From assembly GCF_013315695.1 (NCBI RefSeq), contig NZ_CP054353.1: a stretch of 64,000 nt of DNA, one strand, 5' to 3'. The translations under genes and the position numbers were made by a program. The stretch is from Escherichia coli (GTDB taxonomy: Bacteria > Pseudomonadota > Gammaproteobacteria > Enterobacterales > Enterobacteriaceae). Positions 1 through 64,000 of this stretch are shown piece after piece (position 1 is the first letter of the stretch; every line of letters begins with the position of its first letter). The notes beneath the pieces were generated by a model. The model searched no databases. It was given only the letters and a program-made list of their open reading frames with translations, and had not been told where the DNA came from.

Positions 1-1372
1 CCGGCACAACCGATCCGCCAAAAAGAGGCGTACCAATGTCGATATAGTCCCCCGCGCGGACAATCACTTCGTCAATGACTGCCAACGGGAGTTGTTGTAG
101 CTGTGGGCGCAACAACATGCCCAGAGCTTTACCAAAGTCCTGCCCGGCCACCACCAGCAGGGGATGCGGATTCGGAAAACGCGCGACGAAATCGACCAAC
201 GCGTTGATGACCGTCAGTACCGCGGCGTAACGCACAGGCAGCGAGGCGGGAAGCGCCAGCACGTACGCGTCAGTTTTAGGATCAAGATCCAGCTGAATCA
301 GCGCCTGTTGCCAGGCACTCACCAGATCCGTTTCATCAATCGGGATCGCCACCGGCAAATTGCGCAGCGGCAGTTGTACGCCCTCCAGCCAGATTGTGCT
401 GCCAGAGAGCGAAAGGGTATGAGCTCCCGCGCCAATCACCGTGGCGCGCACGGTTTGCGCCGGAAACTGCACGTTCATCTCACGCAGGCGCGGATGGTCA
501 TGCAGCGCCGTTGCCAGAAGCGGGCCAATATCGGCAAAACAGAACGGGTCGGCGGGCTGGTGGCGATAACATTCGCCAACGCCGCCAGAAAGCGTAATGA
601 TTTCGGGCGTAACACCTACGGGCAGCAAACCGGTTTGCATCAATGCCTGCGCGAGCGGCGAAAGCGTTCCGTCAATCACTTCGACAATCAGCTCTGCCAT
701 CCGCCGGGTAACCTGCACCAGCTGCGCGCCAGTCAGCGAACGGGCGTCGGTGCCTGCACCGAAGCACTCATCCACAATCATCTGCCCCGGTTTATGAGCG
801 TAAACCACGCGCCCCTGGCTGTCGGTTTCCAGCAGGCGACCGCCGACATTGAGGCAGGCGGTGCCGCTGATTTTTCCGGCATCGAACAGGGCGTAGTTCG
901 CGGTGCCACCGCCGATGTCGATATTCAGTACCCGACACAGCCGTTGTTCAGAAAGGGTTTGCGCCCCGGCACCGTGACCGGCGATCACGGATTCGAGATG
1001 CGGCCCGGCGCTGGCGACGACAAAATCGCCCAGCGACTGGGAGAGCGTCATCACCGCCGGGCGAGCGTTGCGGGTTTTCGCGCTTTCACCGGTGATAATG
1101 ATGGCACCAGAATCAACGCTTTCCGGCGCAATGCCCGCAGCCTGATATTGCTCGAGGATTAAGGTTTTCAGTTCCGCTTCTTTTAAACCACCCTGTTTAT
1201 CGACAGGGGTAAAGAACACCGGGCTTTGCCAGCTAATTTCGCGTTTGATGAATTCGTAGCGCGGCACCTGCGACACCGCCGCACGGTTAACCAGCTCCAG
1301 GTGGGAGAAGATCACCTGGGTGGTGGTGGTGCCGATATCGATACCGACGCTCAGTAGCTGGCGAGTGTTCAC
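1..1372 (-). CDS. eutA: Ethanolamine ammonia-lyase reactivase EutA, 3' end cut by window start
   Basis: Minus-strand translation from GTG at 1370-1372 gives MNTRQLLSVGIDIGTTT..., recognised as the EutA N-terminus; start overlaps the eutH stop (GTGA); the + strand ORF 164..1162 is its antisense artefact. Confidence 0.85.
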   Translation of the reverse strand, partial: MNTRQLLSVGIDIGTTTTQVIFSHLELVNRAAVSQVPRYEFIKREISWQSPVFFTPVDKQGGLKEAELKTLILEQYQAAGIAPESVDSGAIIITGESAKTRNARPAVMTLSQSLGDFVVASAGPHLESVIAGHGAGAQTLSEQRLCRVLNIDIGGGTANYALFDAGKISGTACLNVGGRLLETDSQGRVVYAHKPGQMIVDECFGAGTDARSLTGAQLVQVTRRMAELIVEVIDGTLSPLAQALMQTGLLPVGVTPEIITLSGGVGECYRHQPADPFCFADIGPLLATALHDHPRLREMNVQFPAQTVRATVIGAGAHTLSLSGSTIWLEGVQLPLRNLPVAIPIDETDLVSAWQQALIQLDLDPKTDAYVLALPASLPVRYAAVLTVINALVDFVARFPNPHPLLVVAGQDFGKALGMLLRPQLQQLPLAVIDEVIVRAGDYIDIGTPLFGGSVVP

Positions 1373-2595
1373 GATTGCGCCTCCGCTTCGGTTTTAGCCG
1401 TGGTCGCGTCTTCTTTTGGCACCAGCATCATCGCCACGCCAATCGCCGTTACGCCGCCGATCAACTTGCCGACAATCATCGGGAAGATCATGGCGTTCAT
1501 GTTGGCAGCGGCGAAGCCTAAGTGGTCGCCCAGGGCGAAAGCAGCGGAAACGGCGAAGGCACAGTTGATGACTTTGCCGCGGGTATCCATCTGCTTCATC
1601 ATGCCAAACATCGGGATGTTGTTGGCAAGCGTTGCCACCATGCCGGCTGCCGCGATGTTGTTCATATTCAGCACCTTACCGACGCTCATCAGCGGTTTTT
1701 CAAACCAGCGAGTCAGCAGCAGCACCATCGGATACGCCCCTAACAGAACGCAGGAGATCGAGCCGATAACTTCAATGGCGCGCATCACTTCACCGGGTTT
1801 ATCGCCAGGGGCCATAAAGATAGGATCAAGGCCCGGGATCAGTTCCCAGCCAAGGAGGAATTTCACTACCGCAGCGGCAAGACCGAGGGTGATCAATGCA
1901 ACGAGGAATTTGGCGAAGATCTGGAAGCCGTTGATCATTTTTTCCGGGATGAATTTCAGCCCCAGCGCCACCAGCACCGCAACGATAAGTACCGGGATCA
2001 TGTTCATCAGGATCAGCGCAAAGGTGAATTCCACTGGCTGACCGTTGATCTGCACACCGGAGTACATAGCCACCAGACCACCGGCAATACAGCCAATCGG
2101 AATGGTCACAATGCCCGCCAGCACGCCGAGCGCCAGATAACGACGGTCAGAAGGTTCGATAATGCCGAGCGCCACCGGAATGGAAAACACAATCGTTGGC
2201 CCCATCATCGACCCGAGAATTAATCCAGAGTATAGCCACGCTGCTACGTCGCCGCCCGCCAACTCTTTGGCGAGGAAGAAGCCGCCCATATCGCACGCCA
2301 GCAGTGTTCCGGCGAACATTGACGGGTTTGCGCCGAGCATTTCGTAAACCGGGATAATCACCGGTCCGAGTACGTGGGCCAGAACAGGTGCCAGCGCGGT
2401 CATACCAACCATCGCCAGGCCCAAAGCGCCCATTGCCATAAAGCCTTCTTCGAACTGACCGCCGGATCCTTCGATACTTTTACCGAACTTACCGAGGAAA
2501 CGAGCAGAACCGCCGAACTGCGACAGGATCCTGTCTACGGCAGCTATCAGCATAAAGAACATCATGATGTACATGATGATTTCGTTAATTCCCAT
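1369..2595 (-). CDS. eutH: Ethanolamine permease EutH (408 aa, polytopic membrane protein)
   Basis: 408-aa hydrophobic ORF, position in eut operon, recognised sequence. Confidence 0.9.
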   Translation of the reverse strand: MGINEIIMYIMMFFMLIAAVDRILSQFGGSARFLGKFGKSIEGSGGQFEEGFMAMGALGLAMVGMTALAPVLAHVLGPVIIPVYEMLGANPSMFAGTLLACDMGGFFLAKELAGGDVAAWLYSGLILGSMMGPTIVFSIPVALGIIEPSDRRYLALGVLAGIVTIPIGCIAGGLVAMYSGVQINGQPVEFTFALILMNMIPVLIVAVLVALGLKFIPEKMINGFQIFAKFLVALITLGLAAAVVKFLLGWELIPGLDPIFMAPGDKPGEVMRAIEVIGSISCVLLGAYPMVLLLTRWFEKPLMSVGKVLNMNNIAAAGMVATLANNIPMFGMMKQMDTRGKVINCAFAVSAAFALGDHLGFAAANMNAMIFPMIVGKLIGGVTAIGVAMMLVPKEDATTAKTEAEAQS

Positions 2596-2626
2596 CGCCT
2601 TTACTCCCTGTTAGTTGTTATTTATT

Positions 2627-2709
2627 GGCGGATGCGGCGTGAACGTCTTATCCGCCCTACATGTGCAATCCCGAAGGCCGGATAAGACGCGGCAAGCGTC
2701 GCATCCGGC
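2627..2709. repeat. Pair of REP (repetitive extragenic palindromic) units between eutH and eutG
   Basis: GGCGGATGCGGCGTGAACGTCTTATCCGCCCTAC and inverted GCCGGATAAGACGCGGCAAGCGTCGCATCCGGC, classic REP consensus. Confidence 0.8.
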
Positions 2710-2711
2710 AT

Positions 2712-3899
2712 TTATTGCGCCGCTGCGTACAGACCGACAATCTGCTCCAGGCTGGCGGTACGCGGGTTACTGCGCAGACAAACATCTTCCAGCGCGGCCT
2801 GCGCCCATGCACCGTAATGCGCAGATGTCGCACCAATATCGCCCAGTCGTTTACCAATCCCGACTTCCGCAATCAGCTCACTTACCGCGTTAATAGCGTC
2901 ACGATCGTCGGATTTTTTAGTTCTCAGCGCCCGGCCAATCTGACTAAACCGATCACGACAAACCATCCGGTTAAATTCCATCACCGTTGGCAGCAACATA
3001 GCGTTCGCCAGACCGTGCGGAATATGCAGCGCCGCCCCTGGCTGATGCGCCATCGCGTGGCACAACCCAAGTCCGGCACTGGAAAACGCCATTCCCGCCA
3101 TACATGAAGCCAGCAACATGCTCTCGCGGGCGGCAAGGTCGTGACCGTAGCCCACCGCTTTCGGCAGCGATTTGCCAATCATCGCAATGGCACCAATCGC
3201 CAGACTGTCGGTAAACGGTGTGGCGTTCAGCGCGCTGTACGCTTCAATGGCATGGGTTAACGCATCAATGCCAGTCATCGCCGTGACATGCGACGGCACA
3301 CCTTCGGTCAATGCGGCGTCGAGGATCGCCACATCCGGCATCAGCGAGGCATGGGCTAACACCTGTTTGCGCCCGCTTACCGCATCGATAATCACCGTCA
3401 CGTTAGTCGTTTCAGAGCCGGTTCCGGCGGTCGTTGGAATGGCAATCAACGGCAGGCGCGGTTGCAGAACGCTGGTTTCTGACATTTCTGCCAGCGTGCT
3501 ATCCGGGTTCGTCACCAGCAACGCCACGGCTTTCGCCGCATCCAGCACCGAGCCGCCGCCAAACGCGATCACCCCGTCACAACCTGATTCACGCAACTGC
3601 GCCACGGCTGCACACACGTCGGTGATGCATGGTTCGCCCACCGGACATGGCCAGAGCGTCATGGCGATACCTTTAACGGCCAGGCTACGCGTCAGCCCGG
3701 CGGTCATCCCGGTCTGATGCAAAAAGCTGTCTGCCATCACGAACAGATGTTTCAGCCCACGCGTTTGCGCTTGCTGCCCACAACTGCTCACCGCGCCCGG
3801 ACCGCAAAGCGTCACCGGTGGAACGCTAAATGTTTTTACCCGTTGCAGATTCAGGGTATCGAACGCCTGAAAGAGCGCGGTCTGCAATTCATTTTGCAT
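2712..3899 (-). CDS. eutG: Iron-containing alcohol dehydrogenase EutG
   Basis: 395-aa ORF with Fe-ADH family features, operon position. Confidence 0.9.
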   Translation of the reverse strand: MQNELQTALFQAFDTLNLQRVKTFSVPPVTLCGPGAVSSCGQQAQTRGLKHLFVMADSFLHQTGMTAGLTRSLAVKGIAMTLWPCPVGEPCITDVCAAVAQLRESGCDGVIAFGGGSVLDAAKAVALLVTNPDSTLAEMSETSVLQPRLPLIAIPTTAGTGSETTNVTVIIDAVSGRKQVLAHASLMPDVAILDAALTEGVPSHVTAMTGIDALTHAIEAYSALNATPFTDSLAIGAIAMIGKSLPKAVGYGHDLAARESMLLASCMAGMAFSSAGLGLCHAMAHQPGAALHIPHGLANAMLLPTVMEFNRMVCRDRFSQIGRALRTKKSDDRDAINAVSELIAEVGIGKRLGDIGATSAHYGAWAQAALEDVCLRSNPRTASLEQIVGLYAAAQ

Positions 3900-4725
3900 A
3901 TAGCCCCTCCGCTTTCTCTCGCCCGCTACTGGCGATCGCCAGCGGGGTCATAAACAAACTGTGCTGCGGTAAATGCACCTGTAACGCCGGGAATTGTTTG
4001 CGAAACAGTTCCGCCACGCCCGGTTGCATACAAGAGCCGCCCGCCAGCCATAAATCCGTAATGCCCTGCCCTTCAATATGCCGGGCGACGATGTCCGCCA
4101 TTTTTTCGTACACCGGTTTCACCGCGGGCCAAATCTCTTCACCGTGACCGCGCTTGTACTGCTCTGCCTCTTCCAGCGAAATACGACGATTTCCGGCGAG
4201 AGTCAGAGAGATGTGATGTCCGCCGGTCGCTTCATCCGCCGAGTACGTCACCTTGCCCTTTTTCACGATGGCAATACCAGTAGTGCCACCGCCGATATCC
4301 ACTACACCGGCGTTGTCCAGTTGCAGCAGATCCGCGACTGCGGTTGGCTCATCCAGTACATGGCTCACTTCCAGTCCGGCAGATTCCAGCACGTTGATGG
4401 AAATACGCGGGTCCGTACCTGGAGGAAAAGAGGTCGCCGCATGGCTAAAACGGCGACCGAATTGCTGCTCGAGGGTGTCGAGATGGCGACGAACAATGGT
4501 GACCGCACCGAAGAAATCCCAGACGATGCCGTCGCGGACCACATCGGCCCAGTCGAGGCATACCGCCACCGGCAGACCGTCGCGGTCGACAACCATCGAC
4601 ACCACATCGCAGGTGCCCAGATCCACCCCCAGCCACAGCGGAGATTCCGTCGCGGCGGGCGTCTGGTTACACAGCGTTGCCGCCGTTTGCAGACGTGGGG
4701 TGAGCCATTGTTCATCGTGCGCCAT
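3889..4725 (-). CDS. eutJ: EutJ, actin/Hsp70-like ATPase fold chaperone-like protein
   Basis: 278-aa ORF with LGVDLGT sugar-kinase/Hsp70-type N-terminal motif; operon position. Confidence 0.88.
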   Translation of the reverse strand: MAHDEQWLTPRLQTAATLCNQTPAATESPLWLGVDLGTCDVVSMVVDRDGLPVAVCLDWADVVRDGIVWDFFGAVTIVRRHLDTLEQQFGRRFSHAATSFPPGTDPRISINVLESAGLEVSHVLDEPTAVADLLQLDNAGVVDIGGGTTGIAIVKKGKVTYSADEATGGHHISLTLAGNRRISLEEAEQYKRGHGEEIWPAVKPVYEKMADIVARHIEGQGITDLWLAGGSCMQPGVAELFRKQFPALQVHLPQHSLFMTPLAIASSGREKAEGLYAK

Positions 4726-4735
4726 CGGTTACTCC

Positions 4736-6139
4736 TTAAACAATGCGAAACGCATCGACTAATACACAGCGACGCAGACGGACAAACGTCCGCGCGCTGG
4801 TTACCCCTTCACCGGTTGGCGTGGTGATGGTCATGGTGGTCCAGCCTTCCCCGCCCAGCCCCAGCCCGGCAATGCACGGTCCGTTCTTAACGAAAATGCT
4901 GGTATCAATGGCATTCGCCATCTGGTTCATGTTCTCGATATTGCGCGAGTGCATTGCCGCCGTGTGGTGGCAACCGCCTTCCAGTTTCACCGCCAGCGCA
5001 ATGGCATCCGCCACGTTGGCGACGCGCACGACGGGCAGCACCGGCATCATCAGTTCAGTCACAGCAAACGGATGTTCTGCGGTGGTTTCTACAAACAGCA
5101 GTCGCGTTTGTTCCGGAACTTTAAGGCCGATTGCCGCCGCGATTTTCGCCGCATCGCGACCAACCCAGTCACGGCTGACGGTGCCTTTTCCGCGCTCGTC
5201 GATATTTTTCAGCAACACCGGTTGCAGCTGCTGCGCCTGCTCTGCGGTCAGTTTCACCGCGTGCTGGCCTTCCATCAGACGCATCAGTTCATCGGCTACG
5301 CTATCCACAACAATCAGTACCTTTTCGTCGGCACAAATGATGTTGTTATCGAAAGACGCGCCTTTGACGATGGACTGAGCAGCACGGGCGAGGTCGGCGG
5401 TTTCATCCACCACTACCGGCGGGTTGCCAGCGCCTGCGGCAATCAGACGTTTATTGGTGTGTTTACGCGCCGCTTCTACTACCGCTTCGCCGCCGGTCAC
5501 CACCAGCAGGCCGATGCCCGGAAACTTGAACAAACGTTGAGCGGTTTCGATATCCGGATTTGCCACAGTAACCAGTAAGTTTTCCGGCCCGCCTGCGGCA
5601 ACAATCGCCTGGTTGAGCAGCGTGATCGCCCGCTGGGAGACTTTTTTCGCCGCCGGATGCGGGGCAAAAATGACGCTGTTGCCCGCGGCAATCAGGCTGA
5701 TGGCGTTGTTAATTACGGTTGCCGCCGGGTTAGTGGAAGGCGTCACCGAAGCCACTACGCCCCAGGGCGCGTTTTCAATTAAAGTCAGGCCGTTGTCACC
5801 GGTCAGCACTTGCGGAGAGAGGCACTCAACGCCTGGTGTGCCGCGCGCCTGAGCGACGTTTTTGGCAAATTTATCTTCAACGCGCCCCATGCCGGTTTCA
5901 CTGACGGCAAGTTCCGCTAAATCTCTGGCGTGTTTTTCGCCTGCTTCACGAATGGCAGCAATGGCTAACTGGCGCATTGCCACGCTTTTTAACCCTTGCT
6001 GGGCGACTTTGGCTGCCGCAACGGCGTCATCCAGGGACGCGAAAACGCCCATCTCATGAACGGCGGCGGGCGGCGTGTCACTGCTTTGCATTTTCAGCAG
6101 TACCGCTTTCACCACCTGTTCAATATCCTGTTGATTCAT
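4736..6139 (-). CDS. eutE: Acetaldehyde dehydrogenase (CoA-acylating) EutE
   Basis: 467-aa aldehyde dehydrogenase family ORF; operon position. Confidence 0.9.
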   Translation of the reverse strand: MNQQDIEQVVKAVLLKMQSSDTPPAAVHEMGVFASLDDAVAAAKVAQQGLKSVAMRQLAIAAIREAGEKHARDLAELAVSETGMGRVEDKFAKNVAQARGTPGVECLSPQVLTGDNGLTLIENAPWGVVASVTPSTNPAATVINNAISLIAAGNSVIFAPHPAAKKVSQRAITLLNQAIVAAGGPENLLVTVANPDIETAQRLFKFPGIGLLVVTGGEAVVEAARKHTNKRLIAAGAGNPPVVVDETADLARAAQSIVKGASFDNNIICADEKVLIVVDSVADELMRLMEGQHAVKLTAEQAQQLQPVLLKNIDERGKGTVSRDWVGRDAAKIAAAIGLKVPEQTRLLFVETTAEHPFAVTELMMPVLPVVRVANVADAIALAVKLEGGCHHTAAMHSRNIENMNQMANAIDTSIFVKNGPCIAGLGLGGEGWTTMTITTPTGEGVTSARTFVRLRRCVLVDAFRIV

Positions 6140-6150
6140 GATGTTCTGCC

Positions 6151-6438
6151 TTATTTGTGGAAAATGACCTGACCGCCAGACACCACCTCATCGACGATGC
6201 CAATCACGCACAGATCGACCGGTGACGTTTCGCTTTTATGCGCCTGGCGGGCGGAACTGCCACTCACCAGCAACACCCACTCCCCGGTTCCCGCGCCAAT
6301 ATTGTCGATGGCGACGGCGCATTGCCCGTCAGGATTACCTTGTGGATCAATCATTTCCACCATCAGCAATTTGTCATGCGCCAGTCCGTGATGGCGTACG
6401 GTACAAACAATTTGTCCAGTGACGACTGCCAGTTTCAT
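6151..6438 (-). CDS. eutN: Microcompartment vertex protein EutN
   Basis: 95-aa ORF MKLAVVTGQIVCTVRH..., EutN/CcmL family. Confidence 0.9.
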   Translation of the reverse strand: MKLAVVTGQIVCTVRHHGLAHDKLLMVEMIDPQGNPDGQCAVAIDNIGAGTGEWVLLVSGSSARQAHKSETSPVDLCVIGIVDEVVSGGQVIFHK

Positions 6439-6544
6439 ACCCGCCTCCGTGGCGTATTTCAGGTAAAAGCTCCCCCTACCCTCCGCAGAAGGTAAAATGA
6501 TAAAGGAGAGAGCGTGACGCCCGAATCGACGTCACACAGGGTGA

Positions 6545-6838
6545 TTACAGGTTGCTGCTATCGCCTTTCAGGCCGATCGGGAACACTTCTTCCAGGTCGC
6601 CGTGCGGACGCGGGATAACGTGTACAGATACCAGCTCGCCGATACGCTGTGCCGCTGCGGCACCTGCATCGGTCGCGGCTTTACAGGCTGCAACATCACC
6701 ACGAACCATGGCAGTACACAGGCCGCCGCCAATCTGCTTAACACCAACCAGCTTGACGCGCGCAGCTTTAACCATCGCGTCAGAAGCCTCAATCAGTGCA
6801 ACCAGGCCCCGGGTTTCGATCATTCCTAATGCTTCCAT
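6545..6838 (-). CDS. eutM: Microcompartment shell protein EutM (BMC domain)
   Basis: 97-aa product [22 protein letters not shown]... starting at internal ATG 6836-6838; the track ORF is extended upstream. Confidence 0.9.
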
Positions 6839-6876
6839 TGTGCTTTCCTCTTTATCAGGGTCCAGAACGGGACCGT

Positions 6877-7893
6877 TCATTCAACCAGTGTTTGTAAACT
6901 GCTTTCGCGGTTCACTTCTGTCTGACGCGGCACAGCTGCCACCAGCGCCAGCTCGATAATTTCCTGCACGCTACAACCACGAGAGAGATCGTGCATCGGC
7001 GCGGCAAGTCCTTGTATCAATGGCCCGACGGCACGATATCCGCCGAGTCGTTGTGCGATTTTGTAGCCAATATTTCCGGCTTCCAGCGACGGAAAAACCA
7101 TCACATTGGCCTTGCCCTGTAGCGGGCTGGCAGGCGCTTTTTGCGCCGCCACTTCCGGCACGAAGGCGGCGTCAAACTGCAACTCGCCATCGACTACCAG
7201 CTTTGGTGCGCGCTCACGGACGATTTCTGTCGCCTGCTGGACGTTGGCAACGCAGGGGTGACGGGCACTACCATTGCTGGAAAACGACAGCATCGCCACG
7301 CGCGGTTCTTCTCCGGTGATGGCCTGCCAGGTTTCGGCGCTGGCAAGCGCGATATCCGCCAACTGCGCCGCCGTCGGCTGTGGCACCACGCTGCAATCGG
7401 CAAAACCCAACGCCGGACCGCTGTACTGTGGCAGCATCAGGAAAATGGATGAGAGCGTTTTACAGCCTGGCTGCAAGCCGATAATGCGTAATCCGGCACG
7501 CAGCACATTCGCCGTGGAAGAGAGGTTGCCCGCGATACAGACATCCGCTTTACCGGCGCTGACCATTGCTGCGGCGAACATCAGCGGGTCGGTAAGTTTT
7601 TCCAGCGCATCCGGCGGCGTTTTTTCGCCCGCGCGGGCCAGCCAGCGATGAGCAAATTCTTCCCGCATTGCGAGGTTGCCATGCGGATCAATCACCTGTA
7701 GCCCGTCCATCGCCACGCCATGACTGAGCGCAAACTGACGAAGTTCAAACGGATTGGCGACCAGAATGGGCGTTGCCAGACCTTGTTGATGTAAATATTG
7801 CGCAGCTTTCAGCACACGTTGATCTAACGCATCCGGAAAAACTACTCTGGCGGGCGCTCGCAACGCCAGTTCACGACAACGTTCAATAATCAT
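6877..7893 (-). CDS. eutD: Phosphotransacetylase EutD
   Basis: 338-aa Pta-like ORF; operon position. Confidence 0.9.
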
Positions 7894-8693
7894 TGCGTTT
7901 CCCCCAGTCGTTGTTGGATCTGCTTCACCGTTAGCGGCTGCTTCGTTACGCTCAGGATCATCATCACGTAGACCGTGCTGGAAAGGCGGTTCAGCGCCTG
8001 CAAAATGTCCGGGCGTAATACTTCAAAGCTGCGGGTGATAAAGACCTGCGCCGCTACGGTTTCGGTTTCCCGCACTTTGGTGCGTAGCAGATTTAGCAAC
8101 GCCGCATCGCGCCCGTGGCTGGCTTCCGGCACCAGATGATCGTGGTCGAGATAACGCAGCGGCTGGTGAGAAAGCCGATGCAGATCTTCGTCAGAAAGCC
8201 CGACAATCGCTTGGCAGGCCAGCGGTTCCCCCAGCGCATCGGCACGCATAATGTTGCCAAGACGCGAACGGATATCCGCCAGCCACGGCTGCCACGGTTC
8301 CGCCAGTTCAATTTGCAGCCACACTGCCAGCGCAATGGTGCTGTCGAGAACAGCGCGAAAAGCCAGGCGCGGATCGCTTTTGGCAACCATTTTTTCCGCC
8401 GACAGGTGAGTCAGCGTGTCCGGCTTTTTCGCCACCGGCTGGCGGCACAGTTCGCAGCACGCCTGCGGATGTTCATCACTACTGGTCAGCCCGTGAACGG
8501 GCTGCGGCTGCTGCTGTTCATCGTCAACAAACAGGCGGCCCTGCTCGTCAATAAACTTGATGCGCAGATGGCGGCTTTCCAGTAACTCCCGGGCAGAGGG
8601 CGTCAGGCGACTGTCCGCAGGGAGATGGATCTCTGCGCCTTCGCTAAGCGTATGATTCGCTCTTAGCCATGCTTCGGTGATGAAATCTTTCAT
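7890..8693 (-). CDS. eutT: Corrinoid adenosyltransferase EutT
   Basis: 267-aa ORF; 4-nt overlap with eutD and eutQ typical of translational coupling. Confidence 0.88.
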
Positions 8694-9391
8694 AGGGATT
8701 GCCAGTTAGCCGGCCAGGCGACATACAGGAATTTCACACTGGATGTCGTACCAAATTCGATGCTGGAGCCTTTCGGGATAAACATCACATCGCCTGCTTT
8801 GGCGATCATGGTTTCGCCTTCGTGGCGAACGTGCAGTTCCCCTTCCAGTACCATATCGATTTCGTCATAGTTGAGGGTCCACGGGAAGAAGGCGTTCTCC
8901 CACTGCATAAAACCGGCGGCCATGCTGCTGCCGTCGTCTCCGGTGACCAGATCCGTTAATCCGACGCAGTGTGGCTGTGCGCCGTCGAAACGACCAAACT
9001 TGACGCTGCTGCCATCAATCACTTTGATGCCGCCTTTGCCGGTCACCGATTTGAAGCTCGGCTGCATTGCACCCTGCTCCAGTGACTGTTTTTCCTTCAT
9101 CACTTTTTCCATCAGCTGCGCGACCAGGCTTTCGGTAAACTGGCCTTCCGGTAGCTGGGCGATGATGGTTTCGCGGATGCGCTGGCTTTCGGTTTTATCG
9201 GCTGGCACGCTGGCGGGAACGGACGTCGTTACCGCAGTCGATTCATCACATTCGGTGATGGTAAAACCCAACAGATCAGCCACTTCACGAGCTTCCGGGG
9301 TAATAATGCTGGCGCGCAGAACCACGGACATTGCCAGTTCGCCGCGCGCGTGTGCTTCACGAATATCATTCGCTGTGATGAGTTTTTTCAC
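8690..9391 (-). CDS. eutQ: EutQ (cupin-fold protein of the eut operon)
   Basis: 233-aa ORF, operon position, recognised sequence. Confidence 0.88.
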   Translation of the reverse strand: MKKLITANDIREAHARGELAMSVVLRASIITPEAREVADLLGFTITECDESTAVTTSVPASVPADKTESQRIRETIIAQLPEGQFTESLVAQLMEKVMKEKQSLEQGAMQPSFKSVTGKGGIKVIDGSSVKFGRFDGAQPHCVGLTDLVTGDDGSSMAAGFMQWENAFFPWTLNYDEIDMVLEGELHVRHEGETMIAKAGDVMFIPKGSSIEFGTTSSVKFLYVAWPANWQSL

Positions 9392-9845
9392 CTGCTTCCT
9401 CCTGTTTGGTGAGAGATGCCAGATAATCCACCAGTTGCTGCACGCTTTGCGGGTCGTGGCTGTTTAGCTCGAAAATCGGCTCTTCGAAGCCCGTCTCAAG
9501 CAATAACTTTCGCGTTGCGGCGACGTCAGCATCTGGCATGTCCGTTTTACTGATGACGGCGATTTGCCGTTTGCTGACGCCAATATCCAGCAACCCGGCA
9601 GGCAACCGACTTTCCGGGTCATTCGCGCCGTGGACATAGATCAGCATGTCCACATCCTGTAGCGTGGTAATTAAGGCGTGATACCAGCGGGGATGGCTAA
9701 AATATTCACCCGGCGTATCAATATCGCCCTTATCATTAAATTCCACGGCCTGTGTTTTTCTTGCGAGGGTATAATTCCCCTGCAACGCATTAAATAACGT
9801 TGTTTTTCCTGCCCCGACGGTACCCACAAACGCAATTCGTTTCAT
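9366..9845 (-). CDS. eutP: EutP (P-loop NTPase of the eut operon)
   Basis: 159-aa ORF with Walker A GTVGAGKTT; overlaps eutQ by 26 nt. Confidence 0.88.
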   Translation of the reverse strand: MKRIAFVGTVGAGKTTLFNALQGNYTLARKTQAVEFNDKGDIDTPGEYFSHPRWYHALITTLQDVDMLIYVHGANDPESRLPAGLLDIGVSKRQIAVISKTDMPDADVAATRKLLLETGFEEPIFELNSHDPQSVQQLVDYLASLTKQEEAGEKTHHSE

Positions 9846-9874
9846 GAATGCCTCGTATTAACTTTTGGTCATTT

Positions 9875-9883
9875 CACAAAGCG
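9875..9883. repeat. Left copy of 9-bp target-site duplication CACAAAGCG flanking IS1
   Basis: Identical 9-mer immediately outside both IS1 termini. Confidence 0.9.
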
Positions 9884-9898
9884 GGTAATGACTCCAAC

Positions 9899-10402
9899 TT
9901 ATTGATAGTGTTTTATGTTCAGATAATGCCCGATGACTTTGTCATGCAGCTCCACCGATTTTGAGAACGACAGCGACTTCCGTCCCAGCCGTGCCAGGTG
10001 CTGCCTCAGATTCAGGTTATGCCGCTCAATTCGCTGCGTATATCGCTTGCTGATTACGTGCAGCTTTCCCTTCAGGCGGGATTCATACAGCGGCCAGCCA
10101 TCCGTCATCCATATCACCACGTCAAAGGGTGACAGCAGGCTCATAAGACGCCCCAGCGTCGCCATAGTGCGTTCACCGAATACGTGCGCAACAACCGTCT
10201 TCCGGAGCCTGTCATACGCGTAAAACAGCCAGCGCTGGCGCGATTTAGCCCCGACATAGCCCCACTGTTCGTCCATTTCCGCGCAGACGATGACGTCACT
10301 GCCCGGCTGTATGCGCGAGGTTACCGACTGCGGCCTGAGTTTTTTAAGTGACGTAAAATCGTGTTGAGGCCAACGCCCATAATGCGGGCTGTTGCCCGGC
10401 AT
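9899..10402 (-). CDS. insB: IS1 transposase InsB reading frame (made as InsAB' fusion by -1 frameshift)
   Basis: 167-aa ORF ...[65 protein letters not shown]; A6C slippery run (minus strand, plus-strand T-run 10340-10345) in the insA/insB overlap. Confidence 0.93.
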
Positions 10403-10596
10403 CCAACGCCATTCATGGCCATATCAATGATTTTCTGGTGCGTACCGGGTTGAGAAGCGGTGTAAGTGAACTGCAGTTGCCATGTTTTACGGCAGTGAGA
10501 GCAGAGATAGCGCTGATGTCCGGCGGTGCTTTTGCCGTTACGCACCACCCCGTCAGTAGCTGAACAGGAGGGACAGCTGATAGAAACAGAAGCCAC
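10321..10596 (-). CDS. insA: IS1 InsA (transposition inhibitor / DNA-binding protein)
   Basis: 91-aa [46 protein letters not shown]... Confidence 0.95.
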
Positions 10597-10646
10597 TGGA
10601 GCACCTCAAAAACACCATCATACACTAAATCAGTAAGTTGGCAGCA

Positions 10647-10970
10647 TCACCCACAAAGCGTATAATTTAATAAGCGTCCTAAACCACTGACGGTTTGTGA
10701 TAACGCTTCTTCTACTGCGCCCACCGAGCCATAAATCACCAGCGCGCCGCTAAAACGGTCGAGAAAACCGATATGCACATCGGCGGCTTTCAACGCTAAA
10801 TCACCGGCGATCATCGCCGTTTCTCCGGGAGTTAGCGTCATAATGCCAATTGCGCCCGCATCCGGAACGCCGATTTTCTTCGCCAGTTCCTCGCCGGGAT
10901 GCGCGATGAGATGCGCCAGTGTGACCTGTTTACCGGGCACAAATTCCTGAATGATGCGTTCTTTATCCAT
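10647..10970 (-). CDS. eutS: Microcompartment shell protein EutS, 3' end altered by IS1 (ends ...NYTLCG; stop lies inside IS1)
   Basis: Starts [15 protein letters not shown]...; reading frame runs into the IS1 right end; deleting IS1 plus one TSD copy restores ...LCEMTKS followed by TAA (rc of 9858-9860). Confidence 0.85.
10652..10660. repeat. Right copy of 9-bp target-site duplication CACAAAGCG flanking IS1
   Basis: Identical to 9875-9883. Confidence 0.9.
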
Positions 10971-11335
10971 GAGTCGCCGCCTGTGAAAAACTTTCGTGTA
11001 TCGTGACAATTTTTCGTCAGAGTAAATAACAAAATTCGGCAAGCGCGTTTAAAAGGTGAGGTAGATCACGAACAATGGGGAAAATACTTTATGCAAAGAA
11101 AATCACATACATCACATGAATACAAACAGGAGTCGATAAGTTTTATTTATCATATGTTACCCACCCCATTTTTAATGGTTCTTCGCATAACCCTATGTAG
11201 CATTTATAATAATTATCAGAATACATATCCCATGAACTGTTGTATTCTGAAAATATTATTATACTCACCCCATTTAAGGTACAACATAAACGATGAGTTT
11301 ATTCAGGGCATAAAAGAAATGGATGGATACCTGTA

Positions 11336-12406
11336 ATGAAAATTCACTACCTTGTCACCACTCTCGAAACGGGAGGCGCTGAATTTGCGATTCCTGATAT
11401 TGTGACTACTCTACAAGATCTTGGTCATGAGGTGAAAATTTATGTATGTGAACCCCGAGATATGGGCGCGGCACCGCGTCTGAAAGCGGCCGGTTTATCC
11501 TGGTGTTTATTATCAAATCGGCGGCGTTCTGTTCCAGTGCTTGTCGGTGCTTATCTGGCAAAAATCATTTACGACAAACCCGATCTCATCTGGACTTCGT
11601 TAAGTTGGGGGACGCGTATTGGACAATGGGGCGGCCGACTTATGGGCATTCCGGTTATCAGTTTTAAACATAGCGCCAGCGTAAAACCAGCAACCTGGCG
11701 TATGCGCAGCATGTCACGTTTATGGATTGGCGATTCTGCAACCGTAACTCAATACCTGCATGAAACCATGCGGATCCCGAAGCAACAAGTGATGTGCTGG
11801 CCTTTTTTTCAGGCTAATCCGCAAGCTGCTCAAGCGAAAAAGTGGGACGGGGTATCAGTTTTACAATTAGGCACCGTTGGTCGCCTGCATGAAGTTAAAA
11901 ATTACGCAGGATTAATTACTGCACTCGCTTCGTTTGTCGATAAAAACCCGCAATTGCGCTCGCGAATCCGACTAACCCTTCTCGGTGAGGGAGCCGAACA
12001 AGAGGTTTTGAAAAAGACCATAACACAACACGCCATGGAGGATGTAGTTTGTTTAGCGGGGTTTTCTGCGGATATCGAAAATTTTCTTGCCGGATTACAT
12101 GTCTATATCCAAACTTCCCGCTACGAAGGGATGTGCCTCGCCGCACACGAAGCCATGAATGCAGGGCTTGCGATCATTACGCCCCCTGTAGGTGAACTTA
12201 AAGAATCGGTAATTGATGGTCATACCGGCTATATACTTAATGGCGAACTAACTCCAGCACTGGAGGAAGTACTTAACCGTATTTTCAATGAACCCACAGA
12301 ATTACAACACTATGGGCAAAATGCGCGTCAGTATGTATTACAGAAATTCAGCCATGAAAATTTTGTCCAGTCTGCAATCAACATTGTTAATAGACTTATT
12401 CACTGA
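11336..12406 (+). CDS. Uncharacterised GT4-family (GT-B fold, Glycos_transf_1-like) glycosyltransferase, 356 aa, in an AT-rich segment
   Basis: N-terminal LETGGAEF...LGHEV motif and C-terminal E-X7-E motif (YEGMCLAAHEAMNAGLAIITPPVGELKESVIDGHTGYIL); about 42% GC over the first 120 nt by manual count; no counterpart in K-12 gene order as recalled. Confidence 0.8.
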   Translation: MKIHYLVTTLETGGAEFAIPDIVTTLQDLGHEVKIYVCEPRDMGAAPRLKAAGLSWCLLSNRRRSVPVLVGAYLAKIIYDKPDLIWTSLSWGTRIGQWGGRLMGIPVISFKHSASVKPATWRMRSMSRLWIGDSATVTQYLHETMRIPKQQVMCWPFFQANPQAAQAKKWDGVSVLQLGTVGRLHEVKNYAGLITALASFVDKNPQLRSRIRLTLLGEGAEQEVLKKTITQHAMEDVVCLAGFSADIENFLAGLHVYIQTSRYEGMCLAAHEAMNAGLAIITPPVGELKESVIDGHTGYILNGELTPALEEVLNRIFNEPTELQHYGQNARQYVLQKFSHENFVQSAINIVNRLIH

Positions 12407-12410
12407 ATAA

Positions 12411-12445
12411 GGCAGTAAAAAGGCATTTTTTGGTACTGCCTTTTC
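12411..12445 (+). terminator. Putative intrinsic terminator of the glycosyltransferase gene
   Basis: GGCAGTAAAAA / TTTTTGGTACTGCC stem followed by TTTT, 5 nt after the stop. Confidence 0.5.
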
Positions 12446-12949
12446 ACCGAATACTATGGTTATCGTACTTGTCGTGGCGATGGGAAAAGTCGTTACAGTT
12501 TTCATTCCCTTGCATAGCCGTGACGCCCCCTTTTCACACACAAAGAAAATGGTGGATGTTTTATACTCCTCCACCACCAAAGGCAGTCAAGATGGATAAG
12601 TTAATGCTCGCCCATGCCCCCAATTTATGGGCCATGGAAAAACGTCTTGCAAACAGCTGTGTACGGGAATAATAGCAGTGCGGGTATGAGCAAGACATTA
12701 TTTTATCATGACGGGCAAAATTGCAGCCGGACCTAGGGCGGTGCATTGCAGATGCTGAAACTGGACCCGCTATGTTTATTATCTCCAGAATTTAATGCGT
12801 CTGGAAGTACCTACAACTGCTGCGCCTTTTATTGATGGCATGCATACGCTTTCTGGTGTTGGCGACGTTACATTCATGATGCCTGGCTACAACTTAAGGG
12901 CTCGCCTCAGCAATTCTGAGTGGATGTACAGCGGCGTATACAGAAGTGG

Positions 12950-12988
12950 GTCAGCAAAACCGCTTACCCCGAATAAACAGGGTAAGCG
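12950..12988 (-). terminator. Putative intrinsic terminator of maeB
   Basis: Perfect 9-bp stem CGCTTACCC/GGGTAAGCG just 3' of the maeB stop, followed on the minus strand by GUUUUG. Confidence 0.5.
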
Positions 12989-13005
12989 TGATTTAAAGGA
13001 ATGAA

Positions 13006-15285
13006 TTACAGCGGTTGGGTTTGCGCTTCTACCACGGCCAGCGCCACCATGTTGACGATACGACGTACCGATGCGATCGGCGTTAACACGTGAACCGGTT
13101 TCGCCACGCCCATCAGCACCGGACCGACTGTCACACCTTCCGAGCTGGAAACGCGCAGTAAGTTGTAACTAATGCGGGCAGCTTCCATGTTCGGCATCAC
13201 CAGAATATTAGCGGAACCTTTCAAAGGGCTGTCCGGCATACGGTCGTTGCGAATCGCTTCCACCAGCGCTGCATCGCCGTGCATTTCACCATCAATCATC
13301 AGTTCTGGCGCACGTTCCCTGACCAGTTCCAGCGCCTGACGCATTTTGCTCGACGACGGGCAGTCAGAAGAACCAAAGTTGGAGTGCGACAACAGAGCCA
13401 CACGCGGTTCAATACCAAAACGACGAACAGTTTCTGCCGCCATCAAGGTGATCTCCGCCAGCTCTTCTGCATCAGGCTCATCATTGACGTAGGTATCGGC
13501 AATAAAGGTGTTACCACTCGGCAACAGCAGCGCGTTCATGGCACCTGCGGTGTGAACGCCATCGCGATAACCAAAGACATTTTTCACCACGCTAAAGTGT
13601 TCATGATAATCGCCCACCGTACCGCAAATCATTGCATCGGCTTCGCCACGCTGAACCATGATCGCGCCGATCACTGTCGGGTTACTGATCAGCGCACGCT
13701 GCGCCTGCTCCTGAGTGACACCGCGACGCTTCATGATCTGGAAGTATTCGGTCCAGTACTCTTTAAAGCGCGGATCGGATTCGTTATTGACGATCTCAAA
13801 ATCAACACCCGCTTTGATCTGCAAGCCCAGTTTCTGAATGCGCATTTCGATCACGTTCGGACGACCAATAAGGATCGGTTTCGCCAGTCCCAGCGTTACC
13901 AGTTCCTGAGTGGCATGCAGAACGCGCGCCTCTTCCCCTTCCGGCAGAACGACGCGCTTCGGCGCTTTGCGAGCCTGGGAGAAAATCGGCTTCATAAACA
14001 GGTTGGTTTTGTAAACGAACTCCGTCAGCTTGTCGATGTAGACGTCGAAATCAGCAATCGGACGCGTCGCCACGCCCGACTCCATCGCGGCTTTAGCGAC
14101 CGCAGGAGCGATCTTAACGATCAAGCGCGGATCAAACGGTTTTGGAATGATGTATTCCGGACCAAAGCTCAGATCCTGATCGCCATAAGCTGAAGCCACC
14201 ACTTCACTCTGTTCCGCATGGGCCAGTTCTGCAATCGCGTGTACCGCCGCCAGTTTCATCTCTTCGTTGATGGCGGTTGCGCCAACGTCCAGCGCGCCAC
14301 GGAAGATGAACGGGAAGCAAAGCACGTTATTAACCTGGTTCGGGTAGTCGGAACGGCCGGTACAGATGATGGCATCCGGACGCACTTCTTTCGCCAGCGG
14401 CGGCAGAATTTCTGGTTCCGGGTTCGCAAGCGCCAGGATCATCGGCGCACGAGCCATTTTCTTCACCATTTCCTGGGTCAGCACTTTCGGGCCGGAACAA
14501 CCCAGGAAAATATCCGCGCCTTCAATCACATCATCGAGGGTACGTTTGCCGTCATCCACTACCGCATATGCGGCTTTGGTTTCCGCCATGTTTGGCTCAC
14601 GGCCCTGATAGATAACGCCTTTTGAATCGCAAACCACGATGTTATGTTTTTGCAGCCCCAGCGCCACCAGCAGGTTCATACAGGCGATTGCTGCGGCACC
14701 CGCGCCAGAAACCACCATCCGCACGTCGGAGATGTTTTTCTCCACCACGCGCAAGCCGTTGAGGATGGCGGCAGTGCTGATAATTGCCGTGCCGTGCTGA
14801 TCGTCGTGGAATACCGGAATATTCATCCGCTCGCGCAGTTTCTGTTCAATATAGAAACATTCTGGCGCTTTAATGTCTTCGAGGTTGATGCCGCCGAAGG
14901 TCGGTTCGAGCGCAGCGACGACTTCAATAAATTTGTCCGGGTCGAGTTCATCAACTTCAATGTCAAATACATCAATCCCGGCGAATTTCTTAAACAGAAC
15001 ACCCTTGCCTTCCATCACCGGTTTGCCTGCCAGCGCGCCAATGTTGCCTAACCCCAGCACTGCCGTACCGTTAGAGATCACCGCTACCAGGTTACCGCGC
15101 GCGGTATATTTGTAGGCTTTTAACGGGTCTTTTTCGATTTCAAGACAAGGTGCGGCAACGCCTGGTGAGTAGGCCAGCGCCAGATCGCGCTGCGTTGCCA
15201 GAGGCTTGGTTGGAGAAACCTGGATTTTCCCTGGAACTGGAAATTCATGGAAATCAAGTGCACTTTGTTTTAACTGGTCATCCAT
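13006..15285 (-). CDS. maeB: NADP-dependent malic enzyme MaeB (malic enzyme plus PTA-like domain), 759 aa
   Basis: 759-aa [26 protein letters not shown]...; the + strand ORFs inside it are antisense artefacts. Confidence 0.95.
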
Positions 15286-15573
15286 TTGGTTGTTCCTTTC
15301 ACGTAACGTTCACAAATAAAGTGTGTGGGCAACAGCCCCTGCCCACAACGTGGCGCACATTATTACCTTGCCGGAGTCTACAGACTTTGAGCAAGTCCAA
15401 ACTCTCACCATTAATATAATGTTTTGGTAATAATCCTATAACACTGATGTTACCTGCTTAATCCAGCAATACCATGCCTGTCTGCTATGCTTTTTTGATG
15501 CGTTTAGCGAAATTTCTCAGAAGTGTGAATTAACGCACTCATCTAACACTTTACTTTTCAAGGAGTATTTCCT

Positions 15574-16524
15574 ATGAACGAGTTAGACGGCATCAAACAG
15601 TTCACCACTGTCGTGGCAGACAGCGGCGATATTGAGTCCATTCGCCATTATCATCCCCAGGATGCCACCACCAATCCTTCGCTGTTACTCAAGGCTGCCG
15701 GATTATCACAATATGAGCATTTAATAGACGATGCTATCGCCTGGGGTAAAAAAAATGGCAAGACCCAGGAACAACAGGTGGTCGCTGCATGTGACAAACT
15801 GGCGGTCAATTTCGGTACTGAAATTCTCAAAATCGTACCCGGTCGCGTGTCAACAGAAGTTGATGCTCGCCTCTCTTTTGATAAAGAAAAAAGTATTGAG
15901 AAGGCGCGCCATTTGGTGGACTTGTATCAGCAACAAGGCGTTGAGAAATCACGTATTCTGATCAAGCTGGCTTCAACCTGGGAAGGAATTCGCGCGGCAG
16001 AAGAACTGGAAAAAGAAGGTATTAACTGCAACCTGACGCTACTGTTTTCTTTTGCTCAGGCGCGGGCCTGTGCAGAAGCAGGCGTTTTTCTGATTTCGCC
16101 GTTTGTCGGGCGTATTTATGACTGGTATCAGGCGCGTAAGCCGATGGACCCGTATGTGGTGGAAGAAGATCCAGGCGTTAAATCAGTACGCAATATCTAC
16201 GACTACTATAAGCAACACCACTATGAAACCATTGTGATGGGCGCGAGTTTCCGTCGCACCGAACAAATCCTCGCCTTAACCGGCTGCGATCGACTGACTA
16301 TCGCACCGAATTTGCTAAAGGAGCTGCAGGAAAAAGTTTCGCCAGTGGTACGTAAATTAATCCCACCTTCTCAGACGTTCCCACGCCCAGCTCCCATGAG
16401 CGAAGCGGAGTTCCGTTGGGAGCACAATCAGGATGCAATGGCGGTAGAAAAACTGTCTGAAGGCATTCGTCTGTTCGCCGTTGATCAACGCAAACTGGAA
16501 GATCTTCTTGCCGCCAAACTATAA
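15574..16524 (+). CDS. talA: Transaldolase A
   Basis: 316-aa [26 protein letters not shown]..., transaldolase family. Confidence 0.95.
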
Positions 16525-16543
16525 ACCAGCCACGGAGTGTTAT

Positions 16544-18547
16544 ATGTCCCGAAAAGACCTTGCCAATGCGATTCGCGCACTCAGTATGGATGCGGTACAA
16601 AAAGCCAATTCTGGTCATCCCGGCGCGCCGATGGGCATGGCTGATATTGCCGAAGTGCTGTGGAACGATTTTCTTAAACATAATCCTACCGACCCAACCT
16701 GGTATGATCGCGACCGCTTTATTCTTTCCAACGGTCACGCGTCGATGCTGCTCTACAGTTTGCTGCATCTGACCGGTTACGACCTGCCGCTGGAAGAACT
16801 GAAGAACTTCCGTCAGTTGCATTCGAAAACCCCTGGTCACCCGGAAATCGGCTATACGCCTGGTGTTGAAACCACCACCGGTCCACTTGGACAAGGTTTG
16901 GCGAACGCCGTCGGGCTGGCGATAGCAGAGCGTACGCTGGCGGCGCAGTTTAACCAGCCAGATCATGAAATTGTCGATCACTTCACCTATGTGTTTATGG
17001 GCGACGGCTGCCTGATGGAAGGTATTTCCCACGAAGTCTGTTCGCTGGCGGGCACGCTGGGACTGGGCAAGCTGATTGGTTTTTACGATCACAACGGTAT
17101 TTCCATCGACGGTGAAACCGAAGGCTGGTTTACCGACGATACAGCAAAACGTTTTGAAGCCTATCACTGGCATGTGATCCACGAGATCGACGGTCACGAT
17201 CCGCAGGCGGTGAAGGAAGCGATCCTTGAAGCGCAAAGCGTGAAAGATAAGCCGTCGCTGATTATCTGCCGTACGGTGATTGGCTTTGGTTCGCCGAATA
17301 AAGCAGGTAAGGAAGAGGCGCACGGCGCACCACTGGGGGAAGAAGAAGTGGCGCTGGCACGGCAAAAACTGGGCTGGCACCATCCGCCATTTGAGATCCC
17401 TAAAGAGATTTATCACGCCTGGGATGCCCGCGAAAAAGGCGAAAAAGCGCAGCAGAGCTGGAATGAGAAGTTTGCCGCCTATAAAAAGGCTCATCCGCAA
17501 CTGGCAGAAGAGTTTACCCGTCGGATGAGCGGTGGTTTACCGAAGGACTGGGAGAAAACGACTCAGAAATATATCAATGAGTTGCAGGCGAATCCGGCGA
17601 AAATCGCTACCCGTAAGGCTTCGCAAAATACGCTTAACGCTTACGGGCCTATGCTACCGGAGCTGCTCGGCGGTTCGGCGGATCTGGCTCCCAGCAACCT
17701 GACCATCTGGAAAGGTTCTGTTTCGCTGAAGGAAGATCCGGCGGGCAACTACATTCACTACGGGGTGCGTGAATTTGGCATGACCGCTATCGCCAACGGC
17801 ATTGCGCACCACGGCGGCTTTGTGCCGTATACCGCGACGTTCCTGATGTTTGTTGAATACGCCCGTAACGCCGCGCGGATGGCGGCACTGATGAAAGCGC
17901 GGCAGATTATGGTTTATACCCACGACTCAATTGGCCTGGGCGAAGATGGTCCTACGCACCAGGCTGTTGAGCAACTGGCCAGTCTGCGCTTAACGCCAAA
18001 TTTCAGCACCTGGCGACCGTGCGATCAGGTGGAAGCAGCGGTGGGCTGGAAGCTGGCGGTTGAGCGCCACAACGGACCGACGGCACTGATCCTCTCCAGG
18101 CAGAATCTGGCCCAGGTGGAACGTACGCCGGATCAGGTTAAAGAGATTGCTCGTGGTGGTTATGTGTTGAAAGACAGCGGCGGTAAGCCAGATATTATTT
18201 TGATTGCCACCGGTTCAGAGATGGAAATCACCCTGCAAGCGGCAGAGAAATTAGCGGGAGAAGGTCGCAATGTACGCGTAGTTTCCCTGCCCTCGACCGA
18301 TATTTTCGACGCCCAGGATGAGGAATATCGGGAGTCGGTGTTGCCTTCTAACGTTGCGGCTCGCGTAGCGGTGGAAGCAGGCATCGCCGATTACTGGTAC
18401 AAGTATGTTGGTCTGAAAGGGGCAATTGTCGGGATGACGGGTTACGGGGAATCTGCTCCGGCGGATAAGCTGTTCCCGTTCTTTGGCTTTACCGCCGAGA
18501 ATATTGTGGCAAAAGCGCATAAGGTGCTGGGAGTGAAAGGTGCCTGA
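16544..18547 (+). CDS. tktB: Transketolase 2
   Basis: 667-aa product from ATG 16544 ([27 protein letters not shown]...), SD GGAG upstream; the track ORF is extended upstream. Confidence 0.95.
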
Positions 18548-18649
18548 TGGTGATCGCCGGATGCTGTATGTTCCCCTAACCCTAACCCTCTCCCCAGAGG
18601 GGCGAGGAGACAGTCTGTGCGCTTTTTAGGGGCGCATCTGGGATTTTGT

Positions 18650-19693
18650 TTAACGGGTGATCCACAACGTGGGCCAGGCGTCTGGCCCATGCCAGTTATC
18701 GCAGGTGGGTTCTGCGGCGTAACGCACCAGGCGAAAACGCTGACCGTCAAAGCGCCAGCGCGCCTGAATGCCACAATCGCTTAATCCGCGCCCTTTCGCT
18801 AAGGTCACCAGTTCACGCGATTTCTCATCAAATGTTGCGTTCATCAGTTCCAGTTCATTCGTCTCCTGACCGTTGTTGAACGGCAAACGCAACCGAACCG
18901 GGCGCGAGGCTAGCGGCTTTTTACGCGACACAATCCATGCCAAATCAATGGTGTTATAGGCCCCTGCCTCACAGCTAATCATCATCAGTGCTTTATCATC
19001 GGTCAGCGCAGTGACATTCACCTCACGACGTAACGGATCAAGCGAGCAGCGCAGACCATTCATCCGCCAGTTTCCATAATCCAGCAAATCGTTGCGTTCT
19101 TCGAGTGAGAGTGGCGTCGGCGTTGGGTTAACCACCGCGACCTCTTTCAGCGCAGGCGCGGGCGGTACGCTGAGCGGCGGTTCGTCCCCTTTCTTTATCC
19201 ACGCGGTTTCACTGCCAACGCGCTTTTGCTGAGCATCAATAAACAACAACGCCGCTTTTAAGCCATTCAGAGAAATGGTCTGATTGCCATCGCGTAAGGT
19301 GATTGCCTTCCCTTCCTGAATCAGCTGCAAAAACGCGGTGATGGTTGCCGTATCATCGGTTACTAGTAACCATGGTGAAATCCGCCACTTGTCACCACTT
19401 AACGCCAACGGCTCACCATCTAACAGCAGCCGTGGCGCTATCTCCCCTTCAGACGCATCCGGCGACTTCAACCCGCCGCGCTCAATACGTAAAACGGCAT
19501 CGGTATGCGCCCCGGCGCTGCGGCTCAGGGTCATCACCAGTCCGTTATGATCGCCCGTATTACGTGCCACGCAGAAGTTTTGGTTATTACAGGTGACCTG
19601 CCAGTCGGAAAACGCCCGTTGCGCTGGTGCCGCCCACACCAAAGACGTCGGCAACAAAGCGAAAAAAAAGAGAAGGAAAATGCGATAGCGCAT
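18650..19693 (-). CDS. ypfG: YpfG, periplasmic DUF1176-family protein with signal peptide
   Basis: 347-aa ORF with N-terminal hydrophobic leader MRYRIFLLFFFALLPTSLVWA. Confidence 0.85.
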   Translation of the reverse strand: MRYRIFLLFFFALLPTSLVWAAPAQRAFSDWQVTCNNQNFCVARNTGDHNGLVMTLSRSAGAHTDAVLRIERGGLKSPDASEGEIAPRLLLDGEPLALSGDKWRISPWLLVTDDTATITAFLQLIQEGKAITLRDGNQTISLNGLKAALLFIDAQQKRVGSETAWIKKGDEPPLSVPPAPALKEVAVVNPTPTPLSLEERNDLLDYGNWRMNGLRCSLDPLRREVNVTALTDDKALMMISCEAGAYNTIDLAWIVSRKKPLASRPVRLRLPFNNGQETNELELMNATFDEKSRELVTLAKGRGLSDCGIQARWRFDGQRFRLVRYAAEPTCDNWHGPDAWPTLWITR

Positions 19694-19818
19694 GGACGGT
19701 ACGACCCCAGAAGTTCAAACAAACAGCACAAGTCGTATCTTCGTTGCGCAGGTAGCGCGGCTCAATCGGATTTGTCGGATTGAGCCAATAATAAACAACG
19801 AAATATTATTGTTATTTT

Positions 19819-20394
19819 TCAGTCCATTAAATGTGACGTTTGCAAATAGTTAAGCAATAACACCGTCTTACCGTCACGTATCTCGCCGGTTTTAATCATC
19901 TCCAGCGCCTGGCTGAACGGCAGCTCAAGCACTTCAATATCTTCATCTTCGACACCACCACCGGCGTTAGCGCGCTGGCTGTCACTGTATTCGGCGATAA
20001 AAAAGTGGATTAGCTCAGTCACACCGCCAGGCGACATATACAGTTCAAATAATTTGCGCACTTCGCCAACTTCATAGCCCGTCTCTTCAATCGCTTCTTT
20101 GCGAATGCACACTTCCGGTTCGTCGTTATCCAGCAGCCCGGCGCAGGTTTCAATCAGTTGCCCGCTTTCATTGCCATTAACCCAGGTAGCGACGCGGAAC
20201 TGACGAATCAGAACCACGGTCTTTTTCTTCGCGTTGTACAGGAGGATCGTCGCACCATTACCGCGATCGTAAACTTCACGTTTATGGCGGATAACTTCGC
20301 CATCTTTCCGCGTGAGATCGTAGGTAATGTTGTGCAGGGTGAAATAGTTATCGGAGAGAATTTTGTCTTTAATGAGGGTGATTTGTTGCGTCAT
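19819..20394 (-). CDS. nudK: GDP-mannose pyrophosphatase NudK (Nudix hydrolase)
   Basis: 191-aa product from ATG at 20392-20394 ([13 protein letters not shown]...); Nudix box [11 protein letters not shown]. Confidence 0.9.
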
Positions 20395-20461
20395 ACCGAC
20401 TCCACAGCGCGAAATGAACAATTATCTTACGCTGTGAAGTCGGGTTTGTCTGCGCAGGCTA

Positions 20462-22441
20462 TCAGTGAGATTTGACTGATTTTACCCCCAGCCAGTCAAT
20501 GATCCCCTGTGCCGCATGACGTCCTTCTGCCATTGCGGTAACCACCAGATCCGCACCACGCACGGCGTCACCACCGGCGAAGATTTTCGGATTGGTGGTC
20601 TGGTAACGGTACTGGCTTTCCACATCCGCGATGATGCGGCCCCATTTGTCTACCGTTACACCGTGCGACTCCAGCCACGGCATCCCGTGTGGATTGAAGC
20701 CAAACGCCATAATCACCGCGTCGGCTGGCATGACAAATTCACTGCCTTCCACCGGCACTGGACGCCGACGCCCCTGGGCATCCGGCTCGCCAAGACTCGT
20801 ACGCAGGAAACGAATTCCGCAAACGTGACCTTGCTCATTCAGCTCAAGCGCCACCGGCTGGACGTTAAATTCAAAGTTGGCCCCCTCTTCGCGGGCGTTC
20901 TTCACCTCTTTCTTCGAGCCTGGCATGTTAGCTTCATCACGACGATAAGCGCAGGTGACGTTACTCGCGCCGTGGCGCAGCGCGGTACGCACACAGTCCA
21001 TCGCGGTGTCGCCGCCGCCCAGTACCACGACGTTGAGTCCGGCGGTATTGATAAACGGCTCTTCCGGTAGCTCTTCGAGTCCCATCACCTGTTTAGTGTT
21101 GGCGATGAGGAACGGCAGGGCGTCATAAACGCCCGGCGCATCTTCATTGGGTAAACCCGCTTTCATGGAACGGTAAGTGCCTACGCCAACGAAGACCGCG
21201 TCGTATTGTTCCAAAAGCGAATCCAAAGAGACATCTTTACCCACTTCACAATTGAGTTCGAAGTGAATCCCCATCGCGCTGAAGATTTCCCGACGGCGTG
21301 CCAGCAGGGATTTATCCAGTTTGAAAGAAGGAATGCCGAAAGTGAGCAAGCCACCGATTTCTGGATGGCGATCGTACACCGTCACCGCCACGCCATTGCG
21401 GGTCAGAACATCCGCACAGGCCAGCCCTGCCGGACCTGCACCGATAATCGCCACCCGCTTGTCCACTTTGGTGACATGACTTAAGTCAGGACGCCAACCT
21501 TTCGCCAACGCCTGATCTGAAATGTAGCGTTCAATGTTGCCGATAGTTACTGCGCCGTGCTCATCGCGAATAGTACAGGCACCTTCACACAAACGGTCTT
21601 GCGGGCAAACGCGTCCGGTAATTTCCGGCAGGGTGTTGGTCTGGTGAGAAAGCTCGACGGCGGCGTCGATGTTTCCGGCTTTCACCAGTTCAATCCACTG
21701 CGGTATATGGTTATGCAGCGGGCAGGTCCATTCACAAACGCTGTGCTCGCCGCACTTAAGGCAGCGCGAGGCTTCCCGTTGTGCCTGATCGGCACGGAAT
21801 GGCAGATAAATTTCATCAAAACCGGTTTTGCGCGCTTCAATCGCCAGTTTGTCCGGCTCGCCACGCGCGGGCGTTGCCTGCATTTGCTCGACTTTACTCA
21901 TTACCGGCATTTCTTGTGCCGCGGTACTGGCATGCCACGGTTGATGTTCCTGACGTGCTGTGCGCAAGCGGCGGGATTTCGCTATGCCGGAGAGTGCGGC
22001 ATCAGTGACCAGTTGCAGCGCGTCTGCCGGGCAATTCTCGACACAGGCAGGACCGTTTTCGCGCCCTGCACAAAGGTCGCATTTATGCGCCGTGGCTTTA
22101 ACTTTGCCAGCCGCAACGGGTGTCAGGACGATTTGCATCGTACCAAATGGACAGGCCACCACGCAGGATTTACAGCCAATACACTTTTGCTGATTGACCT
22201 GAATGCTGTCATCAACGTGGCTGATTGCGCCATTAGGGCAGCTACGGGCGCAGGGCGCATCTTCACAATGGTGACAGGTCACTGCACTACGTTGCTGCTG
22301 ATGTTTGATAACCGTAATTCGGGGATGAAAATGGCGTTGGCTCAGGACATGTTGCTCGTCATTGTGAGCCATGACACAGGCGATTTCACAAGCATGACAA
22401 CCCAGACATTGCTGACTGTTGGCCATAATAAAACGATTCAT
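20462..22441 (-). CDS. aegA: AegA, Fe-S cluster and FAD/NAD(P)-binding oxidoreductase (GltD-like)
   Basis: 659-aa ORF with multiple CxxCxxCxxxCP ferredoxin motifs and a pyridine-nucleotide disulfide oxidoreductase-like C-terminal half. Confidence 0.9.
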   Translation of the reverse strand: MNRFIMANSQQCLGCHACEIACVMAHNDEQHVLSQRHFHPRITVIKHQQQRSAVTCHHCEDAPCARSCPNGAISHVDDSIQVNQQKCIGCKSCVVACPFGTMQIVLTPVAAGKVKATAHKCDLCAGRENGPACVENCPADALQLVTDAALSGIAKSRRLRTARQEHQPWHASTAAQEMPVMSKVEQMQATPARGEPDKLAIEARKTGFDEIYLPFRADQAQREASRCLKCGEHSVCEWTCPLHNHIPQWIELVKAGNIDAAVELSHQTNTLPEITGRVCPQDRLCEGACTIRDEHGAVTIGNIERYISDQALAKGWRPDLSHVTKVDKRVAIIGAGPAGLACADVLTRNGVAVTVYDRHPEIGGLLTFGIPSFKLDKSLLARRREIFSAMGIHFELNCEVGKDVSLDSLLEQYDAVFVGVGTYRSMKAGLPNEDAPGVYDALPFLIANTKQVMGLEELPEEPFINTAGLNVVVLGGGDTAMDCVRTALRHGASNVTCAYRRDEANMPGSKKEVKNAREEGANFEFNVQPVALELNEQGHVCGIRFLRTSLGEPDAQGRRRPVPVEGSEFVMPADAVIMAFGFNPHGMPWLESHGVTVDKWGRIIADVESQYRYQTTNPKIFAGGDAVRGADLVVTAMAEGRHAAQGIIDWLGVKSVKSH

Positions 22442-22646
22442 AACGACCTTCTTTTTTGGTTGTAAAAACCTTATTCTTTATATGAGTGTTGTTATTACCC
22501 GACTTACAGGGGAATCGGCAATGTTCATGTGCCCAGAATAAGTAACTATTTCGCTATAAACTGTGGCAGATCAAATAATCCCATCACTGACTAAATTGCG
22601 TTTCAGCGAACTGGAACATTAATGATTTTTTGTGGAGAAGACGCGT

Positions 22647-24347
22647 GTGATTGTTAAACGACCCGTCTCGGCCAGTCTGGCCCGGGCCTTTTTTTACATT
22701 GTGCTGCTGTCGATTCTTTCCACGGGTATCGCTCTGCTAACGCTGGCGAGCAGTTTACGCGACGCTGAGGCTATCAATATTGCCGGATCGCTGCGTATGC
22801 AGAGTTACCGCCTGGGCTACGACTTGCAAAGTGGCAGTCCACAACTCAATGCACATCGCCAGTTATTTCAGCAGGCACTGCATTCACCGGTATTAACCAA
22901 TCTCAACGTCTGGTATGTGCCAGAGGCAGTAAAAACCCGCTATGCGCATCTGAATGCCAACTGGCTGGAGATGAATAATCGGCTCAGCAAGGGCGATTTG
23001 CCGTGGTATCAGGCCAATATTAATAATTATGTTAATCAGATAGACCTGTTCGTGCTGGCTTTACAGCACTACGCTGAACGCAAAATGCTGCTGGTGGTGG
23101 CGATTTCCCTGGCTGGCGGCATCGGTATTTTCACGCTGGTCTTTTTTACTTTGCGCCGCATACGCCATCAGGTGGTTGCCCCGCTGAATCAGCTGGTTAC
23201 CGCCAGTCAGCGTATTGAACACGGGCAGTTCGACTCGCCGCCGCTGGATACCAGCCTGCCGAATGAGCTTGGCCTGCTTGCAAAAACCTTTAACCAGATG
23301 TCGAGCGAGCTGCATAAATTGTACCGTTCGCTGGAGGCGTCAGTAGAAGAAAAGACCCGCGATCTCCACGAGGCCAAGCGTCGTCTGGAGGTGTTGTATC
23401 AGTGTTCGCAGGCGCTAAACACCAGCCAGATTGATGTGCATTGTTTCCGCCATATTTTGCAGATTGTTCGCGACAATGAAGCGGCTGAATATCTGGAGTT
23501 AAATGTTGGTGACAACTGGCGGATTAGCGAAGGGCAGCCAAACCCGGAATTGCCGATGCAGATTTTACCGGTGACAATGCAAGAGACGGTTTACGGCGAA
23601 CTGCACTGGCAAAATAGTCACGTTTCATCATCAGAACCGCTGCTTAACAGCGTTTCGTCGATGCTGGGACGCGGTTTGTACTTTAATCAGGCGCAGAAGC
23701 ATTTTCAGCAGTTATTGTTGATGGAAGAACGTGCGACCATCGCCCGCGAATTGCACGACTCGCTGGCTCAGGTACTTTCTTACTTACGTATCCAGTTGAC
23801 GTTACTGAAGCGTTCGATACCGGAAGATAATGCCACCGCACAAAGTATCATGGCCGATTTTTCCCAGGCGTTGAATGATGCTTATCGGCAGTTACGCGAG
23901 CTGTTAACTACTTTCCGCCTGACGCTGCAGCAGGCGGATCTCCCCTCCGCGTTGAGGGAAATGCTGGATACGTTACAAAATCAAACCAGCGCCAAACTGA
24001 CCCTCGACTGCCGTCTGCCAACCCTGGCGCTGGATGCGCAAATGCAGGTGCATTTGTTGCAAATTATTCGCGAAGCGGTGCTGAATGCGATGAAGCACGC
24101 CAACGCCAGCGAAATCGCCGTTAGCTGCGTCACCGCGCCGGATGGCAATCACACAGTCTATATTCGCGACAACGGAATTGGCATCGGTGAACCGAAAGAA
24201 CCCGAAGGCCATTATGGTCTGAATATCATGCGCGAACGCGCGGAAAGATTGGGTGGGACGCTGACTTTTTCGCAACCTTCCGGCGGCGGCACGTTAGTGA
24301 GTATTAGCTTTCGCTCTGCGGAGGGTGAGGAAAGTCAGCTGATGTAA
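22647..24347 (+). CDS. narQ: Nitrate/nitrite sensor histidine kinase NarQ
   Basis: 566-aa product from GTG 22647 (MIVKRPVSASLARAFFYIVLL...), HAMP plus HisKA_3/HATPase architecture. Confidence 0.92.
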   Translation: MIVKRPVSASLARAFFYIVLLSILSTGIALLTLASSLRDAEAINIAGSLRMQSYRLGYDLQSGSPQLNAHRQLFQQALHSPVLTNLNVWYVPEAVKTRYAHLNANWLEMNNRLSKGDLPWYQANINNYVNQIDLFVLALQHYAERKMLLVVAISLAGGIGIFTLVFFTLRRIRHQVVAPLNQLVTASQRIEHGQFDSPPLDTSLPNELGLLAKTFNQMSSELHKLYRSLEASVEEKTRDLHEAKRRLEVLYQCSQALNTSQIDVHCFRHILQIVRDNEAAEYLELNVGDNWRISEGQPNPELPMQILPVTMQETVYGELHWQNSHVSSSEPLLNSVSSMLGRGLYFNQAQKHFQQLLLMEERATIARELHDSLAQVLSYLRIQLTLLKRSIPEDNATAQSIMADFSQALNDAYRQLRELLTTFRLTLQQADLPSALREMLDTLQNQTSAKLTLDCRLPTLALDAQMQVHLLQIIREAVLNAMKHANASEIAVSCVTAPDGNHTVYIRDNGIGIGEPKEPEGHYGLNIMRERAERLGGTLTFSQPSGGGTLVSISFRSAEGEESQLM

Positions 24348-24422
24348 TGCCTCTTATTGACCAAAGAATAGTGGCACTTAAGGTTCAGTATAAAAGGGCA
24401 TGATAATTTACATTAACTCCTT

Positions 24423-24440
24423 TTTTTCTCCACGATTGGC
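24423..24440 (+). promoter_or_regulatory. Candidate BaeR box upstream of acrD
   Basis: TTTTTCTCCACGATTGGC compared with the BaeR consensus TTTTTCTCCATDATTGGC as I recall it; about 70 bp upstream of the acrD start. Confidence 0.5.
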
Positions 24441-24510
24441 TCGTACCTTGCCGCTACAGTGAAGCAAGTCAAGCCTACAACGATACGCAGAAACACGAGG
24501 TCCTCTTTTA

Positions 24511-27500
24511 ATGGCGAATTTCTTTATTGATCGCCCCATTTTTGCCTGGGTGCTGGCAATCCTGTTGTGTCTGACAGGTACCCTGGCGATTTTTTCATTG
24601 CCCGTTGAACAATACCCCGATCTCGCGCCACCGAATGTGCGAGTGACCGCTAACTATCCCGGCGCATCGGCCCAGACGCTGGAAAACACCGTGATCCAGG
24701 TTATCGAGCAAAATATGACCGGCCTCGATAATCTCATGTATATGTCGTCTCAGAGCAGTGGCACCGGCCAGGCATCTGTCACGTTAAGTTTTAAAGCAGG
24801 CACCGATCCGGACGAAGCCGTGCAGCAAGTACAAAACCAGCTGCAATCAGCCATGCGAAAGTTACCGCAGGCGGTGCAAAATCAGGGCGTGACGGTGCGT
24901 AAAACCGGCGATACCAATATTCTGACCATTGCCTTCGTCTCTACCGATGGTTCGATGGATAAACAGGATATTGCCGATTACGTTGCCAGTAATATTCAGG
25001 ATCCGTTAAGCCGCGTGAATGGCGTCGGGGATATCGATGCCTATGGTTCGCAATATTCCATGCGTATCTGGCTGGACCCGGCGAAACTCAACAGTTTCCA
25101 GATGACGGCTAAAGATGTCACTGATGCCATTGAGTCACAGAACGCGCAGATTGCGGTTGGGCAACTTGGTGGTACGCCTTCCGTCGATAAGCAGGCGCTC
25201 AACGCCACCATTAACGCCCAGTCACTGCTGCAAACACCAGAACAGTTCCGCGATATCACCTTACGGGTGAATCAGGACGGTTCAGAGGTAAGGCTGGGCG
25301 ATGTCGCCACCGTCGAAATGGGGGCGGAGAAATACGATTATCTTAGCCGCTTCAATGGTAAGCCAGCCTCCGGGCTGGGGGTAAAACTGGCCTCCGGCGC
25401 GAACGAAATGGCGACTGCGCAGCTGGTGCTCAATCGTCTCGACGAGCTGGCGCAGTATTTTCCACACGGACTGGAATACAAGGTGGCGTATGAAACCACC
25501 TCGTTTGTTAAAGCCTCCATTGAAGACGTGGTGAAAACGCTGCTGGAAGCTATCGCCCTGGTTTTCCTCGTTATGTATCTGTTCCTGCAAAACTTCCGCG
25601 CCACGCTGATACCCACTATCGCCGTGCCGGTGGTGTTGATGGGAACCTTCTCCGTACTTTACGCCTTCGGTTACAGCGTCAACACCTTAACCATGTTCGC
25701 GATGGTACTGGCGATCGGTCTGCTGGTGGATGACGCCATCGTGGTGGTGGAAAACGTCGAACGTATTATGAGTGAGGAAGGACTCACTCCTCGCGAAGCC
25801 ACACGTAAATCGATGGGGCAGATCCAGGGGGCACTGGTCGGGATTGCGATGGTGCTTTCGGCGGTATTTGTACCAATGGCCTTCTTCGGCGGCACCACCG
25901 GTGCCATCTATCGCCAGTTCTCTATTACCATTGTTGCGGCGATGGTGCTGTCAGTACTGGTAGCGATGATCCTCACTCCGGCTCTGTGTGCCACACTACT
26001 TAAGCCACTGAAAAAAGGTGAGCATCACGGGCAAAAAGGCTTTTTTGCCTGGTTTAACCAGATGTTTAACCGCAACGCCGAACGCTACGAAAAAGGGGTG
26101 GCGAAAATTCTCCACCGCAGCCTGCGCTGGATTGTGATTTATGTCCTGCTGCTTGGCGGCATGGTGTTCCTGTTCCTGCGTTTGCCGACGTCGTTCTTGC
26201 CACTGGAAGACCGGGGCATGTTTACTACCTCGGTACAGTTGCCCAGCGGTTCAACCCAACAACAGACCCTGAAAGTCGTTGAGCAAATCGAGAAATACTA
26301 CTTCACCCATGAAAAAGACAACATCATGTCGGTGTTTGCCACTGTTGGTTCTGGCCCTGGGGGTAACGGGCAAAACGTGGCGAGAATGTTTATCCGCCTG
26401 AAAGACTGGAGCGAACGCGACAGTAAGACCGGCACCTCGTTTGCCATTATCGAGCGTGCAACGAAGGCGTTTAACAAGATTAAAGAAGCTAGCGTTATCG
26501 CCAGCAGCCCGCCAGCAATTAGCGGTCTTGGTAGTTCTGCAGGTTTTGATATGGAGTTGCAGGACCACGCTGGAGCGGGTCACGATGCGCTGATGGCAGC
26601 ACGAAACCAGTTGCTGGCGCTGGCAGCGGAAAACCCGGAGCTAACCCGTGTGCGCCATAACGGCCTCGACGACAGTCCGCAGTTGCAGATTGATATCGAC
26701 CAGCGTAAAGCTCAGGCGCTGGGCGTTGCTATCGACGATATTAACGACACACTGCAAACCGCCTGGGGTTCGAGCTATGTGAATGACTTTATGGATCGCG
26801 GTCGCGTGAAGAAAGTCTATGTGCAGGCAGCTGCGCCGTATCGCATGCTGCCAGATGACATCAATCTCTGGTATGTCCGAAATAAAGATGGCGGCATGGT
26901 GCCCTTCTCTGCTTTCGCGACCTCACGCTGGGAGACAGGCTCGCCGCGTCTGGAACGCTATAACGGTTATTCTGCGGTAGAGATTGTAGGGGAAGCCGCA
27001 CCGGGGGTCAGTACCGGTACGGCGATGGATATTATGGAATCGTTAGTGAAGCAGCTGCCAAACGGCTTTGGTCTGGAGTGGACGGCGATGTCGTATCAGG
27101 AGCGGCTTTCCGGCGCGCAGGCTCCGGCGCTGTACGCTATTTCCTTGCTGGTGGTATTCCTGTGTCTGGCGGCGTTGTATGAAAGCTGGTCGGTGCCGTT
27201 CTCGGTAATGCTGGTCGTGCCGCTGGGGGTTATCGGCGCGCTGCTGGCAACCTGGATGCGCGGGCTGGAAAACGACGTTTACTTCCAGGTGGGCCTGTTA
27301 ACGGTCATTGGTTTATCGGCGAAAAACGCCATCCTGATCGTCGAGTTTGCTAACGAGATGAACCAAAAAGGCCACGACCTGTTTGAAGCGACGCTCCACG
27401 CCTGCCGTCAGCGTTTACGCCCGATTCTGATGACTTCGCTGGCATTTATCTTCGGCGTATTGCCAATGGCAACCAGCACGGGTGCCGGTTCCGGTGGTCA

Positions 27501-27624
27501 GCATGCGGTGGGTACTGGCGTAATGGGCGGGATGATTTCGGCCACTATTCTGGCTATTTACTTCGTGCCGCTGTTCTTTGTGCTGGTGCGCCGCCGCTTC
27601 CCGCTGAAGCCGCGCCCGGAATAA
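24511..27624 (+). CDS. acrD: RND aminoglycoside efflux pump AcrD
   Basis: 1037-aa [24 protein letters not shown]..., AcrB/AcrD family. Confidence 0.95.
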
Positions 27625-27633
27625 GCAATAAAA

Positions 27634-27665
27634 AAGGCGACATGCTAATGTGTCGCCTTTTTCAA
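27634..27665 (+). terminator. Intrinsic terminator after acrD
   Basis: AGGCGACA-loop-TGTCGCCT stem followed by TTTTTC. Confidence 0.7.
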
Positions 27666-27722
27666 TTTTCCGATTAAGAACCTGCTCAGCGGGTTCTTGC
27701 TGTTTGTACTTTGTCTCAGGAA

Positions 27723-27782
27723 TTACTTACGAAGCATAACTTCGATAAAGTCTTTCCAGTTCCCCAGTTCACGTTCAATCAT
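27723..27782 (-). CDS. ypfM: Small protein YpfM (19 aa)
   Basis: Minus-strand ATG...TAA encoding MIERELGNWKDFIEVMLRK with AGAGAGG Shine-Dalgarno 6 nt upstream; matches my recollection of K-12 YpfM; too short for the ORF track. Confidence 0.6.
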   Translation of the reverse strand: MIERELGNWKDFIEVMLRK

Positions 27783-28144
27783 AACAACCTCTCTTATAAT
27801 TATGGGTATTCTACGGAAACAATATACCGTGGTGAAGCTAATTTACTCGATTGCTGCGATGACTACCTCCGGGGGACAAACCTTATGTAAATACTATGGT
27901 CCTGCGGTGATAATTTGTATGTGATACACAGCAACATTTCGAGATATTCATACGGCATCTAATACTGATTTAATTCTGGCTAAAATACAGACAGATAACA
28001 AGATGAATATTTTTAATGTTTACGTTAAAAATGTTTAATATTATTTAATAGTTGTTAATTTGAATACTTCGATAATGTTATATTTCCTGATAATCATTTG
28101 CAGGCAAAATGTTTTCACCCTTAAATGAGTATTTATTCTCATAA

Positions 28145-28519
<375 letters not shown>

Positions 28520-28522
28520 TCT

Positions 28523-29650
28523 ATGTCGTGCCCGGTTATTGAGCTGACACAACAGCTTATTCGCCGCCCTTCCCTGAGTCCTGATGACGCAGGATGCCAG
28601 GCTTTGTTGATTGAACGTTTGCAGGCGATCGGTTTTACCGTTGAACGCATGGACTTTGCCGATACGCAGAATTTTTGGGCATGGCGTGGGCAGGGTGAAA
28701 CGTTAGCCTTTGCCGGGCATACCGACGTGGTGCCGCCTGGCGACGCCGACCGTTGGATCAATCCGCCGTTTGAACCCACCATTCGTGACGGCATGTTATT
28801 CGGGCGCGGTGCGGCAGATATGAAAGGCTCGCTGGCGGCGATGGTGGTAGCGGCAGAACGTTTTGTCGCACAACATCCCAACCATACGGGGCGACTGGCA
28901 TTTCTGATCACCTCTGATGAAGAAGCCAGTGCCCACAACGGTACGGTAAAAGTCGTCGAGGCGTTAATGGCACGTAATGAGCGTCTCGATTACTGCCTGG
29001 TCGGCGAACCGTCGAGTATCGAAGTGGTAGGTGATGTGGTGAAAAATGGTCGTCGCGGATCATTAACCTGCAACCTTACCATTCATGGCGTTCAGGGGCA
29101 TGTTGCCTACCCGCATCTGGCTGACAATCCGGTACATCGCGCAGCACCTTTCCTTAATGAATTAGTGGCTATTGAGTGGGATCAGGGCAATGAATTTTTC
29201 CCGGCGACCAGTATGCAGATTGCCAATATTCAGGCGGGAACGGGCAGTAACAACGTTATTCCGGGTGAACTGTTTGTGCAGTTTAACTTCCGCTTCAGCA
29301 CCGAACTGACTGATGAGATGATCAAAGCGCAGGTACTTGCCCTGCTTGAAAAACATCAACTGCGCTATACGGTGGATTGGTGGCTTTCCGGGCAGCCATT
29401 TTTGACCGCACGCGGTAAACTGGTGGATGCGGTCGTTAACGCGGTTGAGCACTATAATGAAATTAAACCGCAGCTACTGACCACAGGCGGAACGTCCGAC
29501 GGGCGCTTTATTGCCCGCATGGGGGCGCAGGTGGTGGAACTCGGGCCGGTCAATGCCACTATTCATAAAATTAATGAATGTGTGAACGCTGCCGACCTGC
29601 AGCTACTTGCCCGTATGTATCAACGTATCATGGAACAGCTCGTCGCGTGA
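28523..29650 (+). CDS. dapE: Succinyl-diaminopimelate desuccinylase DapE
   Basis: 375-aa M20 peptidase family ORF. Confidence 0.95.
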
Positions 29651-29677
29651 TGAGTGGTTCCGCAAGAGGAAATAAGC

Positions 29678-29878
29678 ATGGACTGGCTGGCTAAATATTG
29701 GTGGATTCTGGTGATTGTCTTTTTGGTAGGCGTCCTGCTGAACGTGATTAAAGATCTCAAGCGCGTCGACCATAAGAAATTTCTCGCCAACAAGCCGGAG
29801 CTTCCCCCGCATCGTGATTTCAACGATAAGTGGGACGATGACGACGACTGGCCGAAAAAGGATCAACCGAAGAAGTAA
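29678..29878 (+). CDS. ypfN: Small membrane protein YpfN (66 aa)
   Basis: [27 protein letters not shown]..., single TM helix and acidic C-terminus; start at internal ATG of the track ORF. Confidence 0.8.
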
Positions 29879-29886
29879 GCTAAGTG

Positions 29887-29949
29887 GCCGGATAAGGCGT
29901 TAACGCCGCATCCGGCCATGATGCCTGATACAGTCTTATCAGACCTACC
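29887..29949. repeat. REP element(s) between ypfN and ypfH
   Basis: GCCGGATAAGGCGTTAACGCCGCATCCGGC plus adjacent partial REP. Confidence 0.8.
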
Positions 29950-29958
29950 CGGCTATTA

Positions 29959-30657
29959 TTACATCATTTCAATCACATCATCATCGCCAGGCTTACCGCC
30001 GCTTAGCGCTTCGTCGAAATAATGTTTCGGAATGGTATAACGCAAGTGATCCAGAGCAAATTGCATACTGCGATTGTCGATCGCATGGCCTAAATCCTCC
30101 ACGATATCCAGCGTCACGTCACCACCGGCACTGATTAACGCTTCCTGCGCCGCAACCGCATGCGCCAGATCGATAACCGGATCTTCACCGCCATGAATCA
30201 GGTGAATTGTCGTGGCTGTAGACGCAGTTTCCGGCAGGCTCGCATACCGTCCGTTAAAGGCAATGACGCGTGAGGCAAGGCCCGGTTCGGCTTTAATGCT
30301 CTCCAGCGCCATAATCGCGCCTTGAGAGAAACCGATTAGCGCCGTGGCGTTAGCCCCTACTCCGCTCTGTTTCTGCCAGTAGCGCACCGTTTCAATAAAC
30401 GTCGGCATGATGGCATCCACACGCGCCTGGCGATTATCTTCCGTAATACCCTGCACCGAAAACCACTGACGCCCCGCCGGATTACCGCTCGGCTCCGCGC
30501 CTCTGACACTCACCACCAGCGCATCAGGAAATAGCGGCGCAAACCAGCTGCCTATTTCCCCCATTGCCACCGGGTTATCCCCGACACCGTGGAAAAGCAG
30601 TAACAACTGTTGCGCAGGTTTATCCGGGCTTTGAACAACAAAATGGTCATGTTTCAT
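29959..30657 (-). CDS. ypfH: Esterase YpfH (alpha/beta hydrolase)
   Basis: 232-aa product from ATG at 30655-30657 (MKHDHFVVQSPDKPAQQ...), GFSQG nucleophile elbow. Confidence 0.88.
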   Translation of the reverse strand: MKHDHFVVQSPDKPAQQLLLLFHGVGDNPVAMGEIGSWFAPLFPDALVVSVRGAEPSGNPAGRQWFSVQGITEDNRQARVDAIMPTFIETVRYWQKQSGVGANATALIGFSQGAIMALESIKAEPGLASRVIAFNGRYASLPETASTATTIHLIHGGEDPVIDLAHAVAAQEALISAGGDVTLDIVEDLGHAIDNRSMQFALDHLRYTIPKHYFDEALSGGKPGDDDVIEMM

Positions 30658-30730
30658 GGCGAACTCCTTAACTGATGTCATTAATTTTACGCCGCTGACT
30701 CACAATGACCATGGGAGAAAATTGAAGGAG

Positions 30731-32746
30731 TCAGTGAAAAAATTGCCATTGCGTTATGCGATCGCGCAAACGCTCAGTGCGAACATCATCAAGTGCGTAT
30801 AGCGCCTGCGCGGCCTCTTCCCGCTGACGGACCAGTAACAGCTTACGGCCTGAAAGTTTAAGTGTGGTACATAACTGCGCGTCACTGGCGTTTTTCTGTA
30901 AACGCCCACGCAGCGCCGGTAATGCCATTTCGCTGGTTTGTAACAGACGCATTAAGCAACCTAACGACGTTAATAGCGGACGATGAGCGAAAGCAAAACC
31001 GGCCAGTTCAAGCCAGTCGTCGTCAGAAAGGACGGCATCGTTTAGTGGATCAACGGGAAGCATTTCGCCATTCCACTGCGCGAGAGCTTGCGCATCGCGA
31101 CGTAAACGGTAATGCTCACGTTCAGCCAGCTGTTTACCCGCATCACTCATCGGTAACAGTGCCATCGCCGTATAGCAACCGCTGCTGGCTTCACGATGAT
31201 TACCCATTCGCACCAGCACAAAACCGCAGCGTTGCCAGAAACGCCATAACTCCCCGGTGTAACCAAAACTCACCGAAAGATAGTCGAGGTCATGCGTATA
31301 TTGCAAAGCACCAGCAATAAGTTGCCGCCCTGTGCCTTCCCGCTGACGCGCCGGATGAACTGCTATCCGGCTTACCCGCCGTCCACGCAATGTCGCTGCC
31401 AGTGGATTGCTGCCGTGCGCCGCCAGCGACTGGGCCACCAGATTACCCCGAGGGCGACGAAAACCTGCCCATACCGCCTGACTGAGTTGTTGAGATAATC
31501 CCCCCTCATCCACCAGCCACAGCGCTCCGGCAATCTCGTTTTCGCCAGCCGCCTGTAAAAAATGTTGCCCTGGTGCATCCATCATCCGGCGTAAATCCAG
31601 CGGCGAGGTCCGGTAGTGCGCGCCAGACAATAGCTGATATACCTTTAACGGCGTTTCTGGTTCGCTTCGCCATAACGTCTGTTCAAAAGCAGAAATGACG
31701 ATGTCACCTTGTGGTTCGTGAGTGAAGTTTTCATCGTCAAACACCAGTGCCTCACTAACCATTTTTTCCAGCGGGCATCCCTGCGCCCAGCGGATCGGCT
31801 GTTGTAGTTCAAAACGGTGTAAATGCGGAAAGCGAGCGCAAAATTTCAGCAAAAAACCACGTCCGGTGCCTTCGTAGCCCTGCACCGTAGTGGTTAACAA
31901 CGTTCGAGGAAAACGCAATACCAGTTGATGCAACAACGGCGCAGGTATAGCTGCGGCTTCATCGACCACCAGCCAGTCGGCTTGCTCATCGCTGGCTAAC
32001 AAGGCATCCGGCGCAATAAAGCGAAACTTCTCGCCCGCAAATTGTGCCAGTACATCCGTTGCCGCTTTTGCGGGCGCGGTGACAATCGCACTGCCCGCAA
32101 TACGAGAAATGAGTTGCCCTGCCAACGCCGACTTACCGCGCCCACGCGCAGCAGTTACCGCTGCCACGCCCGGCGGCATGGTCAGTAGCTGCTGTAAGAG
32201 TTGCTGTTGTTCTGGTTGTGGTGCGCCGGTAGCGGGGTACCAGTCAGTACGGGGAGTAAAATGCGCCAACGAGAACGGCTGGTTTTGCCGCCAGAGGATA
32301 GCGTCGTTATTCGCCGTAATTACGCGTTTGAAATGCTGGACAAAATGCGGCGTCGCAATAGGGTCAGGGCAATCACTCCAGCGCAGCGAGTCGGCATCAG
32401 GTTGGTTTTCCCACTCATCCCATACAGGGAGTAACAACACTAGCCAGCTTCCCGCTTTCAACGTTCCGCTAAGTGCCGCAAAGGCAGCGGCATCAAAGCC
32501 GTGGCGGGCGTCGAATACCGCATGCCGGAACTCGCGCCCAAGTAAAGTTTGTAGTGCCGAGGGAGAACTGTGATTTTCAGCATCTGGCTGCGGCGAAATC
32601 CACAGCCAGTCGCCAGGTAAGGCATCACGCAACTTAAGCGCATGATCAAAACACCAACGCTCTTCCCCGCTCAACACCAGCAAGCGGCGGATCCCTTCAC
32701 GTTTCATTTGCGCTGTTAATGTGTGAAGCGCAGTCAGTTCAGCCAT
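30731..32746 (-). CDS. tmcA: tRNA(Met) cytidine acetyltransferase TmcA
   Basis: 671-aa ORF with helicase-like P-loop (GRGKSA) and GNAT-like C-terminus. Confidence 0.9.
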   Translation of the reverse strand: MAELTALHTLTAQMKREGIRRLLVLSGEERWCFDHALKLRDALPGDWLWISPQPDAENHSSPSALQTLLGREFRHAVFDARHGFDAAAFAALSGTLKAGSWLVLLLPVWDEWENQPDADSLRWSDCPDPIATPHFVQHFKRVITANNDAILWRQNQPFSLAHFTPRTDWYPATGAPQPEQQQLLQQLLTMPPGVAAVTAARGRGKSALAGQLISRIAGSAIVTAPAKAATDVLAQFAGEKFRFIAPDALLASDEQADWLVVDEAAAIPAPLLHQLVLRFPRTLLTTTVQGYEGTGRGFLLKFCARFPHLHRFELQQPIRWAQGCPLEKMVSEALVFDDENFTHEPQGDIVISAFEQTLWRSEPETPLKVYQLLSGAHYRTSPLDLRRMMDAPGQHFLQAAGENEIAGALWLVDEGGLSQQLSQAVWAGFRRPRGNLVAQSLAAHGSNPLAATLRGRRVSRIAVHPARQREGTGRQLIAGALQYTHDLDYLSVSFGYTGELWRFWQRCGFVLVRMGNHREASSGCYTAMALLPMSDAGKQLAEREHYRLRRDAQALAQWNGEMLPVDPLNDAVLSDDDWLELAGFAFAHRPLLTSLGCLMRLLQTSEMALPALRGRLQKNASDAQLCTTLKLSGRKLLLVRQREEAAQALYALDDVRTERLRDRITQWQFFH

Positions 32747-32760
32747 CCCTGCCCCGGAAG

Positions 32761-33624
32761 TTAAATGCTTTTACCAAAAGTATTGCATTGTGCCGGATCG
32801 CCGCTGTCGAAACCACGTTTAAACCAGCTGTAGCGTTGCTGAGAAGTGCCATGAGTGAAACTGTCTGGTACTACTCGCCCCTGACTTTGCTGTTGTAAAC
32901 GGTCATCGCCGATGGCCTGCGCCGCGTTCAGCGCCTCTTCCAGATCGCCGGTTTCCAGAACACCTTGCTGCTGCATACTATGCCCCCAGACACCGGCAAA
33001 ACAGTCGGCCTGGAGTTCCATACGCACAGATAAGCGGTTCACTTCCGCCTGCGTCGCGTTTTGTTGCAGTTGACGAACTTTCGGCTCGATGCCTAACAGT
33101 TTCTGCACATGATGACCGACTTCATGAGCGATAACGTACCCCTGGGCAAAATCGCCATCCGCGCCAAGTTTGTCTTTCATGTCATCATAGAAGGAGAGAT
33201 CGATATAAACTGTGCCATCCGCCGGGCAATAGAATGGCCCCATTATGGACTGGCCCGCCCCGCAGCCGGTACGCGTCATTCCACGGTACATGACCAGCTT
33301 CGGTTGCTGATAGGTTTTACCCATCTTCTCGAATTGCTGTCCCCAGGTGTCTTCCGTGGTTGCCAGAATCACCGAGGTGAATTTTGCGGCTTCGTCTTCA
33401 TTAGGGCTAATTGACCGCGTTGATTGCTGTTGGGAAACCGGCTGTCCGGTCATCAACCCGGTTAAATCAACGCCATAGTAGCCTGCAACCAGCACGACTA
33501 TCAGTAAAATCAGCCCGCCTTTACCGCTTGGCAGGCGAAAACCGGGACCGCCCATTGACGGACCGCCGGAGCTATTGCGCCTGTCTTCAACATTGTCACT
33601 TTCACGTCGCCCTTGCCAACGCAT
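32761..33624 (-). CDS. ypfJ: YpfJ, putative neutral zinc metallopeptidase family protein
   Basis: 287-aa ORF with N-terminal TM segment and HEVGHH zinc-binding motif. Confidence 0.88.
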
Positions 33625-33791
33625 AGATACCTCAACAATATATTCATTATAGAAATGATCGTAGGTGGTTCAGAGGAAGATTACCACAGGAAAGCGGGAT
33701 GAAATGGCGGAGGAATGAGCGTTCAATGCACATCTTATGAGAGCGGTTGTCTTGCCGTGCCAGCAGCACGGCAAGATGATGAATAGAAAAA

Positions 33792-34505
33792 TCAGTCCAG
33801 CTGTACACCCAGGCGGCGGGCAACGGCTTCATAGGCTTCGATCAGGCCACCGAGGCTCTGGCGGAAACGGTCTTTGTCCATTTTCTCCAGCGTTTCTTTG
33901 TCCCACAGGCGGCTGCCGTCCGGGGAGAACTCATCGCCCAGAACCACTTCGCCTTTGTACAGACCAAACTCCAGCTTGAAGTCGACCAGAATGAGACCAG
34001 CATCATCGAACAGTTTTTTCAGCACGTCGTTCGCTTTGTAGGTCAGCTCTTTCATACGCGCCAGGTTCTCTTTGCTCACCCAGCCAAAGGTTTCGCAGTA
34101 AGATTCGTTGACCATCGGATCGTGCATGGCGTCGTTTTTCAGGAACAGATCGAACAGTGGCGGGTTCAGCTCAATACCTTCTTCGATTCCAAGACGTTTC
34201 ACCAGAGAGCCAGCAGCACGGTTACGCACGACACACTCAACCGGCACCATATCCAGCTTTTTCACCAGACATTCGGTATCGGAGAGCAGACGCTCCATTT
34301 GAGTCGGGATACCTGCTTCAGCCAGTTTGCTCATAATGAAGTAGTTGAACTTGTTGTTCACCATACCTTTGCGATCAAACTGCTCAATGCGCGCGCCATC
34401 CCCTGCTGACGTATCATTGCGGAATTCGAGCACCAACAGGTCCGGGTTTTCCGTGCTGTATACGGTTTTCGCTTTACCACGATACAACTCAGCTTGCTTT
34501 TGCAT
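33792..34505 (-). CDS. purC: SAICAR synthetase PurC
   Basis: 237-aa product [28 protein letters not shown]... Confidence 0.95.
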
Positions 34506-34568
34506 CTTTATCACTCCTGGGTGTGAATTAACGTTTTAAAATCTTTTGCTGTCTGGTGTGCCGGATGT

Positions 34569-34607
<39 letters not shown>

Positions 34608-34658
34608 CCGACAAACAAATTTCGTGCGAATTACCGCTAAAATCGCATTTTTCTGCCG

Positions 34659-34674
34659 ACGCACACGTTTGCGT
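34659..34674 (-). promoter_or_regulatory. Candidate PurR operator (PUR box) upstream of purC
   Basis: ACGCACACGTTTGCGT, one mismatch to the palindromic PurR consensus ACGCAAACGTTTGCGT. Confidence 0.55.
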
Positions 34675-34717
34675 ATCATATCAGAAAAAAGGGCCGGATG
34701 ACTCCAGCCCTGTATTT

Positions 34718-35752
34718 TTACTTGCTAAACGCAGCCTGGAAGACAGATACCAGCGCGTCATTCTGACTCTGAGTCAGAGTATGACCTTTCGGATCGATGA
34801 ACTGTAGGCTGCTGCGGTTATCTAAATCGCCAACCTGCAGTTTATAGTCACCGGATGCCAGGCCTGGATCGCTCGCGCCCAGTTCCTGCCAGTCGCTGTC
34901 AGACAGCGGCTTGTAAGTTACGGCCATGTTACCCTGCGAACGGGTGCTGTCGGTCACTTTCATGCCCACTTTTTCCAGCGCCGCTGGCAGACGTTGCCAA
35001 ACCACATTGAACGGCCCGCGTACGACCAGCATCGGTAAACCGGTGTCATCAGCTGCACTTTGTACGTCCATAGTGGTGGAGGCACGATTTTGCGCAGCGT
35101 TCGCGGCGTCAGTGGCAGATTTATCCAGACCGGCGGAAATAACGTTCATCATCTCCGTGCTGTAACGCTGCATGGAAGCCGCGTCTGCAACCGGTTTGCC
35201 CGCCTGTTCCAGGTTCAGCAGTTTAACCGTAACCGCCTGCTGATAACCCTGCGGCTTAACAGAGATTTGATAACGACCACGATACTGCTCGTCTTCGTCC
35301 AGACGGTTCCATTGTACCCAATCGGTGGTCAGTGTCTGACCAGCGTCATCACGTTGGGTGATGGTGTAGTTTTTCGCCTGCAGCACGCTAACCACCTGCG
35401 GCCACAGAGTATTGCCACGACCATTTTCCACCAGCAATGAAGCGGTATCGCCCGTGAACTGGGTACGCGCGCCAGAAACCAGTGCCAGCGGCTGGGCTGG
35501 TGGACGAATGTCCAGCGCCTTACCGACAGCACCACTACCGTTGGTCACCGGGATTGCATAATCACCGGAGGTCACCGGCAAAATCATTCCAGCCGGGGCA
35601 TGAAGCTCCGCAAGCGGTGCCGCTTCCAGGTAGGCTTCATCACCACTGACCTGACGCTTATAGCGTGAGTCAGAACTACAGGCAGCGAGTAATAAAACAA
35701 GCGAAACACCCGCAACCTTTGCCAGGCGCGACTTTTGAACAGAGTAAGCCAT
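34718..35752 (-). CDS. bamC: Outer membrane lipoprotein BamC (NlpB)
   Basis: 344-aa product with lipobox LLAAC|SS. Confidence 0.93.
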
Positions 35753-35768
35753 CAAATCTCCCTAAACT

Positions 35769-36647
35769 TTACAGCAAACCGGCATGCTTAAGCGCCGCTC
35801 TGACCGTCTCACGACCACTGTCGGTGATTGGTGTCATTGGCAGGCGCAGCGTATCGGTCGCCACAAGACCCAGTTCCTTACATGCCCATTTCACCGGGAT
35901 TGGATTGGGTTCGACAAATAGTTTGTTGTGTAATGGCATCAGACGCTGATTAATAACGCGTGCCTCGGCAAAATGCCCTTCTGCTGCCAGTTTGCACATC
36001 TGGGCCATATCACGCGCTGCGACGTTAGCCGTAACGGAAATAACCCCATGACCGCCCAATTGCATGAAGTCCAGCGCGCTCGCATCATCGCCGCTCAGCA
36101 GAACAAAATCATCTGAAACCAGCTCTTTGATCTGGTTTACACGCGTTAAGTTCCCTGTTGCCTCTTTGATTCCGATAATATTTTTTACTTTCGCCAGACG
36201 GCCCACCGTTTCCGGGAGCAGATCGCAGCCAGTACGGGACGGCACATTATACAGAATTTGCGGCAGGTCAGTATGTTCAGCGATGGCTTTGAAATGCTGA
36301 TACAAACCTTCTTGCGACGGACGATTGTAGTAAGGGGTTACCGTCAGGCAGCCGACGATACCGCTGTCATTGAAGCGCTGCGTCAGGCTAATGGCTTCCG
36401 CAGTAGCGTTAGCACCGGTCCCGGCAATCACCGGAATGCGCCCGTCAGCCAGCTCCAGCGTCATCATCACCACATCAGCATGTTCGTCATGATTTAAGGT
36501 AGCGGACTCGCCAGTGGTGCCAACAGAAACGATCGCCGAAGTACCGCTGGCGACATGATAATCAATCAGTTTTTTCAAGCTAGCCCGACAGACATTACCT
36601 TTTTCATCCATCGGAGTAACAATCGCGACAATACTTCCCGTGAACAT
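35769..36647 (-). CDS. dapA: 4-hydroxy-tetrahydrodipicolinate synthase DapA
   Basis: 292-aa product [19 protein letters not shown]... Confidence 0.95.
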
Positions 36648-36792
36648 GGGCCATCCTCTGTGCAAACAAGTGTCTCAATGGTACGTTTGGTATGGCATTA
36701 AAAGCAAGCAGACAGAACCGTTCTGATTGTTGTATGCATGTTTTTTTTATGCTTTCCTTAAGAACAACTCACCCCTTGAAGGAATAACCAGT

Positions 36793-37365
36793 TTGACACT
36801 GTCATCGCAACATTATCTGGTGATCACTGCGTTGGGTGCCGATCGCCCTGGAATAGTGAACACCATCACCCGTCATGTCAGTAGTTGCGGCTGTAATATT
36901 GAAGACAGTCGCCTGGCGATGCTGGGAGAAGAGTTCACGTTTATCATGCTGCTTTCCGGTTCATGGAATGCCATTACTCTGATTGAATCAACGTTACCGT
37001 TGAAAGGTGCCGAACTGGATCTTTTAATCGTGATGAAGCGCACGACGGCGCGTCCGCGTCCGCCAATGCCAGCATCTGTCTGGGTTCAGGTCGATGTGGC
37101 AGACTCCCCGCATTTAATTGAACGCTTCACAGCACTTTTCGACGCGCATCATATGAACATTGCGGAACTGGTGTCACGCACGCAACCTGCTGAAAATGAA
37201 CGGGCTGCGCAGTTGCATATTCAGATTACTGCCCACAGCCCCGCATCTGCGGACGCAGCAAATATTGAGCAAGCGTTCAAAGCCCTATGTACAGAACTCA
37301 ATGCACAAGGCAGTATTAACGTCGTCAATTATTCCCAACATGATGAACAGGATGGAGTTAAGTAA
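36793..37365 (+). CDS. gcvR: Glycine cleavage system transcriptional repressor GcvR (TTG start)
   Basis: 190-aa product (M)TLSSQHYLVITALGADRPGIV... begins at TTG 36793; ACT-domain pair. Confidence 0.85.
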   Translation: MTLSSQHYLVITALGADRPGIVNTITRHVSSCGCNIEDSRLAMLGEEFTFIMLLSGSWNAITLIESTLPLKGAELDLLIVMKRTTARPRPPMPASVWVQVDVADSPHLIERFTALFDAHHMNIAELVSRTQPAENERAAQLHIQITAHSPASADAANIEQAFKALCTELNAQGSINVVNYSQHDEQDGVK

Positions 37366-37835
37366 TGAATCCACTGAAAGCCGGTGATATCGCACCGAAA
37401 TTTAGCTTGCCGGATCAAGACGGAGAACAAGTTAATTTGACCGACTTCCAGGGACAGCGTGTTCTGGTTTATTTCTACCCGAAAGCCATGACCCCCGGCT
37501 GTACCGTACAGGCCTGCGGCTTACGCGATAACATGGATGAGTTGAAAAAAGCGGGCGTTGATGTGCTGGGTATCAGCACCGATAAACCCGAAAAACTCTC
37601 CCGTTTTGCGGAAAAAGAGCTGCTTAACTTTACGCTCCTGTCTGATGAGGACCACCAGGTGTGCGAACAATTCGGCGTCTGGGGTGAAAAGTCCTTCATG
37701 GGCAAAACCTACGATGGTATTCATCGCATCAGCTTCCTGATTGACGCTGATGGCAAAATCGAACATGTCTTTGACGATTTCAAAACCAGCAATCACCACG
37801 ACGTTGTGCTGAACTGGCTGAAAGAACACGCCTGA
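37365..37835 (+). CDS. bcp: Thiol peroxidase Bcp (peroxiredoxin)
   Basis: 156-aa ORF with FYPKAMTPGCT peroxidatic-Cys motif; TAATG overlap with gcvR. Confidence 0.95.
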   Translation: MNPLKAGDIAPKFSLPDQDGEQVNLTDFQGQRVLVYFYPKAMTPGCTVQACGLRDNMDELKKAGVDVLGISTDKPEKLSRFAEKELLNFTLLSDEDHQVCEQFGVWGEKSFMGKTYDGIHRISFLIDADGKIEHVFDDFKTSNHHDVVLNWLKEHA

Positions 37836-38030
37836 TTACTTTGCTCCATTCCGTGCTGGCTGTGCTTGCGGCCAGCACACCTCACTTCTCGTGATCAAGA
37901 TCACATTCTCGCTTTCCCCTGCGACACGGGTGTCGAATCCATTTATTGCTGAACGTTAATGACCATCATTTTTGTACCGTTCAGAATCCAGTTAACACAT
38001 AAATTATTGAATATATTAAATTAATCAGAC

Positions 38031-38046
38031 TGGCATCCTTTATGCA
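38031..38046 (+). promoter_or_regulatory. Sigma-54 (-24/-12) promoter of the hyf operon
   Basis: TGGCATCCTTTATGCA: GG at 38032-33 and GC at 38044-45 with canonical spacing, about 40 bp upstream of hyfA ATG; consistent with a sigma-54 activator (HyfR) encoded in the operon. Confidence 0.65.
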
Positions 38047-38087
38047 ATATGAAATGCAATGTTTCATATCATTTTCAAGGAGCCGAC

Positions 38088-38705
38088 ATGAACCGCTTTG
38101 TGGTGGCCGAACCACTGTGGTGTACAGGATGTAATACCTGTCTCGCTGCCTGTTCGGACGTGCATAAAACGCAAGGTTTACAGCAACACCCGCGCCTGGC
38201 CCTGGCGAAGACGTCAACACTCACTGCCCCTGTCGTGTGTCATCACTGTGAGGAAGCCCCTTGCCTGCAGGTCTGCCCGGTCAATGCCATCTCCCAGAGG
38301 GATGATGCGATCCAACTCAACGAAAGCCTTTGTATTGGTTGCAAGCTTTGCGCCGTGGTCTGCCCATTTGGCGCAATCAGCGCTTCAGGAAGCCGTCCGG
38401 TGAATGCCCCTGCGCAATATGTTTTTCAGGCTGAGGGCTCACTCAAAGACGGCGAAGAAAACGTGTCGACCCAACATGCTTTGCTGCGCTGGGAACCGGG
38501 TGTCCAGACCGTCGCGGTGAAATGCGACCTGTGTGATTTCTTGCCAGAAGGTCCGGCCTGCGTTCGCGCTTGTCCGAATCAGGCGTTACGGCTGATCACC
38601 GACGATAGCCTGCAACGTCAGATGAAAGAAAAACAGCGCCTTGCCGCAAGCTGGTTTGCCAATGGCGGGGAGGATCCCCTTTCCCTCACTCAGGAGCAAC
38701 GCTAA
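38088..38705 (+). CDS. hyfA: Hydrogenase-4 component A, 4Fe-4S ferredoxin-type subunit
   Basis: 205-aa product MNRFVVAEPLWCTGCNTC... with several CxxCxxCxxxCP motifs; GGAG SD. Confidence 0.92.
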   Translation: MNRFVVAEPLWCTGCNTCLAACSDVHKTQGLQQHPRLALAKTSTLTAPVVCHHCEEAPCLQVCPVNAISQRDDAIQLNESLCIGCKLCAVVCPFGAISASGSRPVNAPAQYVFQAEGSLKDGEENVSTQHALLRWEPGVQTVAVKCDLCDFLPEGPACVRACPNQALRLITDDSLQRQMKEKQRLAASWFANGGEDPLSLTQEQR

Positions 38706-40723
38706 TGGATGCCCTGCAATTATTAACCTGGTCGCTGATCCTCTATCTGTTTGCCAGTCTGGCTTCGCTGTTTTTACTCGGTCTGGACAGACTGGCTATT
38801 AAGCTTTCCGGCATCACATCGCTGGTGGGCGGCGCGATTGGCATCATCAGCGGAATTACGCAATTACATGCAGGCGTAACTTTAGTCGCCCGTTTTGCCA
38901 CACCTTTTGAATTTGCCGATTTAACCCTGCGAATGGATAGCCTCTCGGCATTTATGGTGCTGGTTATCTCCTTGCTGGTGGTGTTTTGTTCGCTCTATTC
39001 ATTGACTTATATGCGCGAATACGAGGGTAAAGGCGCGGCGGCGATGGGCTTCTTTATGAATCTTTTCATCGCATCGATGGTTGCCCTGCTGGTGATGGAC
39101 AACGCTTTTTGGTTCATCGTGCTGTTTGAAATGATGTCGCTGTCTTCCTGGTTTCTGGTCATTGCCAGGCAGGATAAAACGTCGATCAACGCTGGCATGC
39201 TCTACTTTTTTATCGCCCACGCCGGATCGGTGCTGATTATGATCGCCTTCTTGCTGATGGGGCGCGAAAGCGGCAGCCTCGATTTTGCCAGTTTCCGCAC
39301 GCATTCACTTTCTCCGGGGCTGGCGTCGGCGGTGTTCCTGCTGGCCTTCTTCGGTTTTGGCGCGAAAGCCGGGATGATGCCGTTGCACAGCTGGTTGCCG
39401 CGCGCTCACCCTGCCGCACCATCGCACGCTTCGGCGTTGATGTCTGGCGTAATGGTCAAAATCGGTATTTTCGGCATCCTTAAAGTAGCGATGGATCTGC
39501 TGGCGCAAACGGGTTTGCCGCTGTGGTGGGGCATTCTGGTGATGGCGATCGGCGCAATCTCCGCGCTCCTGGGCGTGCTGTATGCGCTGGCGGAACAGGA
39601 TATCAAACGGCTGCTGGCCTGGAGTACCGTCGAAAACGTCGGCATTATTTTGCTGGCGGTCGGTGTGGCGATGGTCGGTCTGTCACTGCACGACCCGCTG
39701 CTCACCGTTGTTGGACTGCTCGGCGCGCTGTTTCATCTGCTCAACCATGCGCTGTTCAAAGGGCTGCTGTTTCTCGGCGCGGGTGCGATTATTTCGCGTT
39801 TGCATACCCACGACATGGAAAAAATGGGGGCACTGGCGAAACGTATGCCGTGGACAGCCGCAGCATGCCTGATTGGTTGCCTCGCGATATCAGCCATTCC
39901 TCCGCTGAATGGTTTTATCAGCGAATGGTACACCTGGCAGTCGCTGTTCTCACTAAGTCGTGTGGAAGCCGTAGCGCTACAACTTGCGGGTCCTATTGCT
40001 ATGGTGATGCTGGCAGTCACTGGTGGGCTGGCAGTAATGTGCTTCGTCAAAATGTACGGTATTACTTTCTGTGGAGCGCCGCGCAGTACACACGCTGAAG
40101 AGGCACAGGAAGTGCCAAATACGATGATCGTCGCCATGCTACTGCTCGCGGCACTCTGCGTATTCATTGCGCTTAGTGCCAGTTGGCTGGCACCGAAGAT
40201 AATGCACATTGCCCATGCGTTTACCAATACCCCTCCCGTCACTGTCGCCAGCGGAATAGCACTTGTACCCGGCACGTTTCATACACGGGTCACTCCCTCA
40301 TTACTGTTGCTGTTACTACTGGCGATGCCTTTGCTGCCTGGCCTTTACTGGCTGTGGTGTCGTTCGCGCCGCGCAGCGTTTCGTCGCACAGGAGATGCCT
40401 GGGCATGCGGCTACGGCTGGGATAATGCGATGGCCCCGTCAGGCAATGGCGTGATGCAGCCGCTGCGTGTGGTCTTTTGTGCGCTATTTCGTCTACGACA
40501 ACAGCTCGACCCTACGCTGAGGCTGAACAAAGGTCTTGCGCACGTCACCGCCAGGGCTCAGAGCACAGAACCCTTCTGGGATGAGCGGGTGATCCGCCCC
40601 ATCGTGAGCGCCACCCAACGGCTGGCCAAAGAAATACAGCATCTGCAAAGCGGCGACTTTCGTCTCTATTGCCTGTATGTGGTCGCCGCACTGGTTGTGC
40701 TGCTAATCGCTATTGCCGTCTAA
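38705..40723 (+). CDS. hyfB: Hydrogenase-4 membrane subunit B (NuoL/Mrp antiporter-like)
   Basis: 672-aa polytopic ORF. Confidence 0.92.
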   Translation: MDALQLLTWSLILYLFASLASLFLLGLDRLAIKLSGITSLVGGAIGIISGITQLHAGVTLVARFATPFEFADLTLRMDSLSAFMVLVISLLVVFCSLYSLTYMREYEGKGAAAMGFFMNLFIASMVALLVMDNAFWFIVLFEMMSLSSWFLVIARQDKTSINAGMLYFFIAHAGSVLIMIAFLLMGRESGSLDFASFRTHSLSPGLASAVFLLAFFGFGAKAGMMPLHSWLPRAHPAAPSHASALMSGVMVKIGIFGILKVAMDLLAQTGLPLWWGILVMAIGAISALLGVLYALAEQDIKRLLAWSTVENVGIILLAVGVAMVGLSLHDPLLTVVGLLGALFHLLNHALFKGLLFLGAGAIISRLHTHDMEKMGALAKRMPWTAAACLIGCLAISAIPPLNGFISEWYTWQSLFSLSRVEAVALQLAGPIAMVMLAVTGGLAVMCFVKMYGITFCGAPRSTHAEEAQEVPNTMIVAMLLLAALCVFIALSASWLAPKIMHIAHAFTNTPPVTVASGIALVPGTFHTRVTPSLLLLLLLAMPLLPGLYWLWCRSRRAAFRRTGDAWACGYGWDNAMAPSGNGVMQPLRVVFCALFRLRQQLDPTLRLNKGLAHVTARAQSTEPFWDERVIRPIVSATQRLAKEIQHLQSGDFRLYCLYVVAALVVLLIAIAV

Positions 40724-40733
40724 GGAAATCACC

Positions 40734-41681
40734 ATGAGACAAACTCTTTGCGACGGATATCTGATCATTTTTGCGTTAGCACAGGCCGTGATTCTGCTGG
40801 CGCTAACCCCGCTTTTTACGGGGATTTCCCGGCAGATACGCGCGCGAATGCACTCCCGTCGCGGACCGGGGATCTGGCAGGATTATCGCGATATCCACAA
40901 ACTGTTTAAACGCCAGGAAGTTGCGCCGACATCTTCAGGTCTGATGTTCCGCCTGATGCCGTGGGTATTAATCAGCAGCATGCTGGTGCTGGCGATGGCC
41001 CTACCACTATTTATTACCGTTTCCCCTTTTGCGGGCGGCGGCGATCTGATCACCCTTATCTATCTTCTTGCCCTGTTTCGTTTTTTCTTTGCTCTTTCCG
41101 GGCTGGATACCGGAAGCCCGTTTGCGGGAGTCGGTGCCAGTCGCGAGTTGACGCTCGGCATTCTGGTCGAACCCATGCTCATTCTCTCACTGCTGGTATT
41201 GGCGCTGATAGCGGATTCCACGCATATCGAGATGATCAGCAAGACGCTGGCGACGGGCTGGAACTCGCCGCTAACCACCGTACTGGCGTTACTGGCCTGT
41301 GGTTTTGCCTGCTTCATTGAGATGGGAAAAATTCCCTTTGATGTTGCTGAAGCAGAACAGGAATTACAGGAAGGCCCGCTGACCGAATATTCCGGTGCCG
41401 GGCTGGCGCTGGCGAAGTTGGGGCTGGGGCTGAAACAGGTCGTGATGGCATCACTGTTTGTGGCCCTGTTTCTGCCCTTTGGGCGCGCGCAAGAACTTTC
41501 TCTCGCCTGCCTGCTGACTTCACTTGTCGTTACGCTGCTCAAGGTTTTGCTGATTTTTGTACTGGCCTCAATCGCAGAAAACACGCTGGCACGCGGGCGT
41601 TTTTTACTCATTCACCATGTGACCTGGCTTGGCTTCAGCCTTGCTGCGCTTGCCTGGGTCTTCTGGTTAACCGGTCTGTAA
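40734..41681 (+). CDS. hyfC: Hydrogenase-4 membrane subunit C (NuoH-like)
   Basis: 315-aa product from ATG 40734 (MRQTLCDGYLIIFALAQ...). Confidence 0.9.
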   Translation: MRQTLCDGYLIIFALAQAVILLALTPLFTGISRQIRARMHSRRGPGIWQDYRDIHKLFKRQEVAPTSSGLMFRLMPWVLISSMLVLAMALPLFITVSPFAGGGDLITLIYLLALFRFFFALSGLDTGSPFAGVGASRELTLGILVEPMLILSLLVLALIADSTHIEMISKTLATGWNSPLTTVLALLACGFACFIEMGKIPFDVAEAEQELQEGPLTEYSGAGLALAKLGLGLKQVVMASLFVALFLPFGRAQELSLACLLTSLVVTLLKVLLIFVLASIAENTLARGRFLLIHHVTWLGFSLAALAWVFWLTGL

Positions 41682-41697
41682 GGAGCACTGACGGAAT

Positions 41698-43137
41698 ATG
41701 GAAAATCTTGCTCTGACGACGTTATTGCTGCCTTTTATCGGCGCACTGGTCGTTTCGTTTTCGCCACAACGTCGGGCCGCCGAATGGGGGATTTTGTTCG
41801 CCGCGCTGACCACGCTGTGCATGTTGTCGCTGATCTCCGCGTTTTATCAGGCCGATAAAGTTGCCGTCACGTTAACGTTGGTCCACGTGGGGGATGTGGC
41901 GTTGTTTGGCCTGGTCATTGATCGCGTGAGTACGCTGATTCTGTTTGTGGTGGTGTTCCTCGGTTTGCTGGTCACGATCTACTCCACGGGTTATCTGACG
42001 GATAAAAATCGCGAACACCCGCATAACGGCACGAATCGTTATTACGCATTTTTGCTGGTTTTTATCGGCGCGATGGCGGGACTGGTACTCTCCTCGACGC
42101 TGCTCGGTCAGTTGTTGTTTTTTGAAATTACGGGCGGCTGCTCCTGGGCGTTGATCAGTTATTACCAGAGCGATAAAGCGCAGCGTTCAGCACTAAAAGC
42201 GTTACTTATCACTCATATCGGTTCGCTGGGGTTGTATCTTGCCGCCGCCACGCTGTTTTTGCAGACCGGAACGTTTGCGCTCAGCGCTATGAGCGAGTTA
42301 CACGGCGACGCACGTTATCTGGTTTATGGCGGCATCCTGTTTGCCGCGTGGGGGAAATCGGCCCAGCTACCGATGCAAGCGTGGCTACCGGATGCAATGG
42401 AAGCGCCAACACCGATCAGCGCCTATCTCCACGCCGCATCGATGGTGAAAGTGGGCGTTTACATTTTTGCCCGTGCCATTATCGACGGCGGCAATATCCC
42501 GCATGTGATTGGCGGCGTTGGCATGGTTATGGCACTGGTCACCATTCTTTACGGCTTCCTGATGTATTTGCCACAGCAGGATATGAAGCGGTTGCTGGCC
42601 TGGTCGACCATCACTCAACTTGGCTGGATGTTTTTCGGCTTGTCGCTCTCCATCTTCGGCTCGCGACTGGCGCTGGAGGGCAGCATCGCCTACATCGTCA
42701 ACCACGCGTTCGCTAAAAGCCTATTTTTCCTTGTAGCAGGTGCGCTGAGTTACAGCTGCGGCACGCGCTTGTTGCCGCGTCTGCGTGGCGTATTGCACAC
42801 CCTGCCGTTGCCAGGCGTGGGTTTCTGCGTAGCCGCGCTGGCGATTACTGGCGTACCGCCGTTCAACGGCTTCTTCAGTAAATTCCCGCTGTTTGCTGCC
42901 GGTTTTTCGTTGTCAGTGGAGTACTGGATCCTGCTGCCCGCCATGATTCTGCTGATGATTGAATCGGTCGCCAGTTTCGCCTGGTTTATTCGCTGGTTTG
43001 GTCGCGTCGTGCCTGGCAAACCGAGCGAGGCCGTCGCCGATGCCGCACCGCTGCCAGGATCAATGCGCCTGGTGTTGATTGTACTGATTGTGATGTCGCT
43101 GATTTCCAGCGTAATCGCCGCGACCTGGTTGCAGTAA
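41698..43137 (+). CDS. hyfD: Hydrogenase-4 membrane subunit D (antiporter-like)
   Basis: 479-aa polytopic ORF. Confidence 0.92.
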   Translation: MENLALTTLLLPFIGALVVSFSPQRRAAEWGILFAALTTLCMLSLISAFYQADKVAVTLTLVHVGDVALFGLVIDRVSTLILFVVVFLGLLVTIYSTGYLTDKNREHPHNGTNRYYAFLLVFIGAMAGLVLSSTLLGQLLFFEITGGCSWALISYYQSDKAQRSALKALLITHIGSLGLYLAAATLFLQTGTFALSAMSELHGDARYLVYGGILFAAWGKSAQLPMQAWLPDAMEAPTPISAYLHAASMVKVGVYIFARAIIDGGNIPHVIGGVGMVMALVTILYGFLMYLPQQDMKRLLAWSTITQLGWMFFGLSLSIFGSRLALEGSIAYIVNHAFAKSLFFLVAGALSYSCGTRLLPRLRGVLHTLPLPGVGFCVAALAITGVPPFNGFFSKFPLFAAGFSLSVEYWILLPAMILLMIESVASFAWFIRWFGRVVPGKPSEAVADAAPLPGSMRLVLIVLIVMSLISSVIAATWLQ

Positions 43138-43148
43138 GGAGATGATGA

Positions 43149-43799
43149 ATGACCGGTTCTATGATCGTAAATAATCTGGCGGGACTGATGATGCTGACAT
43201 CGCTGTTTGTGATTAGCGTCAAAAGCTATCGCCTGTCATGCGGATTTTACGCCTGCCAGTCGCTGGTGCTGGTGTCTATTTTCGCCACTCTCTCGTGTCT
43301 GTTCGTCGCAGAGCAACTGCTGATCTGGTCCGCCAGCGCCTTTATCACCAAAGTGCTGCTGGTACCGTTAATCATGATTTACGCTGCACGAAATATTCCC
43401 CAGAACATCCCGGAAAAAGCGTTATTCGGTCCGGCAATGATGGCATTGCTCGCGGCATTAATTGTCCTGCTTTGCGCATTTGTCGTTCAGTCCGTGAAGC
43501 TACCGATGGCTACCGGGCTGAAACCGGCGCTGGCGGTGGCGTTAGGTCATTTTCTGCTTGGCCTGCTGTGCATTGTCAGCCAGCGCAATATCCTGCGGCA
43601 AATTTTTGGTTACTGCCTGATGGAAAACGGCTCCCATCTGGTGCTGGCGCTTCTAGCCTGGCGTGCACCGGAACTGGTGGAAATTGGTATCGCTACCGAC
43701 GCCATCTTCGCCGTCATTGTGATGGTGTTACTGGCAAGAAAAATATGGCGTACCCACGGCACGCTGGACGTGAACAACTTGACCGCGCTGAAGGGATAA
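43149..43799 (+). CDS. hyfE: Hydrogenase-4 membrane subunit E
   Basis: 216-aa hydrophobic ORF. Confidence 0.9.
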
Positions 43800-43803
43800 T
43801 GAG

Positions 43804-45384
43804 ATGAGTTATTCTGTGATGTTCGCTTTACTCCTGCTCACGCCGCTGCTTTTTTCGCTGCTCTGTTTTGCCTGCCGGAAACGGGGGCACTCTCCGACTC
43901 GCGCGGTGACAGTATTACATAGCTTAGGGATCACACTGCTGCTGATTCTGGCACTCTGGGTGGTCCAAACTGCCGCTGATGCGGGAGAAATATTCGCTGC
44001 GGGACTGTGGCTTCATATTGATGGTCTGGGCGGTTTGTTCCTCGCCATTCTTGGTGTGATTGGCTTTCTCACCGGTGTTTACTCGATTGGCTACATGCGT
44101 CATAAAGTGGAGCACGGCGAGCTTTCACCCGTTACGCTGTGCGATTACTACGGTTTCTTCCATCTGTTTTTGTTCACCATGCTGCTGGTTGTTACCAGCA
44201 ATAACCTGATTGTGATGTGGGCGGCGATCGAAGCCACCACCTTAAGCTCGGCGTTTCTGGTAGGCATTTACGGTCAGCGTTCATCGCTGGAAGCTGCATG
44301 GAAGTACATCATTATTTGTACTGTTGGTGTCGCTTTTGGTCTGTTCGGTACCGTGCTGGTATACGCCAACGCCGCCAGCGTTATGCCGCAGGCAGAAATG
44401 GCGATATTCTGGAGCGAGGTTCTTAAGCAATCGTCCTTGCTTGACCCAACATTAATGCTGTTGGCCTTTGTGTTTGTGCTAATTGGCTTTGGCACTAAAA
44501 CCGGGCTATTCCCCATGCACGCCTGGCTGCCAGATGCTCACAGTGAAGCGCCGAGTCCGGTCAGCGCCCTGCTCTCCGCCGTATTGCTGAACTGCGCGCT
44601 GTTGGTGCTTATTCGCTATTACATCATTATTTGCCAGGCCATCGGCAGCGATTTCCCCAACCGGTTGTTGCTCATCTTCGGCATGTTGTCGGTTGCCGTG
44701 GCGGCATTTTTCATTCTGGTACAGCGGGACATTAAGCGTCTGCTGGCGTACTCCAGCGTGGAGAACATGGGACTGGTCGCGGTGGCGCTAGGCATTGGCG
44801 GGCCGCTGGGAATTTTTGCTGCGCTGCTGCACACCTTAAACCACAGTCTGGCAAAAACGCTGCTGTTCTGCGGTTCCGGCAATGTACTGCTCAAGTACGG
44901 CACGCGCGATCTCAACGTCGTCTGCGGAATGCTCAAAATCATGCCATTTACCGCCGTGCTGTTTGGCGGCGGTGCGCTGGCGCTGGCCGGGATGCCGCCC
45001 TTCAACATTTTTCTTAGCGAATTTATGACCGTTACCGCCGGACTGGCGCGTAATCACCTGCTGATTATCGTCCTGCTGTTATTGCTGTTAACGCTGGTGC
45101 TGGCGGGCCTGGTACGGATGGCTGCGCGGGTGTTAATGGCGAAACCGCCGCAGGCCGTTAACCGGGGTGAACTTGGCTGGTTGACCACCTCGCCAATGGT
45201 GATTCTGCTGGTCATGATGCTGGCGATGGGAACGCATATTCCACAACCTGTCATCAGGATCCTGGCGGGCGCTTCCACTATAGTCCTCTCAGGGACGCAC
45301 GACCTGCCTGCACAACGTAGCACCTGGCATGATTTTTTGCCTTCAGGCACCGCATCTGTTTCGGAGAAACACAGTGAACGTTAA
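43804..45384 (+). CDS. hyfF: Hydrogenase-4 membrane subunit F (antiporter-like)
   Basis: 526-aa polytopic ORF. Confidence 0.92.
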
Positions 45385-47089
45385 TTCATCGTCAAATCGT
45401 GGCGAAGCGATTCTCGCCGCCCTGAAAACGCAGTTCCCCGGCGCGGTGCTGGATGAAGAGCGACAAACGCCTGAACAGGTCACCATTACGGTGAAAATAA
45501 ATCTGCTGCCTGACGTTGTACATTATCTTTATTATCAACATGATGGCTGGCTTCCGGTCCTGTTTGGCAACGACGAGCGGACACTTAACGGTCATTACGC
45601 GGTTTATTATGCCCTTTCAATGGAAGGGGCCGAAAAATGCTGGATCGTGGTGAAGGCACTGGTCGATGCCGACAGTCGGGAGTTTCCGTCAGTCACACCG
45701 CGCGTCCCTGCCGCGGTCTGGGGCGAGCGAGAAATTCGCGATATGTACGGGTTGATTCCGGTTGGCCTGCCGGATCAGCGTCGGCTGGTGTTGCCCGATG
45801 ACTGGCCGGAAGATATGCATCCGCTGCGCAAAGACGCGATGGATTATCGACTGCGCCCAGAACCGACGACTGATACCGAAACGTATCCGTTTATCAACGA
45901 GGGCAACAGCGATGCGCGGGTGATCCCTGTCGGCCCGCTGCATATCACCTCCGATGAACCAGGTCACTTCCGCTTGTTTGTGGATGGCGAGCAAATTGTC
46001 GATGCTGATTACCGCCTGTTTTATGTCCATCGCGGCATGGAGAAACTGGCAGAAACGCGGATGGGCTACAACGAAGTGACCTTCTTGTCGGACCGCGTGT
46101 GTGGGATTTGCGGTTTTGCCCACAGTGTGGCCTATACCAACTCGGTTGAAAATGCACTGGGGATTGAGGTGCCGCAACGAGCGCATACTATTCGCTCGAT
46201 TCTGCTGGAAGTCGAACGGCTGCATAGTCATTTGCTCAACCTTGGCCTCTCCTGCCATTTTGTTGGTTTTGATACCGGCTTTATGCAATTTTTCCGCGTG
46301 CGGGAAAAGTCGATGACGATGGCGGAATTGCTGACCGGGTCGCGTAAAACCTACGGTCTGAATCTGATTGGTGGTGTTCGCCGCGATATTCTCAAAGAGC
46401 AACGTCTGCAAACGCTGAAACTGGTGCGCGAGATGCGTGCCGACGTGTCGGAGCTGGTAGAGATGCTGCTTGCCACGCCGAATATGGAACAACGCACTCA
46501 GGGCATTGGCATTCTCGACCGACAAATCGCCCGTGATTATAGCCCCGTAGGGCCGCTGATCCGCGGCAGTGGTTTTGCCCGTGATTTGCGCTTTGATCAC
46601 CCCTACGCCGACTACGGCAATATTCCCAAAACGCTGTTTACCTTTACCGGCGGCGATGTCTTCTCCCGCGTGATGGTCCGTGTCAAAGAGACGTTTGATT
46701 CGCTGGCAATGCTGGAATTTGCCCTCGACAACATGCCGGATACCCCACTGCTGACCGAAGGCTTTAGCTATAAACCTCACGCATTCGCGCTGGGCTTTGT
46801 TGAAGCGCCACGCGGTGAAGACGTGCACTGGAGCATGCTCGGTGATAACCAAAAATTGTTCCGCTGGCGCTGTCGTGCCGCCACCTACGCCAACTGGCCA
46901 GTGCTGCGTTACATGCTGCGCGGCAATACCGTTTCTGACGCACCGCTGATTATCGGTAGCCTTGATCCCTGTTACTCCTGTACCGACCGTGTGACGCTGG
47001 TTGATGTGCGCAAGCGCCAGTCAAAAACCGTGCCGTATAAAGAGATCGAACGCTACGGCATTGATCGTAACCGTTCGCCGCTGAAGTAA
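45374..47089 (+). CDS. hyfG: Hydrogenase-4 [NiFe] large subunit HyfG (HycE-like); start codon uncertain (GTG proposed)
   Basis: N-terminal CxxC (RVCGICG) and C-terminal DPCYSCTDR Ni-binding motifs; GTG 45374 preceded by GGAGA; overlaps hyfF 3' end. Confidence 0.85.
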
Positions 47090-47098
47090 GGACAGAAA

Positions 47099-47644
47099 AT
47101 GCTGAAGTTACTGAAAACTATTATGCGCGCCGGAACCGCGACGGTGAAATATCCCTTCGCGCCACTGGAGGTCAGCCCAGGCTTTCGCGGGAAACCGGAC
47201 CTGATGCCCAGCCAATGTATTGCCTGCGGTGCCTGCGCCTGTGCTTGTCCGGCAAATGCGCTGACTATCCAGACCGACGACCAGCAAAATACGCGCACCT
47301 GGCAGCTCTATCTGGGGCGTTGTATTTACTGCGGACGTTGTGAAGAAGTGTGCCCGACCAGAGCCATTCAGCTTACCAATAACTTTGAACTGACCGTCAC
47401 CAATAAAGCCGATCTCTATACCCGCGCGACGTTCCATCTACAACGTTGCAGCCGTTGCGAACGCCCGTTTGCCCCGCAAAAAACCGTCGCACTGGCTGCA
47501 GAACTGTTGGCACAGCAACAAAATGCACCACAAAACCGCGAAATGTTACGGGCGCAAGCGAGCGTCTGCCCGGAATGCAAACAACGCGCGACGCTGATCA
47601 ACGACGACACAAATGAACCGCTGGTGGCTAAGGAGCAGCTATGA
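47099..47644 (+). CDS. hyfH: Hydrogenase-4 Fe-S subunit H (NuoI-like, two 4Fe-4S)
   Basis: 181-aa ORF with [12 protein letters not shown] and [12 protein letters not shown] motifs. Confidence 0.92.
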
Positions 47645-48399
47645 GTCCAGTGCTTACGCAACATGTCAGCCAGCCCATTACGCTGGACGAGCAAACGCAA
47701 AAGATGAAGCAGCATTTGCTACAGGATATCCGTCGCTCGGCTTACGTTTATCGCGTCGATTGCGGCGGCTGTAACGCCTGCGAAATCGAAATTTTTGCTG
47801 CCATCACACCCGTATTCGACGCAGAACGTTTTGGCATTAAGGTTGTTTCATCACCGCGTCACGCCGATATTTTGTTATTTACTGGCGCAGTCACCCGGGC
47901 GATGCGTATGCCTGCACTTCGGGCATATGAGTCTGCCCCCGATCATAAAATCTGTGTTTCCTACGGCGCGTGCGGTGTCGGCGGCGGTATTTTCCACGAT
48001 CTTTACAGCGTCTGGGGCGGCAGCGACACCATTGTCCCCATTGATGTTTGGATCCCCGGCTGCCCGCCAACACCGGTCGCCACCATTCACGGTTTCGCCG
48101 TGGCGCTCGGTTTGCTGCAACAGAAGATTCACGCGGTGGATTATCGCGATCCCACCGGGGTGACCATGCAACCGCTGTGGCCGCAGATCCCGCCATCACA
48201 GCGTATCGCCATTGAGCGAGAAGCGAGGCGGTTGGCGGGCTATCGTCAGGGGCGAGAAATTTGCGATCGGCTCCTGCGCCATTTAAGCGACGATCCTACA
48301 GGAAATCGGGTTAACACCTGGTTGCGCGAAGCTGACGATCCACGTCTCAATAGTATCGTTCAGCAACTCTTTCGCGTTCTCCGGGGGTTACATGGCTGA
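47641..48399 (+). CDS. hyfI: Hydrogenase-4 small subunit I (NuoB-like)
   Basis: 252-aa ORF; ATGA overlap with hyfH. Confidence 0.92.
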
Positions 48400-48805
48400 G
48401 GCGTGCGGGGAAATTGTTTTCTGGACGCTGCGAAAAAAGTTTGTCGCCAGTAGCGACGAGATGCCGGAACACAGCTCTCAGGTAATGTATTACTCGCTGG
48501 CTATCGGCCATCACGTTGGCGTGATTGATTGTCTGAATGTCGCCTTCCGCTGCCCACTGACGGAATACGAAGATTGGCTTGCACTGGTCGAAGAGGAGCA
48601 AGCCCGACGTAAGATGCTGGGGGTGATGACTTTTGGTGAGATTGTTATTGACGCCAGCCACACCGCCCTGTTGACCCGGGCATTCGCGCCAGTGGCAGAT
48701 GACGCGACGTCGGCGTGGCAGGCGCGTAGCATTCAATTCATTCATCTGTTGGATGAAATTGTGCAGGAACCGGCCATCTATCTGATGGCCAGAAAAATTG
48801 CGTGA
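48392..48805 (+). CDS. hyfJ: HyfJ (HycH-like hydrogenase assembly/maturation factor)
   Basis: 137-aa ORF, operon position. Confidence 0.88.
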
Positions 48806-48834
48806 GAAGGATTTCTCATTAATAAGGACTGTTG

Positions 48835-50847
48835 ATGGCTATGTCAGACGAGGCGATGTTTGCCCCGCCGCAAGGAATAACAATTGAAGCGGTAAACGGA
48901 ATGCTCGCGGAGCGGTTAGCGCAGAAACACGGCAAGGCGTCTTTATTACGCGCCTTCATCCCGCTGCCGCCGCCGTTCAGCCCGGTACAACTTATTGAAC
49001 TGCATGTTCTCAAAAGCAACTTCTATTACCGCTACCATGATGATGGCAGCGATGTGACGGCAACAACAGAGTATCAGGGTGAGATGGTCGATTATTCGCG
49101 CCACGCCGTCCTTCTCGGCAGTAGTGGAATGGCGGAGCTACGCTTTATTCGCACTCACGGCAGCCGTTTTACTCCCCAGGATTGCACACTGTTTAACTGG
49201 CTGGCACACATAATCACTCCGGTTCTGCAATCATGGCTCAATGATGAAGAACAGCAGGTGGCGCTGCGTTTGCTGGAGAAAGATCGCGATCATCATCGGG
49301 TACTGGTGGATATCACTAATGCAGTGTTGTCACATCTTGATCTCGACGATCTGATCGCTGACGTCGCTCGTGAGATCCATCATTTTTTCGGTCTGGCTTC
49401 AGTCAGTATGGTACTGGGCGATCATCGAAAGAACGAGAAGTTCAGCCTGTGGTGCAGCGATCTTTCTGCCTCACATTGTGCGTGTCTGCCACGCTGTATG
49501 CCTGGCGAAAGTGTATTGCTGACACAAACGCTACAAACCCGACAACCGACCTTGACGCACCGTGCAGACGATCTGTTTCTCTGGCAACGCGACCCGTTAT
49601 TACACTTACTTGCATCTAACGGCTGCGAATCTGCGCTCCTTATACCGCTCACCTTTGGCAACCATACACCGGGTGCATTGTTGCTGGCGCATACCTCTTC
49701 CACTCTCTTTAGTGAGGAAAACTGCCAGCTACTACAACATATTGCCGATCGCATCGCTATTGCCGTTGGCAATGCCGATGCCTGGCGTAGCATGACCGAT
49801 TTGCAGGAAAGCTTGCAGCAAGAAAACCACCAGCTTAGCGAGCAGCTCCTTTCGAATCTGGGCGTCGGTGACATTATCTATCAAAGCCAGGCAATGGAAG
49901 ATTTGCTCCAGCAGGTAGATATTGTGGCGAAGAGCGACAGTACGGTGTTGATTTGTGGTGAAACCGGAACCGGCAAAGAGGTGATCGCCAGAGCGATCCA
50001 TCAACTTAGCCCACGACGCGACAAGCCACTGGTCAAAATCAACTGCGCTGCCATCCCCGCCAGTCTTCTGGAAAGTGAGTTATTCGGTCATGACAAAGGG
50101 GCATTTACTGGTGCGATTAATACCCATCGTGGTCGTTTTGAAATTGCCGATGGCGGCACGTTGTTTCTCGATGAAATTGGCGATCTGCCGTTAGAACTTC
50201 AGCCTAAACTGCTGCGCGTATTGCAGGAACGGGAGATTGAGCGTCTCGGCGGGAGTAGAACGATCCCGGTAAATGTCAGAGTCATTGCCGCCACCAACCG
50301 TGATTTGTGGCAAATGGTTGAAGATCGCCAGTTTCGCAGCGATCTCTTTTATCGCCTGAATGTCTTCCCACTGGAACTGCCGCCACTGCGCGACCGTCCG
50401 GAAGATATCCCTCTTTTAGCAAAGCATTTCACGCAAAAAATGGCGCGCCATATGAATCGCGCAATTGACGCCATCCCGACCGAGGCGCTACGCCAGTTGA
50501 TGTCGTGGGACTGGCCGGGCAACGTGCGCGAGCTGGAAAACGTGATTGAGCGAGCGGTACTACTGACTCGCGGTAACAGTCTGAATTTACATCTTAATGT
50601 CCGACAAAGCCGTTTACTGCCGACGCTAAATGAAGATTCAGCGCTTCGCAGTTCAATGGTGCAGTTGCTGCACCCGACGACGCCAGAGAATGACGAAGAA
50701 GAACGTCAGCGCATTGTTCAGGTATTGCGAGAAACCAATGGCATTGTTGCCGGGCCCCGTGGCGCGGCGACGCGATTAGGGATGAAGCGCACCACGCTGC
50801 TGTCACGAATGCAGCGTCTGGGGATCTCGGTTCGCGAGGTGTTGTAA
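48835..50847 (+). CDS. hyfR: Sigma-54-dependent transcriptional activator HyfR (FhlA-like)
   Basis: 670-aa product MAMSDEAMF...; GAF region, AAA+ sigma-54 interaction domain ([14 protein letters not shown]), C-terminal HTH. Confidence 0.93.
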
Positions 50848-50868
50848 TCTGCTTTTGCAGGAGTATTC

Positions 50869-51717
50869 ATGAGAAACAAACTCTCTTTCGACTTGCAGTT
50901 GAGCGCCAGAAAAGCGGCAATCGCTGAACGGATTGCCGCCCATAAAATTGCCCGCAGCAAAGTGTCGGTCTTTTTAATGGCGATGTCCGCAGGTGTGTTT
51001 ATGGCGATCGGATTTACTTTTTACCTTACCGTTATCGCCGATGCCCCGTCTTCACAGGCATTAACCCATCTGGTGGGAGGCCTTTGCTTTACACTCGGCT
51101 TTATTTTGCTGGCGGTTTGCGGCACCAGCCTGTTCACCTCGTCGGTAATGACGGTGATGGCAAAAAGTCGGGGCGTTATTAGTTGGCGAACATGGCTGAT
51201 TAACGCACTTCTGGTGGCCTGCGGTAATCTGGCAGGTATTGCCTGTTTCAGTTTGTTAATCTGGTTTTCCGGGCTGGTGATGAGTGAAAACGCGATGTGG
51301 GGAGTCGCGGTTTTACACTGCGCCGAGGGCAAAATGCATCATACATTTACTGAATCAGTCAGCCTCGGCATTATGTGCAATGTGATGGTTTGCCTGGCGC
51401 TGTGGATGAGTTATTGCGGACGTTCGTTATGCGACAAAATCGTCGCCATGATTTTGCCCATCACCCTGTTTGTCGCCAGTGGCTTTGAGCACTGTATCGC
51501 CAATTTGTTTGTGATTCCGTTCGCCATTGCCATTCGCCATTTCGCCCCTACCTCCTTCTGGCAACTGGCGCACAGTAGCGCAGACCATTTTCCGGCACTG
51601 ACGGTCAGCCATTTTATTACCGCCAATCTGCTCCCGGTGATGCTGGGTAATATTATCGGCGGTGCAGTGCTGGTGAGTATTTGTTATCGGGCTATTTATT
51701 TACGTCAGGAACCCTAA
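50869..51717 (+). CDS. focB: Formate channel FocB (FNT family)
   Basis: 282-aa polytopic ORF, FNT family. Confidence 0.92.
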   Translation: MRNKLSFDLQLSARKAAIAERIAAHKIARSKVSVFLMAMSAGVFMAIGFTFYLTVIADAPSSQALTHLVGGLCFTLGFILLAVCGTSLFTSSVMTVMAKSRGVISWRTWLINALLVACGNLAGIACFSLLIWFSGLVMSENAMWGVAVLHCAEGKMHHTFTESVSLGIMCNVMVCLALWMSYCGRSLCDKIVAMILPITLFVASGFEHCIANLFVIPFAIAIRHFAPTSFWQLAHSSADHFPALTVSHFITANLLPVMLGNIIGGAVLVSICYRAIYLRQEP

Positions 51718-51753
51718 AAATCAGCCCGGCGAAACAGTTCGTCGGGCTGAAGA

Positions 51754-52815
51754 TTATTCTTGCGCGATTTGCCCATCGGGCCAGGCGTGAATCACGGCTT
51801 TGATCAACGTCGCCAATGGAATGGCGAAGAATACGCCCCAGAATCCCCACAAACCACCGAAGATCACTACTGATAAAATAATGACCAGCGGATGCAGGTT
51901 AACCGCTTCGGAGAACAACACAGGTACTAACAGGTTGCCGTCCAGCGCCTGAATAATCAGATACACCGCGAAGCAGCTCCAGAATTCCGTGCCAGCACCA
52001 AACTGGAATAGCGCCACGCCAACCACCGGAATGGTCACCACAAATGCACCAATGTACGGAATAAGTACCGAGAAGCCGACCAGCACCGCCAGCAGCAGCG
52101 AATAGTTCAGCCCGAAGAGTAAGAACCCCAGCCAGGTGGCGATCCCCACCACGATCATCTCCAGCACTTTGCCGCGGATATAGTTGGTGATTTGTTGATT
52201 CATCTCCTTCCACACCTGTCCTGCCAGCCCACGGTTGCGCGGCAGCACCCGGCGAACGGCATTCAGCATCTGCTCTTTGTCTTTCAGCAGGAAGAAGACC
52301 ATCAATGGTACCAGCACCAGATAGACGGCAATGGTCAGCAAACCGACCAGCGAGGCGAGGGAAATTTTCACCACCGAATCGCCCATGGTCAGCATCCGAC
52401 TGCGCATATTTTCGGCCATTGCATCAATAATGCCCGCGTCCATTAACGCCGGATAGCGGCGCGGCAACGTGGCGGCAAAGTCAGAAAGCTTATTGAGCAT
52501 CCCCGGCATATCGCGAATTAAGTAGATGCCCTGCTGCCAGGCGATAGGCAATACCACGAACGCCATCAGTAGCAATATACCGACGAAAACCACCAATACA
52601 ATCGACGTCGCCCAGCGGCGGGAGCAGCCAATAGATTGCAGGCGCACGGTTGGCCATTCCAGCAAATAGGCCAGCACAATAGCCACCAGCAACGGAGCAA
52701 GCAGGCCACTAAAGAAAAAGATAATGCCAAATCCGGCAACTAAAATAACCAGCAAGGCAATCGCTTCCGGGTCGCTAAAACGGCGGCGATACCATTGCAT
52801 CAACATTTCGAGCAT
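51754..52815 (-). CDS. perM: PerM (YfgO), AI-2E family permease
   Basis: 353-aa polytopic membrane ORF. Confidence 0.88.
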   Translation of the reverse strand: MLEMLMQWYRRRFSDPEAIALLVILVAGFGIIFFFSGLLAPLLVAIVLAYLLEWPTVRLQSIGCSRRWATSIVLVVFVGILLLMAFVVLPIAWQQGIYLIRDMPGMLNKLSDFAATLPRRYPALMDAGIIDAMAENMRSRMLTMGDSVVKISLASLVGLLTIAVYLVLVPLMVFFLLKDKEQMLNAVRRVLPRNRGLAGQVWKEMNQQITNYIRGKVLEMIVVGIATWLGFLLFGLNYSLLLAVLVGFSVLIPYIGAFVVTIPVVGVALFQFGAGTEFWSCFAVYLIIQALDGNLLVPVLFSEAVNLHPLVIILSVVIFGGLWGFWGVFFAIPLATLIKAVIHAWPDGQIAQE

Positions 52816-53027
52816 AAAGACCTTCCCTGAACCTCAAGAGCGGGATTGCGATCCGCAATTGTATCGAAATGTCACAAAAAAGACTTCGCTTTTTATGACG
52901 GATTCAGGAAACTGAAAAGTCATTTGAGTGGGCTAATCTTCGCCGTTACACTCAAAGGCGGCGCGGTGGGAACGATATTTCACAGTATCGGTCAAATGAC
53001 TATCTTCAGAAATACAGGATAGAGGTT

Positions 53028-54491
53028 ATGTTCAGGCAGTTGAAAAAAAACCTGGTTGCAACCCTCATTGCTGCTATGACCATTGGTCAGGTAGCCCCGG
53101 CGTTTGCCGATAGCGCAGACACCTTGCCGGATATGGGAACCTCCGCAGGAAGCACGCTTTCCATTGGTCAGGAAATGCAGATGGGCGACTATTATGTCCG
53201 CCAGCTACGCGGCAGCGCGCCGTTAATTAATGACCCGCTGTTAACGCAATATATTAATTCGCTGGGTATGCGTCTGGTTTCGCATGCCAATTCGGTTAAG
53301 ACACCGTTTCATTTCTTTCTGATCAACAACGACGAAATTAACGCCTTTGCTTTCTTTGGCGGCAACGTGGTGCTGCACTCTGCCCTGTTCCGTTATTCCG
53401 ATAACGAAAGTCAACTGGCTTCAGTTATGGCGCACGAAATCTCCCACGTCACCCAACGTCACCTGGCGCGAGCGATGGAAGATCAGCAGCGCAGCGCGCC
53501 GCTGACCTGGGTCGGCGCGTTAGGTTCTATTTTACTGGCGATGGCCAGTCCGCAGGCGGGGATGGCGGCGCTGACCGGTACACTGGCGGGAACGCGCCAG
53601 GGGATGATCAGTTTCACCCAGCAAAATGAACAGGAAGCGGACCGCATTGGTATTCAGGTGCTGCAACGCTCGGGATTCGATCCGCAGGCGATGCCGACCT
53701 TCCTCGAAAAATTACTCGATCAGGCGCGTTACTCCTCGCGCCCACCAGAAATTCTGCTCACTCACCCACTACCGGAAAGCCGTCTGGCTGATGCCCGTAA
53801 CCGTGCCAATCAGATGCGCCCGATGGTGGTGCAATCGTCAGAAGATTTCTATCTGGCAAAAGTGCGCACACTGGGGATGTATAATTCCGGACGTAATCAG
53901 CTCACCAGTGATTTGCTGGATGAATGGGCAAAAGGAAACGTTCGTCAGCAACGAGCGGCGCAATATGGTCGTGCTCTACAGTCGATGGAAGCCAATAAAT
54001 ACGACGAGGCGCGTAAAACGCTGCAACCGTTACTGGCGGCAGAACCTGGCAACGCATGGTATCTCGATCTGGCTACCGATATCGATCTTGGGCAAAACAA
54101 AGCCAATGAGGCAATCAATCGCCTGAAAAATGCCCGTGATTTGCGCACCAATCCGGTGTTGCAGCTCAACCTGGCGAACGCTTATCTGCAAGGCGGTCAA
54201 CCACAAGAAGCGGCCAATATTCTGAATCGCTACACTTTTAATAATAAAGATGACAGCAACGGCTGGGATTTACTGGCACAGGCGGAAGCCGCGCTAAATA
54301 ACCGCGATCAGGAACTGGCTGCGCGAGCAGAAGGTTATGCGCTCGCCGGGCGACTCGATCAGGCCATTTCCTTGTTGAGTAGCGCCAGTTCGCAGGTGAA
54401 ATTAGGCAGCCTGCAACAAGCGCGTTACGATGCGCGCATCGACCAGTTGCGCCAGCTGCAGGAACGCTTTAAGCCTTATACCAAGATGTAA
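53028..54491 (+). CDS. bepA: Periplasmic beta-barrel assembly-enhancing protease BepA (M48 peptidase with TPR)
   Basis: 487-aa ORF with signal peptide and HEISH zinc motif. Confidence 0.93.
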
Positions 54492-54511
54492 TTCGCATTA
54501 AAGGAAGAACA

Positions 54512-54871
54512 ATGACCAAACAGGTAAAAATCTACCATAACCCACGCTGTTCAAAGAGCCGGGAAACGCTGAACCTGCTGAAAGAAAACGGCGTGGAGCC
54601 AGAAGTGGTGCTCTACCTTGAGACACCCGCCGATGCGGCAACGCTGCGCGATTTGCTGAAAATGCTGGGAATGAATAGCGCTCGTGAATTGATGCGCCAG
54701 AAAGAGGATCTTTATAAAGAACTGAACCTGGCTGACAGTTCGCTTAGCGAAGGGGCGCTTATTCAGGCAATGGTGGATAATCCGAAGCTAATGGAGCGCC
54801 CGATTGTGGTCGCGAATGGCAAAGCGCGGATTGGTCGTCCACCGGAGCTGGTACTGGAAATCGTGGGTTAA
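54512..54871 (+). CDS. yfgD: ArsC-family protein YfgD
   Basis: 119-aa ORF MTKQVKIYHNPRCSKSRETL..., arsenate-reductase-like fold. Confidence 0.9.
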   Translation: MTKQVKIYHNPRCSKSRETLNLLKENGVEPEVVLYLETPADAATLRDLLKMLGMNSARELMRQKEDLYKELNLADSSLSEGALIQAMVDNPKLMERPIVVANGKARIGRPPELVLEIVG

Positions 54872-54901
54872 GAAGTGCTCCATCGCTAGTTGAAGCACAT
54901 T

Positions 54902-54935
54902 GCCGGATGCGACGCTTGCCGCGTCTTATCCGGCC
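54902..54935. repeat. REP element between yfgD and hda
   Basis: GCCGGATGCGACGCTTGCCGCGTCTTATCCGGCC. Confidence 0.8.
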
Positions 54936-54976
54936 GACGAATACTATGGGTGCATTTCCGACAATAAACGTCTTGT

Positions 54977-55678
54977 CTACAGTTTCAGAATTTCTTTCAC
55001 AAACGGAATGGTCAGCTTACGTTGCGCGGTAATCGACGCACGATCCAGCTGATCCAGCGTCATAAATAACGTGCGCATTTCTCTGTCGAGCCGCTTCAGC
55101 AAGAAACGCCCCACATCTTCCGGCAGTTCAAAACCACGCAAACGAGCGCGTAACTGTAGCGCCTGCAACTTATCTTCATCAGAAAGTGGCTGCAATTTGT
55201 AGATCTGCCCCCAGTCGAGACGCGACGCGAGATCCGGTAATCCCAGATTCAACTGCCGCGGTGGACGATCGCCGGTGATCAACAACCGTGTTTTACCCGA
55301 TTCCAGAATTCGATTGTAGAGATCGAAAATCGCCATCTCCCACAACTCATCGCCTGCAATACACTCAATGTTGTCGATACAGACCAGCGACAAATGCTCC
55401 ATACCGTCGAGCACTTCCGGAACAAACCAGGTGCGTTTATCCAGCGGGACATAGCCCACCGCATCGCCACGCTGTGACAATTCCGCGCAAGCCGCGTGCA
55501 GCAGATGGCTGCGCCCCGCGCCTTCGCGTGCCCAGAGATAGATGTAACCGCTATGTTCCTGACGCAGCACGTTTTGCAGCGCGGCCAGTAAAGAGGAGTT
55601 ATCCCCCGGCCAGAAACTTGCAAAGGTTTCGTCGTCAGGAAGATAAAGTGGCAAAGAGAGCTGTGCCGGTGTGTTCAG
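54977..55678 (-). CDS. hda: DnaA-inactivating protein Hda (233 aa), CUG start codon
   Basis: Product (M)[18 protein letters not shown]... begins at CTG (rc of 55676-55678) with GAGG SD upstream; the track ORF is extended to an upstream in-frame ATG. Confidence 0.85.
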
Positions 55679-55772
55679 AGATACCTCAACCAGGATTTCA
55701 CAAAATCGCGAGAAGTTTACCACAGAATCCCATGATGTTTGAACCGGGCAGCAACACTGCCCGGTCGGTACA

Positions 55773-57062
55773 TTATTTGTCTGTTATATCCGCGTCTTCT
55801 GCGTCCAGCACCACTTCTTCAGGGCGCAGCACACTAATCAGTTTGAAGACCAAACTTAAGCCGATACCGACGATGGTCGCCAGCGCCATACCTTTCAGCT
55901 CCGCCGCGCCGATGTTTACCTTCGCGCCACTGACGCCGATGATCAAAATCACGGAAGTCAGGATCAGGTTCTGTGCTTTGTTGTAATCCACTTTCGATTC
56001 GATCAAAACACGAATACCGGAAGCACCGATGACACCATAAAGCAGCAGCGAAACGCCGCCCATCACCGGCAATGGGATCATCTGGATAGCAGCAGCCAGT
56101 TTACCGACGCAGGAAAGCAGGATAGCGAAAATCGCCGCCCCGCCGATAACCCAGGTACTGTAAACACGGGTGATCGCCATCACGCCAATGTTTTCCCCGT
56201 AGGTAGTATTTGGCGTGGAGCCAAAGAAGCCGGAGATCACGGTCGACAAGCCGTTAGCAAACATCGAACGGTGCAGACCTGGATCGCGCAGCAGATCTTT
56301 TTTGACGATATTAGCCGTTACTACCAGGTGCCCTACGTGTTCGGCAATAACCACTAACGCCGCTGGCAGAATAGTCAGAATGGCAAACCACTCGAAGCGC
56401 GGCGTATAGAGAGTTGGCAGCGCAAACCAGTGAGCATTAATAATCGGCGTGGTATCGACAATTCCCATTGCGAAAGAGAGCGCGTAGCCCACCAGCACGC
56501 CAATTAAAATCGGGATAATTGCCAGGAAACCACGAAACAGCACGGAACCTAAAACCGTGACCGCCAGGGTGGTAATAGAGATGATGATGGTTTTGGAGTC
56601 TGGCGTTTGCCCTTCAGCCGGGAGTAAACCCGCCATACCGGCAGCTACGCCCGCCAGCTCCAGACCGATGACGGCAACGATTGCGCCCATTGCCGCAGGT
56701 GGAAACAGCACGTCCAGCCAGCCGGTCCCCGCTTTCTTCACGATAAAAGAAACCAGGCAGAACAGCACGCCGCACATAATAAAGCCGCCCAGCGCGACTT
56801 CATACCCTAACGGCAACAGTAACAATACCGGTGAAATAAAGGCAAAGCTGGAACCAAGATAAGCCGGGATTTTCCCTTTACAGATGAAGAGATACAGCAG
56901 CGTTCCTATACCGTTAAATAACAGTACAGTCGCCGGGTTAATATGAAATAAGACGGGCACCAGGACGGTTGCACCAAACATGGCGAACAAATGTTGCAAA
57001 CTAAGCGGGATTGTCTGTAAAAGTGGCGGTCTTTCACTCACCCCGATAGCACGGCGCGTCAT
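55773..57062 (-). CDS. uraA: Uracil:H+ symporter UraA
   Basis: 429-aa product from ATG at 57060-57062 ([36 protein letters not shown]...). Confidence 0.93.
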
Positions 57063-57147
57063 AGTATTATCCTCTGTATTATGTGTTATAGGCGCTTTAC
57101 TCAAAAAAAAGCCGACTCTTAAAGTCGGCTTTAATTATTTTTATTCT

Positions 57148-57774
57148 TTATTTCGTACCAAAGATTTTGTCACCGGCATCGCCGAGGCCCGGAATAATGT
57201 ATCCGTGCTCGTTCAGTCCCTGGTCAATCGATGCGGTATACAGTTCGACGTCCGGGTGCGCTTTTTCCAGCGCAGCGATACCTTCTGGCGCAGCTACCAG
57301 TACCAGAACTTTGATGCTGCTGCAGCCCGCTTTTTTCAGCAGGTCGATGGTCGCGATAACGGAACCACCGGTTGCCAGCATTGGGTCAACGATCAGCGCC
57401 ATACGCTCATCGATGTTAGAAACCAGTTTCTGGAAGTACGGTACCGGCTCCAGCGTTTCTTCATTACGGTACATACCGACGACGCTGATACGCGCGCTCG
57501 GAACGTTTTCCAGCACACCGTCCATCATCCCCAGACCGGCACGCAGAATTGGCACAACGGTAATTTTCTTACCTTTGATCTGATCGATTTCTACCGGGCC
57601 GTTCCAGCCTTCGATAGTGACTTTTTCCGTTTCGAGGTCGGCGGTCGCTTCGTAAGTCAGCAGGCTACCCACTTCGGAAGCGAGTTCGCGAAAGCGCTTG
57701 GTGCTGATATCTTGCTCACGCATCAGTCCCAGCTTGTGTTTGACGAGTGGGTGTTTGACTTCCACGATCTTCAT
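57148..57774 (-). CDS. upp: Uracil phosphoribosyltransferase Upp
   Basis: 208-aa product [19 protein letters not shown]... Confidence 0.95.
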
Positions 57775-58019
57775 ACTCTTTCTCCTTTGAGGGGCAGCCA
57801 CAAAAAAAATCGACGGATTATACCTCCTTTCTTCAAGGCGGCAATATTATTTTCGTTGACTTTAGTCAAAATGATAACGGTTTGAGATAAAGTTATTTTG
57901 TATTCAAATGGTTATGGAAGAAGATTATTCCATCCGAAAACGATCCTTTGCCCTGGTACAAGTATTCTTTTGCCGCGCGCCTGGGGAAAAGACGTGCAAA
58001 AAGGTTGTGTAAAGCAGTC

Positions 58020-58035
58020 TCGCAAACGTTTGCTT
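58020..58035 (+). promoter_or_regulatory. Candidate PurR operator (PUR box) upstream of purM
   Basis: TCGCAAACGTTTGCTT, close match to the PurR palindrome, about 65 bp upstream of the purM start. Confidence 0.65.
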
Positions 58036-58080
58036 TCCCTGTTAGAATTGCGCCGAATTTTATTTTTCTACCGCAAGTAA

Positions 58081-59135
<1,055 letters not shown>

Positions 59136-59136
<1 letters not shown>

Positions 59137-59774
59137 TGAATATTGTGGTGCTTATTTCCGGCAACGGAAGTAATTTGCAGGCAATTATTGACGCCTGCAA
59201 AACCAACAAAATTAAAGGCACCGTACGGGCAGTTTTCAGCAATAAGGCCGACGCGTTCGGCCTTGAACGCGCCCGCCAGGCGGGTATTGCAACACATACG
59301 CTCATCACCAGCGCGTTTGACAGTCGTGAAGCCTATGACCGGGAGTTGATTCATGAAATCGACATGTACGCACCCGATGTGGTCGTGCTGGCTGGTTTTA
59401 TGCGCATTCTCAGCCCGGCGTTTGTCTCCCATTATGCCGGGCGTTTGCTGAACATTCACCCTTCTCTGCTGCCGAAATATCCCGGATTACACACCCATCG
59501 TCAGGCGCTGGAAAATGGCGATGAGGAGCACGGTACATCGGTGCATTTCGTCACCGATGAACTGGACGGTGGCCCGGTTATTTTACAGGCGAAAGTCCCG
59601 GTATTTGCTGGTGATACGGAAGATGACATCACCGCCCGCGTGCAAACCCAGGAACACGCTATTTATCCACTGGTGATTAGCTGGTTTGCCGATGGTCGTC
59701 TGAAAATGCACGAAAACGCCGCGTGGCTGGATGGTCAACGTCTGCCGCCGCAGGGCTACGCTGCCGACGAGTAA
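59136..59774 (+). CDS. purN: Phosphoribosylglycinamide formyltransferase PurN
   Basis: 212-aa ORF MNIVVLISGNGSNLQAIIDA...; TAATG overlap with purM. Confidence 0.95.
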
Positions 59775-59790
59775 TGCCCCCGTAGTTAAA

Positions 59791-59817
59791 GCGCCAGCTC
59801 TGCCGCTGGCGTTTTTC
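59791..59817 (+). terminator. Intrinsic terminator after purMN
   Basis: CGCCAGC-TCTGCC-GCTGGCG stem-loop followed by TTTTT. Confidence 0.7.
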
Positions 59818-59945
59818 AATTCACCTGTAAATCGCAAGCTCCAGCAGTTTTTTTCCCCCTTTTCTGGCATAGTTGGACATCTGCCAATATTGCTCGCCAT
59901 AATATCCAGGCAGTGTCCCGTGAATAAAACGGAGTAAAAGTGGTA

Positions 59946-63558
<3,613 letters not shown>

Positions 63559-63596
63559 TGCTTTGCGGGCCGACGAGAAATGTCGGCCCGCATTAT

Positions 63597-64000
63597 TCAG
63601 GCACTTTCGCGAATGGGTTCGATTTCATTCAGCGTATCAATTAACGGTTGCGGCTTACCAATAAGATAACCCTGCATATAATCGATCCCCAAAGAGAACA
63701 CCGCCTCGCGGATCTCTTCGTTTTCAACGTACTCTGCCACTACCCGCATTTTCTTCATTCGCGCCAGGTGGCAAATCGACGCCACTATCTGATAATCCAG
63801 ACTATTTGACACAATATTGCGGATAAAACTGCCGTCAATTTTAAGCAAATCGGCATTCACATTTTTAAGCCGCGCATAGCTGGCATAGCCGGTGCCGAAA
63901 TCATCAATCGCAATCTGGCAGCCTAATTCCTGAAGATGCTGCAAGGTGATTTGCGCCTGCTTAACATTTGTCAGAGCATTACTTTCGGTGACTTCAAAAA
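63597..64000 (-). CDS. pdeF: c-di-GMP phosphodiesterase YfgF/PdeF, C-terminal EAL-domain part only (5' end beyond window)
   Basis: Minus-strand frame open to the window end; EAL-domain motifs (DDFGTGYASY, EYVENEE, GYLIGKP). Confidence 0.8.
   Translation of the reverse strand, partial: FEVTESNALTNVKQAQITLQHLQELGCQIAIDDFGTGYASYARLKNVNADLLKIDGSFIRNIVSNSLDYQIVASICHLARMKKMRVVAEYVENEEIREAVFSLGIDYMQGYLIGKPQPLIDTLNEIEPIRESA

Follow-up and report, generated by a model that had tools for sequence, protein, structure and literature searches.

Does the hydrogenase-4 (hyf) operon of the Escherichia coli strain analysed here encode a complete enzyme, and can it explain why that enzyme is inactive in K-12? 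Hydrogenase-4 (Hyd-4, or FHL-2), an evolutionary link to complex I, is proposed to make H2 from formate in a reaction coupled to ion translocation. The inactivity of K-12 Hyd-4 is, for specialists, a long-standing mystery (PMC7654741; bioRxiv 10.1101/563510). The enzyme was still inactive after promoter swaps and after fusion of the HycE tail, for which the authors cite "unknown biosynthetic problems" (PMC7654741). When K-12 serves as the chassis, the Trabulsiella hyf operon functions alongside E. coli FdhF (bioRxiv 10.1101/563510), which places the defect in K-12's own operon.

A complete hyf operon in the window

The window, the whole 64,000-nucleotide stretch of E. coli DNA under analysis, carries 12 uninterrupted open reading frames on the + strand between positions 38088 and 51717. 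Their translations contained no internal stops and correspond to E. coli hyfABCDEFGHIJR-focB, followed by a hairpin:

38088..38705, + strand: hyfA, 205-aa poly-ferredoxin, HycB-like; Fer4 family matches; K-12 length, 5 substitutions
38705..40723, + strand: hyfB, 672-aa antiporter-like membrane subunit, HycC-like; PF00361, 1.2e-53
40734..41681, + strand: hyfC, 315-aa ND1/HycD-like membrane anchor; PF00146, 3e-58; ATG 10 nt past the hyfB stop
41698..43137, + strand: hyfD, 479-aa antiporter-like subunit; PF00361, 2.7e-54
43149..43799, + strand: hyfE, 216 aa, C-terminal half ND4L-like; PF00420
43804..45384, + strand: hyfF, 526-aa antiporter-like subunit; PF00361, 1.2e-55
45374..47089, + strand: hyfG, 571-aa [NiFe] large subunit, NuoC-NuoD-like fusion; full-length, apparently ancestral allele
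47099..47644, + strand: hyfH, 181-aa 2x[4Fe-4S] ferredoxin, HycF-like; Fer4 family match
47641..48399, + strand: hyfI, 252-aa small subunit, NuoB/HycG-like; PF01058
48392..48805, + strand: hyfJ, 137-aa HycH-like assembly protein; PF07450, 8e-57
48835..50847, + strand: hyfR, 670-aa sigma-54-dependent activator, GAF + AAA+, FhlA-like; PF00158, 4.8e-75
50869..51717, + strand: focB, 282-aa formate/nitrite-transporter-family channel; PF01226, 3.2e-64, residues 20-273
51721..51750, no strand assigned: hairpin, 13-bp stem with 8 G-C pairs, between the convergent focB and yfgO; candidate bidirectional terminator

A Pfam search found the expected domains in all 12 genes, and the RefSeq strain MSB1_4I showed no mismatch to the window across the 19.6 kb spanning hyf, with equal annotated coordinates. 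These results bear out the identity and the intactness that the first-pass annotation had assigned to the locus. As a sequence, the locus is already known and annotated, with identical RefSeq copies, and to this extent the earlier remark that nothing here is novel stands; its treatment of intactness as the ordinary default does not.

The membrane arm of a group 4a FHL-2 (Hyf) enzyme is complete in the Pfam results, with HyfC (PF00146), the three antiporter-like subunits previously noted, HyfB, HyfD and HyfF (each matching PF00361, Proton_antipo_M), and HyfE (PF00420), the marker subunit that sets FHL-2 apart (bioRxiv 10.1101/563510). The small subunit HyfI (PF01058) and the two ferredoxins HyfH and HyfA (Fer4 families) are present, and the full-length Form_Nir_trans domain of FocB places this protein in the FNT family. 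HyfG matches PF00329, PF00374 and PF00346 and contains the RxCGxCxxxH and DPCxxCxxR motifs; as had been claimed, it has both cysteine pairs, C243/C246 and C533/C536 (the second within DPCYSCTDR).

The stop/start overlaps reported earlier were found at hyfF/G (11 nt, with a GTG start), hyfH/I (4 nt) and hyfI/J (8 nt), but not at hyfB/C, where the hyfB stop at 40723 is separated by 10 nt from the hyfC ATG at 40734, preceded by AGGA; the apparent overlap exists only for a mechanically called TTG open reading frame starting at 40713. A 1-nt overlap of hyfA/B had been omitted from the list. The neighbouring eut operon is indeed interrupted, by an IS1A between eutS and eutP (approximately window positions 9899-10596).

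Comparison with related operons

The K-12 operon (FHL-2Ec; b2481-b2492) resembles that of the window in its 12 genes, their order, the bcp/hyf/yfgO site and the promoter region, at ~98% nucleotide identity. Eleven of the 12 proteins are of equal length, with 3-12 substitutions each, HyfG being the exception in the pairwise alignments. HycB, C, D, F, G and H of FHL-1 (hycABCDEFGHI; 7Z0S, 7Z0T) are paralogous to HyfA, B, C, H, I and J, respectively. Beyond FHL-1, the window operon has the antiporter-like HyfD and HyfF, the ND4L-like HyfE, the activator HyfR and the channel FocB, whereas it lacks the HycA-like regulator and the HycI-like protease that the FHL-1 operon contains; neither the open reading frames nor the RefSeq annotation include a protease gene within the hyf locus.

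The FHL-2 of Pectobacterium atrosepticum and Trabulsiella guamensis has the same subunit set, HyfA-J, and the Pectobacterium and Trabulsiella enzymes evolve H2 from formate (PMC7384014; bioRxiv 10.1101/563510). The operons of these genera encode their own endopeptidase, HyfK, whereas E. coli hyf lacks hyfK (PMC7654741; bioRxiv 10.1101/563510), a difference from the active operons that runs against an active E. coli enzyme. The T. guamensis operon lacks focB, which E. coli hyf has.

In 'Enterobacter sp. R4-368' (CP005991; a Kosakonia operon), the order hyfABCDEFGHIJR-focB is identical, and the flanks, bamC-dapA-gcvR-bcp on one side and yfgO-bepA-arsC-hda-uraA on the other, are syntenic with the window. 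Protein identities between the two are 54-88%, with lengths within 1-6 residues save for HyfR, which is 21 residues shorter at its N-terminus in CP005991, and the structural subunits differ by indels of 1-3 residues only. The same chromosomal site in Kosakonia implies that the operon was already in place when the two genera diverged and has been retained. The hyf operon of the window appears to be the complete, vertically inherited, ancestral form.

Upstream control region

Two candidate control elements lie upstream of hyfA:

37922..37935, + strand: CGACACGGGTGTCG, perfect palindrome ~150 nt 5' of hyfA, invariant in 13 of 13 aligned strains
38031..38046, + strand: candidate sigma-54 -24/-12 element TGGCAT-N5-ATGCA, 42 nt 5' of the hyfA ATG, 2 mismatches

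The palindrome may serve HyfR/FhlA as an upstream activator site. The predicted -24/-12 element, together with the PF00158 match (4.8e-75) and GAF domain of HyfR, gives the operon the features of a sigma-54-regulated one. Since a sigma-54 motif scan of the window yielded 49 matches against 46.5 expected in shuffles, which is no enrichment, the promoter is called from where it lies and how well it is conserved: all 13 aligned strains share the -12 element, the -24 element differs by one base in one of them (PT62), and the candidate is kept in intact and broken operons alike. A sequence scan upstream of hyfA detected no sigma-70-like match, and the K-12 and window promoter regions are nearly identical.

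HyfG of K-12 lacks a conserved 16-residue segment

Alignment to the K-12 orthologues had been proposed as a check of intactness. It revealed no frameshift in the window, but HyfG is 571 aa long in the window versus 555 aa in K-12, which lacks residues 386-401, including the equivalent of HycE Arg395:

46529..46576, + strand: 48-bp segment encoding HyfG residues 386-401; gap in the K-12 HyfG alignment

Because the window hyfG is longer by these 48 bp (16 codons), intactness cannot be judged against K-12. The segment is bounded by a 10-bp direct repeat, GCCCGTGATT (46529-46538 and 46577-46586). Among the best 120 homologues, only six entries, all of E. coli/Shigella type, have a gap at the segment, while every non-Escherichia/Shigella homologue examined keeps it, including P. 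betavasculorum HyfG (the genus representative among the matches), and in an alignment of 51 sequences 10 of the 16 positions never vary. HycE, MbhL, Nqo4, ND7 and MbsL all align gap-free over the segment and share an R-x-[ST]-G motif. The Complex1_49kDa Pfam score is 170.7 bits for the window HyfG versus 129.6 bits for that of K-12. The alignments thus point to the K-12 hyfG allele as the derived one, probably the product of a repeat-mediated 48-bp deletion that removed a segment whose conservation extends from hydrogenases to complex I.

The structure paper on FHL names H284, E437 and R395 as HycE proton-pathway residues, along with Arg/Asp canopy residues (PMC9474812). All of the catalytic and proton-pathway residues named there have a match in the window HyfG, which is 72% identical to HycE (7Z0S) and contains D194/E195, C243/C246, S285/H286, R397, E439, R480, D531, C533/C536 and R539. 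R397, the equivalent of HycE Arg395, is inside the 16-residue segment and is therefore missing from K-12 HyfG. A 32-residue tail follows R539, as it does R537 in HycE; in enzymes of this type, a HycI/HyfK-type protease cuts off such an assembly peptide behind a conserved Arg. An AlphaFold2 model of the window HyfG built from the 51-sequence alignment was too poor to place the segment (mean pLDDT 64.7; residues 391-396 below 50), and the solved HycE structure paper (PMC9474812) was used in its place. A search of the open-access literature turned up no earlier account of hyf pseudogenisation or of the 48 bp missing from K-12 hyfG.

hyf lesions across complete E. coli genomes

Lesions defined from annotated loci and alignments were surveyed in 5426 complete E. 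coli genomes, using junction queries that have no more than 27 nt in common with the intact allele and that matched only the expected sample loci. hyf is present in 4298 genomes and lacking in 1128; its absence from phylogroup B2 was already known (PMC2617782, PMC6896753), as was a single hyfA frameshift, found in a super-shedder strain of O157 (PMC4321836). The full-length hyfG marker was detected in 2179 genomes and the K-12-type 48-bp deletion junction in 2113, approximately half of those bearing hyf. Frameshifts in hyfB (window position 39295) and hyfI (window position 47988) occur in 1264 and 684 genomes, respectively. The lesions counted comprise 48-, 208- and 216-bp deletions, nonsense substitutions, IS insertions and frameshifts, whereas frameshifts in the focB C-tract were excluded as plausible sequencing or slippage noise. 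Ten lesions outside hyfG (inherited frameshift, deletion and nonsense alleles) jointly affect at least 2332 genomes, or 3099 with the 48-bp deletion included, and the union of core-subunit lesions covers 2867.

Overall, hyf is absent, hyfG-deleted or otherwise broken in ~78% of the genomes, leaving at most ~1200 (22%) possibly as intact as the window, the minority with a potentially competent hydrogenase-4 to which the window strain belongs. Intactness is thus anything but unremarkable, as the first-pass annotation had taken it to be: at least 72% of hyf-bearing complete genomes carry the 48-bp deletion or another inherited lesion. Further lesions were found in 1346 of the 2113 deletion carriers (64%), and the other 767 have none of the ten tested, showing that the deletion has not led to further decay in every case. 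We consider it very likely that the window holds an intact ancestral operon, that the K-12 allele is a derived deletion and that the majority of hyf operons in E. coli carry lesions.

Inheritance and selection

Deletion carriers have in common a ~0.9-kb SNP-free block around the deletion site, and the 48-bp deletion appears to have arisen once. Pairwise dN/dS between intact lineages is ~0.10-0.12 (~0.11 over 4490 codons), which indicates that the Hyf proteins are under long-term purifying selection. The values in broken lineages, 0.15-0.21, are only modestly above those of intact ones, a rise that is suggestive rather than decisive. In isolate AF3, a clone-mate with 100% identical hyf, an IS1A lies inside hyfD, which suggests that selection for the operon is weak even in the window's lineage.

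Proposed working of the enzyme and alternative explanations

By homology to FHL-1 and the active FHL-2, HyfG ([NiFe] large subunit) and HyfI (small subunit) would form the catalytic core, which the ferredoxins HyfH and HyfA would connect to formate dehydrogenase-H (FdhF, encoded elsewhere). HyfC (ND1-like), the antiporter-like HyfB, HyfD and HyfF, and HyfE would constitute the membrane arm beneath the core, HyfJ would help assembly, HyfR would activate the sigma-54 promoter 5' of hyfA, and formate would be conducted by FocB. Maturation would need the hyp genes and the HycI protease, both encoded outside the locus, and processing of HyfG by HycI is assumed. By analogy, we infer that the window complex would be made and would evolve H2; that the window operon actually yields an active enzyme we hold to be an even call.

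The operon might instead be intact but cryptic, with no meaningful natural expression, so that the strain would be physiologically equal to K-12 and the intactness without consequence. This would fit the description of hyf as a silent operon, whose expression and activity in E. coli lack direct demonstration (bioRxiv 10.1101/563510; PMC7654741), as well as the near identity of the K-12 and window promoter regions, the lack of a sigma-70-like promoter 5' of hyfA and the repeated loss or breakage of the operon across the species. However, the purifying selection over 4490 codons and the retention at the Kosakonia site speak against a cryptic operon, and all of the silent-hyf experiments were done in K-12, whose hyfG is deleted. 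We regard it as unlikely, although it deserves serious consideration.

Alternatively, the 48-bp difference could be a neutral length polymorphism, the 555-aa HyfG being equally functional and the K-12 inactivity arising from expression, HycI maturation or assay conditions. The deletion is in frame, keeps both cysteine pairs and the cleavage site, and has reached a high frequency (2113 genomes), with 767 carriers free of the ten other lesions. In addition, Hyd-4-dependent phenotypes have been reported from K-12 hyf mutants, and K-12 hyfG mutants are reported to show H2 phenotypes in some laboratories (for example PMC10758574); should these reports hold, some activity would survive the loss of the 16 residues. 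Nevertheless, the segment is among the most conserved of HyfG, is absent only from E. coli/Shigella-type proteins among the best 120 homologues, is present in all solved superfamily members examined and holds the Arg ascribed to the conserved proton pathway, and 64% of the deletion carriers gained further lesions, all of which makes neutrality quite improbable.

That the species-wide decay is an artefact of long-read errors and the junction-query method, with most hyf operons really intact, has next to no credibility: several sampled assemblies (PT62, KTa005) do contain many 'frameshifted' calls, and homopolymer indels, which could include those of the focB C-tract, are typical of long reads, but the counted lesions lie outside long homopolymers, exclude that tract, include large deletions, nonsense substitutions and IS insertions, were scored with queries specific to the expected loci, and turn up in unrelated assemblies as exactly the same alleles, linked SNPs included, with hundreds to thousands of genomes affected. 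Assembly error was likewise rejected as a source of the shared 1-bp lesions, since hundreds of genomes have the very same alleles together with the same linked SNPs.

Implications for hydrogenase-4 in E. coli

The window locus itself is ordinary as a sequence, and its added value is a candidate cause for the K-12 inactivity: a 16-residue deletion in the catalytic subunit, which is concrete and cheaply testable. From the sequence comparisons, the hyfG deletion may explain why Hyd-4 never worked in the laboratory strain. The comparison also points to natural strains with a complete hyf operon, and the ~78% of genomes in which hyf is absent or broken bears on the ecological role of the operon and on the choice of model strain. 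As a tentative proposal, which we place somewhat short of even chances, the inactivity of E. coli Hyd-4 would be largely a K-12 artefact, caused by the loss of 16 residues through one ancient repeat-mediated deletion that recombination spread to about half of hyf-bearing E. coli, while an active, possibly energy-conserving FHL-2 would be encoded by the window strain, by O157:H7 and by further strains whose hyfG is full-length and whose operon is otherwise free of lesions. If this is true, the enzyme would be turned on by putting the 48 bp back into K-12 or by transplanting the window operon.

Gene content of the hyf locus

Twelve consecutive ORFs occupy 38088-51717 on the + strand, and their coordinates equal the RefSeq annotation of hyfA-J, hyfR and focB in the E. 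coli strain MSB1_4I, which shows 0 mismatches to the window over 19.6 kb around hyf and 1 mismatch over 38 kb upstream. The flanking genes, bcp and yfgO, are the same as in K-12. None of the 12 ORFs contains an internal stop and all have the expected Pfam domains, in line with the identification of an intact hyfABCDEFGHIJR-focB locus in the first-pass annotation, including its three antiporter-like subunits, HyfB, HyfD and HyfF.

Features of the hyf locus (+ strand; Pfam families for the genes)
37922-37935: perfect palindrome CGACACGGGTGTCG, the same in 13 of 13 strains compared
38031-38046: candidate sigma-54 -24/-12 element TGGCATCCTTTATGCA, variant in 1 of 13 strains compared (PT62, one base in the -24 part)
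hyfA, hyfH: ferredoxin (Fer4) families
hyfB, hyfD, hyfF: Proton_antipo_M
hyfC: NADHdh (ND1-like)
hyfE: Oxidored_q2 (ND4L-like)
hyfG: Complex1_30kDa, NiFeSe_Hases and Complex1_49kDa
hyfI: Oxidored_q6
hyfJ: HycH
hyfR: GAF and Sigma54_activat
focB: Form_Nir_trans
3' of focB: hairpin with a 13-bp stem

The large subunit, HyfG, keeps both of the nickel-binding cysteine pairs attributed to it earlier (C243/C246 and C533/C536), and its 32-residue tail past R539 resembles that of HycE, the paralogous large subunit of the hydrogenase-3 complex FHL-1. The proposed overlaps hyfF/G, hyfH/I and hyfI/J measured 11, 4 and 8 nt, in addition to 1 nt for hyfA/B, but there is no overlap between hyfB and hyfC: the hyfC ATG (40734) lies 10 nt past the hyfB stop (40723) with its own AGGA upstream, and an overlap appears only with a mechanically called TTG ORF. 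The sequence itself shows every component and every catalytic residue to be in place. By homology to FHL-1 (structure 7Z0S) and active FHL-2, electrons from FdhF would pass through HyfA, HyfH and HyfI to the NiFe site of HyfG, above a predicted membrane arm of HyfC, HyfB, HyfD, HyfE and HyfF; transcription would depend on HyfR/FhlA and sigma-54, and maturation on the Hyp proteins and HycI, encoded elsewhere.

The neighboring eut operon carries an insertion, as the first-pass annotation held. According to the annotation of a record with a single-base difference from the window over 38 kb, an IS1A transposase gene (~9899-10596, - strand) lies between eutS (~10647-10970) and eutP (~9366-9845), and since this insertion is intergenic within the ethanolamine-utilization operon, a polar effect is possible. 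The near-identical record also has a glycosyltransferase family 4 gene (~11336-12406, + strand) between maeB and eutS.

A 48-bp deletion in K-12 hyfG

The alignment with K-12, suggested earlier as a check on intactness, gave identical lengths and 3-12 substitutions each for 11 of the Hyf and FocB proteins, whereas HyfG has 571 aa in the window versus 555 aa in K-12, which misses residues 386-401. The 48 bp absent from K-12 correspond to 46529-46576, GCCCGTGATTATAGCCCCGTAGGGCCGCTGATCCGCGGCAGTGGTTTT, and the junction falls within a 10-bp direct repeat, GCCCGTGATT, the signature expected of a deletion by slippage or illegitimate recombination. Among the best 120 HyfG homologues, the gap occurs in only 6 E. 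coli/Shigella-type entries (96-100% identical, or truncated or fused calls); the segment is present in all others, including those of Enterobacter, Yokenella, Atlantibacter, Serratia, Proteus, Morganella, Providencia, Pectobacterium, Brenneria, Dickeya, Sodalis, Gilliamella and Shewanella. Ten of its 16 positions are invariant in a 51-sequence alignment, and the Pfam Complex1_49kDa score is 170.7 bits for the window but 129.6 bits for the K-12 allele. In addition, the hyfABCDEFGHIJR-focB operon of Kosakonia ('Enterobacter sp. R4-368', CP005991.1) occupies the chromosomal site that it has in E. coli and is collinear with the window proteins, and the 16 residues missing from K-12 make up the sole large internal gap seen in the structural subunits. 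Taken together, the gap distribution, the invariance, the score drop and the Kosakonia collinearity argue clearly for a loss on the K-12 side rather than an insertion in the window. In another relative, Yokenella regensburgei, hyfA-J adjoins hyp, hycI and ascBFG, the position of hyc in E. coli. Two database proteins of 740 aa with 96% identity to HyfG are called as HyfG-HyfH fusions and have the 16-residue gap; some E. coli have presumably lost the stop codon of hyfG.

The missing segment aligns without gaps to HycE (ARDFSNVGPMVRASGH), Pyrococcus MbhL, Thermus Nqo4, a mitochondrial ND7 and MbsL, all from solved structures, and an R-x-[ST]-G motif is kept in all five. Window HyfG R397 aligns with HycE Arg395, which belongs with His284 and Glu437 to a putative proton-transfer pathway ending at the canopy residues and conserved across FHL, MBH, soluble hydrogenases and complex I (PMC9474812). 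Since the deletion spans the Arg395 equivalent, K-12 HyfG lacks a residue assigned to catalysis and 15 neighbors in a highly conserved loop, a loss that may disable the K-12 enzyme.

Distribution of hyf lesions in E. coli

Lesions were counted in 5426 complete RefSeq E. coli genomes with junction-specific queries of 42-44 nt, validated as unable to seed on the intact allele. Besides the hyfG deletion, ten lesions were scored: frameshifts in hyfB, hyfD, hyfF, hyfH and hyfI, 208- and 216-bp hyfD deletions, hyfF S210* and hyfR E336*. Positions in other strains, in window coordinates, were 39295 (hyfB), 41791, 42073 and 42455 (hyfD), 44431 (hyfF) and 47988 (hyfI).

Genomes by hyf allele
hyf present: 4298
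Full-length hyfG segment: 2179
K-12 deletion junction: 2113
hyfB 1-bp frameshift: 1264
hyfI 1-bp frameshift: 684
Union of the ten non-hyfG lesions: 2332
Union including the 48-bp deletion: 3099
Union of core-subunit lesions (hyfG, hyfB, hyfI, hyfH): 2867

The core-subunit union was computed separately because HyfDEF are dispensable for H2 production in Pectobacterium (PMC7384014), so that H2 evolution may survive a lesion confined to hyfD or hyfF. The deletion occurs without any of the ten other lesions, as in K-12, in 767 genomes and with another lesion in 1346, and 986 genomes combine full-length hyfG with another lesion. At most ~1200 genomes (22% of all, 28% of carriers) could be as intact as the window, a generous upper bound since it takes no account of frameshifts in the focB tract, of IS insertions or of lesions that were not sampled. 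In a non-random sample of 18 annotated loci, those fully intact with full-length hyfG were MSB1_4I, O157:H7 DEC4E, deer isolate 48 and 118UI. Intact hyf is a minority state in E. coli.

Sequencing errors were rejected as the source of the lesions, because identical linked SNPs recur and the sites have no long homopolymers, as for inherited alleles. At focB ~51540-51560, the window reads CCCCTACCTCC, and several other strains have an unbroken C5-C7 tract with frameshifts of +1 or -1, which alignment confirmed in ETEC4090 and swine B2; focB is also frameshifted, possibly at this tract, in B4103-1 and FXCREC004. The tract indels, left out of the counts, may mark a hot spot of slippage or be noise from the assemblies.

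History of the hyf haplotypes

The deletion carriers sampled (K-12, ST167, ETEC4090, O26, O111 and NCTC9113) all have in common a SNP-free block of ~0.9 kb (46141-47059), whereas elsewhere in hyf they are ~10 SNPs per kb apart, a pattern indicating that the deletion arose once and then spread by recombination. Frameshifted hyfI is found alongside full-length as well as deleted hyfG, and the 208-bp hyfD deletion is common to C11 and NCTC9113; such mosaic combinations of inherited pseudogene alleles imply recombination among decaying hyf haplotypes. Comparisons of intact lineages gave dN/dS ratios of 0.10-0.12, and those of broken lineages 0.15-0.21, which suggests historical purifying selection with modest relaxation where hyf is broken. 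The blood-culture isolate AF3 has 100% identity to the window in hyf apart from an IS1A (NZ_OZ547117.1, 4134-4831) that interrupts hyfD near window position 42200. The knock-out of hyf is ongoing within the window's own clone.

Implications for K-12 hydrogenase-4

Expression of hyf is poor in K-12, and some laboratories reportedly describe Hyd-4 phenotypes in this strain. The hyf operons of Pectobacterium and Trabulsiella contain hyfK, which E. coli hyf lacks. K-12 Hyd-4 produced no H2 after replacement with the Phyc or T5 promoter or after fusion of the HycE tail to HyfG (PMC7654741), and for Lindenstrauss and Pinske FHL-2Ec is a 'long-standing mystery' (bioRxiv 10.1101/563510). Introduced into a K-12 host, a foreign hyf operon is functional with the FdhF of E. 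coli (bioRxiv 10.1101/563510), which locates the defect in the K-12 operon itself. We found no mention of the hyfG deletion in open-access text. The first-pass annotation saw nothing novel here; hyf is indeed already annotated in public records and is not new as a locus, but its interest is higher than that view allowed, because only a minority of E. coli are intact and the comparison of the window with K-12 exposes a specific, testable candidate cause of the inactivity of K-12 Hyd-4.

Follow-up and report, generated by a model that had tools for sequence, protein, structure and literature searches.

The hda gene, encoding the DnaA inactivator Hda, is located on the reverse strand of the DNA analyzed here, a 64-kb stretch of Escherichia coli (NZ_CP054353.1) that we refer to as the window. 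Across all 64 kb, the window shares 99.95% identity with E. coli strain MS 21-1, from which it differs by one 777-bp insertion and three small indels. Running from eutA to ppx, it comprises the eut operon, maeB, talA-tktB, narQ, acrD, dapE, purC, dapA, gcvR-bcp, hyfA-R, focB, bepA, arsC (yfgD), hda-uraA-upp, purMN and ppk-ppx. A 3.8-kb query around hda found matches in 5,425 of 5,426 complete E. coli genomes and was 100% identical to MS 21-1, with the gene order arsC, hda, uraA, upp, purM. Hda is an AAA+ protein that, together with the DNA-loaded sliding clamp, stimulates DnaA-ATP hydrolysis (RIDA), as reported for the identical K-12 protein (PMC5397184, PMC5742627).

Start codons across the window

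Start sites were assessed against two references: the MS 21-1 RefSeq annotation transferred to window coordinates, with 55 coding sequences starting inside the window, and the curated annotation of K-12 MG1655. Shine-Dalgarno strength was expressed as duplex energy with the 3' end of the 16S rRNA, a scale on which -6.0 kcal/mol is reached by 5.5% of random positions. The 55 genes begin with 48 ATG, five GTG, one TTG and one CTG codon, giving 7/55 (12.7%) non-ATG starts. A preliminary description of this DNA had considered such starts to be concentrated here. Seven non-ATG starts in 64 kb might suggest that some regional factor, for example the local composition or genes gained by horizontal transfer, has made the window unusually rich in them. 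The proportion, however, lies below the ~17% genome average, as E. coli starts genome-wide comprise 83% AUG, 14% GUG and 3% UUG (Hecht et al., bioRxiv 10.1101/063800). With this background (0.17), the expected number of non-ATG starts is 9.4, and the binomial probability of observing at least seven is 0.85. The starts are spread evenly without a cluster (1.4, 9.4, 22.6, 36.8, 45.4, 55.7 and 58.1 kb), belong to unrelated operons (eut, narQ, gcvR-bcp, hyf, hda and purMN) and each feature an ordinary Shine-Dalgarno sequence. The idea of a concentration was, therefore, abandoned, and we regard a regional cause as close to inconceivable.

Besides the CTG of hda, the following non-ATG starts are annotated in the window:

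1370..1372, reverse strand: GTG start of eutA, overlapping the eutH stop codon (GTGA); 467 aa; annotated; Shine-Dalgarno energy -9.5 kcal/mol
9389..9391, reverse strand: GTG start of eutQ; annotated; first start codon of its ORF; -10.3 kcal/mol
22647..22649, forward strand: GTG start of narQ; 566 aa; annotated; -6.4 kcal/mol versus +0.4 at a GTG five codons upstream
36793..36795, forward strand: TTG start of gcvR; 190 aa; in RefSeq and K-12; -5.7 kcal/mol versus +0.2 at the upstream TTGs
45374..45376, forward strand: GTG start of hyfG, with an 11-nt overlap with the end of hyfF; 571 aa; annotated; -6.6 kcal/mol versus -1.5 at an ATG 15 codons upstream
58099..58101, forward strand: GTG start of purM; 345 aa; annotated; -5.5 kcal/mol versus -0.2

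The positions proposed earlier for gcvR (TTG 36793), narQ (GTG 22647), purM (GTG 58099) and eutA (GTG 1372, reverse strand) all equal the RefSeq and K-12 starts. For hyfG, GTG 45374 had been named as the probable start; it equals the annotated one, and 'probably' stays the right word. The GTG of eutQ at 9391 (reverse strand) is a seventh non-ATG start that had been absent from the earlier list. The Shine-Dalgarno backing claimed for the non-AUG starts was likewise recovered, with energies of -5.5 to -10.3 kcal/mol compared to +0.4 to -4.0 kcal/mol at upstream in-frame alternatives. At the eutH/eutA junction, the sequence reads ATCGTGAACA. Start codons and N-termini agree with those of K-12 MG1655, whose hda, gcvR, narQ, purM and eutA products measure 233, 190, 566, 345 and 467 aa; HyfG, at 555 aa in K-12 versus 571 aa in the window, differs in length through an internal indel and not through its start.

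Among the ordinary GUG and UUG starts of the window, direct N-terminal evidence was found for purM alone, with N-terminal peptides (M)TDKTSLSYK... recorded at NC_000913 2621197-2621199 together with a Ribo-RET entry (TRAINSPOTTER, PMC13245402 supplement). For gcvR, two transcription starts are mapped at K-12 positions 2599806 and 2599878. Transcripts from the latter begin past both upstream TTGs, at a distance of 28 nt from the annotated TTG (2599906); the literature searched contained no account of its UUG start. The evidence for the narQ, eutA, hyfG and eutQ starts consists of concordant annotation and Shine-Dalgarno sequences. With normal Shine-Dalgarno sequences and spacing, the UUG of gcvR and the GUG codons of narQ, purM, eutA, hyfG and eutQ fit the E. 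coli genes that initiate at GUG (14%) or UUG (3%) and are ordinary Shine-Dalgarno-led near-cognate starts at the usual frequency.

Longest-ORF calls over-extend 20 of the 55 genes. The over-extension stated in the preliminary description was found for hda (15 codons), gcvR (22), narQ (5), purM (5) and hyfG (15); eutA is not affected, as no start codon precedes the GTG in its ORF. Upstream in-frame ATG codons, which the same description had assumed as the competing starts, exist for hyfG alone (45329), while the other genes have GTG, TTG or nothing upstream.

Start codon, promoter and transcript of hda

The features of the hda start region, all on the reverse strand, are as follows:

54977..55678: coding sequence of hda, DnaA inactivator Hda; 233 codons plus stop; annotated in RefSeq MS 21-1 and K-12
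55646..55663: QLSLPL, codons 6-11, taken to be the N-terminal sliding-clamp-binding motif; N-terminal residues constant in 79/80 loci, with synonymous DNA variation
55676..55678: annotated CTG (CUG) initiation codon; CTG in 80/80 Enterobacteriaceae loci
55683..55687: Shine-Dalgarno sequence GAGGT; 3' end 4 nt before the CTG; present in 80/80 species
55707: transcription start of the hda-only mRNA from SMRT-Cappable-seq; 29-nt leader
55714..55722: extended -10 promoter element TGgTAAACT; TGnTAnACT in 80/80 species; mapped transcription start 7 nt downstream
55721..55723: GTG taken by longest-ORF calls (248-aa form), very probably not the start; overlaps the TG of the extended -10 element; weak Shine-Dalgarno, -4.0 kcal/mol
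55738..55743: weak -35-like hexamer TTCAAA with an 18-nt spacer; 4/6 match to TTGACA; putative role
55744..55764: hairpin CCGGGCAG-TGTTG-CTGCCCGG past the uraA stop codon, read directly from the sequence

The CTG start at 55678 with GAGG upstream and the resulting 233-aa product, as put forward in the preliminary description, match both RefSeq and the curated K-12 annotation. The site combines a near-cognate codon with a Shine-Dalgarno sequence at functional spacing (GAGGT, 4 nt), and its duplex energy of -6.9 kcal/mol is close to the median of the 55 annotated starts (-6.6 kcal/mol). Values for the other in-frame candidates are -4.0 kcal/mol at the upstream GTG, preceded by a weak GGGA match, and -1.7 kcal/mol at a downstream TTG. 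A 91-nt segment covering the promoter, the Shine-Dalgarno sequence and the CTG is identical in 5,358 of 5,426 E. coli records. The K-12 gene (b2496, NP_416991.2) encodes the identical 233-aa protein from the same CTG, Shine-Dalgarno sequence and transcription start, and its DNA is identical from the promoter through codon 12; the window itself represents another E. coli lineage.

This start codon is not new, as it was published in 2008 and had entered the reference annotation by 2014. EcoGene 3.0 gives CTG as the hda start, citing Su'etsugu et al. 2008 for N-terminal evidence (PMC3531124). In initiation profiling by TetRP (Nakahigashi et al. 2016), the hda signal was located at the CTG-based 2014 site; the accompanying table moves the start from 2616843 (2006) to 2616798 (2014), making the gene 45 nt shorter, and hda was not scored 'multiple' on manual inspection (PMC4909307 supplement). 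Hda was not seen among the entries listed in the TRAINSPOTTER N-terminomics supplement (PMC13245402).

Longest-ORF calling, in agreement with the 2006 K-12 annotation, instead starts at the GTG at 55723, which would yield a 248-aa protein with the CTG as an internal leucine codon. The TG of this GTG (55723-55721) is the TG of the extended -10 element. From the -10 motif, transcription was predicted to start at ~55707, and a published coordinate then matched this position exactly: SMRT-Cappable-seq (Yan et al. 2018) lists a monocistronic hda operon (b2496) starting at NC_000913.3 2618805 on the reverse strand (PMC6131387 Supplementary Data 2), which corresponds to window position 55707, a G in a stretch where the K-12 and window sequences are identical. 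As required for a sigma-70 extended -10 promoter, TGn directly precedes the -10 hexamer and the mapped start follows the hexamer by 7 nt (6-8 nt required), with a predicted role for the TG. Further upstream, the first three bases of the putative -35 hexamer, TTC, are conserved at 90% or above. Because the transcript begins 16 nt downstream of the GTG, the hda-only mRNA cannot encode the 248-aa form. The GTG is contained in a read-through upp-uraA-hda transcript listed in the same SMRT-Cappable-seq table (PMC6131387).

Automated scans of 55600-55900 called neither an hda promoter (total 8/12 at a threshold of 9-of-12) nor the uraA-hda hairpin as a terminator; the hairpin has no T run, and its 3' arm, GCCCGG, is conserved at no less than 90%. 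The 2016 Cappable-seq supplements held no entry near hda. We also considered a structural or riboswitch explanation for the use of CUG. It found no support, as the predicted RNA fold of leader and early coding sequence (55707-55640) was no more stable than that of shuffled sequence (z = 0.51) and an Rfam search of the start region returned nothing above threshold, just sub-threshold REP-like matches.

At the protein level, the 233-aa form carries the QL[SP]LPL motif of the Hda family at its extreme N-terminus, at residues 6-11. The QLSLPL variant present here is what we take to be the sliding-clamp-binding motif. A clamp-binding site at the N-terminus of Hda has been described (PMC5742627). 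Distant Hda homologues with 40-63% identity have 2-12 residues before QL[SP]L. The protein scored 476.6 bits against the Hda equivalog NF005982 of NCBIfam (cutoff 268) and 281.4 bits against TIGR03420 (cutoff 194.8), and Hda homologues carry Pfam domains PF00308 and PF22688. On the 248-aa ORF, these alignments cover residues 14-248 and 21-247, respectively, leaving residues 1-13 outside the family models. The E. coli Hda that was crystallized (PDB 5X06) consists of a 20-residue tag followed by the 233-aa form, with the Hda part 100% identical; residues 21-253 of chain E correspond to residues 16-248 of the long ORF, M replacing L16.

Conservation of the hda start region

For comparison across species, we sampled one genome per species, which provided 80 Enterobacteriaceae loci encoding Hda with 92-100% identity from genera including Escherichia, Salmonella, Citrobacter, Klebsiella, Enterobacter, Kluyvera, Kosakonia, Leclercia, Raoultella, Buttiauxella, Franconibacter and Shimwellia. 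All 80 carry a CTG at the position corresponding to 55678-55676, and in each case GAGGT precedes it, with a 4-nt gap in 79 loci and a 5-nt gap in one. An in-frame stop is present within 15 codons upstream of the CTG in 60 of the 80 species, and 46/80 lack any in-frame ATG, GTG or TTG in the interval from the upstream stop to the CTG. Where canonical starts occur upstream, their position varies (4, 5, 8, 9, 12, 15, 16 or 24 codons), and a GTG 15 codons upstream, in frame and with no intervening stop, is limited to seven loci (E. coli and a few relatives). On the downstream side, none of codons 2-5 (N, T/A/G, P, A) can serve as a canonical start. The TTG at codon 9 (55654) was rejected: it lacks a Shine-Dalgarno sequence (-1.7 kcal/mol), is TTG in just 43/80 species and would cut the QLSLPL motif. 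As upstream canonical starts are missing or unconserved, codons 2-5 are unusable, codon 9 is rejected and homologue N-termini are short, the CTG is the sole near-cognate codon placed for the conserved Hda N-terminus.

The sequence context of the upstream GTG shows a different type of conservation. The TGnTAnACT motif extends to Yersinia and Erwinia with a variable n position, and Proteus has a related motif, TGTTAGAAT. The distance from the -10 motif and GTG to the CTG varies between species from 42 to 48 nt, not in multiples of 3. Because the n position is free and the distance to the CTG variable, TGnTAnACT is a DNA signal rather than a series of codons. A variation profile based on a MAFFT alignment of 83 distinct sequences pointed in the same direction. 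Downstream of the CTG, variation is codon periodic, with 0.24, 0.08 and 0.59 bits at positions 1, 2 and 3 and zero indels, compared to a flat profile in the 45 nt upstream (0.78, 0.76 and 0.75 bits), which is interrupted by numerous frame-breaking indels. Judged from this alignment, coding-type conservation starts at the hda CTG, and the region upstream is non-coding.

These data bear on two alternatives. Translation from the GTG at 55723 would have in its favor the longest ORF, the former K-12 annotation, an exact 248-aa sequence on at least 1000 public contigs, the presence of the GTG on read-through transcripts and its GGGA match. It would, however, need a start codon that lies upstream of the gene's own transcription start, is out of frame or blocked by stops in most other species and opens a region without codon periodicity, and it would add residues that the family models do not cover. 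TetRP had its hda signal assigned to the CTG and not to the class 'multiple', and EcoGene also gives CTG. We consider the 248-aa start very improbable. Alternatively, initiation could be dual, mostly at CUG, with a minor, E. coli-specific extended isoform translated from the GTG on read-through transcripts. A transcript from the upp promoter is on record, the GTG of E. coli and of a small number of relatives (7/80 loci) is in frame with the CTG and not separated from it by a stop, and GUG is intrinsically a far stronger start codon than CUG. Against this, the Shine-Dalgarno sequence at the GTG is weak, manual inspection of the TetRP data did not class hda as 'multiple', and the extension is unconserved, making a functional isoform unlikely; its 15 residues would bury the clamp-binding motif deeper than in any homologue seen. 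Dual initiation thus has only a slim chance of being correct. We conclude, with a probability of roughly 93%, that hda translation begins at the CUG at 55678-55676 and yields a product of 233 aa.

Outside Enterobacteriaceae, Yersinia, Erwinia and Proteus share the same GAGGT-NNNN-CTG-AAY arrangement. Their sequence reads GAG GTG CTT CTG AAY, and the annotated start is the GTG within the Shine-Dalgarno sequence, giving a 235-aa form beginning with 'MLLN...'. No Shine-Dalgarno sequence of its own precedes this GTG, and translation in these genera, too, would more likely start at the conserved CTG, two codons further on.

Hda dosage and annotation of weak starts

Hda is a low-abundance regulator. 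A weak promoter, comprising the putative -35 hexamer TTCAAA, an 18-nt spacer and the extended -10 element TGgTAAACT, would drive an hda-only mRNA from 55707. In its 29-nt leader, which is free of notable structure, the 5-nt Shine-Dalgarno sequence GAGGU would position the CUG across the 4-nt gap, and the initiator tRNA would pair with this codon despite the first-position mismatch. Initiation might then proceed at ~1-2% of the AUG rate, as CUG was found to initiate at 1-2% of AUG in E. coli (bioRxiv 10.1101/063800), and the start codon could serve as an inbuilt brake on Hda abundance. The codon may have been retained through selection for a low Hda dose. As an invariant weak codon that is one base change from AUG, GUG or UUG, it suggests purifying selection against stronger starts. 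We somewhat favor the broader view that CUG with GAGGU is an ancient Enterobacterales feature under strict selection rather than an E. coli oddity, which would imply that selection caps the Hda dose. The hda CUG would then represent hard-wired scarcity of a replication-licensing regulator and, in its family-wide conservation, a neat illustration of how a weak start codon can be under selection.

A second confirmed CTG start in K-12 is that of yfjD, a different gene outside the window, which was predicted from conservation and its ribosome-binding site and confirmed by start-codon mutagenesis (EcoGene 3.0, PMC3531124). The AUU starts of infC and pcnB resemble the hda CUG in being rare, non-canonical and associated with low expression in the 1-2% class (bioRxiv 10.1101/063800). 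They differ in the position of the mismatch, which affects codon position 3 in AUU and position 1 in CUG. A further difference concerns regulation: the infC AUU serves as the sensor of the IF3 autoregulatory loop, whereas we know of no such feedback for hda.

For annotation, the preliminary description had warned that automated pipelines would mis-call the Hda N-terminus. This remains pertinent in that the 248-aa form is still widespread but no longer applies to PGAP, which now calls the CTG. In a collection of 15 billion proteins, at least 1000 contigs carry the exact 233-aa Hda sequence and at least 1000 the exact 248-aa one, and the same 90% cluster also contains variants of 238, 241 and 200 aa. 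When starts are called by longest ORF or in Prodigal style, E. coli Hda gains 15 false residues and its relatives gain 2 to 25, and models, constructs and alignments then have the N-terminal clamp-binding motif in the wrong place. The start matters here purely as a caution and is nothing new in kind. The observation on hda is real, ordinary and already known, and its earlier interpretation was largely right; the breadth of CUG conservation and the identity of the mis-called GTG with the TG of the extended -10 element are refinements that may go slightly beyond common knowledge. If the CUG is indeed an ancient feature, the 235-aa hda annotations in Yersinia, Erwinia and Proteus would be two codons too long. 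As a separate observation, hda of Proteus contains an additional ATG two codons after the CTG.

Start codons of hda and its homologues

The annotated hda start in Yersinia enterocolitica, Erwinia amylovora and Proteus myxofaciens is a GTG that lies within the Shine-Dalgarno sequence (GAGGTG CTT CTG AAY), with the E. coli-type CTG found two codons 3' of it. The P. myxofaciens gene has an additional ATG two codons past the CTG. GTG starts were likewise called for each of three distant Hda homologues (52-63% identity), a tiny sample (n = 3) drawn from metagenome or draft assemblies and annotated by gene callers whose start choices are limited to ATG, GTG or TTG. These three calls hint at a possible general tendency of Hda family genes to begin with weak start codons.

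Positions 601-609 of L086, L087 and L088 (hda loci of Y. enterocolitica, E. amylovora and P. myxofaciens): GTG-CTT-CTG start region of hda
Positions 169-171 of L089, 301-303 of L090 and 301-303 of L091 (loci of the distant homologues): GTG starts

One E. coli Hda database entry (P0001) runs to 258 aa and has a 25-residue stretch repeated in tandem in its interior. A dedicated initiation study named infC and pcnB as the only confirmed non-canonical starts in E. coli (bioRxiv 10.1101/063800). Its list of non-canonical starts includes neither hda nor yfjD, so not every specialist in the field is aware that hda starts at CUG.

Length alleles of hyfG

The hyfG product comprises 571 aa in the window versus 555 aa in K-12, a difference accounted for by a single in-frame segment:

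46538-46585: extra 48-nt segment (16 codons) in hyfG, absent from K-12

Since the direct repeat GCCCGTGATT flanks this segment on both sides, it looks as if K-12 lost these codons of the hydrogenase-4 large subunit gene through an in-frame deletion between the repeats. Among 5,426 complete E. coli genomes, only 2,137 were matched by a 45-nt probe taken from within the segment, and long and short alleles thus both appear to be common in the species.

Insertions and strain differences in the eut and hyf regions

Within the window, eutS is broken up by an IS1 element, while the gene is intact (336 nt) in both MS 21-1 and K-12. The insertion is bordered by a 9-bp target-site duplication, CACAAAGCG, at 9875-9883 and 10652-10660, and encodes an InsA-like ORF of 91 aa, with GTG as the first codon, and an InsB-like ORF of 167 aa. 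Farther along, the spacer between eutS and maeB spans roughly 2 kb, compared with only 292 bp in K-12, and its glycosyltransferase-bearing segment looks like a strain-variable insertion.

9884-10651: IS1 element (768 bp) inside eutS
11336-12406, plus strand: glycosyltransferase family 4 gene between eutS and maeB

Other genes are whole in the window but damaged in the MS 21-1 annotation, where eutE contains an internal stop and hyfE is frameshifted; the window copies encode 467 aa without a stop (4736-6139) and 216 aa (site 43230-43231), respectively. For eutM, the two strains differ by 1 nt near the 3' end (about 6566), and the intact window copy encodes 97 aa, the same length as in K-12.

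A palindromic element separates two convergent genes:

54845-54935: REP-type palindromic element GCCGGATAAGACGCGGCAAGCGTCGCATCCGGC between arsC and hda

It matched the Rfam naRNA4 model in either orientation, but at 33.9 and 26.6 bits both matches fell short of the gathering score (59.5).
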